DNA of 64,000 nt from Octopus sinensis. Taxonomy: Eukaryota. Position 1 is the stretch's first letter. Each line of letters starts with the position of its first letter. The notes under the pieces were generated by a model. That model ran no database searches. It worked only from the letters and a program-made list of their open reading frames with translations, and had not been told where the DNA came from. The stretch spans positions 318,343 to 382,342 of the forward strand of contig NW_021832374.1 in assembly GCF_006345805.1 (NCBI RefSeq). The letters run 5' to 3'. Both the position numbers and the translations under genes were made by a program. This document shows, piece after piece, positions 1 to 64,000 of this stretch.

Positions 1-660
1 CTTTTCCAAAATCAGCAGTTGTGTCCTCGGCACCAGTCACCCAATTATCCAATAAAATCGAGTCCCCTACGGGCTCATGTTTTACCCAAATACTCTCCCA
101 GAATGAGAGACACTGACTCTGGTCAAACATAAACTGTGTATTCTTTTTCTCAGTCAAGTTTCTGTAAAACGTTAAGTTCAAAACACATATTGTCCCTCCG
201 GAATTTTTCCCTTGTTTCATGGGTTGCCAATTTTTTTGCAACAATCCTTACCTCATCCTGGATGCAGGTGACAATTCTAAATAAATCTCCTTTTTTGGCC
301 TTCCGGTATCCATATTTGCTCAAAATGTCTCTCAATTCGTCACTGAATGATTTTCTCGTTTTGTCATTATTAGTTAGTGGTGTTACCAACTCGAGTTCCT
401 TCCTAAGTTTGTCAAGCTTCGCGTTCATAATTCCAATCCACTCACTTTTTTACCGACTCGGTGGGTCAATGCATCATATGCTCGTTGGCCAGCATAGAGG
501 ATGTCGGCAATGTCATTGAGATTAGCCGGTTGATTTTCTTTCATAAATTTCCCTTAGTGGTCTGAAACTTTTCATTGAACGGCCTTGTTATATGAGGCCA
601 TTTACCGCGAGGAATCCTTCCAAATCTTTGTCTGGCAGAATGAACCACTTCTGTGGCCCA
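1..660 (-). mobile_element. Degenerate fragment (pre-RT region) of R4/Dong-like RLE non-LTR retrotransposon; runs off the window start
   Basis: ORF 150..428 (LSKYGYRKAKKGDL...KFRRDNMCFELN) aligns by eye with ORF 27931..28524 (LCRYGYKKTKKGEL...QFRKDNQCFELN) of the full element at 25598-29216. Confidence 0.75.
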
Positions 661-877
661 CTGAATCTTATCGGAACTTTAAATTTGGCAATGTAGAAAA
701 TTACTTTATAAGTTTTTATAAAAAATTCTATTGTAGTAATGTTATTTTTATGAAAAATAAATGTCACTTTCGGTTAGCGTGGCAATACTATTTGTATTGA
801 CAAAAGTCGGAATGCACCGAGGATGTGAAATCAGGAATCACATTTGCCAATATTGGACATGGGAGGCAATTTATATA

Positions 878-2545
878 GAAGAAGAAGAATATGGTTTATT
901 TAATACAATAGGTCCAAAAGAAAAGTGGCCGAGGAATTAGAGCTTAGGGGGCGTGATAACGAGAGCCACGAAGGTCTCAACTTCGGTTTTGCCCCAGGAG
1001 ACTGTCTTATCTCCCTCAGCGAATTCGAGTTTTTGCCAGGATCGCGTCAATCGTGTCAACACTCCGCTCATGCAGGTCTTCCAGCGGACTGCTGAGCTCC
1101 AGGCCGAATGCCAGTTTGATGGCAAATCGTCTGGTTTTTTCGAGTTTGGCGATTAGAAGGTCCCTTTCATCAGTTTGGTACCAGCCCTCCGAGCCATAGA
1201 TTATTAGTGGCTGAACACAAGTCTGGTAGATGTGTAGAAACGTTTCTGCGCTTAGACAAAAACGCCTTAGTCCTTTTAGGATTTTCGCTCCTTGTTTCCG
1301 CTTTGCATGCACATGGGGTTTGTATGACCCGGTGGGGTCTATAGTTACTCCCAGGTAACGTAGGTTCTTCGATATAATCAGGTTCCCATAATCCTCGAAA
1401 GTCGGTTTTTTTGTCACGACCCATTGAAATCCAACAAATGGTACTTTTGTCCAGAGCGAGATTCAAGCCTTTACCATTGCACCAGATTTCAAGTTCCTCC
1501 AAGTACGGTTCTAGTCTGCTCCAGGACAACCTTCTTCTGTGTCGGGGTCCCCACATCGAGACATCCGTAACCAAGATATCGTCCGCGTAGATAATTAGTC
1601 TGCTCGTAGGAAAATGTGGTTTCGGGACGTCGGCCAGAAATATATTAAAGAGCAAGGGGCTGAGAACCGATCCCTGAGGAACACCTCTCCTCAGATTCAC
1701 GGCCTTCGATAGCAAATTTCCACAACGAATGAACGATTTTCTCTCGCACAAGAAGTCCTTAAGCCATCTGACAGTTTTTCGCCCAGCACCCAACTCCGCT
1801 ACTTTATCTAACAACCCCAAGTGCCAGACACTGTCAAAGGCCTTGCAGACGTCCAGGCAGACCGCCGTTAGGCAGGCTTTATGGAGTTTGGCCCGAGACA
1901 GTTCTTCCTCAAGAAGCGAGAAACAGTGACCGGTTGATCGACCAGGTCTAAAACCCCACTGTTCCTCCGCGAGTATATTATTTTGTTCCACGTAAGCCGA
2001 TAAATGATTGAAAATAATTCTTTCCATTATCCTCGACGTTGTGCAGATAAGGCTAATTGGCCTATAACTTCCTGCCTGCGTCTTTGGTTTTCCAGGTTTT
2101 GGGATCATTCGGACGATTGTTCGTTTCCAGCTAGATGGGACGTGACCATTGTCCCAAATGGCATTGAATAGTTTCACCAGAATACGAAGCAAGCATCCGG
2201 GTGCCTTCTTGAACACCTCCATAGGGATAAAGTCAAATCCAGGAGCGTTGTTCTTGCAACCTCTGATTGCTTCGAACGTCTCTTCCGTGGTTATTTCCCT
2301 GCACAAGAGTCCATCCAAAACAAGTTTTGAGCGGGAATTTCGGGTCGACTCCTCAAATATTTTCAGAGGCAGGATAGACGAAGGGTCCACCTCCTGAATC
2401 CCTGCTAGCTGCTGGCGGAAGACCTCCGGGACTTCCTCAGTAGGAACAAAGCCTCCATCCACCGATTTAAGAATGATTTCTTCTCCTTTCGCCTCCGTCC
2501 CGTTCATTATTTTGTATAGTTTCCAGAATATTCGAAAGTTGATCA
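878..2545 (-). mobile_element. 5'-truncated non-LTR retrotransposon (jockey/I-group-like RT), frameshifted
   Basis: RT motifs APGFD, YRPISL, QWGFRPGRST, DVCKAFDSV, GVPQGSVLSPLLF, YADD; YLGV in a shifted frame (1016..1417); 3' end has AATAAA and a (TTC)n tail near 878-900. Confidence 0.9.
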
Positions 2546-2991
2546 AAATTCAAAGAGGATCCTTAATTAAAAAGATAAACTCAAAAGTCTTAAAAAAACT
2601 CTTTTTAGCAGCGTGAACCACCCCCGCATATTGACGTGTCGTCGTAATCAAAGTGGCTTAATGATGGGAATAACTCTTTCTGATCAGAAGCGTTATTCTA
2701 AGATGCAGATCCTTTCCTGATATTTGGTACTTGTCGTTGTAATTTGCTATTTCTCTTCTGGTGCCAGGAGTTTGTCAAAATAACCCTACATGCTTAGTTA
2801 TTGGAAAACTTAAATTTTTTATTTCTAAACTATCTTCTTGGTGGTTATCTCGCCATAATCTCAATTACGTGTTTTATCGAATATATTTGTTATGTATTCT
2901 CAATTACAGCCAAAGTTTTTTGGTGGTTAATTTAAAAACACGTTAAAGAAACATACGTTTGTAAGTTATAACCAAAACGTTTCATTAGTAA

Positions 2992-4179
<1,188 letters not shown>

Positions 4180-5149
4180 TGATAAGAAATAGGTTAGATA
4201 TGTAGTTCAAATATTTTATTAGTTTTTAGCCAAACAAAAAATAAACCATTAAATACCAATAAAATAAATAATTTTTTAGGGTTTTAGGAAATCTGCAATT
4301 TCTTCGTTCTTTCGATCCCATTGATCACGACAAATCTTGTACAGCACAGGAAACAATAAGAGTTATTAGTTTGGTCCATTTCCTTTTATCTAAGTCTTTC
4401 CCTAGACTCCGAAGGTCTCTATCTATTATCTATATTGTTAGTAAAATAACATATTACGGGTTTCATTAGAAGAATATGAATTTCGCGTTATTCTCGTGTC
4501 CAATTCGACCGTTATTTTATTTGAAAATTCTACACGAAAATTACGACGAATAAGCTGGATAAGTATTGGAAAAAATATCATTGATATATGTAAGCAAAAT
4601 ATATTACTCTGGAACGCAAATTATTTTCTATTATTAATTTTTTGACCAGATGACCAAAACAACCATCATCCAGAAAACCCGATGGCAATGGTGAATCCAA
4701 AAATCCAGGTATGATGCTATCGTGGTTATCTAAATTTATAATAAAAAAGACATATTACGGATTTCATAAAGATTGTCTGTTTTCATAAGGAGTGTTTTTG
4801 TTAGTCTTGTGTATTACGCGAGTACGACTCCATTCGGGTACGAGATGACCACGACCGTTGTTTTACTTTGAAAATTCTACACAAAAATTACGAATTAATG
4901 ACCCACTAATTCTAAAATTATTTTCAGCATAACACGTTATAGCGTTATTAAATATAGTTTATTTTCAGCTATAGTTAAACATTAATAATGACTCAATATT
5001 GAAAAATCTAGTTGGTTTTAAGAAGAGATTAAAGAAATATTCAAAAGTTTCTAAAAGTATTGCCTTGCCTGCTTTCAAAAACAGCGAAATTAACAAATAT
5101 TGATTCCGACAATTCAAACAATGATTTTTATTAAACATTAATCTTTTAG

Positions 5150-5340
5150 TCCTCTACTAATGCCTATTACCATGGTATCTGCTTTTTCTTTGTTTCCGGT
5201 CCTATCTGTTTTGAATTTCCCAATCACACGCTTCTAACATGTTTTTAATCATTAATCTCTTCAAAGATAATAATAACTCCTCCAACACCAAAATTCAAAA
5301 GCATCAATTTTTCATCTATTCGCCTTTTCAGTATTCATAT
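5150..5340 (-). mobile_element. Short degenerate RTE-clade 3' remnant
   Basis: Minus strand encodes KIDAFEFWCWR, resembling the RTE/BovB C-terminal RIDAFELWCWRR motif; stops present. Confidence 0.45.
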
Positions 5341-5779
5341 TTAAGCGCCGTATATAAAAATTCTAAAATTATTTTCAACATAACACGTTGTAACGTTATT
5401 AAATATAGTTTATTTTCCGCCATTGTTAAACATTAATAATGACTCAATACTGAAAGTTTAGTTGGTTTTAAGAAAAGAGATTAAAGAAATATTCGAAAGT
5501 TTCTGAAAGTATTGCCTTGCCAGTCTGATTCGGTTTAAGCAAATATCTCTGCTTTTCCATATATTATTTTTCTTTATAATTTCTTCAGAATTTTATACAA
5601 AAGTTAAAAAACTAAAGATCCTTAAGAATCGACGAGTAAGTAGAAATTTAAAAAATCTCTTATTGTGCTACAAAAGGCACAATTGTAAAATACACAATCA
5701 AAAATGAATGGCCATTTCTTTCAAAAATAAATTTTGAATTTACTACCGGACAAGTATAAACAATATTTACTTATAGATT

Positions 5780-6135
5780 TAAGAATACTGGCATTCCTAT
5801 ATGAACTAACAAAGCAAGTCTCTCGTTTGAAACGCCACTTTTCGGCAACCATGCTCCCCAAGACTTGCAGCAACCCGGCTTCGGCAGTGCTAAAGCCGAA
5901 GAGTCAACGAGGACAAAATACATATTTATTCCGGACTCTTTTGAGCTATGCCTCCTTGCTTTCACAAACTCAGGAATCTTAGAAAAGTCGGCAATTCAAC
6001 TACTCACTGACATTAGTAGGAGAATCTCCTCGAGAACAAACGACCGGGAGGGGACTAGCTGGTTTTTTCAGCGAACCTCGGTGACCGTGCTTAGTGGACC
6101 CTCTCGACTGCTATTTCAGCCACTTACGTAGGTAG
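5780..6135 (+). mobile_element. CRE-like non-LTR element, C-terminal restriction-like endonuclease fragment
   Basis: AKAEESTRTKY...AFTNSGIL...ISRRISSRTNDREGTSWFFQRTSV matches the AExxKxxKY...ETxG...R...WLFQRLS pattern also seen at 60016-60455. Confidence 0.7.
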
Positions 6136-6203
6136 CATCTAACTTTGTTGAAAGAAAAAACATATTTCCTGAACTAAATAGTAAATAATTATATATTTAA
6201 AAT

Positions 6204-6598
6204 TTATTTTTTCAAAAATAGTTTTTTATCTTTAATAAATTCGGAGATCATTTTCAGGACTTGATTATCGAATTGAGGAGGTGGTTTGCTCCTCCCTGAA
6301 TTCAAAAAAAGAAATATAAACCCACAACCCAACAATAAAGTTCTATTTCACTGTCAGTAGAATTTAATAAATCACTGAATTGATTTAATTGTTCATCTGT
6401 CATTTTATTAATATATTCGAGGGCAAACTTGCTGAAATATATTTGGGAATAATACCTCATTATTAAATCATTTTCCAGCGTTCCCCTCTTTCCTGCCTGA
6501 TAAACAAGTCTACTTCTTATCCTGTTCTTTATTTGGCACAAGCTACGTATATTATGTGAATTAAAAAATAAAGTTCGTAACGTGCCACCACCAAACAT
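6204..6598 (-). CDS. SDHAF2: Succinate dehydrogenase assembly factor 2 (Sdh5 family), mitochondrial
   Basis: RSRLVYQAGKRGTLENDLI...LNQFSDLLN...ELYCWVV|GRSKPPPQFDNQVLKMI; two short introns. Confidence 0.9.
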
Positions 6599-6898
6599 AA
6601 AATAAATAAAAATAAATAAATTATTTTATTATAAATAATGAAAAAGATATTATTTTATTTTTATATAAAAATATTGCTCAAATTTTTTAAATTTTTAGAC
6701 GGAAATGTTTAGTTTTGAATTGACTGATAAAAATTATCATTCAGAATATTTGTCAGTTTTTACAGTGAATTGTTAGAATGTTTGAAACTAATATAATAAT
6801 AAATATTTTTATTATATTAATTACTAACAATTTAGAATATAAATAAAAATTATATAGGTTACTGTCCCATTTAGTGTTGTTCTGGTGATTACAGATAT

Positions 6899-7793
6899 AT
6901 GGATTATCCTGCAGATACTGACAACTATTACGATTTTACTGAAAAGTCAGTCCGACAAGGTAACTTAATTATTATTCTAATATAGGATTTATAAGAAAAG
7001 TGTATTCCATCTTGACAATCCAGTTAATATATACTATTGGAGTGATATCCTTCTGCATATTCCAGTATAATTTATATCATAAATATGCCAGAGAGAGTGT
7101 AAGGGATTACCTCAATCAAAATCCATGGTTTATGTATACTAATCTGTATTTATAAACCTTTTATTTATAGGGCTTTGATGGTTGTTTTTATGCTTGCCAT
7201 TTCCTGCTTTAGAAATAATGTGAGAAAAGTGCCGAGAAATTACATAATGCTATCCTTCTTTGTATTCGGTTTTGTCTATTTTAGACATTTTTCTTTGCAA
7301 ACTACCTCGGAGCTGTCAGTAGGTTTGTTTTTTAGTATTTGTATCTCTCTGAGTTGTATTTTTGATATTTTCAGTTTTTACTCAATTATGGCCGTTCTGC
7401 TGTCTATTGGGATCACAGCTGTTGTGGTTGTTGGATTGACTATTTTCAGTTTCCAGACCAAAGTAGACCAGTTGGCTTATTGTAGATTGATTTTACGAAA
7501 ACATCAGGCGCTGCCTTCTGTCTTTTGATAGTTCTGATTATATTTGGACTTATTTTTCCAATTTCTGGTGTTCCAATTCTTCACAAAGTGTATTCCTGTA
7601 TTGCGGCTTTGCTTTTTTCGTGGGTTGGTGATTTGGTGCTTTGTGTTAGTATATTGTAATTGACACACAAATGGTTATGGATGGACAGAAAAAGTACACC
7701 ATTTCCCCCGAGGACTACGTTTATGCTGCACTCAATTTATATGTCGACATTGTCAACTTATTCCTTATCGTCCTTAGTTTTTTTAATGAATAA
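6899..7793 (+). CDS. Lifeguard / TMBIM (Bax inhibitor-1 superfamily) membrane protein; multi-exon
   Basis: FTEKSVRQ|GFIRKVYSILTIQL; RKVPRNY; TIFSFQTK|DFT; IDTQMVM..KYTISPEDYVYAALNLYVDIVNLFL; first intron 6960-6985 (26 nt). Confidence 0.9.
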
Positions 7794-8049
7794 TTACTAA
7801 TCTTTCGTTTATTTGTAACACTTTGTGTTTTGGTGTAGAGAAACTGTTTAGTAAATTATGAACTAATCAACTTTGATGTGGAAAGAGACTATTCGAGTAA
7901 ACGCGCTAAGCAGCAAAGTAGTATCAACAAAGAGTCAATCTGTCCTTTTTTTCATTTTATTGTATTCTATTCCACGCTCGGAAATCTGGTCGTCTTTGCG
8001 TTTAATGTAATGAGTATTTTTATCTTTTATGTGTGAAACTCACAAAGCG

Positions 8050-9600
8050 TGATTTGGCGTCAATATTTGCATAAAAGTGTCCCAAATGTATTCTACACCC
8101 TTTCAGAGGTCCCTAAGATGACAGGACTTGTCCAACTGGTTCTGTTGATCCCCTCTGGATATCAACTTATTAAACTGTCTCGTCTAATCAGTTTTGTCTC
8201 ACTTACGCTCGGAACCCCCTCTCGCATTGGGGAAATCCACTCCCTCTCTCGACATTGATCAAAGAGAGCATTAAAAATATCTTTTTGTACCCAATAACAA
8301 TCTTTCCAGAAGTTGTCCACAAACGTCTTCAAAAGTGCAAAAATAACCTAAAAAGAACATTCCACACGGTCTGGAAAACACCCTGAATGAACTTGTCAGT
8401 ATCAAACTAGCCGAAGGTGACGTCCGTGCTGCGATTCGCACAGTTTCAAACGACGACACAGTGGTAAATCAGAGTGCTGATGTCCTTGTCCACTTGAGAT
8501 CAAAACATCCAGACCCTCCTCCTGATGTACGACCTCGCCCATCTGTGCCTTCCACCCTCAACCCCTCAGAAGAAGAAATCAGAATTTCAATCAAATTATT
8601 CGGGAAGAGCAGCTTACTCGATGGCTTAGGCTCGGGCCATATCAAGAAACTCACTTCTCCCTCAACTGGAAAGGCAGGTAATGCTCTGATCTCTGCTATA
8701 CCCGCTCTAATCGGTAAGATCCCACACTTTGCGAGGAACATGCTCTACTTGCATTCCGGGAAAAGGACGGCGGAATCCGTCCCATAGCAGTTGGAAACTA
8801 CTTCCGCCGCCCGAATTTCCTCCTTTCCAACTGGGGATTGCCAACGGTTGCAAAACCGCAGTTCACGCTGCCAGAAGCCTTTTCTCTTGCCTTTTCTCTT
8901 CTAACGGAGCGCTCAGCTCCCTCCACGCAGTTGTGAAGCTCGATTTACGCAACGCCTTCAACCGTATAAGGAGAGATCAGATCCTCGAGGCTTGCCTTAA
9001 AAGAGCTCCGGATATCGCCCAGTTGGTTTTCCTTTCCTACAGCTAAGAAAGCACGCTTATCTTTGGGAACCAAGTCGTCCTCTCATAGACAGGAGTTCAG
9101 CACGGTGACCCAGTCGGGCCGCTCCTCTTCGCCCTTGCAATCGATGATGCCGTACACTCCCTAAACTCTCTTTTCAACTTATGGTACTTGTATGATGCAT
9201 TGAGTCCATTTTCAAGACCTCTCACATCTCATTCCTGTCCTTGGACACTTCGGGCTATAATTAAATGAAGGAAAATGAAAACTTTTGAATATCAATTATC
9301 CTCAGACAAATTTTCTCGATTTGAGAAAATCAATAACCGATTTTATTTCCAGAGTTCAGACTGCCAACATGTCCGAAGTCACAATTCTCGGCTGCCCTCT
9401 CAGCCCATCTGGACTAAGGGCCCACCTGGCTAAGAAGGAACTGGATTCCGTCATCTCACAAACAAGCTTCTGACATTGGACTCGTACATCGCCTTCTTCC
9501 TCATGAAAAGCAGAATGCACATGCCGAAACTGCTATACATGCTCCGCTGCCTGACATGTTATCTTCTATGAAAACCTCCCTGAAATCGTCCAAGGAAGCA
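8050..9600 (+). mobile_element. Degenerate CRE-clade non-LTR retrotransposon (RT region)
   Basis: Across frames: KLAEGDVRAAIR, LRSKHP, KDGGIRPIAVG, QLG..GCKTAVHAAR, KLDLRNAFN, GVQHGDPVGPLLFALAI, WYLYD, ILGCPL; many stops and frameshifts. Confidence 0.85.
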
Positions 9601-11269
9601 GTTCTTAACCTGACGGAAAGTTTTCATTTGGTCCAACCGATAAAATTAAATGACTATGCCACCTAATGTTTGTAGTAAGAATATTATTTCTATCTATAAT
9701 TTGAGTATTCAGTCGCTATTTAGTCGTGTTCATATTGCTCCACGTCTTGATTGAATGATGGTTGCTGATTCACCTCAATTAATGTATTGTATTTCTGGTT
9801 TTGTTTAACACAAATATGGTGAATTTATTTGAGATTTTGATTCTTGTGTTGTGTCTATGTGTATTTCCATGTGATTTTTTACTAACTACACATTTAGTTT
9901 TAGATTTTTATTTTGCATTGTCTACAAAGATGAAAATGGGCGTGTTTTAGCCATCATTGTTGATCATTTCTGCCACATCTATTTGCAACATTTTTTTGTA
10001 CAGTTGGGTGATTAAAACATGTACCTTTGTCGGTAGGGCAAACACAAAGTTGACCTAAAAAATCAAAAATTTATCTTTAAAAATACTAAATTGATTTAAA
10101 AAAGAAAGTTGATTAAAATGTAGATCTAAAAACAGGTGATAATTTTGTTCGAAATTGCAATTATAATGAATCATAGAATATTCGACTCTTTTTGTTTTAA
10201 AATTTAAGTCTTTTGTAAAAATTTTATAAAACAAACGCTCCACCGAGTATGTAGTGTCCTGGGATTAAAGTAGTCGCAATTTTTCCAAAAGCGAATGATT
10301 TTCATCTCTGTTAACAATTTTCAAATTCCATTTAAATTCATTCTTTTGTTAGAATATTTGTTTATTTTAAAATTATTTTCGATTAGATCGAGTTTTCAAA
10401 TATTGTAAGCTTCCTGGATAGAATAGTTAGTAGACTCAATATCACGAAGAGTATTAACACTGGAGAATTTTTATTTCGTATTTCATTACGAGAACTGCTT
10501 ATTTACAAGAACAGAATTTATTAAAAAACGAATTTGGTGTATGAGCCAACTTCTCTGTGTACAAGTAAAATAACCACAGTGGGACAATGACATTGTACAA
10601 AACGATATAATTCATGAATGAGGTGCCAATAGTGCTGGAATTTTTAACTACATAATCTAGAATACTATTATATTTAGGATTCAAAATATTGTTTTCTAAA
10701 TGAATATATCAAAGATTCAAATCAGTATTTAAATTCAAAAATGTATGTTAAATTTTTTAAATTTTGCGTAAATAAAAAGATAATCGCCGTTGCTTGTTAT
10801 TTCAGGAAATAAAAGATTTCATTATTTACAAAGATACAATGAAGTCTTTCGTATCATGAACGTTTACTGGTCTGTAGCACTCATTTTGTTTATGTGGACT
10901 TGACAATGTAGCAGAATACATCCGGATAGCATGATAATTTTTCCCTAATAATGCAAAAAGTCTCTTATCTCTTAAATGAGAGAGAAAAACATAAACTTTA
11001 TTGGCAAAGACACGCTCATTTATTCTTCTTTTATTTGAAAACGGCCGTGTCATTCGTAATAATGAGAAATCCATTGACTTTTATTTGTTAACAGCCAACT
11101 CTCTGATAACAGCCAACTTTGACTTTTATTTGTTTCAAAAGTTTATGAAAAAGTAAGAAGCAATTCTTTTATGGGTGGAGTCCTTAATGTTTAGTTTTTA
11201 TAAATAACTACAAATTTAAAATTCAACGAATAAACTAAAATAGAATTAAAAAATTAAAATACAATTTTA

Positions 11270-11736
11270 TTAATTTTTTATCAAAAAAATGAAACCAGAA
11301 ACTTGAACACAAAATATGAGTACAAATAACAAAATAATAATTATTTTAAAATATTTTTTGTCATGACTTGACTCTAAAATAACAAAGTTTTAAGAAACTT
11401 GATTTTATTATAATTGAAGCTCTATAAATAAATCCATCTATTGAAAGGGCACTGCATGTATACTTTCCATAATTTTCTTCACTTGCATTAAAGATTGAAG
11501 CCATCACCAAATTATTAGAAATAGACTTTGAATGTATAAATGATTTTGAGTCGGAATGTTCGATTATTAGTTCACTAACGTGTATTTCTGGAGATATTTT
11601 GCAATATACATAGAGCCTGTTGTCTTTATTATTATATGACTCCTCCTCGTATGATAAAAAAACAACTTGAATTAGACTTATATTTCCTTAAAAGTAAACT
11701 TGATGTGCTACTTATTATGAAGAAAAGAATCCACAT
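11270..11736 (-). CDS. Small Ig-like domain protein with signal peptide and probable C-terminal TM helix
   Basis: MWILFFII, 25-nt intron, then LYVYCKI...ASIFNASEENYGKYTCSA (Ig B- and F-strand cysteines). A downstream hydrophobic stretch IIIILLFVLIFCVQVSGFIFLI follows, but its splice phase is unresolved. Confidence 0.55.
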
Positions 11737-12169
11737 TAGTATTCGATTATTATTCTGTCATTTATATGGTTAATAATTAGATAAAGCGTACGATAATTGC
11801 CATTCTTCTCAATTGACAAATTGATGGCCATCAATCATACAAAATAGCATTTAACAATTAATATTTATTTAATCAGATTTTTGTCTCTACATGGTGTTTT
11901 AGATTTGCATTTGAAAGACAAGGAGAGCTACGATGGGTTTCTAGATCTTTGTTGCTTTTTCGGTAGAGAAATTCGGTTTGATGAGAGCACTAAAATTGTT
12001 ATTTTAACTATTTACGAAAAAATGTGTAAATAAACAAAAAATTTTTTATTAATTATTGTCACCGGTTGAGAATGATACCAAGCGGAGAGCATGCAGGCTG
12101 AAGAGAGGCATGGTATATCGATACTTAGTGAGGAGAAAGCTGACACGGAATGTCAACCAAGGGCAGCCT

Positions 12170-12262
12170 CAGAATGTGGAGTGTGCTTCGACGAGAACAC
12201 ACCCATACGGTCACTGGATTATGGGCCCAAAAAGAGAAGATTAAGCTAATTAATTACTTTTA
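12170..12262 (+). repeat. ~90-bp dispersed repeat (second copy 30861-30948), possibly a retroelement 3' end
   Basis: gtggagtgtgcttcgacgagaacacaccca...gggcccaaaaagagaagattaagctaattaattacttt is nearly identical at both sites. Confidence 0.8.
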
Positions 12263-12377
12263 AGAAATTGTGATTTTTGAATAATTTTATTATATAGAAA
12301 ATATTAATATATCCAAAATCTGATCAAGTGACTCTCGTCCGGCGTGAATCACGTCTGGACTGTGACAGTTGTCGTAA

Positions 12378-13565
<1,188 letters not shown>

Positions 13566-14385
13566 TGATAAGAAATAGGTTAGATATGTAGTTCAAATAT
13601 TTTATTAGTTTTTAGCCAAACAAAAAATAAACCATTAAATACCAATAAAATAAATAATTTTTAGGGTTTTAGGAAATCTGCAATTTCTTCGTTCTTTCGA
13701 TCCCATTGATCACGACAAATCTTGTACAGCACAGGAAACAATAAGAGTTATTAGTTTGGTCCATTTCCTTTTATCTAAGTCTTTCCCTAGACTCCGAAGG
13801 TCTCTATCTATTATCTATATTGTTAGTAAAATAACATATTACGGGTTTCATTAGAAGAATATGAATTTCGCGTTATTCTCGTGTCCAATGCGACCGTTAT
13901 TTTATTTGAAAATTCTACACGAAAATTACGACGAATAAGCTGGATAAGTATTGGAAAAAATATCATTGATATATGTAAGCAAAATATATGACTCTAGAAC
14001 GCCAAATTATTTTCTATTATCAATTTTTTGACCAGATGACGAAAACAGCCATCATCCAGAAAACCCGATGGCAATGGTGAATCCAAAAATCCAGGTTTTA
14101 TGCCATCGTGGTCATCTAAATTTACAATAAAAAAGGCATATTACGGATTTCCTAAAGATTGTCTGTTTTCATAAGAAGTGTTTTTGTTAGTCTTGTGTAT
14201 GACACGAGTACGACTTCATTCGGGTACGAGATGACCACGCCCGTTGTTTTAATTTGAAAATTCTACACAAAAATTACGATTTGAAAGTTTCTAAAAGTAT
14301 TGCCTTGCCTGCTTTCAAAAACAGCGAAATTAACAAATATTGATTCCGACAATTCAAACCTTGATTTTTATTAAACATTAATCTT

Positions 14386-14644
14386 GGCTGAAGACTAAGC
14401 TATGGATAATGGATCTGGACAGTCGTGAGTTCGATTCCGAAGGAGGCTAGTTTTCATCCGGGGGTCAATCGGGTGCGCTCAGTCCAAAGACTGAAAAGTT
14501 CCTCCGCAAGCTCGGAGCCAAAATCTCAATGCGCACTCACGATCCTCGGGAGGTGGACTGGCTATTGCCACGTTTCTCGATCGCCGTTATTCGGAGAAAC
14601 AGTTTGGCAATCCGCCAGGCTGCTAGCCTTCCCTTCGTTTAATC
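14386..14644 (+). mobile_element. CRE-like element 3' fragment (duplicated at 33597-33800)
   Basis: SGALSPKTEKFLRKLGAKISMRTHDPREVDWLLPRFSIAVIRRNS. Confidence 0.7.
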
Positions 14645-16000
14645 CAGGGGTGCGCAAGCTTTTTGGGTTCGGGGCCGCATAGCATATTTTTTTCCTTCTC
14701 TTCCACGGCCGCACATTTTCTGCATTATTTTTTCGATATTAATATAGTAATTTTTTTTAATTATTAAAAGTGACCGCATAAGTTGCCCATTGTCATCGAG
14801 ACCGAATGAGTTCTTGGACAGGAAATGCTCTCGTTCATCAGGAACATCATATTATTAAAATAAATAATTATTTCATGGACAAAAGATAAGAAAGAAGGAA
14901 AGTTAATTAAAAGAAATGTATTATACAAGTTATTCTAATGACGGCCAGGATCTTTGGTATTTTTTGCGAGCTTATTGAAATCCACTGGTAGGGTAGATAT
15001 CATTATGCGCAAACATGACTCTACGTTTGCATCCGTTATCCGAGATCTATATTGACTTTTTAAATATTTCATTTTGGAAAATGTAGACTCACATAAATAT
15101 GTGCTTCCGAATAAAACGAGAATATTTCTTGCCATTTCACGTAAATTTGGATAATCTGTCGCTGATTTCCATACATCCAACAAATCTTCGCTTTCATTAA
15201 ATTTATTTATCAAAATTAAATCATTTTTTAATTTCAATAATTCAATTTGAAATTCCAATGGCGCATTCTCAATCGAAACATTATGTGGTTCTGCAGTTAA
15301 TTAAAGTTTGAGTTCAATTTTTTTAAATTCGTTAAATCGCTCTTCAAATTGTTTCAAAATATAATCGAATATAGTATTAAATGTATTTGGTGTAAGATCG
15401 TCATAATTAATTATTTTGTCATCAATAAGATGTTTGACTTTTTGAGAATGAAATAATTCATTTTTTTCTATGTGAATCTTCAGTAGGCGGCATGTATCCA
15501 TAAAATCGTTAATTTTTTTTATACATTCGACAAATTATTTGGTCTTTACCTTGCTAAGATATATTCAAATTATTGATATGAACAAAGTGCTTGTTGGTGA
15601 AATGAAAAAGAAAATAATTGTGTTTTAAAAAATTCAAAATAAGTAAAAAAACGATAAAAGAAATAAAATCGGAAAATATCACAAAAATGATGAAATTTCA
15701 AATAATTTAACTATTAAAAGAAACTACATCCCAAAATATTCCTTTGAATCCAATTAAATATATAAATAAAGGTAAACCAAATAAAAACAACAGCGGTACA
15801 TAATGCAAATAAATTAAGCCGTTTATGAAAATTACCTTTAATAAAGGTTAACCATTATATAAAAATAGAATTTTATTTAATATGAATATTTTTAATTATT
15901 ATTTAGGGTTTTTCTTGATTAATTAACACTATGAGCATTATATTTAAGATTAGTTGCTCGATGACCTAATTGTGCCCACGGCCGCACTTGCGCACCCCTG
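14645..16000 (-). mobile_element. hAT (Buster/SPIN-like) DNA transposon, internally deleted
   Basis: TIRs caggggtgcgcaag / cttgcgcacccctg; 8-bp TSD gtttaatc (14637-14644 and 16001-16008); hAT dimerization motif FGSTYLCESTFSKMKYLKSQYRSRITD. Confidence 0.95.
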
Positions 16001-16084
16001 GTTTAATCGATATTAATTGATAACGAATCATTCAATAAATGGGGTGCGTTTACCATCTAAAAAATTATAAAATCATTTTAATAA

Positions 16085-16340
16085 CAGATGTTTGGATTCT
16101 ACTATTCACATAGCAACAAAAAGACAACAAATTTCTTTCCCATCGGTAAGTGTCACCTGACTTGCTCCGAGTGGCTATTGAGCACGCACAAATCTATTGC
16201 TTACATTCGTTACTTTTGCTCCCTGGTGACATTAAATCAAATTCAAGACCGAAAGAACATGAACATTTTCTTTCCATCATGCAACTGAACTTTTATGGCA
16301 TTCATTTTCGGGGACGAGATACAATTCCTATTTTTGATAA
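16085..16340 (+). mobile_element. Degenerate 5' end of an Ingi/Vingi-like LINE (partial ribozyme, decayed 2A, APE start)
   Basis: LLLLPGDIKSNSRP..LSIMQLNFYGI parallels LLLIRCGDVEQNPGP..LTILQLNINGI; nucleotide similarity to the 3' half of the ribozyme (ttggat..tagcaacaaa). Second copy at 33877-34130. Confidence 0.65.
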
Positions 16341-16508
16341 GTTCGTGGATATGGAGGGGATATTTGCAGTGGATGTACATATATTTTTAAGAAAGTAGCC
16401 TCTAATGAACAGTGGTAAGAGTGCTGCCGTCTTTGAACGCACATTTTGTTTCTAAACATGTGTCACTTTCAGTAATAAGTGGACAGTCGCTGTAAAATTA
16501 ATACACTA

Positions 16509-16691
16509 CAGTAAAGTCTCTCATATTCGCCACTCTCTGATAACAGCCACAAAAATATATTTTAAATAGAAAATTCTGATATCTGTTAAAAGAGGATGAG
16601 CATGTTGATGAGCTAAAAATTGTCACTAATAAGAATGCTATTAAGCTTCACAAATAATCAAAGAAATGAACCTTAAATTAAATAAGACTTT
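16509..16691. mobile_element. Truncated copy of the pogo/Tigger-like MITE that is complete at 34302-34621
   Basis: TA + cagtaaagtctc left terminus; near-identical to 34302-34483. Confidence 0.7.
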
Positions 16692-16789
16692 CAACTTTGT
16701 TTAATTTTTTAGCCTTTGGAAAAAATGAGATAAAAACAGGTATGTTTAGAAAAGAAAATTTTATTAAAAATCTACAAGTGTCCCAAGAC

Positions 16790-17240
16790 TAATTTGACCC
16801 ACTGTAGATGTGTTGTTGTTGAGTGCTGTGGTCGGAAACCATGTTGTGACTTTGAGAGAGTGAGGAAAGGGTAAATTGATTTCAGGACAAATTTTTCTAG
16901 GATTTTTGATATGACAGAGATAAGTGAGATTGGCCTGAACGAGGCGGGGTCGCAGGGGTCCTTATTGGGCTTCAAAATTGGAATTTTAATAGATTTTTTC
17001 CAGACCATAGGTATTAGACCTGAGTTTAGCGATGTTTTGAATATATCCGATAGTGCAATCAACCCATTTTGGCCAAGATTTTTCAGATGGTATATGCAAA
17101 GACCGTCGGGTCCACAAACGTGAGAATTCTTAGCGTTTTTGATGAGTTGGCTTATTTCAGAAATCGATATAGTGATTTCTGGAGAGGGGATGTCCTTGTG
17201 ACTGTAGTAACTTTTATAATGTGAATACAGACACATTTTC
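16790..17240 (-). mobile_element. RT N-terminal fragment of Ingi/Vingi-like LINE
   Basis: GPDGL..HLKNLG, WKKS..IPILKPNKD...SFRPISLISVISKILE, QHGFRPQHST; close to the 18810..20500 RT. Confidence 0.85.
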
Positions 17241-20200
17241 AAGTTTAAGATATGTTTAACAATCTAATTTTATCATTACAGTTCCATCTCAAATAATACG
17301 ATTTTTAAGTTCCCAAAAGTCAACCGTACGCGATCTATTATGTATTTTAAATTACTTACTGTATAGGCTTTTTTCAAAACAGAAAATGTCTAAATTTACA
17401 AATAGGTCTCAGTCAATAATGTATAATGTATAATTTTTTTATACTTAGATATTCTCATATTAGGCCCGAAAATAGAGGGCTTGAGAAAAGTATGGAAATA
17501 GACACAATTTGAAAGAATACTGCAACATTAGAAAAGAAGAAGCATATCGTCCGTTAGTTTACTTATAGTATCCTTAATCAATCAATATGATATGCAAAGA
17601 GCAATCCATCCAATCAAATATTCGATGTCGCTAATTTACTATATTTCCTTGTTTTACTTTTTATCTTTAATAAGTTTCAATTGCTACATACAGTAGTCAC
17701 AATTAAATATACGATCACTAAAGATACATGTGTAGTACTTGACTCTATAAAATGATTGTTAATTCCACAAATGGTGCTACTTTAGTTTTCTTGTATTTAA
17801 ATACCTGAATTTAATAACCTGTAAAAAAGAGTTTAGTATTGAGTAACTTTACAGTAACATGCAAATAAATACAATTTTTGTGCTAATTAATATCATTCAA
17901 CTAAACCAATATTTCTCAACTATTATTGTAAACAAATGTATTTTCATAGAAAATCTAGATGAGAGCAAAATTCCGAATTTTTAATCATAAAAATATGTAT
18001 CAACATTCGGACATGTAATACTAAAAACATAGGAAGCATTGATCAATTACTTATTATAAAAAACAAATAATTTGGTGAGCAATTGAAATCGCACTTAATT
18101 AAATATTTGGATGCTACTAATTAATTAACACGGTTATTGATAATGCTCCGCACTTTCGCAATTAATTAGTACCATATATTAGATACAGGAGTCACAGTAC
18201 GTACAAAACGTTAACGTGGATTACTTTGATAAATTAACTAACTGGTCCAAGGTTCCCAGCAGTTCTTCCAAAGCAAATACATCCTCACTTTGACGGATTC
18301 TGATATACCAGCTGCTCTACAGGAAAGATTGGAGGAAGGCACGACTTTGATTGTGATAGAATATTCGTCACTTCAGTTTCTCAGTTCGAATGCTACTACT
18401 GGGATATACAGAAACAATAAATTGTCCAATCATTCATACGTACGATTGATGTTTGACTAAACACTCGACGAAAGAAGACCCTATAATATAAATTTGTATT
18501 AAAGTTTATTAATTTTAATATAAACTAATTTTACTAACCAATAATTATTTCATTACGGTCAACATAGATATAATAGATATACTATCGCGCTCTATTTGTT
18601 GGTTTATTAATTATTTATTTTGTTATAGTGAATGGAGAGTAATATACTGTGGACTACTCACTCTTTGGTGGACTGTATAATAAAAAGAGACCCAGAAAAA
18701 GAACCGAAATATGAACCGAAATATACTCCTTTCATCAATCTTATTATTTATTTATTTATTTATTACCCCCGGCCCCTTCAATTGAAGGAAGCCGGTGGCT
18801 AACAGAACGTTAGGGCAATGTCGGACGCTCCCAAAGATCCCCGATCGTGATCCGGTGTTCCGAGGAAGTAGAAGGCGGGCCTGGACAGGAGAAAAGGTCG
18901 TTGAGGGAATAGGAAGGGGTTATTTCACCAAGACCGATTTTTATGCGATAATCGTGTAGGCCAGTATGGTGGCCACAGCGGAGACGAGCCAAGTTCACTC
19001 GGGCTTCTCTTGAGAGGGAGGATTCGATCTTATTAATTGGCGGCGGAAGGCGTCCCAGAAGCTTGTTTATTCCAAGACATCTGATTGCCCTCGTAGCCAC
19101 CAGGTCGTGAATCCCCTTCTGGTTAATGTCCGGAGGGGATCGTATAAGCTTGCGGACTTTGTCCGCGAGGGTCGGAACTATTCTCCTGTTGTTAGTGGAG
19201 TGCCAGAGGAAGTAGCCAGGGTGATTTAGGGTTCGGCATTTGTCAAGAAATTGCAGCCCGAGCATTTCAAAATGGTCACTGATTGGGAGGATTTTCGATT
19301 CCCAATGTAGGTGGTCGGTAGGTGTCGTTTTTAGACAGCCGGTAATAATTCGTAATGCTGAGTTTTGAGTTCTCTGAAGTTTTTCAAGGTTTGTATTAGA
19401 TAAGCAGGAACCCCAAGCAGGGATGGCGTAGTTCATAGTTGTTCTAATAAACTGCTTGTATACAGTTGTTAGACTTTCCTTATCCTGCCCAAATGAAGTC
19501 CCCGCAATAGCTCGGAGCACATTGAGTTTTTTCTGGGATTTTCCACAGATATATGAAACATGTTTCGAGAAGGACAAACAGCAATCAAATATCAGACCCA
19601 AGATTTTGGGGGATTTTTCAACTGGGAGTGGAGTGTTGTCTAGGAATAGTTTAGGCTCTAAGTTGAACTGACGGCGGTCAGTTGTGAATAGCGTAACAGA
19701 TGATTTGGAAGGAGAAGGTTGAAGAAGATTGCATTTCAGCCAGGACGAAAGAGTGTTCATGTGTTCCTGCAGAAATCCAGAAGCGGTGATTATGTTTTGG
19801 TGGCGGGAGGCAAAAATTAAGTCATCAGCGTAGGAGAGGAGTAGAGTATTATTGTTCGTCGGGATATTTGACAGATGTAAGTTAAATAAGGCAGGTGAAA
19901 GGACCGAGCCTTGGGGAACTCCGTTAGGCAAGTATTTGTAGCGTGAGTAAGAAGACATGATTGTGGTGCGACCAAGACGCCCAGAGAGAAAAGAGAGTAG
20001 CCATGACTTTATTTGGTGGGGGAATTCCGTATCGGTTATTTTCCTACACAGAACGTGTCTTGACGTTCTGTCAAATGCCTTTTCAATGTCGATGGATGCA
20101 ATAATTGTTCTTTGAGGTGGCTTATGATTGTTAAACCCATCCGCAATGAATTGTGTCAGTTTTGAAAGATGGGTGGAAGTGGAATGCAAAGAACGAAAGC

Positions 20201-21840
20201 CATGTTGAGATTCAGCAAATGGGAGGAAAGGTTTTATGATGCTCAATACAACTCGCTCTGTTATTTTTGAAACCACTGAGATCAAAGAGATAGGTCGAAA
20301 AGAGGAGGGGTCAGAGGTATCACGATTTGGCTTTGGGATAGGGATGATGGTAGATTTCTTCCAAAGCATAGGAACCAGACCATGGTTGATCGAGTATTCG
20401 ATTAAATTGGTCAGAGCCAGAAAGCCATTAGGACCCAGATTTTTTAGGTGGTGGATGGCAAGGCCATCAGGACCTCTGGCGTTAGAATTCCGCGAGTTAA
20501 CAACAAGTTGCCTGGTAAATGATTCTGGGATGTTAATATAGTCAGTAGAATTGTCATTTGACTTATAATGTGATTTTCTTACGAAACGGAGATCCTTTGG
20601 GGTAGGAAGGTGACTGATTTTTGCATAATGGCGAATTAAGATGTTGGCTTGATCCTGGAAAGATAGGACAGACTTTTTGGTCGAGATACCGGTGGCATGT
20701 GAGAGGGGACATGTTTGCCTCGTGTGAATTTTCTTGAGGGTTCTCCAGAAAGCACGGGATCCAGTATTTGGGGTTATTGAAGTGATAAAATCATTCCATT
20801 CGTCAGTTTTATGTTTCTTGATTAATTCGTCAATTTGTTTGTTGATTTCTGCTAGGGATTCTCCATTTCCATTGATAGAAGTCGTCGATTTGATCCTCCT
20901 TCGTTTTTTGAATAGTTCAATGATAGGTGGGGGGAAGTGGAGGCCGTGATTTCGGATGAAGCCGCGGGGAATAAATTTTTTGTCCGCAGAAAGAAGTGTA
21001 CTAGTAAAGAAAGCAACGGCAGCGTCAAATGATTGAATGGAGGAGCAAGAAAAATTACTGAATATACGTTCAGTTTCACTCCTGAACGAGTCCCATTTCC
21101 ACGTTTGTAGTTAATGTAGGTCTTCGTAATTCTCTTCTTTACAGGGTGATGGTTTATTTTGATTAGAATAGGATTGTGGTCCGTTGGTAGGTCGTACAGA
21201 ACTGTCCATTTGGCGTCGAGGGCGATGTTTGGGGAACATAAGGTAATGTCAGGAGAAGTGTTTGAATCTCCAGGTCGCATTGCACAGCGGGTGTGTAGAA
21301 GAGGGTCGTTTAGAGTGACCAATTCTTCCGCATCCGTTGTGATTTGCTGGCCACGTTTGTCAGTTTTGTTTGTGGATAACCAGAGAGGATGGTGGGCGTT
21401 GAAGTCGCCACATAGAATACAGTTTTCAATTGAAAAAAGAGGCAGTAAGTTCGGTGTATAATTGGGAGCACATGACGAAATCGGGGGGATATATGTGTTA
21501 ACAACAGAGTAACATATCTTGTTAATGTTAATTTGAATAGATGAAATTTCGGTAAATCGATCATTAGTTAAGAGAGATTCAATGTTGGCAGTTGAGTCTG
21601 CAAAGGGAATGGCCTCGTGAATGAGAGTAATGAGACCACCGCCAGGCTTTCCAGACTGGCGGTCACGACGAATGGTGGAATATCCCTTAAAACGGGGGGT
21701 TGGGATTTTGGAGTAAGTTTGGTCTCTTGAATAAGAGCTATATCAATAGAGTTCGTGTGTAGAAAGTAGCGTAGGTCATTGCATTTCTTGGAAATCCCGT
21801 TGATGTTCAATTGAAGGATGGTTAGTGTTCTAATAGGCTC

Positions 21841-21900
21841 AGGTCCAGGGTTTTGTTCCACATCTCCACACCGAATCAACAATAGAGTCAGGGAACGTAA
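21841..21900 (-). other. 2A-like ribosomal StopGo peptide
   Basis: LRSLTLLLIRCGDVEQNPG|P matches the D(V/I)ExNPGP consensus, immediately before the APE domain. Confidence 0.9.
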
Positions 21901-21968
21901 GCTTGGCGCTCGTCCCGTAGCCACTACCAACCAAACCGTTGACAGGTTGGTTGGCAAGGGGGAAAAAT

Positions 21969-22039
21969 TGGTTCTGTTTGTTGCTGATGAGAAATCAGCA
22001 TCCAATCGTCTCCACGAGAAGGTGAACCACATGACGATC
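21969..22039 (-). ncRNA. HDV-like self-cleaving ribozyme at the LINE 5' end
   Basis: P1 GAUCGUC/GACGAUU (G1-U wobble); J1/2 AUG; P2 UGGUUC/GAACCA; P3 (A)CC/GG(A); L3 UUCUCGU; P1.1 GG; P4 UGCUGAU/AUCAGCA; J4/2 A-C-AAA-CA. G1 is exactly the element boundary next to the TSD. Confidence 0.85.
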
Positions 22040-22937
22040 TTCATCAATCTTATTAAAAAAATGTCTTCAAAACACCAGAAATACCTCGACTCTGTAACCT
22101 CCCAATTGGAGTTGATAAATTCCCCTTTCGATACCACTCTCGTTTCTGTACTCGAACAAATGTTTCGAACAAACTCAGTAAATAGTTGGGGAGGACTGGT
22201 CATGCTATTTTTGTTAGCACATGATTTGGCGGAAAAGAATCCCGAATATAGTGGACTAATAAAAGATGTATTCATCGAGCACATCAATCGGGTGTATTCT
22301 GGGTGGGTGTCCAGGCAGGGAGGATGGGTTTATATTCTGCCATCATTTATAGCACAAACTATTCGTGGCTAAATATTTGGCAGTGGAGAATACGTTTAGT
22401 TTGGTTGGGTTTCTGTCATCTAAAATAACCAGTTTGTTTGTCAATTAATTATTATTGTTTTATTTATAAGATCAAAGTAATTGACATTTAATGTGGCCAG
22501 TTCGATCGGTTAAATCGATTTGGTTTTATAAGATAGTCATGTCCTATCGATTCTAAGGACGATTTGGATATTGGCATTTGTAAATATTAATTAATTTTAT
22601 GTTTCGTGGGGATGTTGCTCTTTGTCTATTATGGTCTATAAATACTTAATTGCTGTTTAATTTTAATCAAGTCGTTTAATAATTGTTGTAATAAATACTT
22701 CCAACTGTTTATTTATAGATATTTTAATAAGGTTTTAAAAAGAGATATGGCTCGAAATGAAAACAGATTTTTGTGCCTAGTAGAAATCTGTCTTTTTCAA
22801 ATAAAGATTAATATTATATAAATAGTGTTTATTGGAACTATATCTACTATAAAATTTTTATAATTAAAATAATTTTTGATTCTTATTAAAAATTTAATAA
22901 ATTCATAAATTAGTACCCTTATGTGTGTAATTTTTTA

Positions 22938-24999
22938 ATGACTGAAACGATCAACTTAACGGAGAATAATGAACCTAATAAAATTCAAAAAGAAATAATA
23001 ATTCATTTTGATCGAAATAAATACTCAAGCACTGATTTCCCAACACTCGAATTCTATTACGACGATCTCCTGGCTTCTTCTGACCAACTCAATTTAACCA
23101 GCAAAATACCAAAAAAAGACTCAAAGAACTAAGGGTATCGAAAAGAATTCAAAAAGAATTTGTAAACAATCAAATCCATTTTAGAGTAAACTAATTGAAG
23201 ACAGAGGAGTCAACGAACGGGAAGCTTTAATGCTCATGGAAAAATTTCCCCACCTCAACTACGGTTATGACACATCCGACCCGTTCGTGGACGACTCTGA
23301 AATTGTATTTATCCCTAAAAACGTGTTGTAGTATGATGAATGCATTCCTTTCGATATGCGAACCAAAATTGAGGGGTTTTACTTGAATGACGGACCTGTG
23401 GAATATTATTTCGAAGATTCTGAACACTCCGACTCCGTGTTTACTCCCAAATCCAAAAGAAAGTGTAAAAACGAGGACAAACATCCAGAAACTGAAGCAA
23501 AAGACAAAAAAATAAACACAAAAACAAACAGTCTTCGAACTCATTTAAATCAACAGTTTCCGGATTTATAGCCAATTATGTGGAGAAGTGGTATTATATC
23601 ATCGAATCAGCCTCCAATTTGGTATTTGGGGATTCTTTCGACCCGATTGATAGTCTGCTGTCACTAATCCCTTCAAAAATGTCCCAAACTATCGACAAGC
23701 TCATAACCCCGTTGTTTAAGACAAATGGTGGTGATCTTCTTGACGATTTGGTGGCCCACAGTCCGCCAACCCGCCCTTCATTGACACATTTGGCCTCGGA
23801 ACTGCCTGCTGGGTATTATCAGCCCGTTATTGCTGCTTTATATCGTTTTTTGGAGGTTTTGATGTTTTTGCAGTCTCTAGTCCATGGAATTGAAAGGTGG
23901 TCGTCTGGACTGCCCTCGCAAACCGGATTTCGAAGACACAAAAACATTATTTGTGTTACTAAATAAGTAATATAAATTAGGTTATTCGTCAACTATCGAC
24001 GATTTGGGCTGTCTGAGCAACAGTGGGAGACAATACAAAATATTATTTCAACTGGACTTAACTTGTCTCCAAAAACTGACAAAACATCGATTTTGAAGAT
24101 ATTGTGAAATGTTACTGCGGGGGGATTGACAAAGGGTTGATAGCTTGTTAGTAGTATTGGCACTACTGTCTAGATTTGCAGGACATTGAGAGGAGGGGCA
24201 CAGGAGGAATCCACTCAAGTTTTTGTAAAAAAGCACAAATTCATATTTTCGTCTTGTCAAATGTACATATTTGTATATTTGTTTGTAGAAAGTTGATAAG
24301 AGCGGTATTTATTAATATATTTATTGGCCATCAATGTGGAGACCATGTCGATCGAGACATTTCTCCACCAAACAAACACGTTTTTGAATCATCTGGTCTC
24401 CGAATTTGGCGGAGTGGTTTGTGGAATAACGAGGAATGGACTGATGAAACAAGCAGACATTGATTTCAGTCCATTGAGACGTATTGTGAAGAAGAACGCA
24501 CAGTAGTTCTCCATTTATATTTTAGATTGTCAAAAAGTGCCACAGAAGTGGGACAAGGCACTGATAAAACGAATTTCGGAGCTATCGAACCCACAAATAT
24601 GTCACTTCCCGATAATATGACTGAAAAAGCAAACATTTGTGACAAGTCTGTTAATTTGGGGACAGTCTTCCTGAGATTTATACATCTCCGATTAAAACAC
24701 CCGCCAACTGTGACCCCGAGAATATGATTTTGCCGAGCAGTTCTAATTCACTCATATCCCAACCGATTGCTATAAATTCGGGGAAAAGTAAGGCACAGAC
24801 GTGTGTCCCCGATTCTCCCCCTGTGAAGAGGTCTTCCCTTCCAAATTCAGTTGGGGATACATCATATGGGGGGTTGTTTTCTCCTGTCCAAAATACGGGC
24901 TTGTTGATGAGGCCTTCACAGAATGTGCATATTGGTGGGGGACTGCAGTCGAGTCCGTCCGACATCCATTTAATGGGGAGAATTATTGGCAGTCGCTGA
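22938..24999 (+). CDS. UBN1: Ubinuclein/yemanuclein-like HIRA-complex subunit; multi-exon, 3' end approximate
   Basis: LEFYYDDLL; HUN/HRD domain GYDTSDPFVDDSEI|YDECIPFDMRTKIEGFYLNDGPVEY. Symbol denotes the UBN1/2 family. Confidence 0.8.
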
Positions 25000-25597
25000 A
25001 CAGAGCGTTTTTGAATCCTCGGAATAATTTGTTTTTTACTCCAAGTTCCAAGTATTCCTCCTATCTTTGGAATCCATCACGACCAAAACAGAGACCTTCC
25101 AGCTATCAACATAATCGACCTCCATACTGATTCACTATTTGTACATTTATGTATTATGTGTCCTATAATTTTTGGAAATTTCTCAGTGACAGATTGTTTG
25201 AGCAGGGTTTTTCAGTAGTTAAGAAATCAAATGTTAAGGCAGAGTTTGGATGCGATGTAAATATGAAATTATTTTTATAAAAAATACTAGATCTGGTTTC
25301 CATAAAAATTGTATATTTCCAGCTCTGTTTATTTTAATCTGTTCCCCGATTCGAATTCTTTTTTGGTTTACTATAGACTTCATTATTTAAAGTTGTTGAA
25401 AAATTTTAGCCTAATGAACTTACACTACATTTTGAAAGCGTAAATCTTGATTCATCATCATTGAGTTTGCCTTAATTGGCATTTACAAATCAAAGAATGT
25501 TAAGTAAAACGATTTTATTTTTATATTTTGAAAACACGACTTTTTTAAACTAAAATCGAGGTTAATCAACAAATTTTATTCGTTGCTTATCATTGCA

Positions 25598-28500
25598 GTA
25601 GTTGCCGATTTTTAAACCAATAATAACTTAATAGTTAATCAGAAACTAAGCAGATCTCACTCCAGCTCGCTGATATCCACTCTCCTTCTCTTGGAAGAAG
25701 AGTCTACTTCCAGCTGCCTCTTACTCCCCACTACCACATCTGATTCAACCATTGCATCTTCTTTAGCATTCATTGGGTCGTCTTCATTTTTGCATGCCAT
25801 CTCCACATACCGGTTGGAAGCAGAAGCGTATTCTTCACCAGATACCTTCATTCCGTGCTTGTGTTCGATCATCATACTCTCGAGCGTTCTTTTCAGTACA
25901 ACGGATTGGATGTATGTCCTCGTTCCTGCTTCAATAGATAATTTCTTCATATAATTTTTGAAGCATTTCGAGACAACTCCATCCCATGTCATAACCACAG
26001 GAATTATTTTTACTTGACAGCTATACAGAAGCGAAAGCTCACTTGCCAATAGGTCATACTTGTGACACTTTTCAACCTCCACTTGCTTGAGGCGATCCTG
26101 TGAAGTAATACCCACTTCAATTAGATTTATTTCGTTTCTGACTTTGTCGTGGACAAAGATATCTGGCTTGTTATATTCTACTTTTGTTTCGGTGAGGATT
26201 GTAGAATCAACCCTGATTTCAACTTTTCCCGTCGACAGTGTTGACTGAACAGAATGTCCCTTCAATCGTCTTGCTTTTTTGAGTCCATACATTCGGCACA
26301 AGTTAAGGTGAATACACTTCACAACTTCGTTGTGTCTCCGGAGATAATCACTGTTGAGCATTTTACCACACTGAGTAGCCATGTGGTCAACAGTTTTCTT
26401 GCTTTTCTTACAATGATTGCATAATGAGTCAGCGGATGCAAAGAACAAGTTTCGATCTTGCAAAAGACAATACAATGCTTCGCTTCGTGGCCCATTATTT
26501 CCATTAGATAGCCATTCTGAGGATGCAGGTAAATCAACATTAGGTTCATCCACACATTTGAAAAGCACAGAATGTAGTGCTTTAGAACTAATTTTCTTTT
26601 GTAAATATTGTATCTGACTGGACTTTAGAGACTCTATAGTAATACTCTTCTATCAATAATTGCATATTTGGAGGATAGAAATCCTGCGATCATAGCCAAA
26701 TGCCATTTATTCATTTTAATTACACGCAGAATCCCCGCCCTCCGTAAGCATATAGTTGACATATTTTCCAGACTCGTAAGGAACTGAAAAGCATTAGTTC
26801 ACTTTTGAAAGTAACTGATGAAAGCCCTCTTCCAAGAGCCTTCCGGTTTAAATACAGTCTCTCTTTATTTGCAGGTTTGAGATGTAATCTGAGCGACGTA
26901 AGCAATTGCCGTATTTGTCTGTCAATATCATCAAATTCAGAAGGTTCAATATTGATTAGCCCAATATAATAATTATATAGTGACAATGCATATTCATTTA
27001 TAGCACGAAACAGATTCACAGAGTTGAGTTTTGTTTTCGATAGCATAGTTATCCTCTTCTTAACATTCTCAAAGATAGAGTCCATAACTCTATTCTTAAG
27101 AACATTGCTTCCACCATCTTCAAGTACACCCAAATACCGATATCCATTGATTCCGTCAATAGTCTTACAACATGATAATGATTCCAAATTAGACGCTGAT
27201 TTTTCTGAATTCATCTCCAAACCAACAATTTTAAAAAATCCGTTAACAGCTTCCATCATTTTGAGTAAAGTGTCTTGTTTGAGAGCAAATATTTTTAGAT
27301 CGTCAATAAATAGCAAATGATTAGTAGAATATGTTAACATATTGGGATCTTCCTGGTTAATTTCAAGTTTTGGAAACACGGAATTAAGGATCCTGCTTAG
27401 AGGATCTAATACCATAACAAATAGTAAAGGAGACAATGAGTCTCCCTGTAAAATTCCTCGGTTTAACTTCACTGATCCAATTCTTCTACCTTCCATATGC
27501 AGCTTTACTGCCCACTTCTTAACTACGCTCTTCACAAAGTTTACGATCCAAAGCGGGATTCCAGAACAATCCAAAACGTGAAACAAAAAATCATGATCAA
27601 CTGAGTCATATGCTTTCTTCACATCGACCCAAGCAGAATAAAGGCCATTCCCGTACTCCTTGTTCAAACATTGGTTAATGAGAGCTTGCTCCTTGGCGCC
27701 TTGACAATACTTCCTCGTTCCAAGTTGGTTGTCTGAAATTAGGCCAAATGCCTCGACAAAATCAGCCAGTTTTACATTAACACATTTGGTGACAAGTTTA
27801 TACAATGTCGGCATACACGTTATAGGACGTAAGTCCTTCGGGGTCTCACAATCATCTTTTTTAGGAATCAAATATGTTATTCCAGTGTAAAACCAACTTT
27901 CAGGCATGTACTCTCCATTAATTATTCGGGTTATCTCGTGACACAGAAATCCATGTAATGACTCCATCTTCTTAATGAAAAAGTTATATATCCCATCACA
28001 TCCACATGCCTTCCAGTCAGGAAGATACTTAATAACATTTCCAAAAAACTCTTCCGTAAACTCTGGAAGCATATGTTCAGCACAAGTAGTTCGTTTTCCA
28101 ACAACGTCATAAGATTGAGGCCTCCATTTCTCTCGCTCCAGACTTTTTGCCAAAAAGAGACACATTCTTCATCATCAAATCCATACAGCGTCACTTCCTC
28201 TTTCTTTGTTAAGTCTCGATAGAATCTTTTTCGATTTAATTCAAAGCACTGATTATCCTTACGAAATTGCTTCCTTGAATTATGAACTTCTATTTTCTTA
28301 TTGTTAATCCTAATCAGGTCTTGCAATAATATCTGAATCCTCGACAGCTCACCTTTCTTAGTTTTCTTATACCCATAGCGACAGAGAACATCCATTACCT
28401 TTTGCTTTTCAGATGGAGGTAGTGTTTGATTGGAATGGGAATTAACAATTTCCAATTCTGCAGATAATTTTGAAATTTTCTTTTCAATATTTTCTACCCA

Positions 28501-29216
28501 TGTGCTCTGTGCTTTGTCTCTCATGGTTAGAGATAAATACGCACATTGAGCAGCATATAGAATATCAGAAATGCTATTGATATCATTAGGATGATTATCT
28601 TTCGTATATAATATATCGCCGAATTCAATCCTGTCAATATATCAGTTTTCAAATATTTATTTTGAATTTTTGGAGTTGGTTTACGTGAATCCCTTGGAAT
28701 CGATTCAATATTCTTAATTTGTATATTCAACTCTTCTAGACACTTTCTAAAAGTGGAAATTTCTGAGCTCTCAAGAAATTGCTTCTGATGGCAATTGCTT
28801 CCATAATTATTATCCACTCTCATTGGTTTAACCATTCCTTTGAGTTGACTGAGACTTGCACTCTTCGAGAATTTTGAATTAAACTTCTCACGGATAAGGT
28901 TCCATCCACCTCTTGGTATCCTCCCAATTCTTTGCTTCGTGGCATAAACAATCTGAGACACCCACTCAGCTTCAGAAACACAAATAGCATCATCGATAAT
29001 GGCCGAAAGGGAATGCAAGTTAGTTGGGATAGTAGGATTCCCAGCAATTGGATTGTCATGAATACTAGTCCTTGTGCTGTTATCCAGCCCCAGAGACGAC
29101 ACTCCTGCACTTGTTATGTTATTTTTATCCTTTTTCGCAGGAAGGCCCCTAGGATTCGATTTCCTCATATCATTAGGAACGGACATGCACAACACCACAA
29201 CAACTAATTCTTTCCC
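25598..29216 (-). mobile_element. Near full-length R4/Dong-like RT-RLE non-LTR retrotransposon, frameshifted
   Basis: 12-bp TSD cttatcattgca (25586-25597 and 29217-29228); RT motifs WKACGCDG, RPITC, DVKKAYDSV, GILQGDSLSPLLF, FIDD, YRYLG; CCHC CNHC..HMATQC, RHN, KPD..EV..K RLE motifs. Confidence 0.92.
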
Positions 29217-29569
29217 CTTATCATTGCATAACAAAGTTTATTTTAAATAAAAAAAGTAAAGTTAAATATTTTGTATTTGTCAGCTAACTTTTTGTACTCT
29301 ATGAATCAATGTTAATTTCAAGAATTATTTCCTAAATCCTTCATAAAATATTTTCTTCTTACATTGAATCAAGATTTGTTTACAATAATATTATACACTA
29401 TATCCAAAACACCATTTCTATATACACCCCTCGACAAAAAAATCCGGACATTTTTATTATCAAATTAAAAAAAACAAACTTTGAGCACAATATTTTTGTC
29501 TATGTTTTTATATAATAGAATGTTGTTTATTGATCAAAACACAGAAACCGAAAGAAAAGAAGGAAAGAT

Positions 29570-30320
29570 AGTTAACGAGGAGATTAAACGAGGCACCGAA
29601 GTGTCTCTTTCAATGCGTATCCCCAATTATTGTCGGTGTCGACAACTTTTCCGGATCATGGGCACAGAAGAACTCTGCAAGCTTTCTAGCCTTGCGTCAA
29701 GTTGTACTCCATAATCCAGTTTCAATGCCAAAAGTCTTGTTTACCAACTGTTCGACAAAGTAGTCACTCTTCCATGGTATATTAATGGACGTGTAGCCTT
29801 CAAATTCCACTTTCATTGCTTCCTTCAGCTTAGTCTCATTAATGACCAACATGTCAGACTTCTCTGAGGATAGGTGATCGTTAGTATGAACAATCCTTCC
29901 GCCGTCGACTGACCTCCCGTGGAAGCGCCGCCACCTTGGCTAAAGGAGGCGTATCAACGGTTGGCTTTCCAGACATTTCGAGGGCTTGCCCCTCTATCAA
30001 GTCCAGAGTTTCACTTTGGCTTCCTTCTGGGCGTTCTTGTTGCGGGGCCCGTTTTCACATTGCTCACTTTCTGTAGATCTGTTTGCATGCCAAATTCGAC
30101 AGTCATCGGCAATCCACTGTTTCGAGGAATTCAGCGTCCGTCTGTTCACCAATTGATTATTAGAGATGTCCTCAGAAACTTTCCATTGACAATTGTGCTC
30201 CTGCCATCAGATGGTGTCACTGAGGTTCCCCAAGTAATTTTTGATTGTCGCATTTGTCAGATTTTTCTCTCGAGTGACTGTTTGGCAACCTCCCCAATTG
30301 GCTCTGTGCGTCGACAGATA
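29570..30320 (-). mobile_element. Degenerate LINE remnant (ORF1 end / APE start)
   Basis: Minus strand SEKSDMLVINETKLK...EFEGY resembles the APE motif DIxxxxETKL; GC-richer than flanks; many stops. Confidence 0.5.
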
Positions 30321-30332
30321 TTTGTTATATAA

Positions 30333-30860
30333 ATGATGAAAGATAAAGATCAATCATTTTTTCAGATAAGTGTTCCTTCAAAGTTTATAATGCACCAAAA
30401 AGAAAATTTATATACAGAAAAAGAGGAAATGATTATAAAAATTCAAATTCTGTCCCAACTGTTAAATGTGGTGGGAAAATTATGGTCTGGAGATGTTTTT
30501 CTTATTTTGGCATGGGTACATATTGTTTTACTAAAGAAAAAATTAACTCTGGTAAAAATATAAACATTTTGTCGAACAATCTTAAAAAATCAGCAATTAA
30601 AATGGGCTAAACAGCTACATGTTTCAGCATGACAATGACCCATGTCATACTTCCAATGCAACAATGGAATATTTTTCTGCAAATAAAATTAATTTACTCG
30701 ATTGGCCGGCACAGTGAATCCAATTGAACACATTTGGGCTAAAATAAAATATGAATTATCGAAGGAAACTATAGAAAATCAACCAAAAAATAGAGAACAA
30801 CAAAAAGATAAAATTAAATTCCAATTGACTATATTAAAAAATTGATAAATTCGATGAAAA
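30333..30860 (+). mobile_element. Tc1-like transposase pseudogene fragment
   Basis: PTVKCGGKIMVW.CFSY, FQHDNDPCHTS, DWPAQ, NPIEHIW across frames. Confidence 0.85.
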
Positions 30861-30984
30861 GTGGAGTGTGCTTCGACGAGAACACACCCACACGGTCAGT
30901 GGATTATGGGCCCAAAAAGAGAAGATTAAGCTAATTAATTACTTTAAAAAGTCAATAATATTATTTGTGTGTTTATTTGTTAAA

Positions 30985-31750
30985 TTAACAATCATAAAGG
31001 TCTTCACCACGAGTAACTGGGGGATAATATTTTTCAACCCGGTTAACAAATCCCATCAATTTTATTGGTGTTAAAACCTTTTTAGCGTCTACTACAATTT
31101 CTTCTAATATTCTTAGCATATATTCAGAAATTGAAGTACCATCCGGAGTTTTTTTATAATTGAGAATTATTGACATTTTTTCTTTTTGAATCTTTTTACT
31201 TCTGCTTTAAAAGTATTCCAGGCTAATTCAATCGGGTTTAATAAGTACGAATATGGGGCCAATCGTAAAAGCTCAACATTTTCTTCCTGCTCCACAACCG
31301 ATTCCAATTGATTGTGAACAGAGCATTATCAATTATTAAAGTGGGATCTTGTATACATGAAGACCTGAATTCATTAATTAACTCTTATTCATTTTTTACA
31401 ATCTTCTCCTCTATAAAAACCTCTTTTTCATTGAAAATTAAGCAATGTTGAAGCAGACATTGCATTTATACAATGTAAGTTAGAACCTCTCGAGATCTTA
31501 ATTTTTATCGTCCTTCTTTTCTCTTACAATATAAATTAAAATTGGATTCATCGATCCAAATTAAAGTTCTTCCAGCAGACCTTGCTTTAAACAAGCAATC
31601 CAAAATTTTCATTTGTTTCAATTATTATTTTTTTGTGTCATCACTATATTTGCGATATCTTGTTTTTCAGTCATCTATAACAATTTTTGCAGTATTTTGC
31701 GCAAAATTTTTTATACGCAACATTGATTTTCGTAATTACAAATAAGTTTA
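30985..31750 (-). mobile_element. IS630/Tc1-like transposase pseudogene fragment
   Basis: IIDNALF and LLRLAPYSYLLNPIELAWNTFK on the minus strand. Confidence 0.65.
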
Positions 31751-32112
31751 TAGGTGGAAATTTGATTTTGTGATTACAGTTTGAAGTTTTTACTTAAAAA
31801 TTTGATTTTGTGATTGCAGTTTAAAATTTGTAATAGACAAATTGACTTGAAAATGGTATAGTATCGGGTTCATCATATTAGATAGTTTTCAAGTTACATT
31901 TTTGGCCAAAAGAGATGTCGTGCACGCGCAATACAAAATAATTTTCTAACGAGGTGACTGTCTTCTCAGTCAGTATCTCGCTACAATCTAAATTTCGTGT
32001 TCTGTGGAGGACATCTTATATTTAATCCCAATTAAAGCAAAATTTTTTGGGTGGTAAACATTGTTTATAAACAATTCAAACAAAAGTAGTAACCAAAACG
32101 TTTCATTAGTAA

Positions 32113-33303
<1,191 letters not shown>

Positions 33304-33596
33304 TGATAAGAAATAGGTTAGATATGTAGTTCAAAAATTTTATTAGTTTTTTAAAATAGTCAAACAAAAAATAAACCATTAAATACCAATAAAATAAATA
33401 ATTTTTCAGGGTTTTAGGAAATCTGCAATTTCTTCGTTCTTTCGATCCCATTGATCACGACAAATCTTGTACAGCACAGGAAACAATAAGAGTTATTAGT
33501 TTGGTCCATTTCCTTTTATTTAAGTCTTTCCCTACACTCCGAAGGAAATCTGGAATTTTTTATTTTTTCAATTAAACTTTAAAAAACGATGAATAA

Positions 33597-33800
33597 TTCG
33601 TAGTGCCGATAGCGGCGGAGACGTCGGGTGCTCTCAGTCCAAAGACTGAAAAGTTCCTCCGCAAGCTCGGAGCCAAAATCTCAATGCGCACTCACAATCC
33701 TCGGGAGGTGGATTGCCTATTGTAACGTTTCTCGATCGCCGTTATCCGGAGAAACAGTTTGGCAATCCGCCAGACTGCTGGCCTTCCCTTCGTTTAATCG
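33597..33800 (+). mobile_element. CRE-like 3' fragment (paralog of 14386-14644) with an empty hAT site
   Basis: VPIAAETSGALSPKTEKFLRKLG; a single gtttaatc near 33792. Confidence 0.7.
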
Positions 33801-33876
33801 ATATTAATTGATAACGAATCATTCCAATAAATGGGGTGCGTTTACCATCTAAAAAAATTTTAAAATCATTTTAATA

Positions 33877-34130
33877 ACAGATGTTTGGATTCTACTATTC
33901 ACTTAGCAACAAAAAGACAAAAAATTTCTTTCCCATCGGTAAGTGGTCACCTGACTTGCTCCGAGTGGCTATTGAGCGGGCACAAAGCTATCGCTTACAT
34001 TCGTTACTTTTGCTCTCTGGTGACATTAAATCCAAGACCGAAGGATCATGAACATTTTTTTTCCATCATGCAACTGAACTTTTATGGCATTCATTTACTG
34101 TCGGGGACAAGATCCAATTCCTATTTTTGA
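33877..34130 (+). mobile_element. Degenerate Ingi/Vingi 5' remnant (paralog of 16085-16340)
   Basis: LLLSGDIK..SIMQLNFYGI. Confidence 0.6.
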
Positions 34131-34301
34131 TAAGTTCGTGGATATGGAAGGGATATTTGCAGTGGATGTACATATATTTTTAAGAAAGTAGCTTCTAGTG
34201 AACAGTGGTAAGAGTCCTGCCGTCTTTGAACGTACATTTTGTTTCTAAAAATGTGTCACCTTCAGTAATAAGTAGGCAGTCGCTGTAAAATTAATACACT
34301 A

Positions 34302-34621
34302 CAGTAAAGTCTCTCATATTCGCCACTCTCTGATAACAGCCACAAAAATATATTTTAAATGGAAAATTCTGATATCTGTTAAAAGAGGATGAACATGTTG
34401 ATGAGCTAAAAATTGTCACTAATAAGAATGCTATTAAGCTTCACAAATAATCAAAGAAGTGAACCTTAAATTAAATAAGACTTTTAAGAGAGACGAAATT
34501 TACATTATTTAGGGTGATTAAAAAATAAATATTGCTTTGAAATTTTTTATGGATTCTTTAATCCACGATTTTCTAATATTTTTAGAAGTCTCATTTTTGG
34601 CAGAAATAAGAGACTTTACTG
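34302..34621. mobile_element. pogo/Tigger-like MITE
   Basis: TIRs cagtaaagtctc / gagactttactg flanked by TA on both sides. Confidence 0.85.
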
Positions 34622-34849
34622 TATATCTAAAACATTGCTTAATAAATTATCTTGTGCTAAATAAATCACGAGAATTAATTTTTTTAACTTAAGGTTTGTT
34701 GCTTATTTTTAAACCAATATATTTATTCAATCTTTTTCTTGCTTTAAAGTATCGATGCATAAGTCAGCAAACTTGTAAAATCAAAAGATAAAAATTGTGA
34801 AAATTTTGCCATGGCCATTTATCTCTTTTCATAATCGTTTGGAAGAAAA

Positions 34850-35300
34850 AGAATCCACTACTAATGACCCAGACATTATGTTCTTATCCTATGCGGACGA
34901 CCTGATTATCGCTGCAAGAGATAAATCTCCTTCTGTGGCTGTTGCAATGGTCCAGTCACACCTTAACCGTGTGATTGGGTATCTGCAAATATGTTGTGTG
35001 TGTCTGCATCTGAATCCCAATTCACCCTCTTCACTACTGATAGAAGATTCAAGGATGGACCGGAACTATTCATTGGAGACAAACCTATTCCCTCTTTGCG
35101 TACCCAGAAGATCCTTGGCGTAGTTTTCGACTCCTTAATGACGTTCTCAAGTCACGGGAGGAGGCTCTAGCTAAAGGTCCTCGGAAGTGGAACGTCTTGA
35201 AAGCGCTGTTAAAGAAGAGTCCCTTCCCCCTGAAAGATTGTCTACCAACAAGTGATTGCCCCGACGGTTGAGTATGCCTGCTCACCCTGGAGGTTTGCAA
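34850..35300 (+). mobile_element. RT C-terminal fragment of Ingi/Vingi-like LINE
   Basis: LSYADDLIIAAR; PKILGVVFD; WNVLKAL across frames. Confidence 0.75.
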
Positions 35301-35479
35301 TTAAAAAAATTTTTTAAATTTTTGAAGTTTTTTTTTTCACAGTACCAAATCAGATTAAAATTACAGATTTACTCAGGGGTAAAATTATTTTTGGCTTTTA
35401 GAATTTAATTTTAAAGCAGAATTTAAAATTTGCCGGACAAAAAAAATTGGATTTTTTATTTTAATGAAACAAATTAAAA

Positions 35480-36300
35480 TTTAATAAGTTGATATCTCTC
35501 CACGTGCTTCATAAACTTCCAAACTTCTTTTTTTCATTGACATAACTAAATTTTCTAGGTATTCTTTCGGTATTGACTCCCATATCACAACTAATTTTTT
35601 CTCCAAATCTTTCAAGTTTTTTGGCGGTTTTTGCAATAATTTTCTCTTCATCATTGCCCGAACATGCTCAATTGGATTAAGGTCAGGTGATTGAGACGGC
35701 CAATCAAGAATTTTATATTTTCTATCGCATATAAATTCTTTAACTACTCGAGAACTGTGGCATGCAGCATTATCTTGTTGAAAAATAAATGAGTTTAACC
35801 CCCTTTTTTAGAGCTGATTGCTCCAGATTATTCGACAAAATGTTTAAATAATAAGCACTGTTTAATTTTCCATTTAAAATAACAAGATTGCCGACGCCTT
35901 CATATGAGAAACATCCCCAAACCATTAACTTTCCTCCACCATACTTAACAGTAGGTACGATATTGGACTTTTCATAGGCAGTACCGTTTTTTTTGCTGTT
36001 ATAGATCCTTATTTTGCTGTTATAGACTTCAAAACATGACTCATCGGAGAAGATGACTTTCTTCCATTCTTCGTCAGATATGGCTAGAAACTTTTTCGCA
36101 ATTAACCATCTGGATTCGATGTTTTTGGATGTTAAAAGAGGTTTGTGTTTTGCAGCTCGGGCATGTAATCCAAATGAATTTAGTATACGACCAATTGTTA
36201 TGGGAGATACGTCCACATTAAATTGATTTTTTGTTATCTCAGAAAAAGACACAGCAGAAATTGAGGGTTCATCCCTTTTGCTAGTTTCATGCTGTTTAAC
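35480..36300 (-). mobile_element. Tc1 (DD34E-type) transposase, 5'-truncated and frameshifted
   Basis: KPLL, WKKVIFSDES, PTVKYGGGKLMVWGCF, FQQDNAACH, WPSQSPDLNPIEH. Confidence 0.9.
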
Positions 36301-37656
36301 CATCAAAATACTAACAGAATCATAAATTTTTATTAAATAAAAGATTATTTTGATATTTATTAAAAATTTTTTCAACAGACTCGAAGGAGTTAAAAAAAAT
36401 ATCATCAAGCTTAAATATCAGATCTGTATTATAACGAGCCTGCAAAAATTAAGGGAATTTGTAAAAAAAATTCGGTAACTTTTTTTTATATATTGCGGTA
36501 TATGGAAAATAATATTTCGTGCATTAAATCAAATAAACAGATTGGCGAACCACAATAGCATAGCAACATGGCAATTAAATATTAATTAAATCCACAAAAG
36601 GCTACCTGCTCAGTTAAACATTAAATCTAATTAATTGATTATTATCATCGTCTTATTAGCAAAGATCATAAATGCGAAAAATGGGAATTAATAATAAGAT
36701 TATGATAATCGAATAAAATCGTAATAACCTCATTTGTTTAATTAATCATCTTGATCGGATAATGAGCTTTGATTTTATCGATGATTCATAAAATAATTAC
36801 TATCGATTGAAAGGATAAGAGGCTATAAATCCAGCTGTTAACACATTTACTCAAAAAATATTTTAGACAAAATCAATTAAATTGATTTCCAGTCATGACT
36901 ATCGAATGTCACTCAATAAATTAAGCCCATTGATAACAGCGGGATATCATAAACTTACTTTTGAAATATGTCTTAATGTGAAATTACCTAAATAAGTACA
37001 TTTGTTATTAAATAGGTTATTAGACAATTATCTCCATACCGACCTAATTGACCGAAATTCTTAATAATTTCATTAAATGATACAGAATTCCTGACAGTGA
37101 ATTGGTTTGGTGTGGTTATATTTCGACGTATAAAATGTGGTTTGCGGATTTACAAAGCTTGAACAGATTCGTGCATTCTAAACCCGTAAAATCAATTAAA
37201 ATTCCATTAAAAATTTGAATATTCCCCAATACGTTCTTGATCGATAGAACGATTTTTAATTAATATTTATTTTTATCTCTTAAGCAAGCATATTTATTGA
37301 CATTATTATATCCGGCAATTAAACTATTTCAATCACTAGTAGACATTCAATTTGTCTGGAAAATATGTCACAGCCTATCACTCTCAAGAGATTCAAGTGC
37401 GCTCTGTGACAATTTCATCAATTGACAGAAGGAATAATACAAGACATGACATTCAACCTATTATTAGGAGCCATAGAAAACTAAAATCTCATCCTGCTAC
37501 AATATTGCAGGTAGCAATTATCTTAATTTAACGTTGCCTTATTACACAAACGATTACAAAGCAACACCAATAAAACGTAATTACTCAGCGGCGATTGCGT
37601 TCAAGTCAAAATTACTGCAATTTGCGCTTATTTCACTCTTTATTTCATTGTGCCTG

Positions 37657-40271
<2,615 letters not shown>

Positions 40272-40932
40272 TTCTTTATTCACATTAATTAGAATGCGAA
40301 ATGATTTATTTACGTGCTTTAATCTTGTGTAATAAATCAGGAATATTTGCGTTTTCTGAACTAATTCACCGGCTACCGTCAATTATATAGATTTATGTGT
40401 TTTATTATACTATTTCGACGATTTTCAATTTGTTTGAAAATGTATAGGCTCAGTTGTTTAACCCCAGTATATTCAAAAAATAAGTTACCCTTCAGAATGC
40501 CATATCCACATCAGAGTGGCATATGAACTAGCCTTTACAGGTCATTTGAGTCGTTTCTATTTTATGGACTCCTGTTAAAATCATTATTCAAAATGATCAG
40601 TATTGTTGATCTTGGCACTTCGGGAATTTCTGACTTAAAAATTAAAATACTTTAAATCTATTGGCTAATTCTATGATAACAACATTTCGACAAACGTACG
40701 TATTTTGGCATCTTCTTCGACCTTCGATTTGACCATATTTATTCAATTGTGTTTTTAGAGTTTTCTTAAACAAACAGTTATTTTTACTTCACTACTTATA
40801 AAAACCTATATCAAACTGATGCCCTTAATATTAGTTGAAATATTTCATTAGTATTATTTGTGCTCACGTTGTAACTAATTTTCGGAATGTTTGATAAATT
40901 TAATAGACTAAACAAGATATTTGAACCAAATT

Positions 40933-41780
40933 TGTATAATATGTCGCATCCCATGCTGGATACATGTCACCTGTCAACACATCATTTTTACGAGGTCACT
41001 GATTGTCAGATGTTATAATTAATGTGGTTTTTATCATGCGTTACTCGAGCGGGACATATTTAATATTTTTTAGCGTTATTTCTGAATTTTCAACATATCT
41101 TCTCTAAAATGTTTTCGATACAATTATTAAACGAAGCACTTTCATATATAACATTCATTCTTCAATAAACGAAACATCATTTAAAATCTGAAAGGAGTTT
41201 CTGGAATAAAGTCATTCATGAGTATAAAAGTTTTTCAATTTTTTTAAATTTTAAAGAAACTGAGAGTTTGGATGATTTTTATCCACTATTGGATGTAGAA
41301 AATATTTTAGATGTTTCAGGTAAATTTTGTATAAAGTATGCTAGGAAACTTGGATGATAATGACTTTATTAATTTTTCTTAACCGAATTTAAATTTCATT
41401 GTATTTTAAACAGATGAATAAAAAATGAATGTTCATCAATCCAAATACGATTTTACAATTGGGGATGAAGTATGTTTATTGAATATTTGGTAGGTTCACA
41501 ACCAGCCGAAATTATTTAATTTTTGTCATACAATCGACTAGTAGTTTATTTCTTAATTATGTATATCAGATTGAGACACGTTCGGGGAAATCTAAAATAA
41601 TTAATGTAAAAACATAAACGCTTAATTTTGATAATTTTTTTTATTTTTGAAACGGTTATTGATTAAAAACAAATGGAATTAAAATTTTTTGGAATTAATT
41701 CTTCGTCACTGTGACAGGCATTATGACAGATTGACGGGTGATATATATGGGTAGCTCGTGCTGGACGCGACATAATACAT
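40933..41780. repeat. Region bounded by imperfect inverted repeats (possible old MITE or DNA transposon)
   Basis: tgtataatatgtcgcatcc...tgtcacctgtcaa versus ttgacgggtgata...ggacgcgacataataca. Confidence 0.45.
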
Positions 41781-42010
41781 AAGTTCTCTCTATATAGCTC
41801 TTCCATACTTGAATGGTTTGGAAATAAAAAATTGCAAATTATCTAAGATTGATTTTTTGTTTTAAATTTTTATCTGTAAATTAATGCTGATGTCCCATAG
41901 ACAAGAACATTCGAAAAAATATACAGAAATGACTTCTACTCACCATAAATTAAATTATTATTTAAAGTTTAATTTTGATGAAAAATAGTTTCCATAGTTT
42001 TTATTTATAA

Positions 42011-45000
42011 ATGGAACAAACGTCGAGCTCAACCGTAAAAATAATCGTGACAATAAACAAGTGCGAAGGAATTGTATTTCTAATTTATTAATATATTTTA
42101 AGATAAGTACAAAATCTTCAAATTTTAATTTACTTTTAAAAAGTGAATTTTGCGGTAAAAATTTTATCGAGTCAACAAAAATTCCCTGTTCAGAAGAAAC
42201 TTCTTCCTTTGATTATTCAATAGTTCTTCCAGTAACCATAAATGACATTACAACTGCCAATGAACTGGCGAATAATCCAATAGTCGGTGAAAATAATTTT
42301 TTTAAGTTTTTAGTCCAGGCCTATGAGATTTTGTCTAAAGAAAAAAAACAAAAAGAAGAAAAAATGAATCTTTTAGGATATTTTGAAATTGATCTTTTAC
42401 AAATCATTGAGAATCAGCCTTCAGTCTCGAATTCAGTCTACCTTATCCCAAATGAGTTAATTTATACGGAAGAATTGATGAAATCTGCAAATAACGTGAT
42501 TTTATTTTATTTACTACAAATAGTTTATATTTCACTATGAAATTAAATGTCCGGAAATTATTTTTTCAAAAGATCTTTTAAGTTCTTGGACAAGATTGTC
42601 ATTCACAGTTGGAACACTTTTTGCAATTCCAGAAAATATGAATAATCCAAATAATATTTTTATTGCTTCAATATTGTTACCCTTGGAGAATGAAGTAAAT
42701 TTAATTTTTATTTTTTAGAAAGAAGAAATAGCATGTTATTTTAACGGACAAATCAGACAAAGCAACGAAACTTCTAATTGTGGAAAAAGATATCCAAAAT
42801 TATCGACGTTTTCAAAACCTTTAAACCGAAGAATAGCCTTTGATCAAAATCTAAAAAATTGTCAGAATTGCCTCGCAGAAATGAAAGATATTCCTTTTGG
42901 AAAAGAACGACGACTTCTGGAGACAAGAAACCCTCGTATAGAATGGAACATTGAAATTAATTTTTACATCACCACAGAAGGAATTTCTGAGTTTTTTTTA
43001 TTTCTAAATTGAAAAGGCTTAAAAGAAATATCACAAAAAACAGGTTTTTACCAATCGAAATCTGCGCTTACAATCCCAATCCAGGTATCAAAGGAAAAAA
43101 GGCATTTTCTGAAGTGATTACTTTCAGTTTGATGACGATTCTCAGGTTTTGTTTCACGGATTATCTTTCGTCAATTTCTGGCCGCTGTTATACCCAGGGG
43201 AGACCGATTTTGAAGGTGCCTTTTTAGTGAAAAACTTTGACAAGACTGAATTGTTAGCCAAGGTCAGTTCCTCTTTCTTAATTATTAGGGAGGACGAAAG
43301 AAAATTTTTACTGACGACTTCATAACTACTTCATATGCTACTTTCATGTCTCCAAGTCCTTCAAAGACTAAAAGAGATGACAAAAAAGAAATGAAAAAAA
43401 TTCCTCCAAAGTTAATCATGACTCCATCTGAAAGAACTGAGCAAACCAGTTTCGAGGATGGGAAAAGCTTTTTGACAGTTACGTGCTCAATAAACAAGCC
43501 TATGGTCCCCAAAAGAACTCGAGATCAGTTGGGGGATAGGTATTCTGTAAATGTCTAATTTTAATAGTGTCTACAAGTATGTCGTCTCTAAAAGACCTAA
43601 GCCGTCACAGGAATCATTAGCTGATAAAGTTTATTTAAAAAATAAAGTTTTAGGCTGTTGAAAATTTTCAAAATGTCATTTCGTCCGTTTCTGATTCTAT
43701 TTTAAGCGAGTTGTGCAAAATGATGGATTGTGCCTCTGTCGATGAACTCACTGCAGAAAAATGGTTTCACAGTAAATTTAAATATCACAAAGGGAATCCA
43801 AATTAGTTATGGAAATGAATTCTTCCGATATTTATTACGAAATCAAAGAAAAAGTGAAATTTGCAATCATCAATATTGTAAGAGAAAAGTGTTTGCAAAA
43901 GTCAAAGTTTAAAAGTGAAAGCGAATTTAACGTTTATTTATATTTAATTAGAATTAGACTTTTTTGTCTGATTTGTATGTTTTCTTGATGGATCAAATAC
44001 ACATTTCTCTCAATAAAAAAATCTCCGCTGTCGACGTTGTCCCCGAACCTCAGCCGTCTTTGTCAATAGAACAACTTGAATTTTTTGCAGACGAAGCCTA
44101 CTCGATAAATAAATTTCAACTCTCAGCAGATTACATAAAACAAATTCTTTCCAGAATACCAAATTCAGCCAAACATTGGCTCAAGTTGGCGGTTACTTCA
44201 CTGAGAGTAAACGACATGGAAAGTTCCCTCTACTATGCTGAACAATGCCTGTTCTACGACCCTTTGAACTACGACGGGTAGATTCTGTCATGAAAATGGT
44301 ATATAGGCAAATATTTACATCAATAATGACCGCTCTTCAAAATGACTATCAACGAGCTGAAGAGATTATGGAATATAACGTCGAATTGAATCAAGAAAAT
44401 AACACTTCGCTAATTATTATGGGTTACTGATTGAATTATAACAAAATAAAAGGACTTCTTTATGAACAAAATGGGAATGATCTCAAAGCAGAAATGGCAT
44501 TTCGATATGCCAATTTAAATACTGACAAATGTGAAGATTTTCCTCTTTCCACAGCCGACATTTTTCTAAAAAATGGTTTTTTAAATCAGATTTTAGAAAT
44601 GTCAGAAAGGAATTCTTCAGTCAAAAAATTTAGTTTTGAAAGCATGGTCTTAAATTCTCCAAAAATTAGCGAAAATGAAGTGAAAATTTCCTCAAATAGA
44701 GACTCTAACGATCCCGCCTTTTTGACAGCAGCAAATTGCTTATTTTCCCTCAATCTAATTCTTGTTAATTCCCCCCAAAATTAATTTTTCAGTATGCAGA
44801 GAAATCTCTCTCAAAAATATACACAGAAAAATCTCCAGAATACAACATTCTTAAAGCCCGAATTGCCTTATACAGAAAAGAATATGCTCAATTTGACAGC
44901 ATAATTGACACTTCATTGGTCGAATTGGTCGACGAACCTGCCATTTGGGCTCTGATTGGGCATAGTTTGTATGAAAGAGAAGATTACAGCAAGGCAGTAG

Positions 45001-45490
45001 ACGCCTATAATCGCTATATCGACATGTTGGGCGAGAAAAGTGAAATGCATGCAGTACTTCTACGTCTTTCGGAGATATACCTGAATAAAGAAAAGTACTC
45101 CGAAGCGAAATATGTATTCAAATTAGCCACACAAAATAATCCGACATATATGACGTGGCTTGGTTTGGGAATTTGTTGTTATCGGGTTTGAATTGAACAG
45201 GAGATAACTAATGAGTAGATTGGAGAGATCGAAGAAGCTGAAATGGCACTCTGTGAGGCAAATTGTTTGAACAGTCTCGATTTTAAAGCGTGGGCATATC
45301 TTTGTCTGATTTCTATCAAAACAAAAAGGCAAATGGAGGCGGAACAGTCATTTAAATATGCGATAAGAGTTGATTTTATTGTTATTGGTTTTTGTAGTTG
45401 GGACTTGAGGAATATCCGGAGTTGTATGGGGAAGTCACTGACTTACAATCGAGTAGTGGATTTGGAAATCCACAATTTAATTTTAGTTAA
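42011..45490 (+). CDS. CFAP70: Cilia- and flagella-associated protein 70 (TTC18), C2-like + TPR; multi-exon
   Basis: N-terminal LSKEKKQKEEK..LG..EIDLL; C-terminal TWLGLGICCYR|..EAEMALCEANCLN..WAYLCL..RQMEAEQSFKYA...GFGNPQF. Confidence 0.85.
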
Positions 45491-45558
45491 ATAATAATGA
45501 AATTTCTAATCAACAATAATTAATTATATTAAAATGTTTAAATTCATTTTCTGTAGGT

Positions 45559-46049
45559 ATGTTTCTACCCGTGTTAAGTAACGCCTTTAAAAGTTTTGGC
45601 TTAAGAATAAGAAGTTCCTCGACTAAAACGAGCGAAATTGAGTAATAAAATAATTCTAAACATTCAGCTATTATTTCAAAATGTACGAAAAGAGACTCTC
45701 AGTGATACCCCCTGCTCCAAAACTGAAACACGAAACAGTCATCAAATACGGAATTGAGGACGGGAAAATGATATCCTGCAAACAAGTTGTCGACAAATTT
45801 TACAGACTCAACAGCGGGTTATGGATAAGGACTTTTGGGACTTGCAAAAATTATTTAAAGCCATATAGCGAACGTAAAAGAATGAGAGAACATATTTTTT
45901 GCACAAAAAAGCAATGCAAAACACTCGATAAGATGGTCAGTCCAGAATTCAAGCGAAGACGATATTATCCCGATGATATTTACGAAAATTACCACCATCG
46001 AAGTAATTTGAGTACAGCCCCCACTCGTCCACGCCCATTTTGGCCTTGA
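45559..46049 (+). CDS. MRPL35: Mitochondrial ribosomal protein L35
   Basis: GKMISCKQVVDKFYRLNSGLWIR...RMREHIFCTKKQCKTLDKMV...YYPDDIYENYHHR; a 26-nt intron joins a basic presequence-like exon. Confidence 0.9.
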
Positions 46050-46399
46050 AAATTATTTTTTCTTTACTTTTATTAAATTTGCAGTAAATAAAAAGTTATT
46101 TCTTTTTTTACAATCCTTTTTATTAAAACTTGAAAAGGTATTATCTGTACCCAGCATATTCCTATATGACGTTTAAAGCCCCACATTCTCATATTCAGAA
46201 ATAAAATTACATCAGTAGAGGAACGTGGAAGAAGAATTTGTTTCAATATAAAAGAATTTTGTCGACATTTTGGATGTAAAAAATCATGTTCTCCAATAAC
46301 AGCACTATTCTACAGAACAGGATTGGGGCAACTGAAGTGAGGAATATGCAATTCCAGGTTCTTAAAAAACATAATAAAGACTTGTATTTCAAAATAATA

Positions 46400-47281
46400 T
46401 TATAAAGCAGTTCCAGACAGAAAGACCTTGCCTTTGTGTTTATCACAATAAATAGTGAAATTATCCTCGATGAAAAGGCACTCTAAACATAAAACCAAAA
46501 AATCCAGCCTGCTTCGTGGGCACATTGAAAATGATAAAACTTCTTACAGCCTTTTTTTACACATGAAAGAGATGCTCCGACATTCCTGCACACGTGACAA
46601 GTCTATAAAATTTAAGTCTTGAACTACATTTTGCTTAGCAAAGGAAACAGCCTCCGCAAGACCGAAAATGATTTTACTGCTCACGTAAACACCGTTCGTC
46701 CACACAGCACAGTCTTCGTGAGTCCATATTTCATAATCTTTGTTATCCTCACTGCGATACGGCCCAAAGAGGTCCCCGAGGTGGATGTCCCCTCTTCGTC
46801 TTCCACAAAAAGAGCAAGAGTCCAATTTTACTTCTCTGCTGACTCGTGGCATATGGGCGACGGAATTGGGATGTTTGGGAGGTAGAGGCATTCTATTGGG
46901 GCACTCGTAGTTCATTACTTCCACTTTGGTTGGATTCTGTAAATCGGGACCAGTTATTTTAACATATGGAGAGAACTTTATATTTCGTTTTTTCGGTTTA
47001 ATTTTTAAAGACGGGGGTAATTTGATATTCAAATCTTTGATACGTTTTGCTTTGGGCTGGTTCTTTGCATTTTTTGGTTTTCTTTTGTATGTTTTTTTAA
47101 CTTTAGTTATAATCGTAGAATCAGGGATATCATGTGTTTGAGAAATATCTTCAACAGTCTTGTCCTCAGAATTAATCGAAGAGGTTTTTTCAGTATTCAA
47201 AGCAACTTGATTGGGGCATTCAAATGGGTGACCAATGTTGGGTAATTGTTCATAATTTAAATCATAACGGGGCGTTGACAT
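46400..47281 (-). CDS. TCF20/RAI1-like protein with extended PHD (zf-HC5HC2H) domain
   Basis: CSFC..LGDLFGPY..EIWTHEDCAVWTNGVY..GLAEAV..|CHVCRNVGASLSC..GC...YHFQCA..|..DNFTIYCDKHK. Confidence 0.8.
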
Positions 47282-47974
47282 TTACTAAATTAATAAATTT
47301 TTATTAAAATGATATCGAAAATGTTAATTTCTTTATTTGTATATGTTAAGTGATATATTAACCAAAATATTGTTTTACACTATTTATAATTCGTATAAAT
47401 TAAATATTTATGTTAAGAATACATAAAATAAATATAAACTTATTTGTTTTATTCTTAATCAGTAAAATAGTTAATTAAAACTTACAGTTTCAACAACTCA
47501 CTTGACCAAACAGACAAGAATTGTGTATTTCTTAATTTTGCTGATAATAATTTTATGATTAAGAAAATATACAAATGATTAAAATATTTGTATTGAAGAC
47601 GAATTTTCAAATTTTTTCATATTCCACTAAATTTTAGAAAGTACAATATACCATAAAAGTATCTTCTACTATATAAGTAATGTTTAATCTAAAACATTAT
47701 TTAAATTAAATAATTTTAAGCACTTTCTAAATTATTTTAGATCTTTTAATATGATAAATCAATTTGAAAATGCACCTACAAAATATATTCGCATAAACCT
47801 ACATTTTATAATTACTAAGTTTAAATATTCTTTAACTTTCTATTACCATTTAAAATGTTGCTTCCACGCAATATTGGTTTTATTTATTTCTAAATTATCT
47901 ATTTTAAGAGAGTATCAATTAAGTAATTAAAATGTAACTAATCCCAATATAATTTGTTATTTCGTCCTCCAAAA

Positions 47975-50630
47975 CTACTTGTGATAGAAAAGTGGTTGCC
48001 CCTCAGAGTCGCTATTGAAATTCCTGGAACAACCATTGCTTCTCCCGAGACCCTTTTCGTCTTCTTGCGATGAGTGGCTTAAGTTATTTAAAAAATCTAA
48101 TGACTCACCCGTGAACTTTATTAGATTATAAATATTTATTGTCCTTGCAAGAGATTTATTAAATTTATAAGAAAGAACTCTACTCATAGCACAGAAGACA
48201 ACTTCCTACTTAGGTCAGAGCATGTAAAGTCGGATTTGTTGTACAGTTCCTTTGAGCCACAAAATCAGGCAAACACGCCAAAGATGGGGCATATATCGCA
48301 AATCAATATCTCCGTGGAAAAATAATTCTTTAATTCCAGGTCAATGACTTTAAATCAATACAACAATTGCAAGTGGAAGAGACTACTCATTGGATAATCA
48401 GGTGCATAATTTATAAAAGTATACAATGAGGGTTTCTTCTGTCAATAAAGACTAAACAAAAAAGAAATAAAAGTAAAGTACTCTAAAAACAACTAAAAGT
48501 CAGTCTTGAGCTCTAAATTAATATAATCAACAACAAAGTATACATTCTCTTGGAATGTCCAGGTGAATTACACTCCGCCGAAGAATGCTTACTCTGAACA
48601 CACATTCTATTCAGGATCTCATCATAAAACTCTTTCGTGTCCTCATTCTTCGACATCTACAGATAATGGATCCAATTTTTACATATATTTGAAACATCCC
48701 GAAACTGTCGTCAAGTTTGGTAGCAGTAATTATCACCTTATTTCCCGAATACCGTACAATAGTCGAATCAGATATGACATGATCAACCAATACAGACTGA
48801 ACGTTGGTTAATTCCTTTATAACTAACACAAATCAAGCGCACACTCCATACTTAAACGAGAAGACAACTCCTTATCAACCAAACAACACAAAACCCTCTT
48901 CTGTGTTCCATACTTTTTCGAATAAAGATTCAATTCAATCAACGTCCCCTCAGCCTGGAGAAATCAGTCACAACCCAACTCACCTTAAAAGCACAATCTT
49001 CACAAATCAACGATTCACAGCCGACATCCAAATTATTCAGTTTTACATACGAATCAAATATATTCGTGGATTCGACTGTTTTATCACCACATTCATTGTG
49101 AGTATTTTCGACCTCCATTGGACTAACTATGCCAGACTCGTATGTTTTGAGACAGTCAGAATCCCCTTCCTCGGCACACTCAGGTTGGTCTTCCTCTTTA
49201 GTGATATTTTCGTTATCATGCAGACTATTCTCGTAGAACGCGTCCATCGAATTATGGCGAATTGATTCAGCTTCAGACACAACTTGATTGACAGGAGTGA
49301 TCACTCCAAAGGATGGCACTTCACATGGCTCCATTTCTTCTGTGCAAGACATGACATCTTGACAGGAATTCGACTCCTCACTACAGGAAACTACTTCCCC
49401 AGGCGAGGAGATTTGCTCAGTGGAGGAAGCCACTTGGTCGACACATGGCATATTCTCCGTACATGACATCACCTCGTCACTGCAGGACATCATTTCATCC
49501 CCGGAGAATTCTTCAGTGGAATCGCTTTGGTCAACATCCAGTTCTTCCTCCGATTCTATGTTGAAGCAGCAGTGACAAACCACTGTGAATGGAAATGACT
49601 TCGGGGGTCTCCGAATCTGAATTGACTGGCAATAATCACAAATATCCAAACCAATCTCATTCCGGGGTGCAGCAACAGAGGGAGAATTCGCAATCCTCGT
49701 GTTGATGTCATTTTGTAGTGAGAGAACACTCTCTTGGTTAACCTAAATATATAATAATTAAATACAGAAATGTAATAAAATTCCAATTCTCCGTCAACAT
49801 TGACGACAGAAATGGTCATTCCATTGGTCCCCTTTACCCACGCTTTGAGTTCTCTCCAAATCATAGAATTTACATACAACTCCCCATTTATCAACGACCG
49901 GATTACTTTTAAACAATTTTATAGGGAATACCTATTCTTGATCTATTTTGATCAATCAGATCACTCAGAATGAATGAGCAGGGCCCACATTCCTTGTAAG
50001 TATTCGTAGATTTCACTAGATTCCAGACTTTGCACCGAATCTACGAATTTAGTGAACAAACAGTCACCGAATGAACAGAAATCTCATTTTTGTCGACCTC
50101 TTCCTCTTCTTTGGGTTTGATTTCTTCAACTTCGGAGAGAATCGGCTTTAGTGGGGACAAAGAATCCAATTTGACTACAAAATTATATTTTTTGACAACT
50201 CTTTGCACGATCGTCCAGAAATGTTGATCCTCCACGGAAAATCAGTTTTCCTGAAGGCGACTCGTCAAATAACTTTAAAGAGTCCTCGGGTTGTTCTCCC
50301 GGTTCACATTCTTCCTGATTTTTGACTATAAAGTTAAAAATTGACAAAATATCCACCATTCTCAATTTCGCTTGGTTTGGTCAAGAAAAATTGTTCGGTT
50401 AATGTCGAATTGCTAAACAAATCCGTGACACTAATCTTATATGGATTTGTCAATTACGGTTTAGGATTTGTAGGTAAATTGTTGTTTATTAATTTTGGAA
50501 GGCAAAAGTTCGCCATAAATGGTGGTTGGACTGCATTTAGCTGATCCGTGGAGTTTTGTGACTCTAAACAAACAGAAAATGTAATTAATATATACCATTT
50601 AATTTATTTGAGTTATTAACTTGGTCCATT
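47975..50630 (-). CDS. Uncharacterised multi-exon gene (acidic low-complexity region, CxxC pairs); boundaries approximate
   Basis: Successive minus-strand ORFs (50183, 50041, 49556, 48939) separated by short GT-AG introns; family not recognised. Confidence 0.45.
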
Positions 50631-50978
50631 TCTGTGAAAATAAGAAAATAAACGTCACACAAGAATACAAATACGAAAAAGCTATAAACATTTATTTTTT
50701 AATTTAAATAAGTGAAATACTATATTTATTTAAATAAAAATTTAATTAATATCAATTTTTTCAGTTTAATTTCATTTTTCTCTTGTCTTTTTTTAATAAA
50801 ACAAACAATTTACGTTAAAAAAAGTTTAATGTTTAATTTAAGATGAGGTATTTGTTTAGAACTTACGAATTGCGGATAATACTTTATCGACGCTTGCCGC
50901 TAATACTTTCCACTTTATTGGGAATCATACTAATCAATTTTGAACGCTTCGAATATCCGGAATTCAATAAAATAGATA

Positions 50979-52286
50979 CAGTCAACCCTCTCTATAGTGA
51001 ACCCTCTCTATAGTGAACAGGCCATATTAATGCAATCTACAATAACAAATATTAGTAATTCTCATTAATATATTAATTATAAAATGAGTATTCCCTTTAA
51101 AAATGTATAATATCATTTATTTAAATATTTTGACGTTCACTATTAAAGAATAGTGAATTTTTTTGAACATAAAAATATTAAATTTAATATTTTTACATAT
51201 ATATTTAAAATTCTTTAAAATGAATAAACTACACGTTCTACAGTTGTTAGCATGGTGGAAAATCGAAAACGCCTGTCATTTTTTCAAAAGAAGGAAATAA
51301 TCGAATTTTATCATAAAAATAGACATTACACACAGCGCGATTTATCCCTTTATTTCAATGTTTCTCTGGGCTGCATAAACAAAATTTTGAAAAATTCTGA
51401 AGGAATACTTAATGTTCAAGATGACCAAAAAAAGAAGAAATTTAATTGCCCAAGTCTCAACCATTCGACAGAGATTTATTTGAATGGTTCGTTAAAAAAC
51501 GATCATTTGGATTTACAATCAATGAATATCTTTTGAAGTCCATGTCTCTAAAAATGGCGAAAGTTTGTAATATTCAAGGATTTCAAGCATCAAATGGATG
51601 GCTTGAGAAATTTAAAAATTGATATTGCATTGCTTCCCGTGCTTTATGTGGGGAAAATCAATTTGTTGAAACCTCTGTGATTGAAAATTTTACAGAAAGC
51701 CTCAATAGAAAATTAGAACAATATTGTTCAAAAAATATTTTTAATTTGGACGAAACTGGATTGTTTTTTAAATTTTTGTCGAAGAGAACATTAGCTGTTG
51801 ACTCGGACAAAAATCTGTCTAAAAAACCGATAAAAGAAAGAGTAACTGTTATGTTTTGCGTTAGTATGATGGGAGAAAAACTTGACCCATTTGTTATTGG
51901 AAAAGCCAAAAATCCACGCTGCTTTAAAGGAAGAAGAAATTTAATTAATAATTTACAAGTGGAATACAAATCAAATAAAAAAGCATGGATGACATATGGC
52001 TAGTGAATATGAAGCTAGTGAATATGCGAAGGCGCTTGAATTATGGTTTCTTGAGAATGATTATGAACAAAGAGGAAAAGTATACGAAATACGAAAAATT
52101 TTAAGAAATTATCAAACTAATAATTCTCAAAAAATCACCGATTACATGATTAAAATTTCTAAATAATCTTTGTAATTATACTTCAATATTGTTTATTGTT
52201 ATTTTGATTCCTTTTGTTCACTATAGACAATAGTGAACATGATGTTTTGACGTGGACATTTTGTTCATTATAGAGAGGGTTGACTG
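50979..52286 (+). mobile_element. Tigger/pogo DNA transposon, internally deleted and frameshifted
   Basis: TIRs cagtcaaccctctctata / tatagagagggttgactg with TA TSD; CENP-B-like HTH RKRLSFFQKKEII, FQASNGWLEKFK, FNLDETGLF, KERVTV, PFVIGK..PRCF, NKKAWMT. Confidence 0.95.
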
Positions 52287-52597
52287 TATAATAATTTGTT
52301 AATTATTTTTTTAGAATCACGTGAATCGAGACCATTTTGATGATTTGTAATTTTGTAAATTATGGAATAGGGATCTTATTAATTTTTACTTTTGATGATA
52401 AATAATCATTGGTGGTAATAATGTCACTAATCTGCTTCGATACGTTGGGTCACTTATGGGAAGGGCGACTCCCGAACCACCTGATAATTGGTATTTCGCC
52501 GAGCGAGTTCCCATGGCTATAGTCAGGATTAATGCCTATCCGCCAATAATTAAACTAGAATGATTAACCATGACTAATTAATTATCGGCAGAGGACA

Positions 52598-52728
52598 AAC
52601 TTATCCAAAAAATGTCTTTTTTTCAAAGTCTTTGAATTCGTAATTTGTAATTCGTAGTCTTTGAATTCGAATTCGTAATTAACTTATCCGAAAAATGTCT
52701 CTTTTTCAAAGTCTTTGAATTCGTAATT
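52598..52728. repeat. Local direct duplication of about 48 bp with gaattcgtaatt sub-repeats
   Basis: aacttatcc(a/g)aaaaatgtct..ttttcaaagtctttgaattcgtaattt occurs twice. Confidence 0.8.
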
Positions 52729-52959
52729 TTTATTGAAATATAGTATGTGGTCTTAGAAAAGCAATTTTACGAGATAGTCTGCTCACTATATCAGCATTAA
52801 TTATTCAAAAATATAAGTAAAATTTTTCAGGTTCGCAGCTTGCATGCTCTCTATAGATTTCCAGAAAATTAGTGTCTGGATATATAGCTACCTACCCTAG
52901 CAAGCATATATCCTTTGTTATTAGTCATCTTGCATGCTGATTGATATGAGGAAATCAAT

Positions 52960-53570
52960 TGATTCAGTCAACCACCAATTCTTAATCCATGTCCTGCAAA
53001 ACTCTAGTCTTCCGTGTTGGATGGTAATGTTTATCTAAAAATTCACTACCAAATGGAAAATCAGATAAATTTGGAAAAAGAACACTGGGTGAAGTTAAAA
53101 TCAATTGATGATACTGCAAAGAAATTCCCTCTCATCTTTGTGTTGTAAATAAACCCTTTGAACCCAATGCTTGACGGGAAATTCCCGAAAGTAATGACGT
53201 AAACTAGGCAGGGGGAAGCTGCATATGTCAATACCCACCTCTTATCTATGAACAAAGCAAAGCTGTTTTAGCATCATAATGAAGTAATGGAAATGATGGT
53301 GGAAGAAGTTGAATCGTTTTTTGACCTAGCTGGGTTAGAAAGAAACGTTGAAAAATCTGCGACGAATGTTAAGTCTTTGTTTATGAAAGCTTGCATACTC
53401 GATGGGCCAAATGGATACCGATATCTAAAAAGTTTTGAAGAATAACAACGATTTAAAAAAGTTATGGAGAAATCTATGAAGAAACATCCACGAGGATTAA
53501 AAACTTGATCAAAAATGAATTAAACTCAGTAAACTTGTTCAAGGCTATAAACGAGCACACATATTCTTAA
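52960..53570 (+). mobile_element. Degenerate RT fragment of the R4/Dong-like family
   Basis: DSVNHQFLIHVL, GLERNVEKSATN, DGPNGYRYL, ELNSVNLFKAINEH; homologous to 26720..28165. Confidence 0.8.
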
Positions 53571-54492
53571 AAAAATGAACATGTGAAAACATTGTTAATA
53601 GAAATAAGATAATTATCCATATTGAACACTTTTCTTCACAAAACCAATTTAATATTTCTCAATCTAGAATCGAGTCAGGTTTATAAAAACTGTCCTTAAT
53701 TCCCAGATTTATTAACTAATAGTCTTCTGTTATGAATTTACGAATCAGATAATGTTTCAAGATTGTCATTGCTTAGAAACTAAATTCATTTTTGTGGCTA
53801 AATGGCGGTTAAGCGATATTCTATTATTCCTTGTATTTTTTCTCATAATATACTTTATTGTTTTGTAAATGTTCAATCTAAACCACTGTAACAGAATTCA
53901 TTAAAATTATAAAGTCAGACAAAATGATTTTTAAAATATAGTTCTCTAACCATATTTAACGAAATTTATCAAATTTATTTGTGCTGTTTACTAAAATCTT
54001 TATGAAAACGAATTGGCAATCACTTAAATGAAGGATTATAGTATAGATGTCAATAATTTTTAATAGATGCGAAGTACTCTCACTTACGGAAAGTTCAATC
54101 CTTCCATTCGAATTATAAATCAGCTTCGTCAAATCGGATCATGTCTATCACAGGCGCAAATCGAATGTTTTTCGGGATATTTGCGATAGTATCTAATTCT
54201 TTCTCGATTGGCTCCCGCCTTGAAGCTTTTAATTAATTAACTTGTAGTTATTGGTTGGTTTTCATTAAAAATCATAAATTTTTTATTAAAAGATTCGAAA
54301 ATCTATCATCAGGCTTAAAAATGGAATTATATGTTGTAAATCAGATTAGGCAACCTGACTTAGATAAAATAAAATTATTGTCATGAATTGTCTGTCAAAG
54401 GCTTTTTTATAATCATTAAAATCAAAATTTTTAAAGAATATAATCAAATTTGATTTAAGAACAAAAAGATAATAGATTGAAGTCAAATAATT

Positions 54493-55600
54493 TTATTCTT
54501 GAATATAAAAAGTCTTAAGCTTTTTGTTAACGTCGTCACTATTTCTTATCTCCAAAAATTCGTGGTATGGTACCACGCTGATATTATCCGCAATATCTGT
54601 CACTCGGAAGCACTTTTGATTCCTTTTCATAGATTTTATTAATATGTTCTAATTGAAATTATAAAAAATATGTCTTTACATCGTTAATTTTGTCACCAGA
54701 GTTGTAAAGTTGATTATATGTATGAAAATGTTCTATCTTCATTCTCTTTGTGTTCAGAACAGTTTCATATAAGGACAAAATTCTGCAGAATAAATAGTTT
54801 CGAGATCTATTTCCCGCTTTATGCAATCTTACATACAAACCAACCTGGAATATTATTTAAATTTTTTATGTTTACCGAATATATTTTAGATTTATGTTTT
54901 AGTTTTTGATAATATTTTTTCTTCGCACGACCCCGCATTCCTTTTGTGATACTACTTTCACCGATCCAGCTCCATTCTTGTTTAGTATCTAATACCTTAT
55001 TATTTGTATTGAGATGCCTCCATATATATTAAGATCAGAATTCCTCCTATCTTCTATTTTAATAGGATGGGTAGTAATATTAAAAGGAATTTCCAAGGAA
55101 TTAAATGTTAAGGTGTTCAGTAAATCTAAATTGTAAAATTGTGACTTACTATGATCACTAGTTTGTGAAATAATTTGTGACAGATTTGTTAAAGGGTAAT
55201 TTTGGTTCTGGGCGGAATAATTTTTAATATTGTGTAAACACATGTCCAAATGATGCAATACTAGTAGAAAGTATTTGTTTAAAATACTTTGATTATTCAA
55301 AATAAGACTCAGGTACTGCGCTATCGGAAATTGTAGATATTGCATCATTTGACTCATTTGCTGGATGTAAAAATAGGTGAATAAAGGGTTTTGGCCGAGT
55401 AATTGATAATTTATTTGGTTATAAGCTTATTTGATTAAACTAATTATTAATCGAAATTTACAGATTGACGTATTGAGCGGATTTTCTTTCGATATATTCT
55501 CCAAAATGTTTTCAGGTTGCCAGTATTGTGAATTTTCGGTATTGTTCCTTTTTTCTTTTATAGAACAAATTAAATTATTTAGTTTTTGTATTAAAAAAAT
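54493..55600 (-). CDS. BAH-domain chromatin protein (BAHCC1/TNRC18/winged-eye-like); 5' end approximate
   Basis: Spliced reading WSWIGESSITKGMRGRAKKKYYQKL..|VGLYVRL...FCRILSLYE..KRMKIEHF...|NILIKS..VTDIADNISVVPYHEF resembles the BAHCC1 WKWSG..RGMKGKARK BAH entry. Confidence 0.65.
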
Positions 55601-57177
55601 ACAATTTGAGGTTAATTTCTTTATTTAATATTTAACTGACTAGCTTATATAGTACCTTGTAGTAATGATGACGAGTAATTATCCCAAAACGACAAAAGCA
55701 TTTGATATTGCTAATAAATAGATTAATTTGGATAAAAATTTAAAACCATTTGGTTGACTAAATTTTGTTCAATTCCAGGCCACATTTGAGGCAGTTCATT
55801 GTTTACTAAATAATCGTCGTTAGTTTCAATTTACTGTTATTTTCTTGCTTATTTAAGGAATTATTTGAATTATCTTTATTATTGAACCAATTTTCATTAA
55901 ATTCCATTGAAAAAGTAAAAAAATAAAACGATAATCTAATTTATATAAACCTCAAACTGCGTTCAAAACATTAAATATTTGGTATTGAAATTTCTTTTAT
56001 TTTGACCTCGAAAGTGTTAAGTATAGTCAGCGGAAATCAATCCAATGTCAATAAATGTAGATTTTTTCATCTTAGCACTAAATTTAAAATTATATTTCTT
56101 TATTAATCAAAATATAATTTTTAGTTTTTGATTATAGTTAAACAATCTTTTATTTTTTAATGAAAACCACACAAAATCTTTTTAAAATTAGATGATGGTC
56201 GATTTTATTTGACAAATTAATTTTTTACATGATTTTTCATTATTCGCTATTAACTAGCTAGTTTTCTGAGTTTTTCAAAGTAGAAAAGCTAAGTCAACCA
56301 CGAAGTCCGTAAATAAGCATTTGTTATGTTAAATTCCCAATATCAATCAAATATTTCTACTTTGAAATATTTTTCAAGTTGATAGAATTTTTTTATCTAT
56401 ACCGCAAAAAAAGAATTGCTTTTTTTTCGTGTATAAAATTTCATTATTTATATTTATCTATCAAAAAATTTTTATTTATTAAATTTCAGTTTAGGTAAAT
56501 TATGATAATTAAAAATATGTGATCTGATAAACCATTTTTAGAAACATAATCTATCTGAAAATTGGGATAGTAAAGTTGCATAGATTTGATTATGGTTTCT
56601 CTGCAATTAGTCAGTATGTCTTAAAAAAATAATCGAGACAGTCCAGAGACATGTTGAATTGATTAAAAATATTTTTTTAACCATTTTATCATAAATGTGC
56701 CTTTAATTCGTTTTTAAGAATTTTATTGTGGTCATAATAAAACAATAAATCATATTTTGTTAGATTAATATAAATTTTATGGCTTGCTCATAACTTCTGA
56801 GATTTCTGACTATTCCAATAATATTGGATTTATCTATTTTTAATGTTCATTTTTAAACAAATCTTGATAATGAATTATCTTTTAAGAATAATAGCAATCT
56901 GAAATTGTCAATTTAGGCAGAAAATTGTACAAATTTGAAGATAATAATAATATTTCGTAAAATTCTCGGGAAAAACTCGGAAAAAAGTTTGTTTTTCAGC
57001 ATGTTTATAAATATGAAATTATTAGACCTATCTATATTTCATCATTATTTATTGACCAGAGGATCACAAATGAAATTCTTCGGAATAACCAGCTGGTTTT
57101 GCGACGGTAATTAATTCTGATTCCATTAAAGTTTTTACGACTTTGGTAAAGAATTACCGCTAATTATCTATTTAGAC

Positions 57178-58076
57178 TAGCGTTTCCCAAATTTTTTGTG
57201 TTCGCGGTACCTAAAACCGGGTTTTTTCTTGCGGCAAATATTAAGTAGAAATGTTTTTTAATTTATATATTCGAGAAATTTTACAAAAAAATTACCAAAA
57301 GTAATTATGATAACTAATAAGACACTTGTGCTTGTTTATGTGTACACAAAATTTTTAGAAGGGGACGAATTCGCGACAGAGATACCAGATGGTCATCTTC
57401 AATTGACAACAACCTGTTTCTGTTTTTTTGATTTAATACACATTTATATGATGCTGAGAACTAAGGCATTATTTTTATTGCTTTTTTAAAAATTGACCAA
57501 CTTATAAATATATTATGAAAAAACTATTCAGATTTAATTTAGTAATCATGCTGACGATATTGTAATTGCTACCCGGAGCCGTGAGATGAACACGGCAAGT
57601 ACAAAACTGCAGAACTACCTCCACAATCTTAAATGTTGGCTCTCGATTAATCGACTATCAACGAGTCCTGAAAAATCGGTCACTACGGTTATGACTTTAG
57701 CAAGGAAGCTTGGGAAAATGGTGGTGAACTTAAATCTAAACAACATGGAAATCCCCTTTAAAAAATCCCAGAAAATCCTCGCCGTGACTTACGATAGTCA
57801 CATGTGTTTCTCCCAACAAGTTGAAAATGTTACTACTAGCTGCATGAAGAAACTGAACATCTTAAAAGTGTTTCTCCGAAAATGCAAACAATGGATCAGC
57901 TTCCCCACACGCCAATCAAAATACCGGCAATTCATCGAACCTTCCCTTAGTTATGCTTGTGGAGCGTGGGGATCATTAACAAATCGGACATTTTAAATTA
58001 TAAATAATTTTTAATTTTAAATATCAAGAATCTCGTGGCACCAAAAGTGCCGCGCCATCCCGGTTGGAAATTGCTG
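57178..58076. mobile_element. hAT-like MITE containing a LINE RT fragment (57540-57996)
   Basis: Imperfect TIRs tagcgtttcccaa / ttggaaattgctg; 8-bp TSD atttagac / atttagat; internal HADD...KILAVTYD...KKLNILK...YRQFIEPSLSYACGAWG. Confidence 0.7.
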
Positions 58077-60015
58077 ATTTAGATTTCCTAAATTTTTAAA
58101 AACTTAAAAATTGAAAAACTTAATGCTTCCTAAGTAATGCCTCCTAGATCATCATTTTCGTTGGAAAAAAACGGTTCCTCATTTCAAGGAATATATAATT
58201 AAAAATTCTTAAAATTTCTGAAAGAGTTTCGCGATCAATACAAAAAGCATCTTCATAGCTTTCTTTCCCTAACTCTTGTTGAAATAGAAATATTCTAGTG
58301 ACTTAATAAAAAAATGAAAATAAGAGTATTTTATCGAATTACAATTCCTCTCGAGACCGACGGAAGTGTCAGGTATAGAGGGGAAGTCGGTATATTGAGT
58401 TTTTAAATTTACAAAATTCAAGTTGGGACCACAAAATACAGCTGATATTCAGAATAGAAAAGATCCGATATATCAAAGATGAAATACCAATGATAACCTA
58501 TAAGGTGAATCGGAACCAGAAGTTCAGTATGATTTTAAGGGAATTCAAGTATACCGAAGAGTCAGTTTATAAGGTTTGATTGTATTATAAAAATTATACA
58601 GTTTTGCCCCCTTGTCTTCGAAGTCTGTAGTTGTTGTTGCTAACCCCAGTCAGACATCAAGGTATGAGATTAGCGGCTAGCAAAACAACAGCGCTTCCCC
58701 GGATTGCTACCAAATGACCTCAGGAGAGTGAGCATCAAATTTTTTGCGGGCAAGGAGAAGATCAAGACAGCGGAAATACATCAAAAGTTGCAAAAATCCA
58801 TAAAAAAGTTGCCTATCCATTGTCCATAGCTAGCAGCAAAAAGTTCCACTATATTAATTAATACATTATAGTATACTGTGACAGTTCAAGATTAATAAAG
58901 TTTTATATTTCCATTTGCTTAGATGTTATTCCTAAAATCCTTATATGTCTACAAAAACCAAAAAAAGATAAATTGACTCTGACATGCTGTGCAAAATCAA
59001 ATCGCCAAAACTTTTCTCATTTCTTTTGTTAAATATTTTTTTACAAAATTCCTTTTCTAATTATACTACTCGTTTGTGTGAATAGCAAGTCCCTGATCTT
59101 GGTAAATCGTTTAAAAAATCGTTTTCTATTACTTGAAAAATTATATTAAAACAAAATACATGATTTTTTTTCATCCACGGGTACATGTTTAAATTTGGGA
59201 CTGTTTGAGAAATTCTGTAATTATTTTCTGGAAAATACAAATTAATAGTTGATCTGCATACATATTAAATGAAATATGACTGAAATTTAAATCGTCAGGA
59301 TAATATGTAGTATATTCATAAATTATTCTTCTCTTAAATATTCTAAAATTTGATGATTGATCAAAGTGGAAGTAATCAAAAGTTTAATAATTTTTTCACT
59401 TGCTTTTTACTCATATTCAAATTCAATTAAAATTTTTATTTTTAAATTGACTAAAAAATCAATACAATTAATAATACTTTCCGCAGGAAGGTGCGTGCTT
59501 TAGCCCCCCGGAGTTTCCCCTCTGTTCATTCCTAACTTAATTTGTTTTCTCTTAAATAATTAGAAGAGTACCCCCATTAATAATAACGCGAATTAAATTC
59601 CGTACGATAAAAACAAATTCTGAGTATTTAAAAAAATATAAATCACTTGGTAAAAAAACTCTTACTTAGAACATTTTTAAAGATTTTTGAACATTTTTTT
59701 ATTTACGAAAGTTTGACGAAACCTAGCATTTACGAAAAATTAAACTTAGAGTGAACAAAGTAATCTGATATTCAAATGAAAGACCATAAATCAGAAAAAT
59801 TTTTTTATAACCAAAAAAACTCTTCTTTAAAAAATTATAAATTAATAGTCCAAAAAAGTTAAAAGAATAAGATAGATGTACGCTCGTATCTATTTATCGA
59901 TCATTTGAAATGTCTATTTCCGTAAATTTCATTTATATTGATTATATAATTTCGTTCTTTTTTCGTTTATTGTCATTTTTTGTGAATGTGTTAGCAAAGG
60001 TTTATTGTACCAAAT

Positions 60016-60455
60016 GAAAACAAATTAAGTTAGGGACGGGCAGAGGGGAAACTCCGGGGGGGGGGCTAAAGCACGCACCCTCCTGCGGAAAGTACCGCAT
60101 GCGTGTTGCCACTGAGAATAGCGATGGATATCCGCTGCAATAGCCACGAAACCTCGCCTGACTCTTTCATTTTGTGGGCCAATTTCCTCCCGATGTCGCT
60201 GATGAAGGCCGAGGTTAGAGGCCTGTGACGCCCGATGTCTCCAAAGCGATCGGCACGAATATAAAACGGCGTCCAAGTACTTGGTATTTTTTAATTTTGG
60301 CCGTCTCAGCCTTTTCCGCAGCGGACCCGAGGGAAGTGGCAGATGACATGATTGCCGATAGAGAGAAAGAGTCGATGCACGTAGCATCCCAGACGAGGCA
60401 CTTGCCGTCCCGAAAAGGAAAGATTGTCATTCCGTCTGGGCGTTTGCCGTCACCA
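60016..60455 (-). mobile_element. CRE-like element 3' end (RLE domain)
   Basis: GKRPDGMTIFPFRDGKCLVWDATC..AAEKAETAKIKKY..FVPIALETSG; its 3' terminus is repeated in inverted orientation at 59475-59549. Confidence 0.85.
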
Positions 60456-60769
60456 AGTGAGATATATTTTCATACCTATATTTGTATTTTCTCTTCAATT
60501 CGACTGTCTATTTATGTTTGGATACTTTCTTCAGTTTTATATTTCTTGAAAAATATAGAGACGAGCCCATCCTATGTAAAAACAATAAGTACAATTTTTA
60601 CTTCAGTTTTGTAAATTAATTCTAGTTCACTAAAATATTTGTGCAGTTTTTGTCCACTTTCATCAATTACACTTGCACAGATTTTAGATGATCTATTCAA
60701 ATGACGCCCATATTAATTTTTTCGCTTGAATGATTAGAAAAAAAACAAATTTCAAATTTAATAAGGAGA

Positions 60770-61340
60770 TAACATCTCCGGCAAAAATTACTTTACAATT
60801 GCACCGTAAAGTGGCAAACAAATCCTATGAAATTGCAAACTTGTTTCGCAGAGGTCAAAGGTCTTCGAGAATATCCGTGCCCCGATCTGAAAAAAGCGCA
60901 CGTTCACGCTTCCAAATGATACCGCTGGTCTCAAAGGCAAAGGGAAAACAAACAGATTTCGGGAAAGAAACCTATTTTGTGATCTTCGAATCCTTCGCCC
61001 CGGAAGAAGCGTATCACAGGGTCGATGCTGAGATGTAAAGGAAAATAGCTGCGTGAGTGTCTGCAAAAGTTGCGTTTTATGAAAACGATTTTCCTTTTTT
61101 GAAAAGAAAGATTGTCTATTTACGATGTCATCGAGCGGTTCATGTTGTAAAGACCTTTAGCCACTGTGCTTGTTCAAGACTGTCGAGCCGTAAACACAAT
61201 TATGAAGCTGGAATATTTCTAATCAAGCCTCAGACAAACTCAGATCCTCAGGGCCTCGTTATCAGTAAAAGTCGGGTAAAGAACAAAGACGACGCCTTTA
61301 GCTGTTTACAAGCCTCATTCAAGCTTGCAATCTACACCAT
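60770..61340 (+). mobile_element. Possible degenerate retroelement remnant (Penelope/GIY-YIG-like C-terminus?)
   Basis: GC-richer island; EAGIFLIKPQTN weakly resembles the Penelope EAxxIxxxKPxLN motif. Confidence 0.25.
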
Positions 61341-62269
61341 TTACTAAATAATCTACAAGATTTTCTATTATTGTGTTTTTTAAAATTAGTATCTACTAGA
61401 ATTGTGTTAAATAAGTCATTTAAAACGAGTGAAACATCTAACTTTGTTTTTTAATATTTACTTTTAAGAACGACTGAATCGAATAAAAAATTGCATTTCA
61501 ACATAAATTCCTAAATAAATTCAACAACTTATGAGTTCAACAACAAAAATTCAATTTGATATAATCAATATGTCATTTTTATTAGTAAGAGTTAAAAGAA
61601 AACATCCAAAGACCGATTTAAGTAAAATAATTAAAGAAATGGTTATTGAAATGAAGAATATCCATTTTTGACTTGCATTGTCCAATAGAAATGCCAAGAA
61701 ACTTTCCGAACTAGTAAAATATTTTCTACAAAGATTGATACACTTGGATCAGTTAGACATTTTATGTAAATTAAGGATTTTGTCAATATCTTTCTCCATT
61801 TCAAGTGAAATTTTCAAAGCTCCTTCAATAGAGCTGTAGGTATTTTTAGGAACCTAAAGTCTATACCCAATATAACTTACTGGTATTATGTTCAATTTGA
61901 CCGTTCCTTCTTTTTTAGCAAATATTTCGAAATTATTGCATGTTCAATTTCCTCTTTAGCTTTTTTTTGAAAAAATTTGCAGCTGCTGGCATGCTTACTG
62001 AAAGTTTTCCAAAATAATTAGCCTATTATATTATACATACCATATCTTGGTATGCATATGACGCACAGTATTCTTCGTATATTTGAAGATTGATGGCTTT
62101 TTCAACTTTTTGTGAAAAATTTCGTTTATAACCGAAACACTCATTGATGTCGCACAATTATGCCGTTATCATTTGTCTCATTTTATAGTTTAACTAATTA
62201 CAGATTGATTACATCTTTACCTATCTACTTAAACTGTCAATCATTTTTATTTATTTATTTATTTAATGA

Positions 62270-62620
62270 CCAAAAGACCAGGGTAAGCCAGTTAACCGGG
62301 GAATTCATGTACCAGCAAGCGTGTAGGCTAATGAATTGTTCGTGCCCAAAACGAATCCCCTTGGCTTTTTGCTCGGAGAAAGCAAAGACATTGCCCGCAG
62401 AAAGCTGCTGGCTACCGCGGCTTTGAGGAGAATACAAAGCAAAGCATGGCTCCAAGCTCTGCCTGTAAATCGCCAACTCAGATCAAGACTTTATAACGCC
62501 TTCGTGAAACCTGTTCTATTTTATAATTCCTCCAAATGGGAGATCTCGGATACTGAACTGAGACTCTTTTCCCCGCAGGCAGTTGCACCTTCCACACGGA
62601 CTTTACTGGTCATCTAAAAT
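62270..62620 (+). mobile_element. RTE-like non-LTR RT C-terminal fragment
   Basis: LGFLLGESKDIARRKLLATAAL...RLYNAFVKPVLFYNSSKW. Confidence 0.7.
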
Positions 62621-63506
62621 TAATAATCAGTCACTCTGCAAACCCTATAATTCTACACCGAACGAAAGAGCACAATGAAGTTCCAACAATTTTTTCAATA
62701 TGTAAGTGATTTTATTCCCAACAATAATTCGAGGTATTCACAATAAATTGCTGACGGCAAATGATCTAGACAATGTTTAAATGAAGGCCAGGAAAAAGGC
62801 GGCGTTGGCGAAGATGGCATGCAGGATGGTTGAAATGCATGTTTAAGCGAAACCCTTTATGGGACATGCAAAAGAGCGCTTAACTAACTAATAAAACGGA
62901 AATATAATAAAATCAGTTTTGAGCTATCAGTTTATTTCAACAACATAGCTCTTAGTTAAGTTGCTGAAAAACATGAATGCTTGCTTATAAAATTTAAATA
63001 CTTGCGGTTTAAACACGAATGCATGCAGGTTAAACCCTAATGCTTGGAGATTCAACAATAATATTTATGAATTAATGATAATGGATGCCGTAATGGTAAA
63101 TAATTGTCATCTATCAAGTGAAGATTACGTCCCATTACTCTTTGAAAGTAGTATAGTAATGAGGAATAAATCTAAATCTACAATGAGACAATCTGGCCAA
63201 ACAATGAAGTGTTCTGTAACGTACACTTCAATGTATATTGACTTTTTATTTATGGCAATTCTCTATTTAAATTACGAGAAACTTTAAATTTATTTGTTTT
63301 GAAACTTTCAAAATAACATAAGAAGTGGGATTTAGCATTTTTTACTTTGGATATGTTTAAACTCAAATTTTTGTTCATTATATTACAATAAAACTTTGAA
63401 ATTTAAAGCACATTGAGATACCACAAATTTTTTGTAAAAAGAATGCCTACACATGCTCGATTGGATTGAGATCTAGATTTTATGGATACCAATTTATTGT
63501 TTTAAA

Positions 63507-64000
63507 TCAGTTGTTGTGGTGCTGTTCATGTCCGTTTTTCTCGATTAGAAGAAAATGAATCCCATGGGCCCTCCTGCAGAAATAAATTAAAAAAAGATAT
63601 GGTGGATGCAGGAACGATGTCTCTGGGCTGGATAATGCCACAAGAGCTAGTATAAACAATAACCCTACGTTGGAAGTCGTGTTGCCAATACTAACTTTCA
63701 CATCTTTCTGCAATTATTGAGGATGTCAATGTGTCTCTAAGAATGAATGGGTGTCACAGGTGTTCATCAACCAAACAAAGACTGGGGAGAATACCCAGGG
63801 GTGGCTGGAGTTTTATCCTTGAAAAGTTCAACGTGAAATTTCTGAGAGTACGAGTCTAACCAGATTGAAAAATATGGCCAAACTCAAACCAGTAGCTGGT
63901 AACAATAATGAGCTGTGGATCTAATAGCAAACAATTCCCAACAAGGGAACAAGTGGAAATCTCCAACTTCAGAAATTGCTTGGAAGAGATTAGCTTCCAA
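63507..64000 (+). mobile_element. 5' end of a second R4/Dong-like element (paralog of 28800-29210); runs off the window end
   Basis: agttgttgtggtg..catgtccgtt..gaatcc..tcctgc..ctggataa..EWVSQ..GRIPRGGW shared with the minus-strand element. Confidence 0.85.

Follow-up and report, generated by a model that had tools for sequence, protein, structure and literature searches.

The pro-survival genes of the Bcl-2 family have a single intron after GGW, and the Bax, Bak and Bok effectors have 4-6 exons, according to a passage of PMC8998228. In the canonical pro-survival type, the Arg of BH1 pairs with the Asp of BH3 (passages of PMC8310162 and PMC6148235), and the substitution R139Q in Bcl-xL abolished pro-survival function (passage of PMC6148235). 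The NWGR motif is altered in mouse Boo/Diva and Trichoplax Bcl-2L4, with a predicted shift in BH3 selectivity (PMC8998228). The PMC6343361 supplement scores PF00452, the Pfam domain of the family, as present in both Dicyema sp. and Intoshia linei. A literature search for Dicyema plus Bcl-2 found nothing beyond that paper, and searches on dicyemid cell death and on a BH4 signature found nothing usable. Dicyemids are ciliated (PMC6736024) and their median intron is 27 bp (PMC6543705).

Here we describe a locus in a 64-kb window (the whole stretch of DNA analysed, 64,000 nucleotides). It probably holds a divergent Bcl-2 gene of a ciliated, tiny-intron animal, in which the assembled copy has been nulled by a LINE while uninterrupted, likely spliced versions persist.

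Structure of the locus

The features of the interrupted gene and of the element are as follows.

18632..18730, plus strand: 5' coding part of the Bcl-2 gene, 33 codons, with the putative helix 1/BH4 region and a loop
18701..18724, plus strand: tandem duplication of 12 bp within the loop, giving EPKY twice; one unit in the four listed empty-site contigs
18731..18746, plus strand: left copy of the target site duplication (TSD; F-I-N-L-I), by 16-mer repeat comparison
18747..22039, minus strand: APE-type non-LTR retrotransposon, 3,293 bp, likely full length, antisense to the host gene
18747..18765, minus strand: element 3' tail, (TAAA)n, at the left end
19593..20339, minus strand: reverse transcriptase domain, PF00078 (RVT_1), E 5.7e-33
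21167..21508, minus strand: APE endonuclease domain, matched part, PF14529 (Exo_endo_phos_2), E 2.4e-14
21841..21867, minus strand: GDVEQNPGP, a 2A-like ribosome-skip motif a short way upstream of the endonuclease, from the translation (motif as in PMC3708506)
22031..22033, plus strand: ATG contributed by the element 5' end, sharing the frame of the Bcl-2 domain exon, candidate start
22040..22055, plus strand: right copy of the TSD, by 16-mer repeat comparison
22040..22327, plus strand: Bcl-2 domain, helices 2-8 region, by PF00452 (41.6 bits) and PDB sequence matches
22328..22352, plus strand: intron, 25 nt, phase 0, GT..AG, directly after GGW, by the read-through model and a gap in a run contig
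22353..22448, plus strand: last exon, 31 codons and stop, with a weakly hydrophobic tail

An earlier note on this DNA had proposed a LINE insertion with a perfect 16-bp TSD inside the coding sequence, and both points were borne out. The two TSD copies were 100% identical, and each read in frame as F-I-N-L-I. They were the sole repeated 16-mer in 17000-24000, where none of 200 shuffles yielded any, and the sequence was found nowhere else in the window. The element combined APE, RT, a 3' repeat tail and the TSD, as an APE-type non-LTR retrotransposon does. Its 5' boundary was shared with other copies in public sequencing runs, which also departed at 22039. Compared with a 3,149-nt element contig from run X4, it had 13 letter differences and 4 gaps (about 99.5% identity). 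Four 1-bp deletions in the window element relative to runs X1, X2 and X4 all lay in short homopolymers, which suggests an error-prone long-read consensus. There was no ORF1, the first ATG lying 8 nt from the 5' end, and the last 256 aa had no Pfam match at E ≤ 1, RNase H included. The element is likely young and of full length. An Rfam scan of 18400-22700 gave no match and thus no support for a ribozyme. A sigma-70 promoter scan, with a model not relevant to a eukaryote, stayed at chance level.

With the element removed, the read-through product was 160 aa long, with the single 25-nt intron. The rejoined frame of about 160 aa predicted earlier was thereby recovered together with its BH1, BH2 and post-GGW intron; the BH4-like label given to its N-terminus was not confirmed. 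An in-frame TGA stood immediately 5' of the ATG (18632). The open frame at 21815..22372 was an element/Bcl-2 chimera, as had been noticed before. Hydropathy of the C-terminal tail was low (Kyte-Doolittle mean over 19 residues 1.35 at best and about 0.9 in the last windows).

The insertion probably began with a nick made by the LINE endonuclease at the T-rich/A-tract junction where F-I-N-L-I ends. The 16-bp duplication would then have been left by target-primed reverse transcription that started with the (TAAA)n tail. Read from its normal start, the filled allele would continue into the tail of the element and terminate after 56 codons, short of BH1 and BH2.

Family membership of the interrupted gene

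PF00452 matched 22040-22327 over profile positions 4-100 of 100 (E 1.9e-10), with a score of 41.6 bits against a curated cut-off of 31.4 bits. By this HMM match, the predicted product is a divergent member of the Bcl-2 family. In a PDB sequence search the top of the list consisted entirely of Bcl-2 chains (best E 8.7e-4), with Bcl-2/Bcl-xL chimeras foremost. BH1 and BH2 occurred in order and aligned to those of Bcl-2 (F-R...N-W-G and W...GGW). BH1 reads NSWGG, with its W codon at 22187-22189, compared with NWGR in Bcl-2, and BH2 ends in GGW. The absence of the BH1 Arg, pointed out earlier, was upheld by the alignment, which places Gly in the Arg column. The helix 2 region, FINLIKKMSS, is without Gly-Asp in the register given by the Pfam coordinates and a BH3 consensus. 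Without the element there is one coding intron, after GGW, as in genes of the pro-survival members, and the 4-6 exon structure of Bax, Bak and Bok was not found.

The 38-aa piece from exon 1, a short query with little power, had no Pfam or PDB match at E ≤ 10 and no named Atlas family. Single-sequence structure models of the 3' part were of low confidence (pLDDT 58 and 57). On such a model Foldseek ranked Bcl-xL first and second (E about 1), and VIA placed it second (Z 7.5, rmsd 3.7, 68 aligned). Neither model had a significant fold match, the second being no better than the first.

Among 1.84 billion representatives, no true relative was found at E ≤ 0.001. The sole match (P0002, E 3.4e-5) was repetitive, had no Bcl-2 match and was rejected. 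For the Bcl-2 part, none of 12 candidates of 101-324 aa scored, and a length range of 52-168 aa gave zero candidates. None of the 296 pattern matches in metagenome contigs and none of the 13 in viral contigs held up as Bcl-2 homologues. The top Atlas match, a cluster with 12% PF00452 (score 0.88), is a lead only. A viral origin was set aside, as there was no viral relative by sequence and the conserved intron was present; the Bcl2 of a lancelet adintovirus appeared in the fold search with the low-confidence model at E 0.89 only.

Uninterrupted copies in public sequencing runs

Four public runs (X1 to X4), representing at most three samples, were compared with the window. An empty-site joint from 18712 to 22040 was listed in one contig of X1, two of X2 and one of X3. 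In X4, exon-1 letters stood immediately before 22040 as a loose end. The four contigs with a listed joint had one unit of the 12-bp repeat fewer, which gives a 156-aa product. Of the two states that the earlier note had left side by side, disrupted or polymorphic, the empty sites in all four runs favour the polymorphic one.

Record 16 of X3 extended over 329 bases, of which 304 had a letter and 25 were a gap. The gap matches the intron, its exact position being our inference, and the contig is likely a spliced mRNA; the library types of X3 and X4 are unrecorded. Empty sites in all runs, together with this likely spliced contig, indicate that the Bcl-2 gene was not lost.

Exon 1 was joined to 22040 in the run contigs, and both variants listed within it were synonymous. 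Among the 40 best-supported of 171 variants, a subset that includes paralog-type differences, eight fell in predicted exons; seven of the eight were at third codon positions (P = 0.003) and five were synonymous (P = 0.014). Judged by this variant pattern, exon 1 appears to be coding.

The runs also held a second contig type, B, with ends near-identical to the window gene and a strongly diverged core. In X1, depth was 69.4 at both 18661/18682 and 22075/22095. Record 3 of X1 (785 nt, depth 33.6) had zero differences from the window over 22040-22450 (411 nt), and the B contig had a depth of 35.8. Since 33.6 and 35.8 add up to 69.4, we infer that record 3 is an empty allele whose flanks are those of the window itself.

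It is quite improbable that the window shows a fixed, LINE-killed duplicate, with the empty-site contigs coming from near-identical paralogs in a duplication-rich genome. The window does carry 1.4-1.9-kb segmental duplications of 93-98% identity, a diverged B type exists, and the ubinuclein neighbour had about five times the X1 depth of the Bcl-2 contigs (160-182 vs 34-36). However, record 3 continued unbroken past 22040 with full identity to the window, and the two contigs together made up the whole depth at 22075 and 22095, so that a filled copy of similar depth would not fit in. As contigs drop rare variants, depth argues that the filled copy is rare rather than absent.

No listed contig crossed an element-flank junction (28 of 304 pieces were listed, and the left-junction stretch lay outside the comparison), so that the filled allele is known from the window only. 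This, and the homopolymer deletions noted above, would fit an assembly artefact, with a repeat wrongly joined to the gene. We consider this very unlikely, because a wrong join would hardly bring together 16 bp duplicated without mismatch, a tail left intact and the 5' end at 22039 seen in other copies.

A filled allele that is not null, through cryptic splicing of the element or a product without helix 1/BH4 started at ATG 22031, has just as small a chance. Two frame-keeping GT..AG pairs span the element (18795-21920 and 18795-21998), and the ATG is in frame with the entire Pfam domain. Against this, the window introns are mostly 25-33 nt long and a cryptic intron would measure about 3.2 kb; the cryptic joint was absent from the contigs listed in the four runs, and there was no sign of an antisense promoter. 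We read the insertion as most likely a recent null allele of minority frequency and not as a gene loss.

Probable host

The window encodes the motile-cilium protein CFAP70 (E 8e-20). Myxozoans are not known to have cilia, and a literature search on myxozoan cilia found nothing usable. None of 134 candidates was a full-length CFAP70 relative. In the kept window models, seven of eight introns were 25-33 nt long; this count is without the cathepsin models (0/3 usable) and four dropped alternative end-frame models of CFAP70/HUN, and one TMBIM intron had a faulty model of 50 nt. CFAP70 and these introns suggest, without being diagnostic, that the host is likely a dicyemid. A myxozoan host, in which case this would be the first Bcl-2 gene from a group whose loss of the family has been reported, is extremely improbable: according to passages of PMC13644364, introns below 30 nt have otherwise been reported in animals only from myxobolids, and passages of PMC10192318 report Bcl-2 absent in Myxosporea and Malacosporea, but CFAP70 and the cilia and 27-bp median intron of dicyemids (PMC6736024, PMC6543705) speak against it. 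A Bcl-2 domain has already been reported in a dicyemid and would surprise in a myxozoan.

Function and significance

For the 156-160 aa protein we lean slightly towards a helical-bundle, membrane-associated restraint of cell death that would bind partners in a hydrophobic groove without the Arg-Asp salt bridge. What the locus shows is, for the most part, a divergent gene with an insertion polymorphism of the ordinary kind. A bolder picture is unlikely: a parasite of about 30 cells with two minimal Bcl-2 proteins that have lost both partners of the Arg-Asp BH3 contact, near-identical at their ends and strongly diverged in the groove-forming core, as under diversifying selection by a partner or antagonist, and with a LINE null (or BH4-less) allele segregating at one of the two genes.

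LINE insertions in exons are ordinary, and a table in the PMC6343361 supplement already gives Dicyema sp. a Bcl-2 domain. An assembly that carries the filled allele would miss or mis-annotate the gene. One insertion can hide a gene in this way, so surveys of the presence or absence of apoptosis genes in reduced parasites can mislead. To a lineage whose family was previously scored only as present, the protein adds a minimal Bcl-2 that is very divergent and has no BH1 Arg. With the pair formed by the window type (A) and type B, and with a possible natural null, the role of this protein would become testable. If the null segregates in nature, it would be a natural knockout with which to ask whether cell death in dicyemids still depends on Bcl-2 control.

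Comparison with known systems

The element appears Ingi/Vingi-like in architecture, sharing with that group a length of about 3.3 kb, the absence of ORF1 and the order APE then RT. As in Ingi/L1Tc, a 2A-like motif precedes APE (PMC3708506). As in Vingi, where RNase H is absent (PMC13708176), no RNase H match was found. Unlike Vingi elements, in which PMC3708506 found no 2A, it combines a 2A motif with undetected RNase H.

The Dicyema sp. record has PF00452 in common with the window gene, in a comparison of presence/absence only. With the multidomain Bcl-2 family at large, the window gene shares a nearly full-length PF00452 match, one coding intron after GGW and a separate tail exon. It differs by Gly for Arg and a one-residue insertion in BH1, by its very short protein (156-160 aa), by its weakly hydrophobic tail and by a BH4 that is putative. 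For Boo/Diva and Bcl-2L4 it is a change of the Gly that has been discussed, whereas the window protein keeps the Gly and loses the Arg. Its S-W-x-x-L-V-M-L pattern is one that we take to be similar to that of Boo.

A LINE insertion in a Bcl-2-family gene

The Bcl-2-family gene at 18632-22448 (plus strand) is interrupted by a non-LTR retrotransposon. Its target-site duplication (TSD) consists of identical 16-mers, 18731-18746 and 22040-22055, the sole repeated 16-mer in 17000-24000 (repeats in 0 of 200 shuffles), with no further occurrence anywhere in the window. In the host frame each copy translates as F-I-N-L-I, which bears out an earlier note that had placed the duplication within coding sequence. 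The gene anatomy described there was also correct (a split gene with BH1, BH2, a read-through of ~160 aa and an intron after GGW): the coordinate read-through gave 160 aa, with a single 25-nt phase-0 intron following GGW. An in-frame TGA precedes the ATG at 18632.

18747-22039, minus strand: element between the TSD copies, 3,293 bp, carrying an endonuclease domain, a reverse transcriptase domain and a (TAAA)n tail
21841-21867, minus strand: 2A-like motif GDVEQNPGP, ahead of the endonuclease

Pfam profiles matched the endonuclease at E 2.4e-14 (PF14529) and the reverse transcriptase at E 5.7e-33 (PF00078), and the (TAAA)n tail abuts the left TSD copy. The duplication would have arisen through target-primed reverse transcription, with the T-rich/A-tract junction as its site.

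The element is young and multi-copy. In X1, one of the four public sequencing runs compared (X1-X4, out of seven listed), depth inside it was 1,700-9,000, compared with 34-36 for gene contigs, a rough measure rather than a copy number. A 3,149-nt element contig in X4 had 13 other letters and 4 gaps. Because four 1-bp gaps were common to X1, X2 and X4, each lengthening a short homopolymer, the frameshifts of the window's element may be consensus errors. Other copies end at 22039, so the element is likely full length; it lacks ORF1, and its first ATG lies 8 nt from the 5' end. At 16772-17263 (minus strand) a related LINE has left an older remnant, 55% identical to the inserted element at the amino-acid level, and further RT, hAT and Tc1/pogo remnants are scattered across the window.

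Empty-site alleles in public runs

The four runs, at most three samples, consist of contigs throughout. The empty-site joint, 18712 to 22040, was listed for one contig in X1, two in X2 and one in X3, and X4 had exon-1 letters immediately ahead of 22040. In addition, a 12-bp tandem repeat is one unit shorter in each of these four contigs, which brings the protein to 156 aa. X1 record 3 (785 nt, depth 33.6) is identical to the window over 22040-22450 and carries 374 more letters upstream. As 33.6 and 35.8 make up the depth of 69.4 at 18661, 18682, 22075 and 22095, we infer that this contig represents an empty allele flanked by the window's own sequence, its joint row having fallen in a repeat left out of the comparison. 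X3 record 16 (304 letters and 25 gap letters over 329 bases, 25 being the intron length) is likely mRNA, with the gap presumably at the intron. X2 had been guessed to be DNA and may be RNA; in its record 14 (22982-23518), a small GT..AG intron at about 23162-23184 could account for 23 of the 24 gap letters.

No listed contig (28 of 304 pieces; left junction within a skipped repeat) bridged an element-flank junction. The disrupted or polymorphic allele proposed earlier has listed empty counterparts in X1, X2 and X3. Only the window shows its filled form, which in X1 is either rare or absent; rare variants are lost from contigs. As an event the insertion is ordinary, and it leaves the gene in the population. 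Translation of the filled allele would end after 56 codons, ahead of both BH1 and BH2; the allele is likely null. On paper it has two escape routes, through cryptic splicing or through the in-frame ATG at 22031, and neither had a supporting joint among those listed for X1-X4.

Host taxon and neighbouring genes

41900-45480, plus strand: CFAP70 motile-cilium gene (E 8e-20), a clue to the taxon

Myxozoans are not known to have cilia. Modelled minimal introns measured 26, 25, 26 and 50 nt in TMBIM (the last mis-modelled), 33 and 29 nt in CFAP70, 27 nt in ubinuclein and 25 nt in Bcl-2, so that seven of eight span 25-33 nt. Among 51 genomes, the available part of one survey gives such introns only for myxobolids and Dicyema japonicum (PMC13644364). 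Median introns are 27 bp in Dicyema sp. and 57 bp in Intoshia linei (PMC6543705), and dicyemids are described as ciliated and LINE-rich (PMC6736024). The host is likely a dicyemid. The taxon matters, since the available portions of two reports give Bcl-2 as absent in Myxozoa (PMC10192318) and present in Dicyema sp. (PMC6343361).

A second cell-death regulator, a TMBIM/Bax inhibitor-1 (lifeguard-like) gene (6899-7790, plus strand; PF01027, best piece E 1.1e-9; introns 25-26 nt), lies about 11 kb upstream of the Bcl-2 gene. A ubinuclein-like gene (22950-25100, plus strand; PF08729) had ~5x the X1 depth of the Bcl-2 contigs and a different upstream flank at 22690 in X1, which together suggest several genomic copies. 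A cathepsin L-like segment occurs in three minus-strand copies of 93-98% identity (2829-4896, 12374-14282, 31957-33545), and a weak mitochondrial ribosomal L35 match (45660-46049, E 0.0015) lies downstream of CFAP70.

The predicted protein and its variants

The stretch 22040-22327 passed the profile check, matching PF00452 positions 4-100 (41.6 bits, cut-off 31.4), and the best PDB sequence matches of the Bcl-2 part were Bcl-2 chains (top E 8.7e-4). NSWGG aligned there to the NWGR of BH1 with Gly in the Arg column, as expected from the earlier claim that the BH3-binding Arg is missing. The supposed BH4-like N-terminus was not confirmed: neither Pfam, PDB nor the named Atlas families matched exon 1. 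Modelled from a single sequence, the 3' part came out all-helical but at poor quality, a second model brought no improvement, and fold searches with the poor model ranked Bcl-xL first or second, not significantly. No true relatives were found in the protein or DNA collections searched. This protein adds a new and very divergent member to an already known family. For Dicyema Bcl-2, the literature consulted yielded a presence/absence report alone; supplementary tables of PMC6736024 may list such genes.

A possible GT..AG intron of 27-31 nt (18598-18628, plus strand; by eye only) ends 3 nt before the start codon. If real, it would leave the first exon untranslated, an arrangement shared with mammalian pro-survival genes.

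Predicted exons hold 8 of the 40 variant rows listed (the best-supported subset of 171). Among these listed rows, seven of the eight exon variants affect the third position of a codon (P=0.003); five, among them the two in exon 1, are synonymous (P=0.014). X1, X2 and X4 also contain a second copy type, B, whose ends, roughly 280 nt in all, show just 5 listed differences from the window-like A type and whose core (22128-22345) is <90% identical. A hand comparison of the 30 letters listed for the X2 copy gave 10 differences from the window and an unbroken frame, with amino-acid changes at 5 of the 10 codons. A and B had equal depth in X1 and are therefore either paralogs or very divergent alleles; this pair with its diverged core is the most promising lead.

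Comparison with known systems

The 2A-like motif is shared with Ingi-clade elements, for which it has been described, and sets the element apart from Vingi, where the available part of the same source found none (PMC3708506). No RNase H was detected in a Pfam search of the element, as in Vingi elements, which lack it according to the portion available of PMC13708176.

Judging from sequence, we lean slightly towards a pro-survival-like protein that would exert restraint through hydrophobic groove contacts, because of the single GGW intron and because helix 2, in the register suggested by the consensus, shows no Gly-Asp. Against this stand the weakly hydrophobic C-terminal tail and the absent BH1 Arg, a hallmark of BH3 binding whose loss disables Bcl-xL (PMC8310162, PMC6148235). 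The single intron after GGW in the intact gene is typical of pro-survival members, whereas Bax, Bak and Bok have 4-6 exons (PMC8998228).

Follow-up and report, generated by a model that had tools for sequence, protein, structure and literature searches.

The combination of a self-cleaving ribozyme and a 2A peptide at the 5′ end of a LINE is already known from the trypanosome L1Tc/ingi elements (PMC3185411, PMC4035085, PMC3383444, PMC3708506), as an earlier sequence-only reading of the locus described here had pointed out. In L1Tc/ingi (Pr77/L1TcRz plus 2A), an HDV-like fold within the first ~75 nt cuts at +1 (PMC3185411, PMC4035085), and the elements combine a TSD and a single ORF with a 2A placed directly before the APE domain (PMC3185411, PMC4035085, PMC3708506). 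The element studied here shares these features, with the cut at +1 being predicted. Unlike L1Tc/ingi, it has no RNase H and resides in a 2.7-Gb genome; furthermore, the predicted start of its ORF lies within the fold, at nt 8, while the L1Tc/ingi papers, in their available text, place the ribozyme in the 5′ UTR.

Vingi elements (Vingi-1_EE, Vingi-1_Acar) are similar to the present element in having a compact single ORF with APE and RT but no RNase H, and in being sister to RNase-H-bearing 2A elements (PMC13708176, PMC3708506). They differ in that no 2A was detected in Vingi by PMC3708506, as far as its available portion extends, and in that Vingi is absent from the six ribozyme-bearing clades given in the accessible part of PMC5786205, in contrast to the fold predicted here. 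In Ingi-1_AC from Aplysia and other animal 2A LINEs, a single ORF carries the 2A at 40 to 80 aa from its N-terminus (PMC3708506), comparable to the 2A location at aa 56 in our element; unlike in our element, a ribozyme is not mentioned in the available text of that paper. The HDV-like ribozymes of R2 and RTE elements are likewise 5′ processing folds, and they are flexible outside their catalytic C and a handful of L3 bases (PMC3774820). These ribozymes belong to other clades, however, and in the accounts available they have no 2A and an ORF downstream of the fold, with a long J1/2 in R2. An open problem in this field is the translation of retrotransposon RNAs that are ribozyme-cut and uncapped (PMC6765202, PMC11331408).

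Here, we analyzed the 5′ end of a LINE within a 64-kb window of Octopus sinensis DNA (the whole stretch under study, 64,000 nt), together with its copies and relatives. In the accessible literature on Vingi and ribozymes, the Vingi-1 UTR, HDV-like ribozymes of Aplysia ingi, and start codons inside ribozymes, with patents outside the scope, the layout described below was unreported. The occurrence of the fold together with a 2A in a clade that lacks RNase H and for which no 2A had been reported, with an ORF running through the predicted ribozyme, seems to be new, as does a derived clade that has the fold and the AUG but lacks the catalytic consensus.

A single-ORF LINE within an RNase-H-less clade

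The LINE occupies positions 22039-18747 of the minus strand and is a 3.3-kb, single-ORF APE-RT element of a young family, here termed family A. Its first nucleotide, G1 (G22039), had been proposed to abut the TSD; in agreement with this, a 16-nt repeat found at 22055-22040 and 18746-18731 ends directly at G22039. The minus strand also carries a (TAAA)n tail (18747..18764), an APE endonuclease region (PF14529; 20852..21840), and an RT (PF00078) with a C-terminal region that is devoid of an RNase H domain (18810..21110). The window copy is frameshifted in the APE region and has a stop at codon 154, while an open frame of 1092/1093 codons, beginning at the AUG described below, was found in 2 of 14 full-length copies in the Octopus genome.

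RNase H was absent from the 1093-aa protein, which gave three Pfam matches, none of them to RNase H at E ≤ 1, and PF00075 was listed for none of the best 120 RT-region relatives. To place the element, a FastTree phylogeny was built from 90 RT pieces, leaving out families B and G as well as six loci and P0015, which were too short; one row, L025, probably represents the sequence of a neighbouring element. Family A fell inside an RNase-H-less clade (support, 1.00), and the RNase-H-bearing, often 2A-bearing elements formed a separate clade. Because the single ORF, the APE-RT composition, the lack of RNase H, and the tree position fit the descriptions in PMC13708176 and PMC3708506, the element likely belongs to the Vingi clade, the sister of Ingi, with Vingi entering this comparison through published descriptions alone; a cluster look-up returned no Vingi name. 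The Ingi clade proper was ruled out by the missing RNase H domain. The solved structures found were confined to L1 and R2.

A predicted HDV-like fold at the 5′ end of the element

The sequence-only reading had folded the first 71 nt of the element into an HDV-like nested double pseudoknot, and every helix that it named was found at its place on the minus strand. In this predicted ribozyme (21969..22039, minus strand), for which a descriptor and covariation provide the evidence, the cut is predicted 5′ of G22039. P1 comprises 7 bp (22039-22033/22010-22004) and begins with a G1-U wobble, J1/2 is an AUG at nt 8-10 (22030..22032), and P2 is formed by 22029-22024/21974-21969. P3 (22023-22021/22013-22011) has an A-A at its first pair and is closed by L3 (22020-22014), P1.1 uses G22003 and G22002, and P4 (22000-21982) is followed by J4/2 (21981-21975), which contains the likely catalytic cytosine, C60 (21980).

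A descriptor of this fold, composed after the sequence had been seen and therefore tailored to it, matched both strands of the window only once, at 22039. On shuffled sequences it gave 2 matches in 60 windows, none in 600 element shuffles, and none in 5000 shuffled versions of its 5′ 230 nt. The Rfam/Infernal check that had been suggested for the fold went against it: no Rfam HDV-type model matched the window or nine loci, either at the gathering score or at E ≤ 10. The nested minimum free energy of the 71 nt was ordinary (z = −0.75, from a program that folds without pseudoknots), downstream bases are able to pair with the P1 and P2 strands in an alternative fold, and four of the seven P1 pairs are A-U or G-U.

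Covariation, which had been named as another check, was measured in an alignment of eight hand-picked, mutually related sequences from families A to D. Pairing was found in 92.8% of 181 cells, compared with 28-50% in slid-partner controls, and both sides had changed in 6 of 23 pairs. Three of five measures beat 500/500 shuffles and two were not above control, and kinship among the aligned sequences can produce such covariation without structure. U20, C22, G25, C60, A62, and A63 were invariant in all eight sequences. The first P1 pair was G-U in six and A-U in two, with P1 being 7 bp, and P1.1 alternated between U-G and U-A. The proposal that the J4/2 cytosines act as catalysts was thereby narrowed: C60 is invariant throughout families A to D, whereas C64 is variable and was dropped as a candidate.

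The P3 mismatch and the long J4/2 had been suspected to be a family-specific variant, and this was borne out for the mismatch only. The A-A was present in 28 of 30 family A copies, which excludes a private mutation of the window copy, and the first P3 pair is A-U in families C and D. J4/2 was also identical in 28 of 30 family A copies; it is 2 nt longer than in HDV and in all of families A to D consists of the C plus 5 nt before P2. Since families C and D have the long J4/2 together with an A-U pair, it is a trait of the clade and not a repair of the mismatch. Active R2 ribozymes with a P3 mismatch and with a 4-bp P1 have been described (PMC3774820). Judged by position, shuffles, and covariation, a chance HDV-like match is very unlikely, and the comparison supports an HDV-like fold that is conserved and lies precisely where the element begins.

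Copies of family A begin at G1

A genome search for family A returned 41 matches, 30 of which were analyzed. As anticipated for a cut at this position, copies started at G1 in 22 of the 30, and an A replaced G1 in three more (a few loci share flanks). A TSD was identified in 11 of 14 full-length copies; it ended at nt 1 in seven of the 14 (two being the same insertion), one base off in two, and at nt 5 and nt 10 in one each. In two full-length copies, L032 and L038, some of the ribozyme's own 5′ bases are repeated ahead of the element, resembling an RNA-end template jump. L039 (family A) and L336 (family E2) lie at nearly the same site in the same flanking sequence on different contigs.

Among 12 short loci, six were 5′-inverted, representing five distinct events in which the first 150-165 nt are reversed against an internal 3′ piece. 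In all three loci with both ends available, the TSD encloses the whole inverted insertion. The two pieces lie in opposite orientation, which excludes internally deleted elements of the RIME/NARTc type. Across the five events, the end of the inverted piece falls at nt 1, 2, 10, 1, and 3, respectively, where it is joined to internal element sequence. Since nt 1 is joined to element sequence, the RNA template itself ended near G1; such ends do not distinguish a ribozyme cut from a transcription start.

The point at which these 5′-inverted or internally primed copies begin, element nt 150-165, corresponds to 21875..21890 (minus strand) in the window and is a hot spot. Among L026, L027, L030, L045, L046, and L047/L048, the 3′ pieces of the inverted copies run from nt 1815-3164 onward, and one copy, flanked by a TSD of its own, comprises just nt 1-162. 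The inversions known from L1 are contiguous, unlike the far-off 3′ pieces of the family A inversions. Protein may hold the 5′ module beside the target at this spot; alternatively, a 5′ RNA fragment arising from a 2A stall may serve as template.

Raw RNA runs contained 484 reads over the element in one of four runs (X12), with both strands alike, and none in the other three. These reads showed no pile-up at G1, but they are unstranded and so uninformative on the 5′ end. At window position 21994, the top P4 pair differed in 14 of 16 X12 reads, a variant absent from the 30 aligned genomic copies.

A reading frame from inside the fold to the 2A-like peptide

The frame of the J1/2 AUG had been reported to stay open through the ribozyme and a hairpin, and indeed it runs into GDVEQNPG/P (the slash marking the predicted skip) and the start of the APE. 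In the open copies no second in-frame Met occurs ahead of the middle of the APE; the AUG stands alone up to codon 252 in L033 and up to codon 555 in L031. Across eight families, a readable 2A was found in 80 of 99 loci. Start site and 2A shared one frame in 62 of these 80, of which 56 were also stop-free and 48 also had the AUG; 18 copies were out of frame. The commonest AUG-to-2A spacings were 165 nt in A, 171 in D, 147 in E1 and E2, 156 or 153 in F, 156 in G, and 135 in H, and deletions of 6 and 21 nt in family G preserve the frame. Shuffled leaders remained open in 10-34% of cases, depending on the family.

The AUG was retained in seven families. In family F, the in-frame AUG lies 7 nt upstream of the J1/2 triplet, which itself is out of frame, although this start site was picked with the frame already known. 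Family C was in frame in one of four copies, with a C-run of varying length. No copy of the decayed family D combined AUG, frame, and absence of stops, and in some of them the start site reads ACG or UUG. The leaders share few N-terminal residues, and those are dictated by the RNA fold; thus, it is the frame through the ribozyme that is under selection and not the peptide. In the genomic HDV ribozyme, J1/2 is likewise an AUG, and one that is not known to code. A start codon that lies within a pseudoknot, 7 nt from an uncapped end, is poorly suited to scanning.

The hairpin in the coding leader (21924..21957, minus strand) held up in family A (z = −2.4) but not as a general feature. Because it was significant in just two of eight families, A and E1, it probably does not belong to the core of the module.

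The 2A-like peptide and its possible outcomes

The 2A-like peptide (21841..21900, minus strand) covers positions −19 to +1 and has a canonical core. The skip is predicted between 21844 and 21843, 5 residues ahead of the APE start. GDVEQNPG/P was the sole match in the 64-kb window, where 0.03 were expected, and the 2A core occurred in 24 of 74 related proteins. In P0003, P0007, P0024, P0027, and others, a Cys-rich (PHD-like) stretch lies between the 2A and the APE; this stretch is absent from the families of this genome.

From its sequence and setting, the peptide is fairly likely to recode translation, with a mix of skipping and fall-off. Of 11 look-alike 2As assayed in PMC13405545, whose library does not contain the present peptide itself, 5 did not skip, 4 caused fall-off, and 2 skipped, and three of the four closest look-alikes were in protein-reducing classes. 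It is therefore conceivable, although not the outcome we expect, that the 2A chiefly throttles APE-RT output through fall-off or reduced protein, rather than creating a clean N-terminus, a function that would be compatible with the ribozyme part of the module and that has been proposed before (PMC3894237). The five Leu residues in −19 to −10, including those at −14 and −13, fit the 'reduction' class, and 59% of the assayed ORF2p 2As lowered protein (PMC13405545). Trimming, by contrast, is consistent with a skip site just ahead of the APE and with leaders that differ among families, and the 2A of Ingi-1_AC skips at >97% (PMC3708506).

Sister families that keep the fold without the catalytic consensus

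Searching the genome at the protein level with the 2A-APE start as query yielded 142 matches; 63 divergent 5′ regions were examined, and further copies were added. At least eight families share the P1/P2/P3/P4 layout, and the HDV consensus is kept in families A, B, C, and D. Two stretches near 16115 and 33910 had been taken as remnants with a similar motif. They are indeed related, but they lie on the plus strand and belong to an older, decayed sister family, B: the first (16070..16340) retains the 3′ half of the ribozyme, a decayed 2A, and the APE start, and the second (33863..34133) is 92% identical to it.

In families E1, E2, F, G, and H, inspection by eye revealed a P1 of 5-6 bp, an altered L3, and no P1.1, and families F and H have no C in J4/2. 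Across the sister families the first descriptor matched A, C, and D only; a relaxed descriptor was likewise passed by A, C, and D and by none of E1, E2, F, G, and H. Given that R2 ribozymes are active with a 4-bp P1 and with a P3 mismatch (PMC3774820), only the missing C argues strongly for loss. A single clade (support, 0.99) unites E1, E2, F, and H, so catalysis was probably lost once. On sequence criteria, this derived clade appears to keep the fold and the AUG without the catalytic consensus. Individual loci of families F, G, E1, E2, and H (L097, L105, L109, L120, L136, and L283) retain P1/P2/P3/P4 and the in-frame AUG; in these families the L3, P1.1, and J4/2 consensus is gone and the 5′ junctions are ragged. 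Family G has a hairpin-like insert in L3.

The TSD adjoined G1 in one of two family C copies and was found in neither of two family D copies. In family F it lay 13-17 nt upstream of the shared start in three of three copies, and no adjoining TSD was present in six of six family E2 copies.

A metagenome scan yielded 80 loci, of which 16 were inspected and 11 upstream regions were scanned with the descriptor. L171, from another organism, has an HDV-like fold ahead of the 2A, and none of 300 shuffles matched; the AUG that it has there is not in the 2A frame, which itself is open through the fold. The other 10 scanned upstream regions, several of them distant or incomplete, contained no fold. In the distant relative L152 (positions 230-320), an HDV-like arrangement could be made out by eye, in which nt 8 opens an AUG ahead of a non-canonical 2A; the fold is partial, J4/2 does not satisfy the descriptor, and this copy has its AUG out of frame.

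A model for the 5′ module and its alternatives

The copies display the layout itself, boundaries at G1, covariation of the helices, and conservation of the frame from AUG to 2A. On this basis, we lean toward a model in which the predicted ribozyme frees the RNA at G1, the AUG within the same bases starts the leader, and the 2A releases APE-RT. The fold would form during RNA synthesis and cut 5′ of G1; cleavage with C60 as the catalyst is probable, and of the three activities it is the one we would most expect to occur. The cut would leave a 5′-OH end shielded by the fold. Ribosomes would then begin at nt 8 and translate a throw-away leader, and our judgment tilts only slightly toward use of this AUG on such a shielded 5′-OH RNA. 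At the 2A, ribosomes would either resume with Pro-APE-RT or drop off, which would both trim and limit the protein. The leader being discarded, its sequence is free for RNA structure, and this would account for the overlap of a ribozyme with an ORF. Because the derived clade retains the fold without the catalytic consensus, the fold likely has a second, non-catalytic job, such as 5′ protection or protein binding. HDV-like folds have been proposed to support uncapped translation (PMC6765202) and to aid template function as a structure (PMC11331408).

We consider it rather unlikely that an internal promoter produces a capped RNA starting at G1, which is scanned to the nt-8 AUG while the fold serves as a weak or back-up ribozyme or as a protective, protein-binding structure. 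Such a promoter would account for the G1 ends and would let the AUG be used with no need for uncapped initiation, and Pr77 of L1Tc is promoter and ribozyme both (PMC3383444). Families E to H have spread without the catalytic consensus, and the P3 A-A and long J4/2 of family A could weaken catalysis. However, families A to D retain specific catalytic residues while their helices covary, and the TSD adjoins G1 in family A and in one of two C copies but not in F or E2, a thin control given that neither of two D copies had one.

Less probable still is a division between RNA pools, whereby cleavage yields the template and the protein is made from other RNA, either capped, uncleaved read-through transcripts or by non-AUG entry within the fold, with the open leader merely delivering ribosomes to the 2A, which resets the N-terminus. 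Folding of the ribozyme and passage of ribosomes are mutually exclusive, and the 2A makes the start site irrelevant. The frame arrangement of L171 and the ACG or UUG of some family D copies are in line with this division. It leaves unaccounted for, however, the AUG kept in seven families and its in-frame shift in family F, since an open frame alone needs neither. Finally, it is highly improbable that chance produced the fold and that the AUG is incidental: the missing Rfam match, the ordinary nested folding energy, and the tailored descriptor are outweighed by the location at nt 1, the shuffle controls, the covariation, the separate fold of L171, and the conserved frame.

Returning to the model of self-cleavage followed by initiation within the fold, a bolder extension, which we judge somewhat less likely than not, is a dual-coding 5′ module, in which a self-cut, uncapped RNA would have its ribozyme translated from the nt-8 AUG with a 2A-disposable leader, and in which families E to H would have lost catalysis once while keeping the pseudoknot and the in-frame AUG. 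The candidate start codon, being inside the ribozyme and in frame across families, can be tested with one 200-nt construct. Sister families with and without the catalytic consensus provide a control that separates cutting from the other roles of the fold, and if the dual-coding module is true, they would form a natural live-versus-dead series for the non-cutting roles of HDV folds. If the clade is Vingi, both ribozyme and 2A extend to a group reported without them. Vingi has been used for RNA-based gene insertion, with a driver that 'unusually retains' its native 5′ UTR (PMC13708176); a dual-coding module, if true, may explain why that UTR is kept in the driver RNA.

Other mobile-element sequences in the window

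Two further LINE RTs are present on the minus strand at 1170-2549 and 26720-28168, with 29% and 21% RT-region identity, respectively, and both fall outside the clade of family A in the tree. A related RT fragment of a different family lies at 16772-17263 (minus strand), and a fragment of a Tc1/mariner-type transposase (PF01498) lies at 35770-36417 (minus strand).
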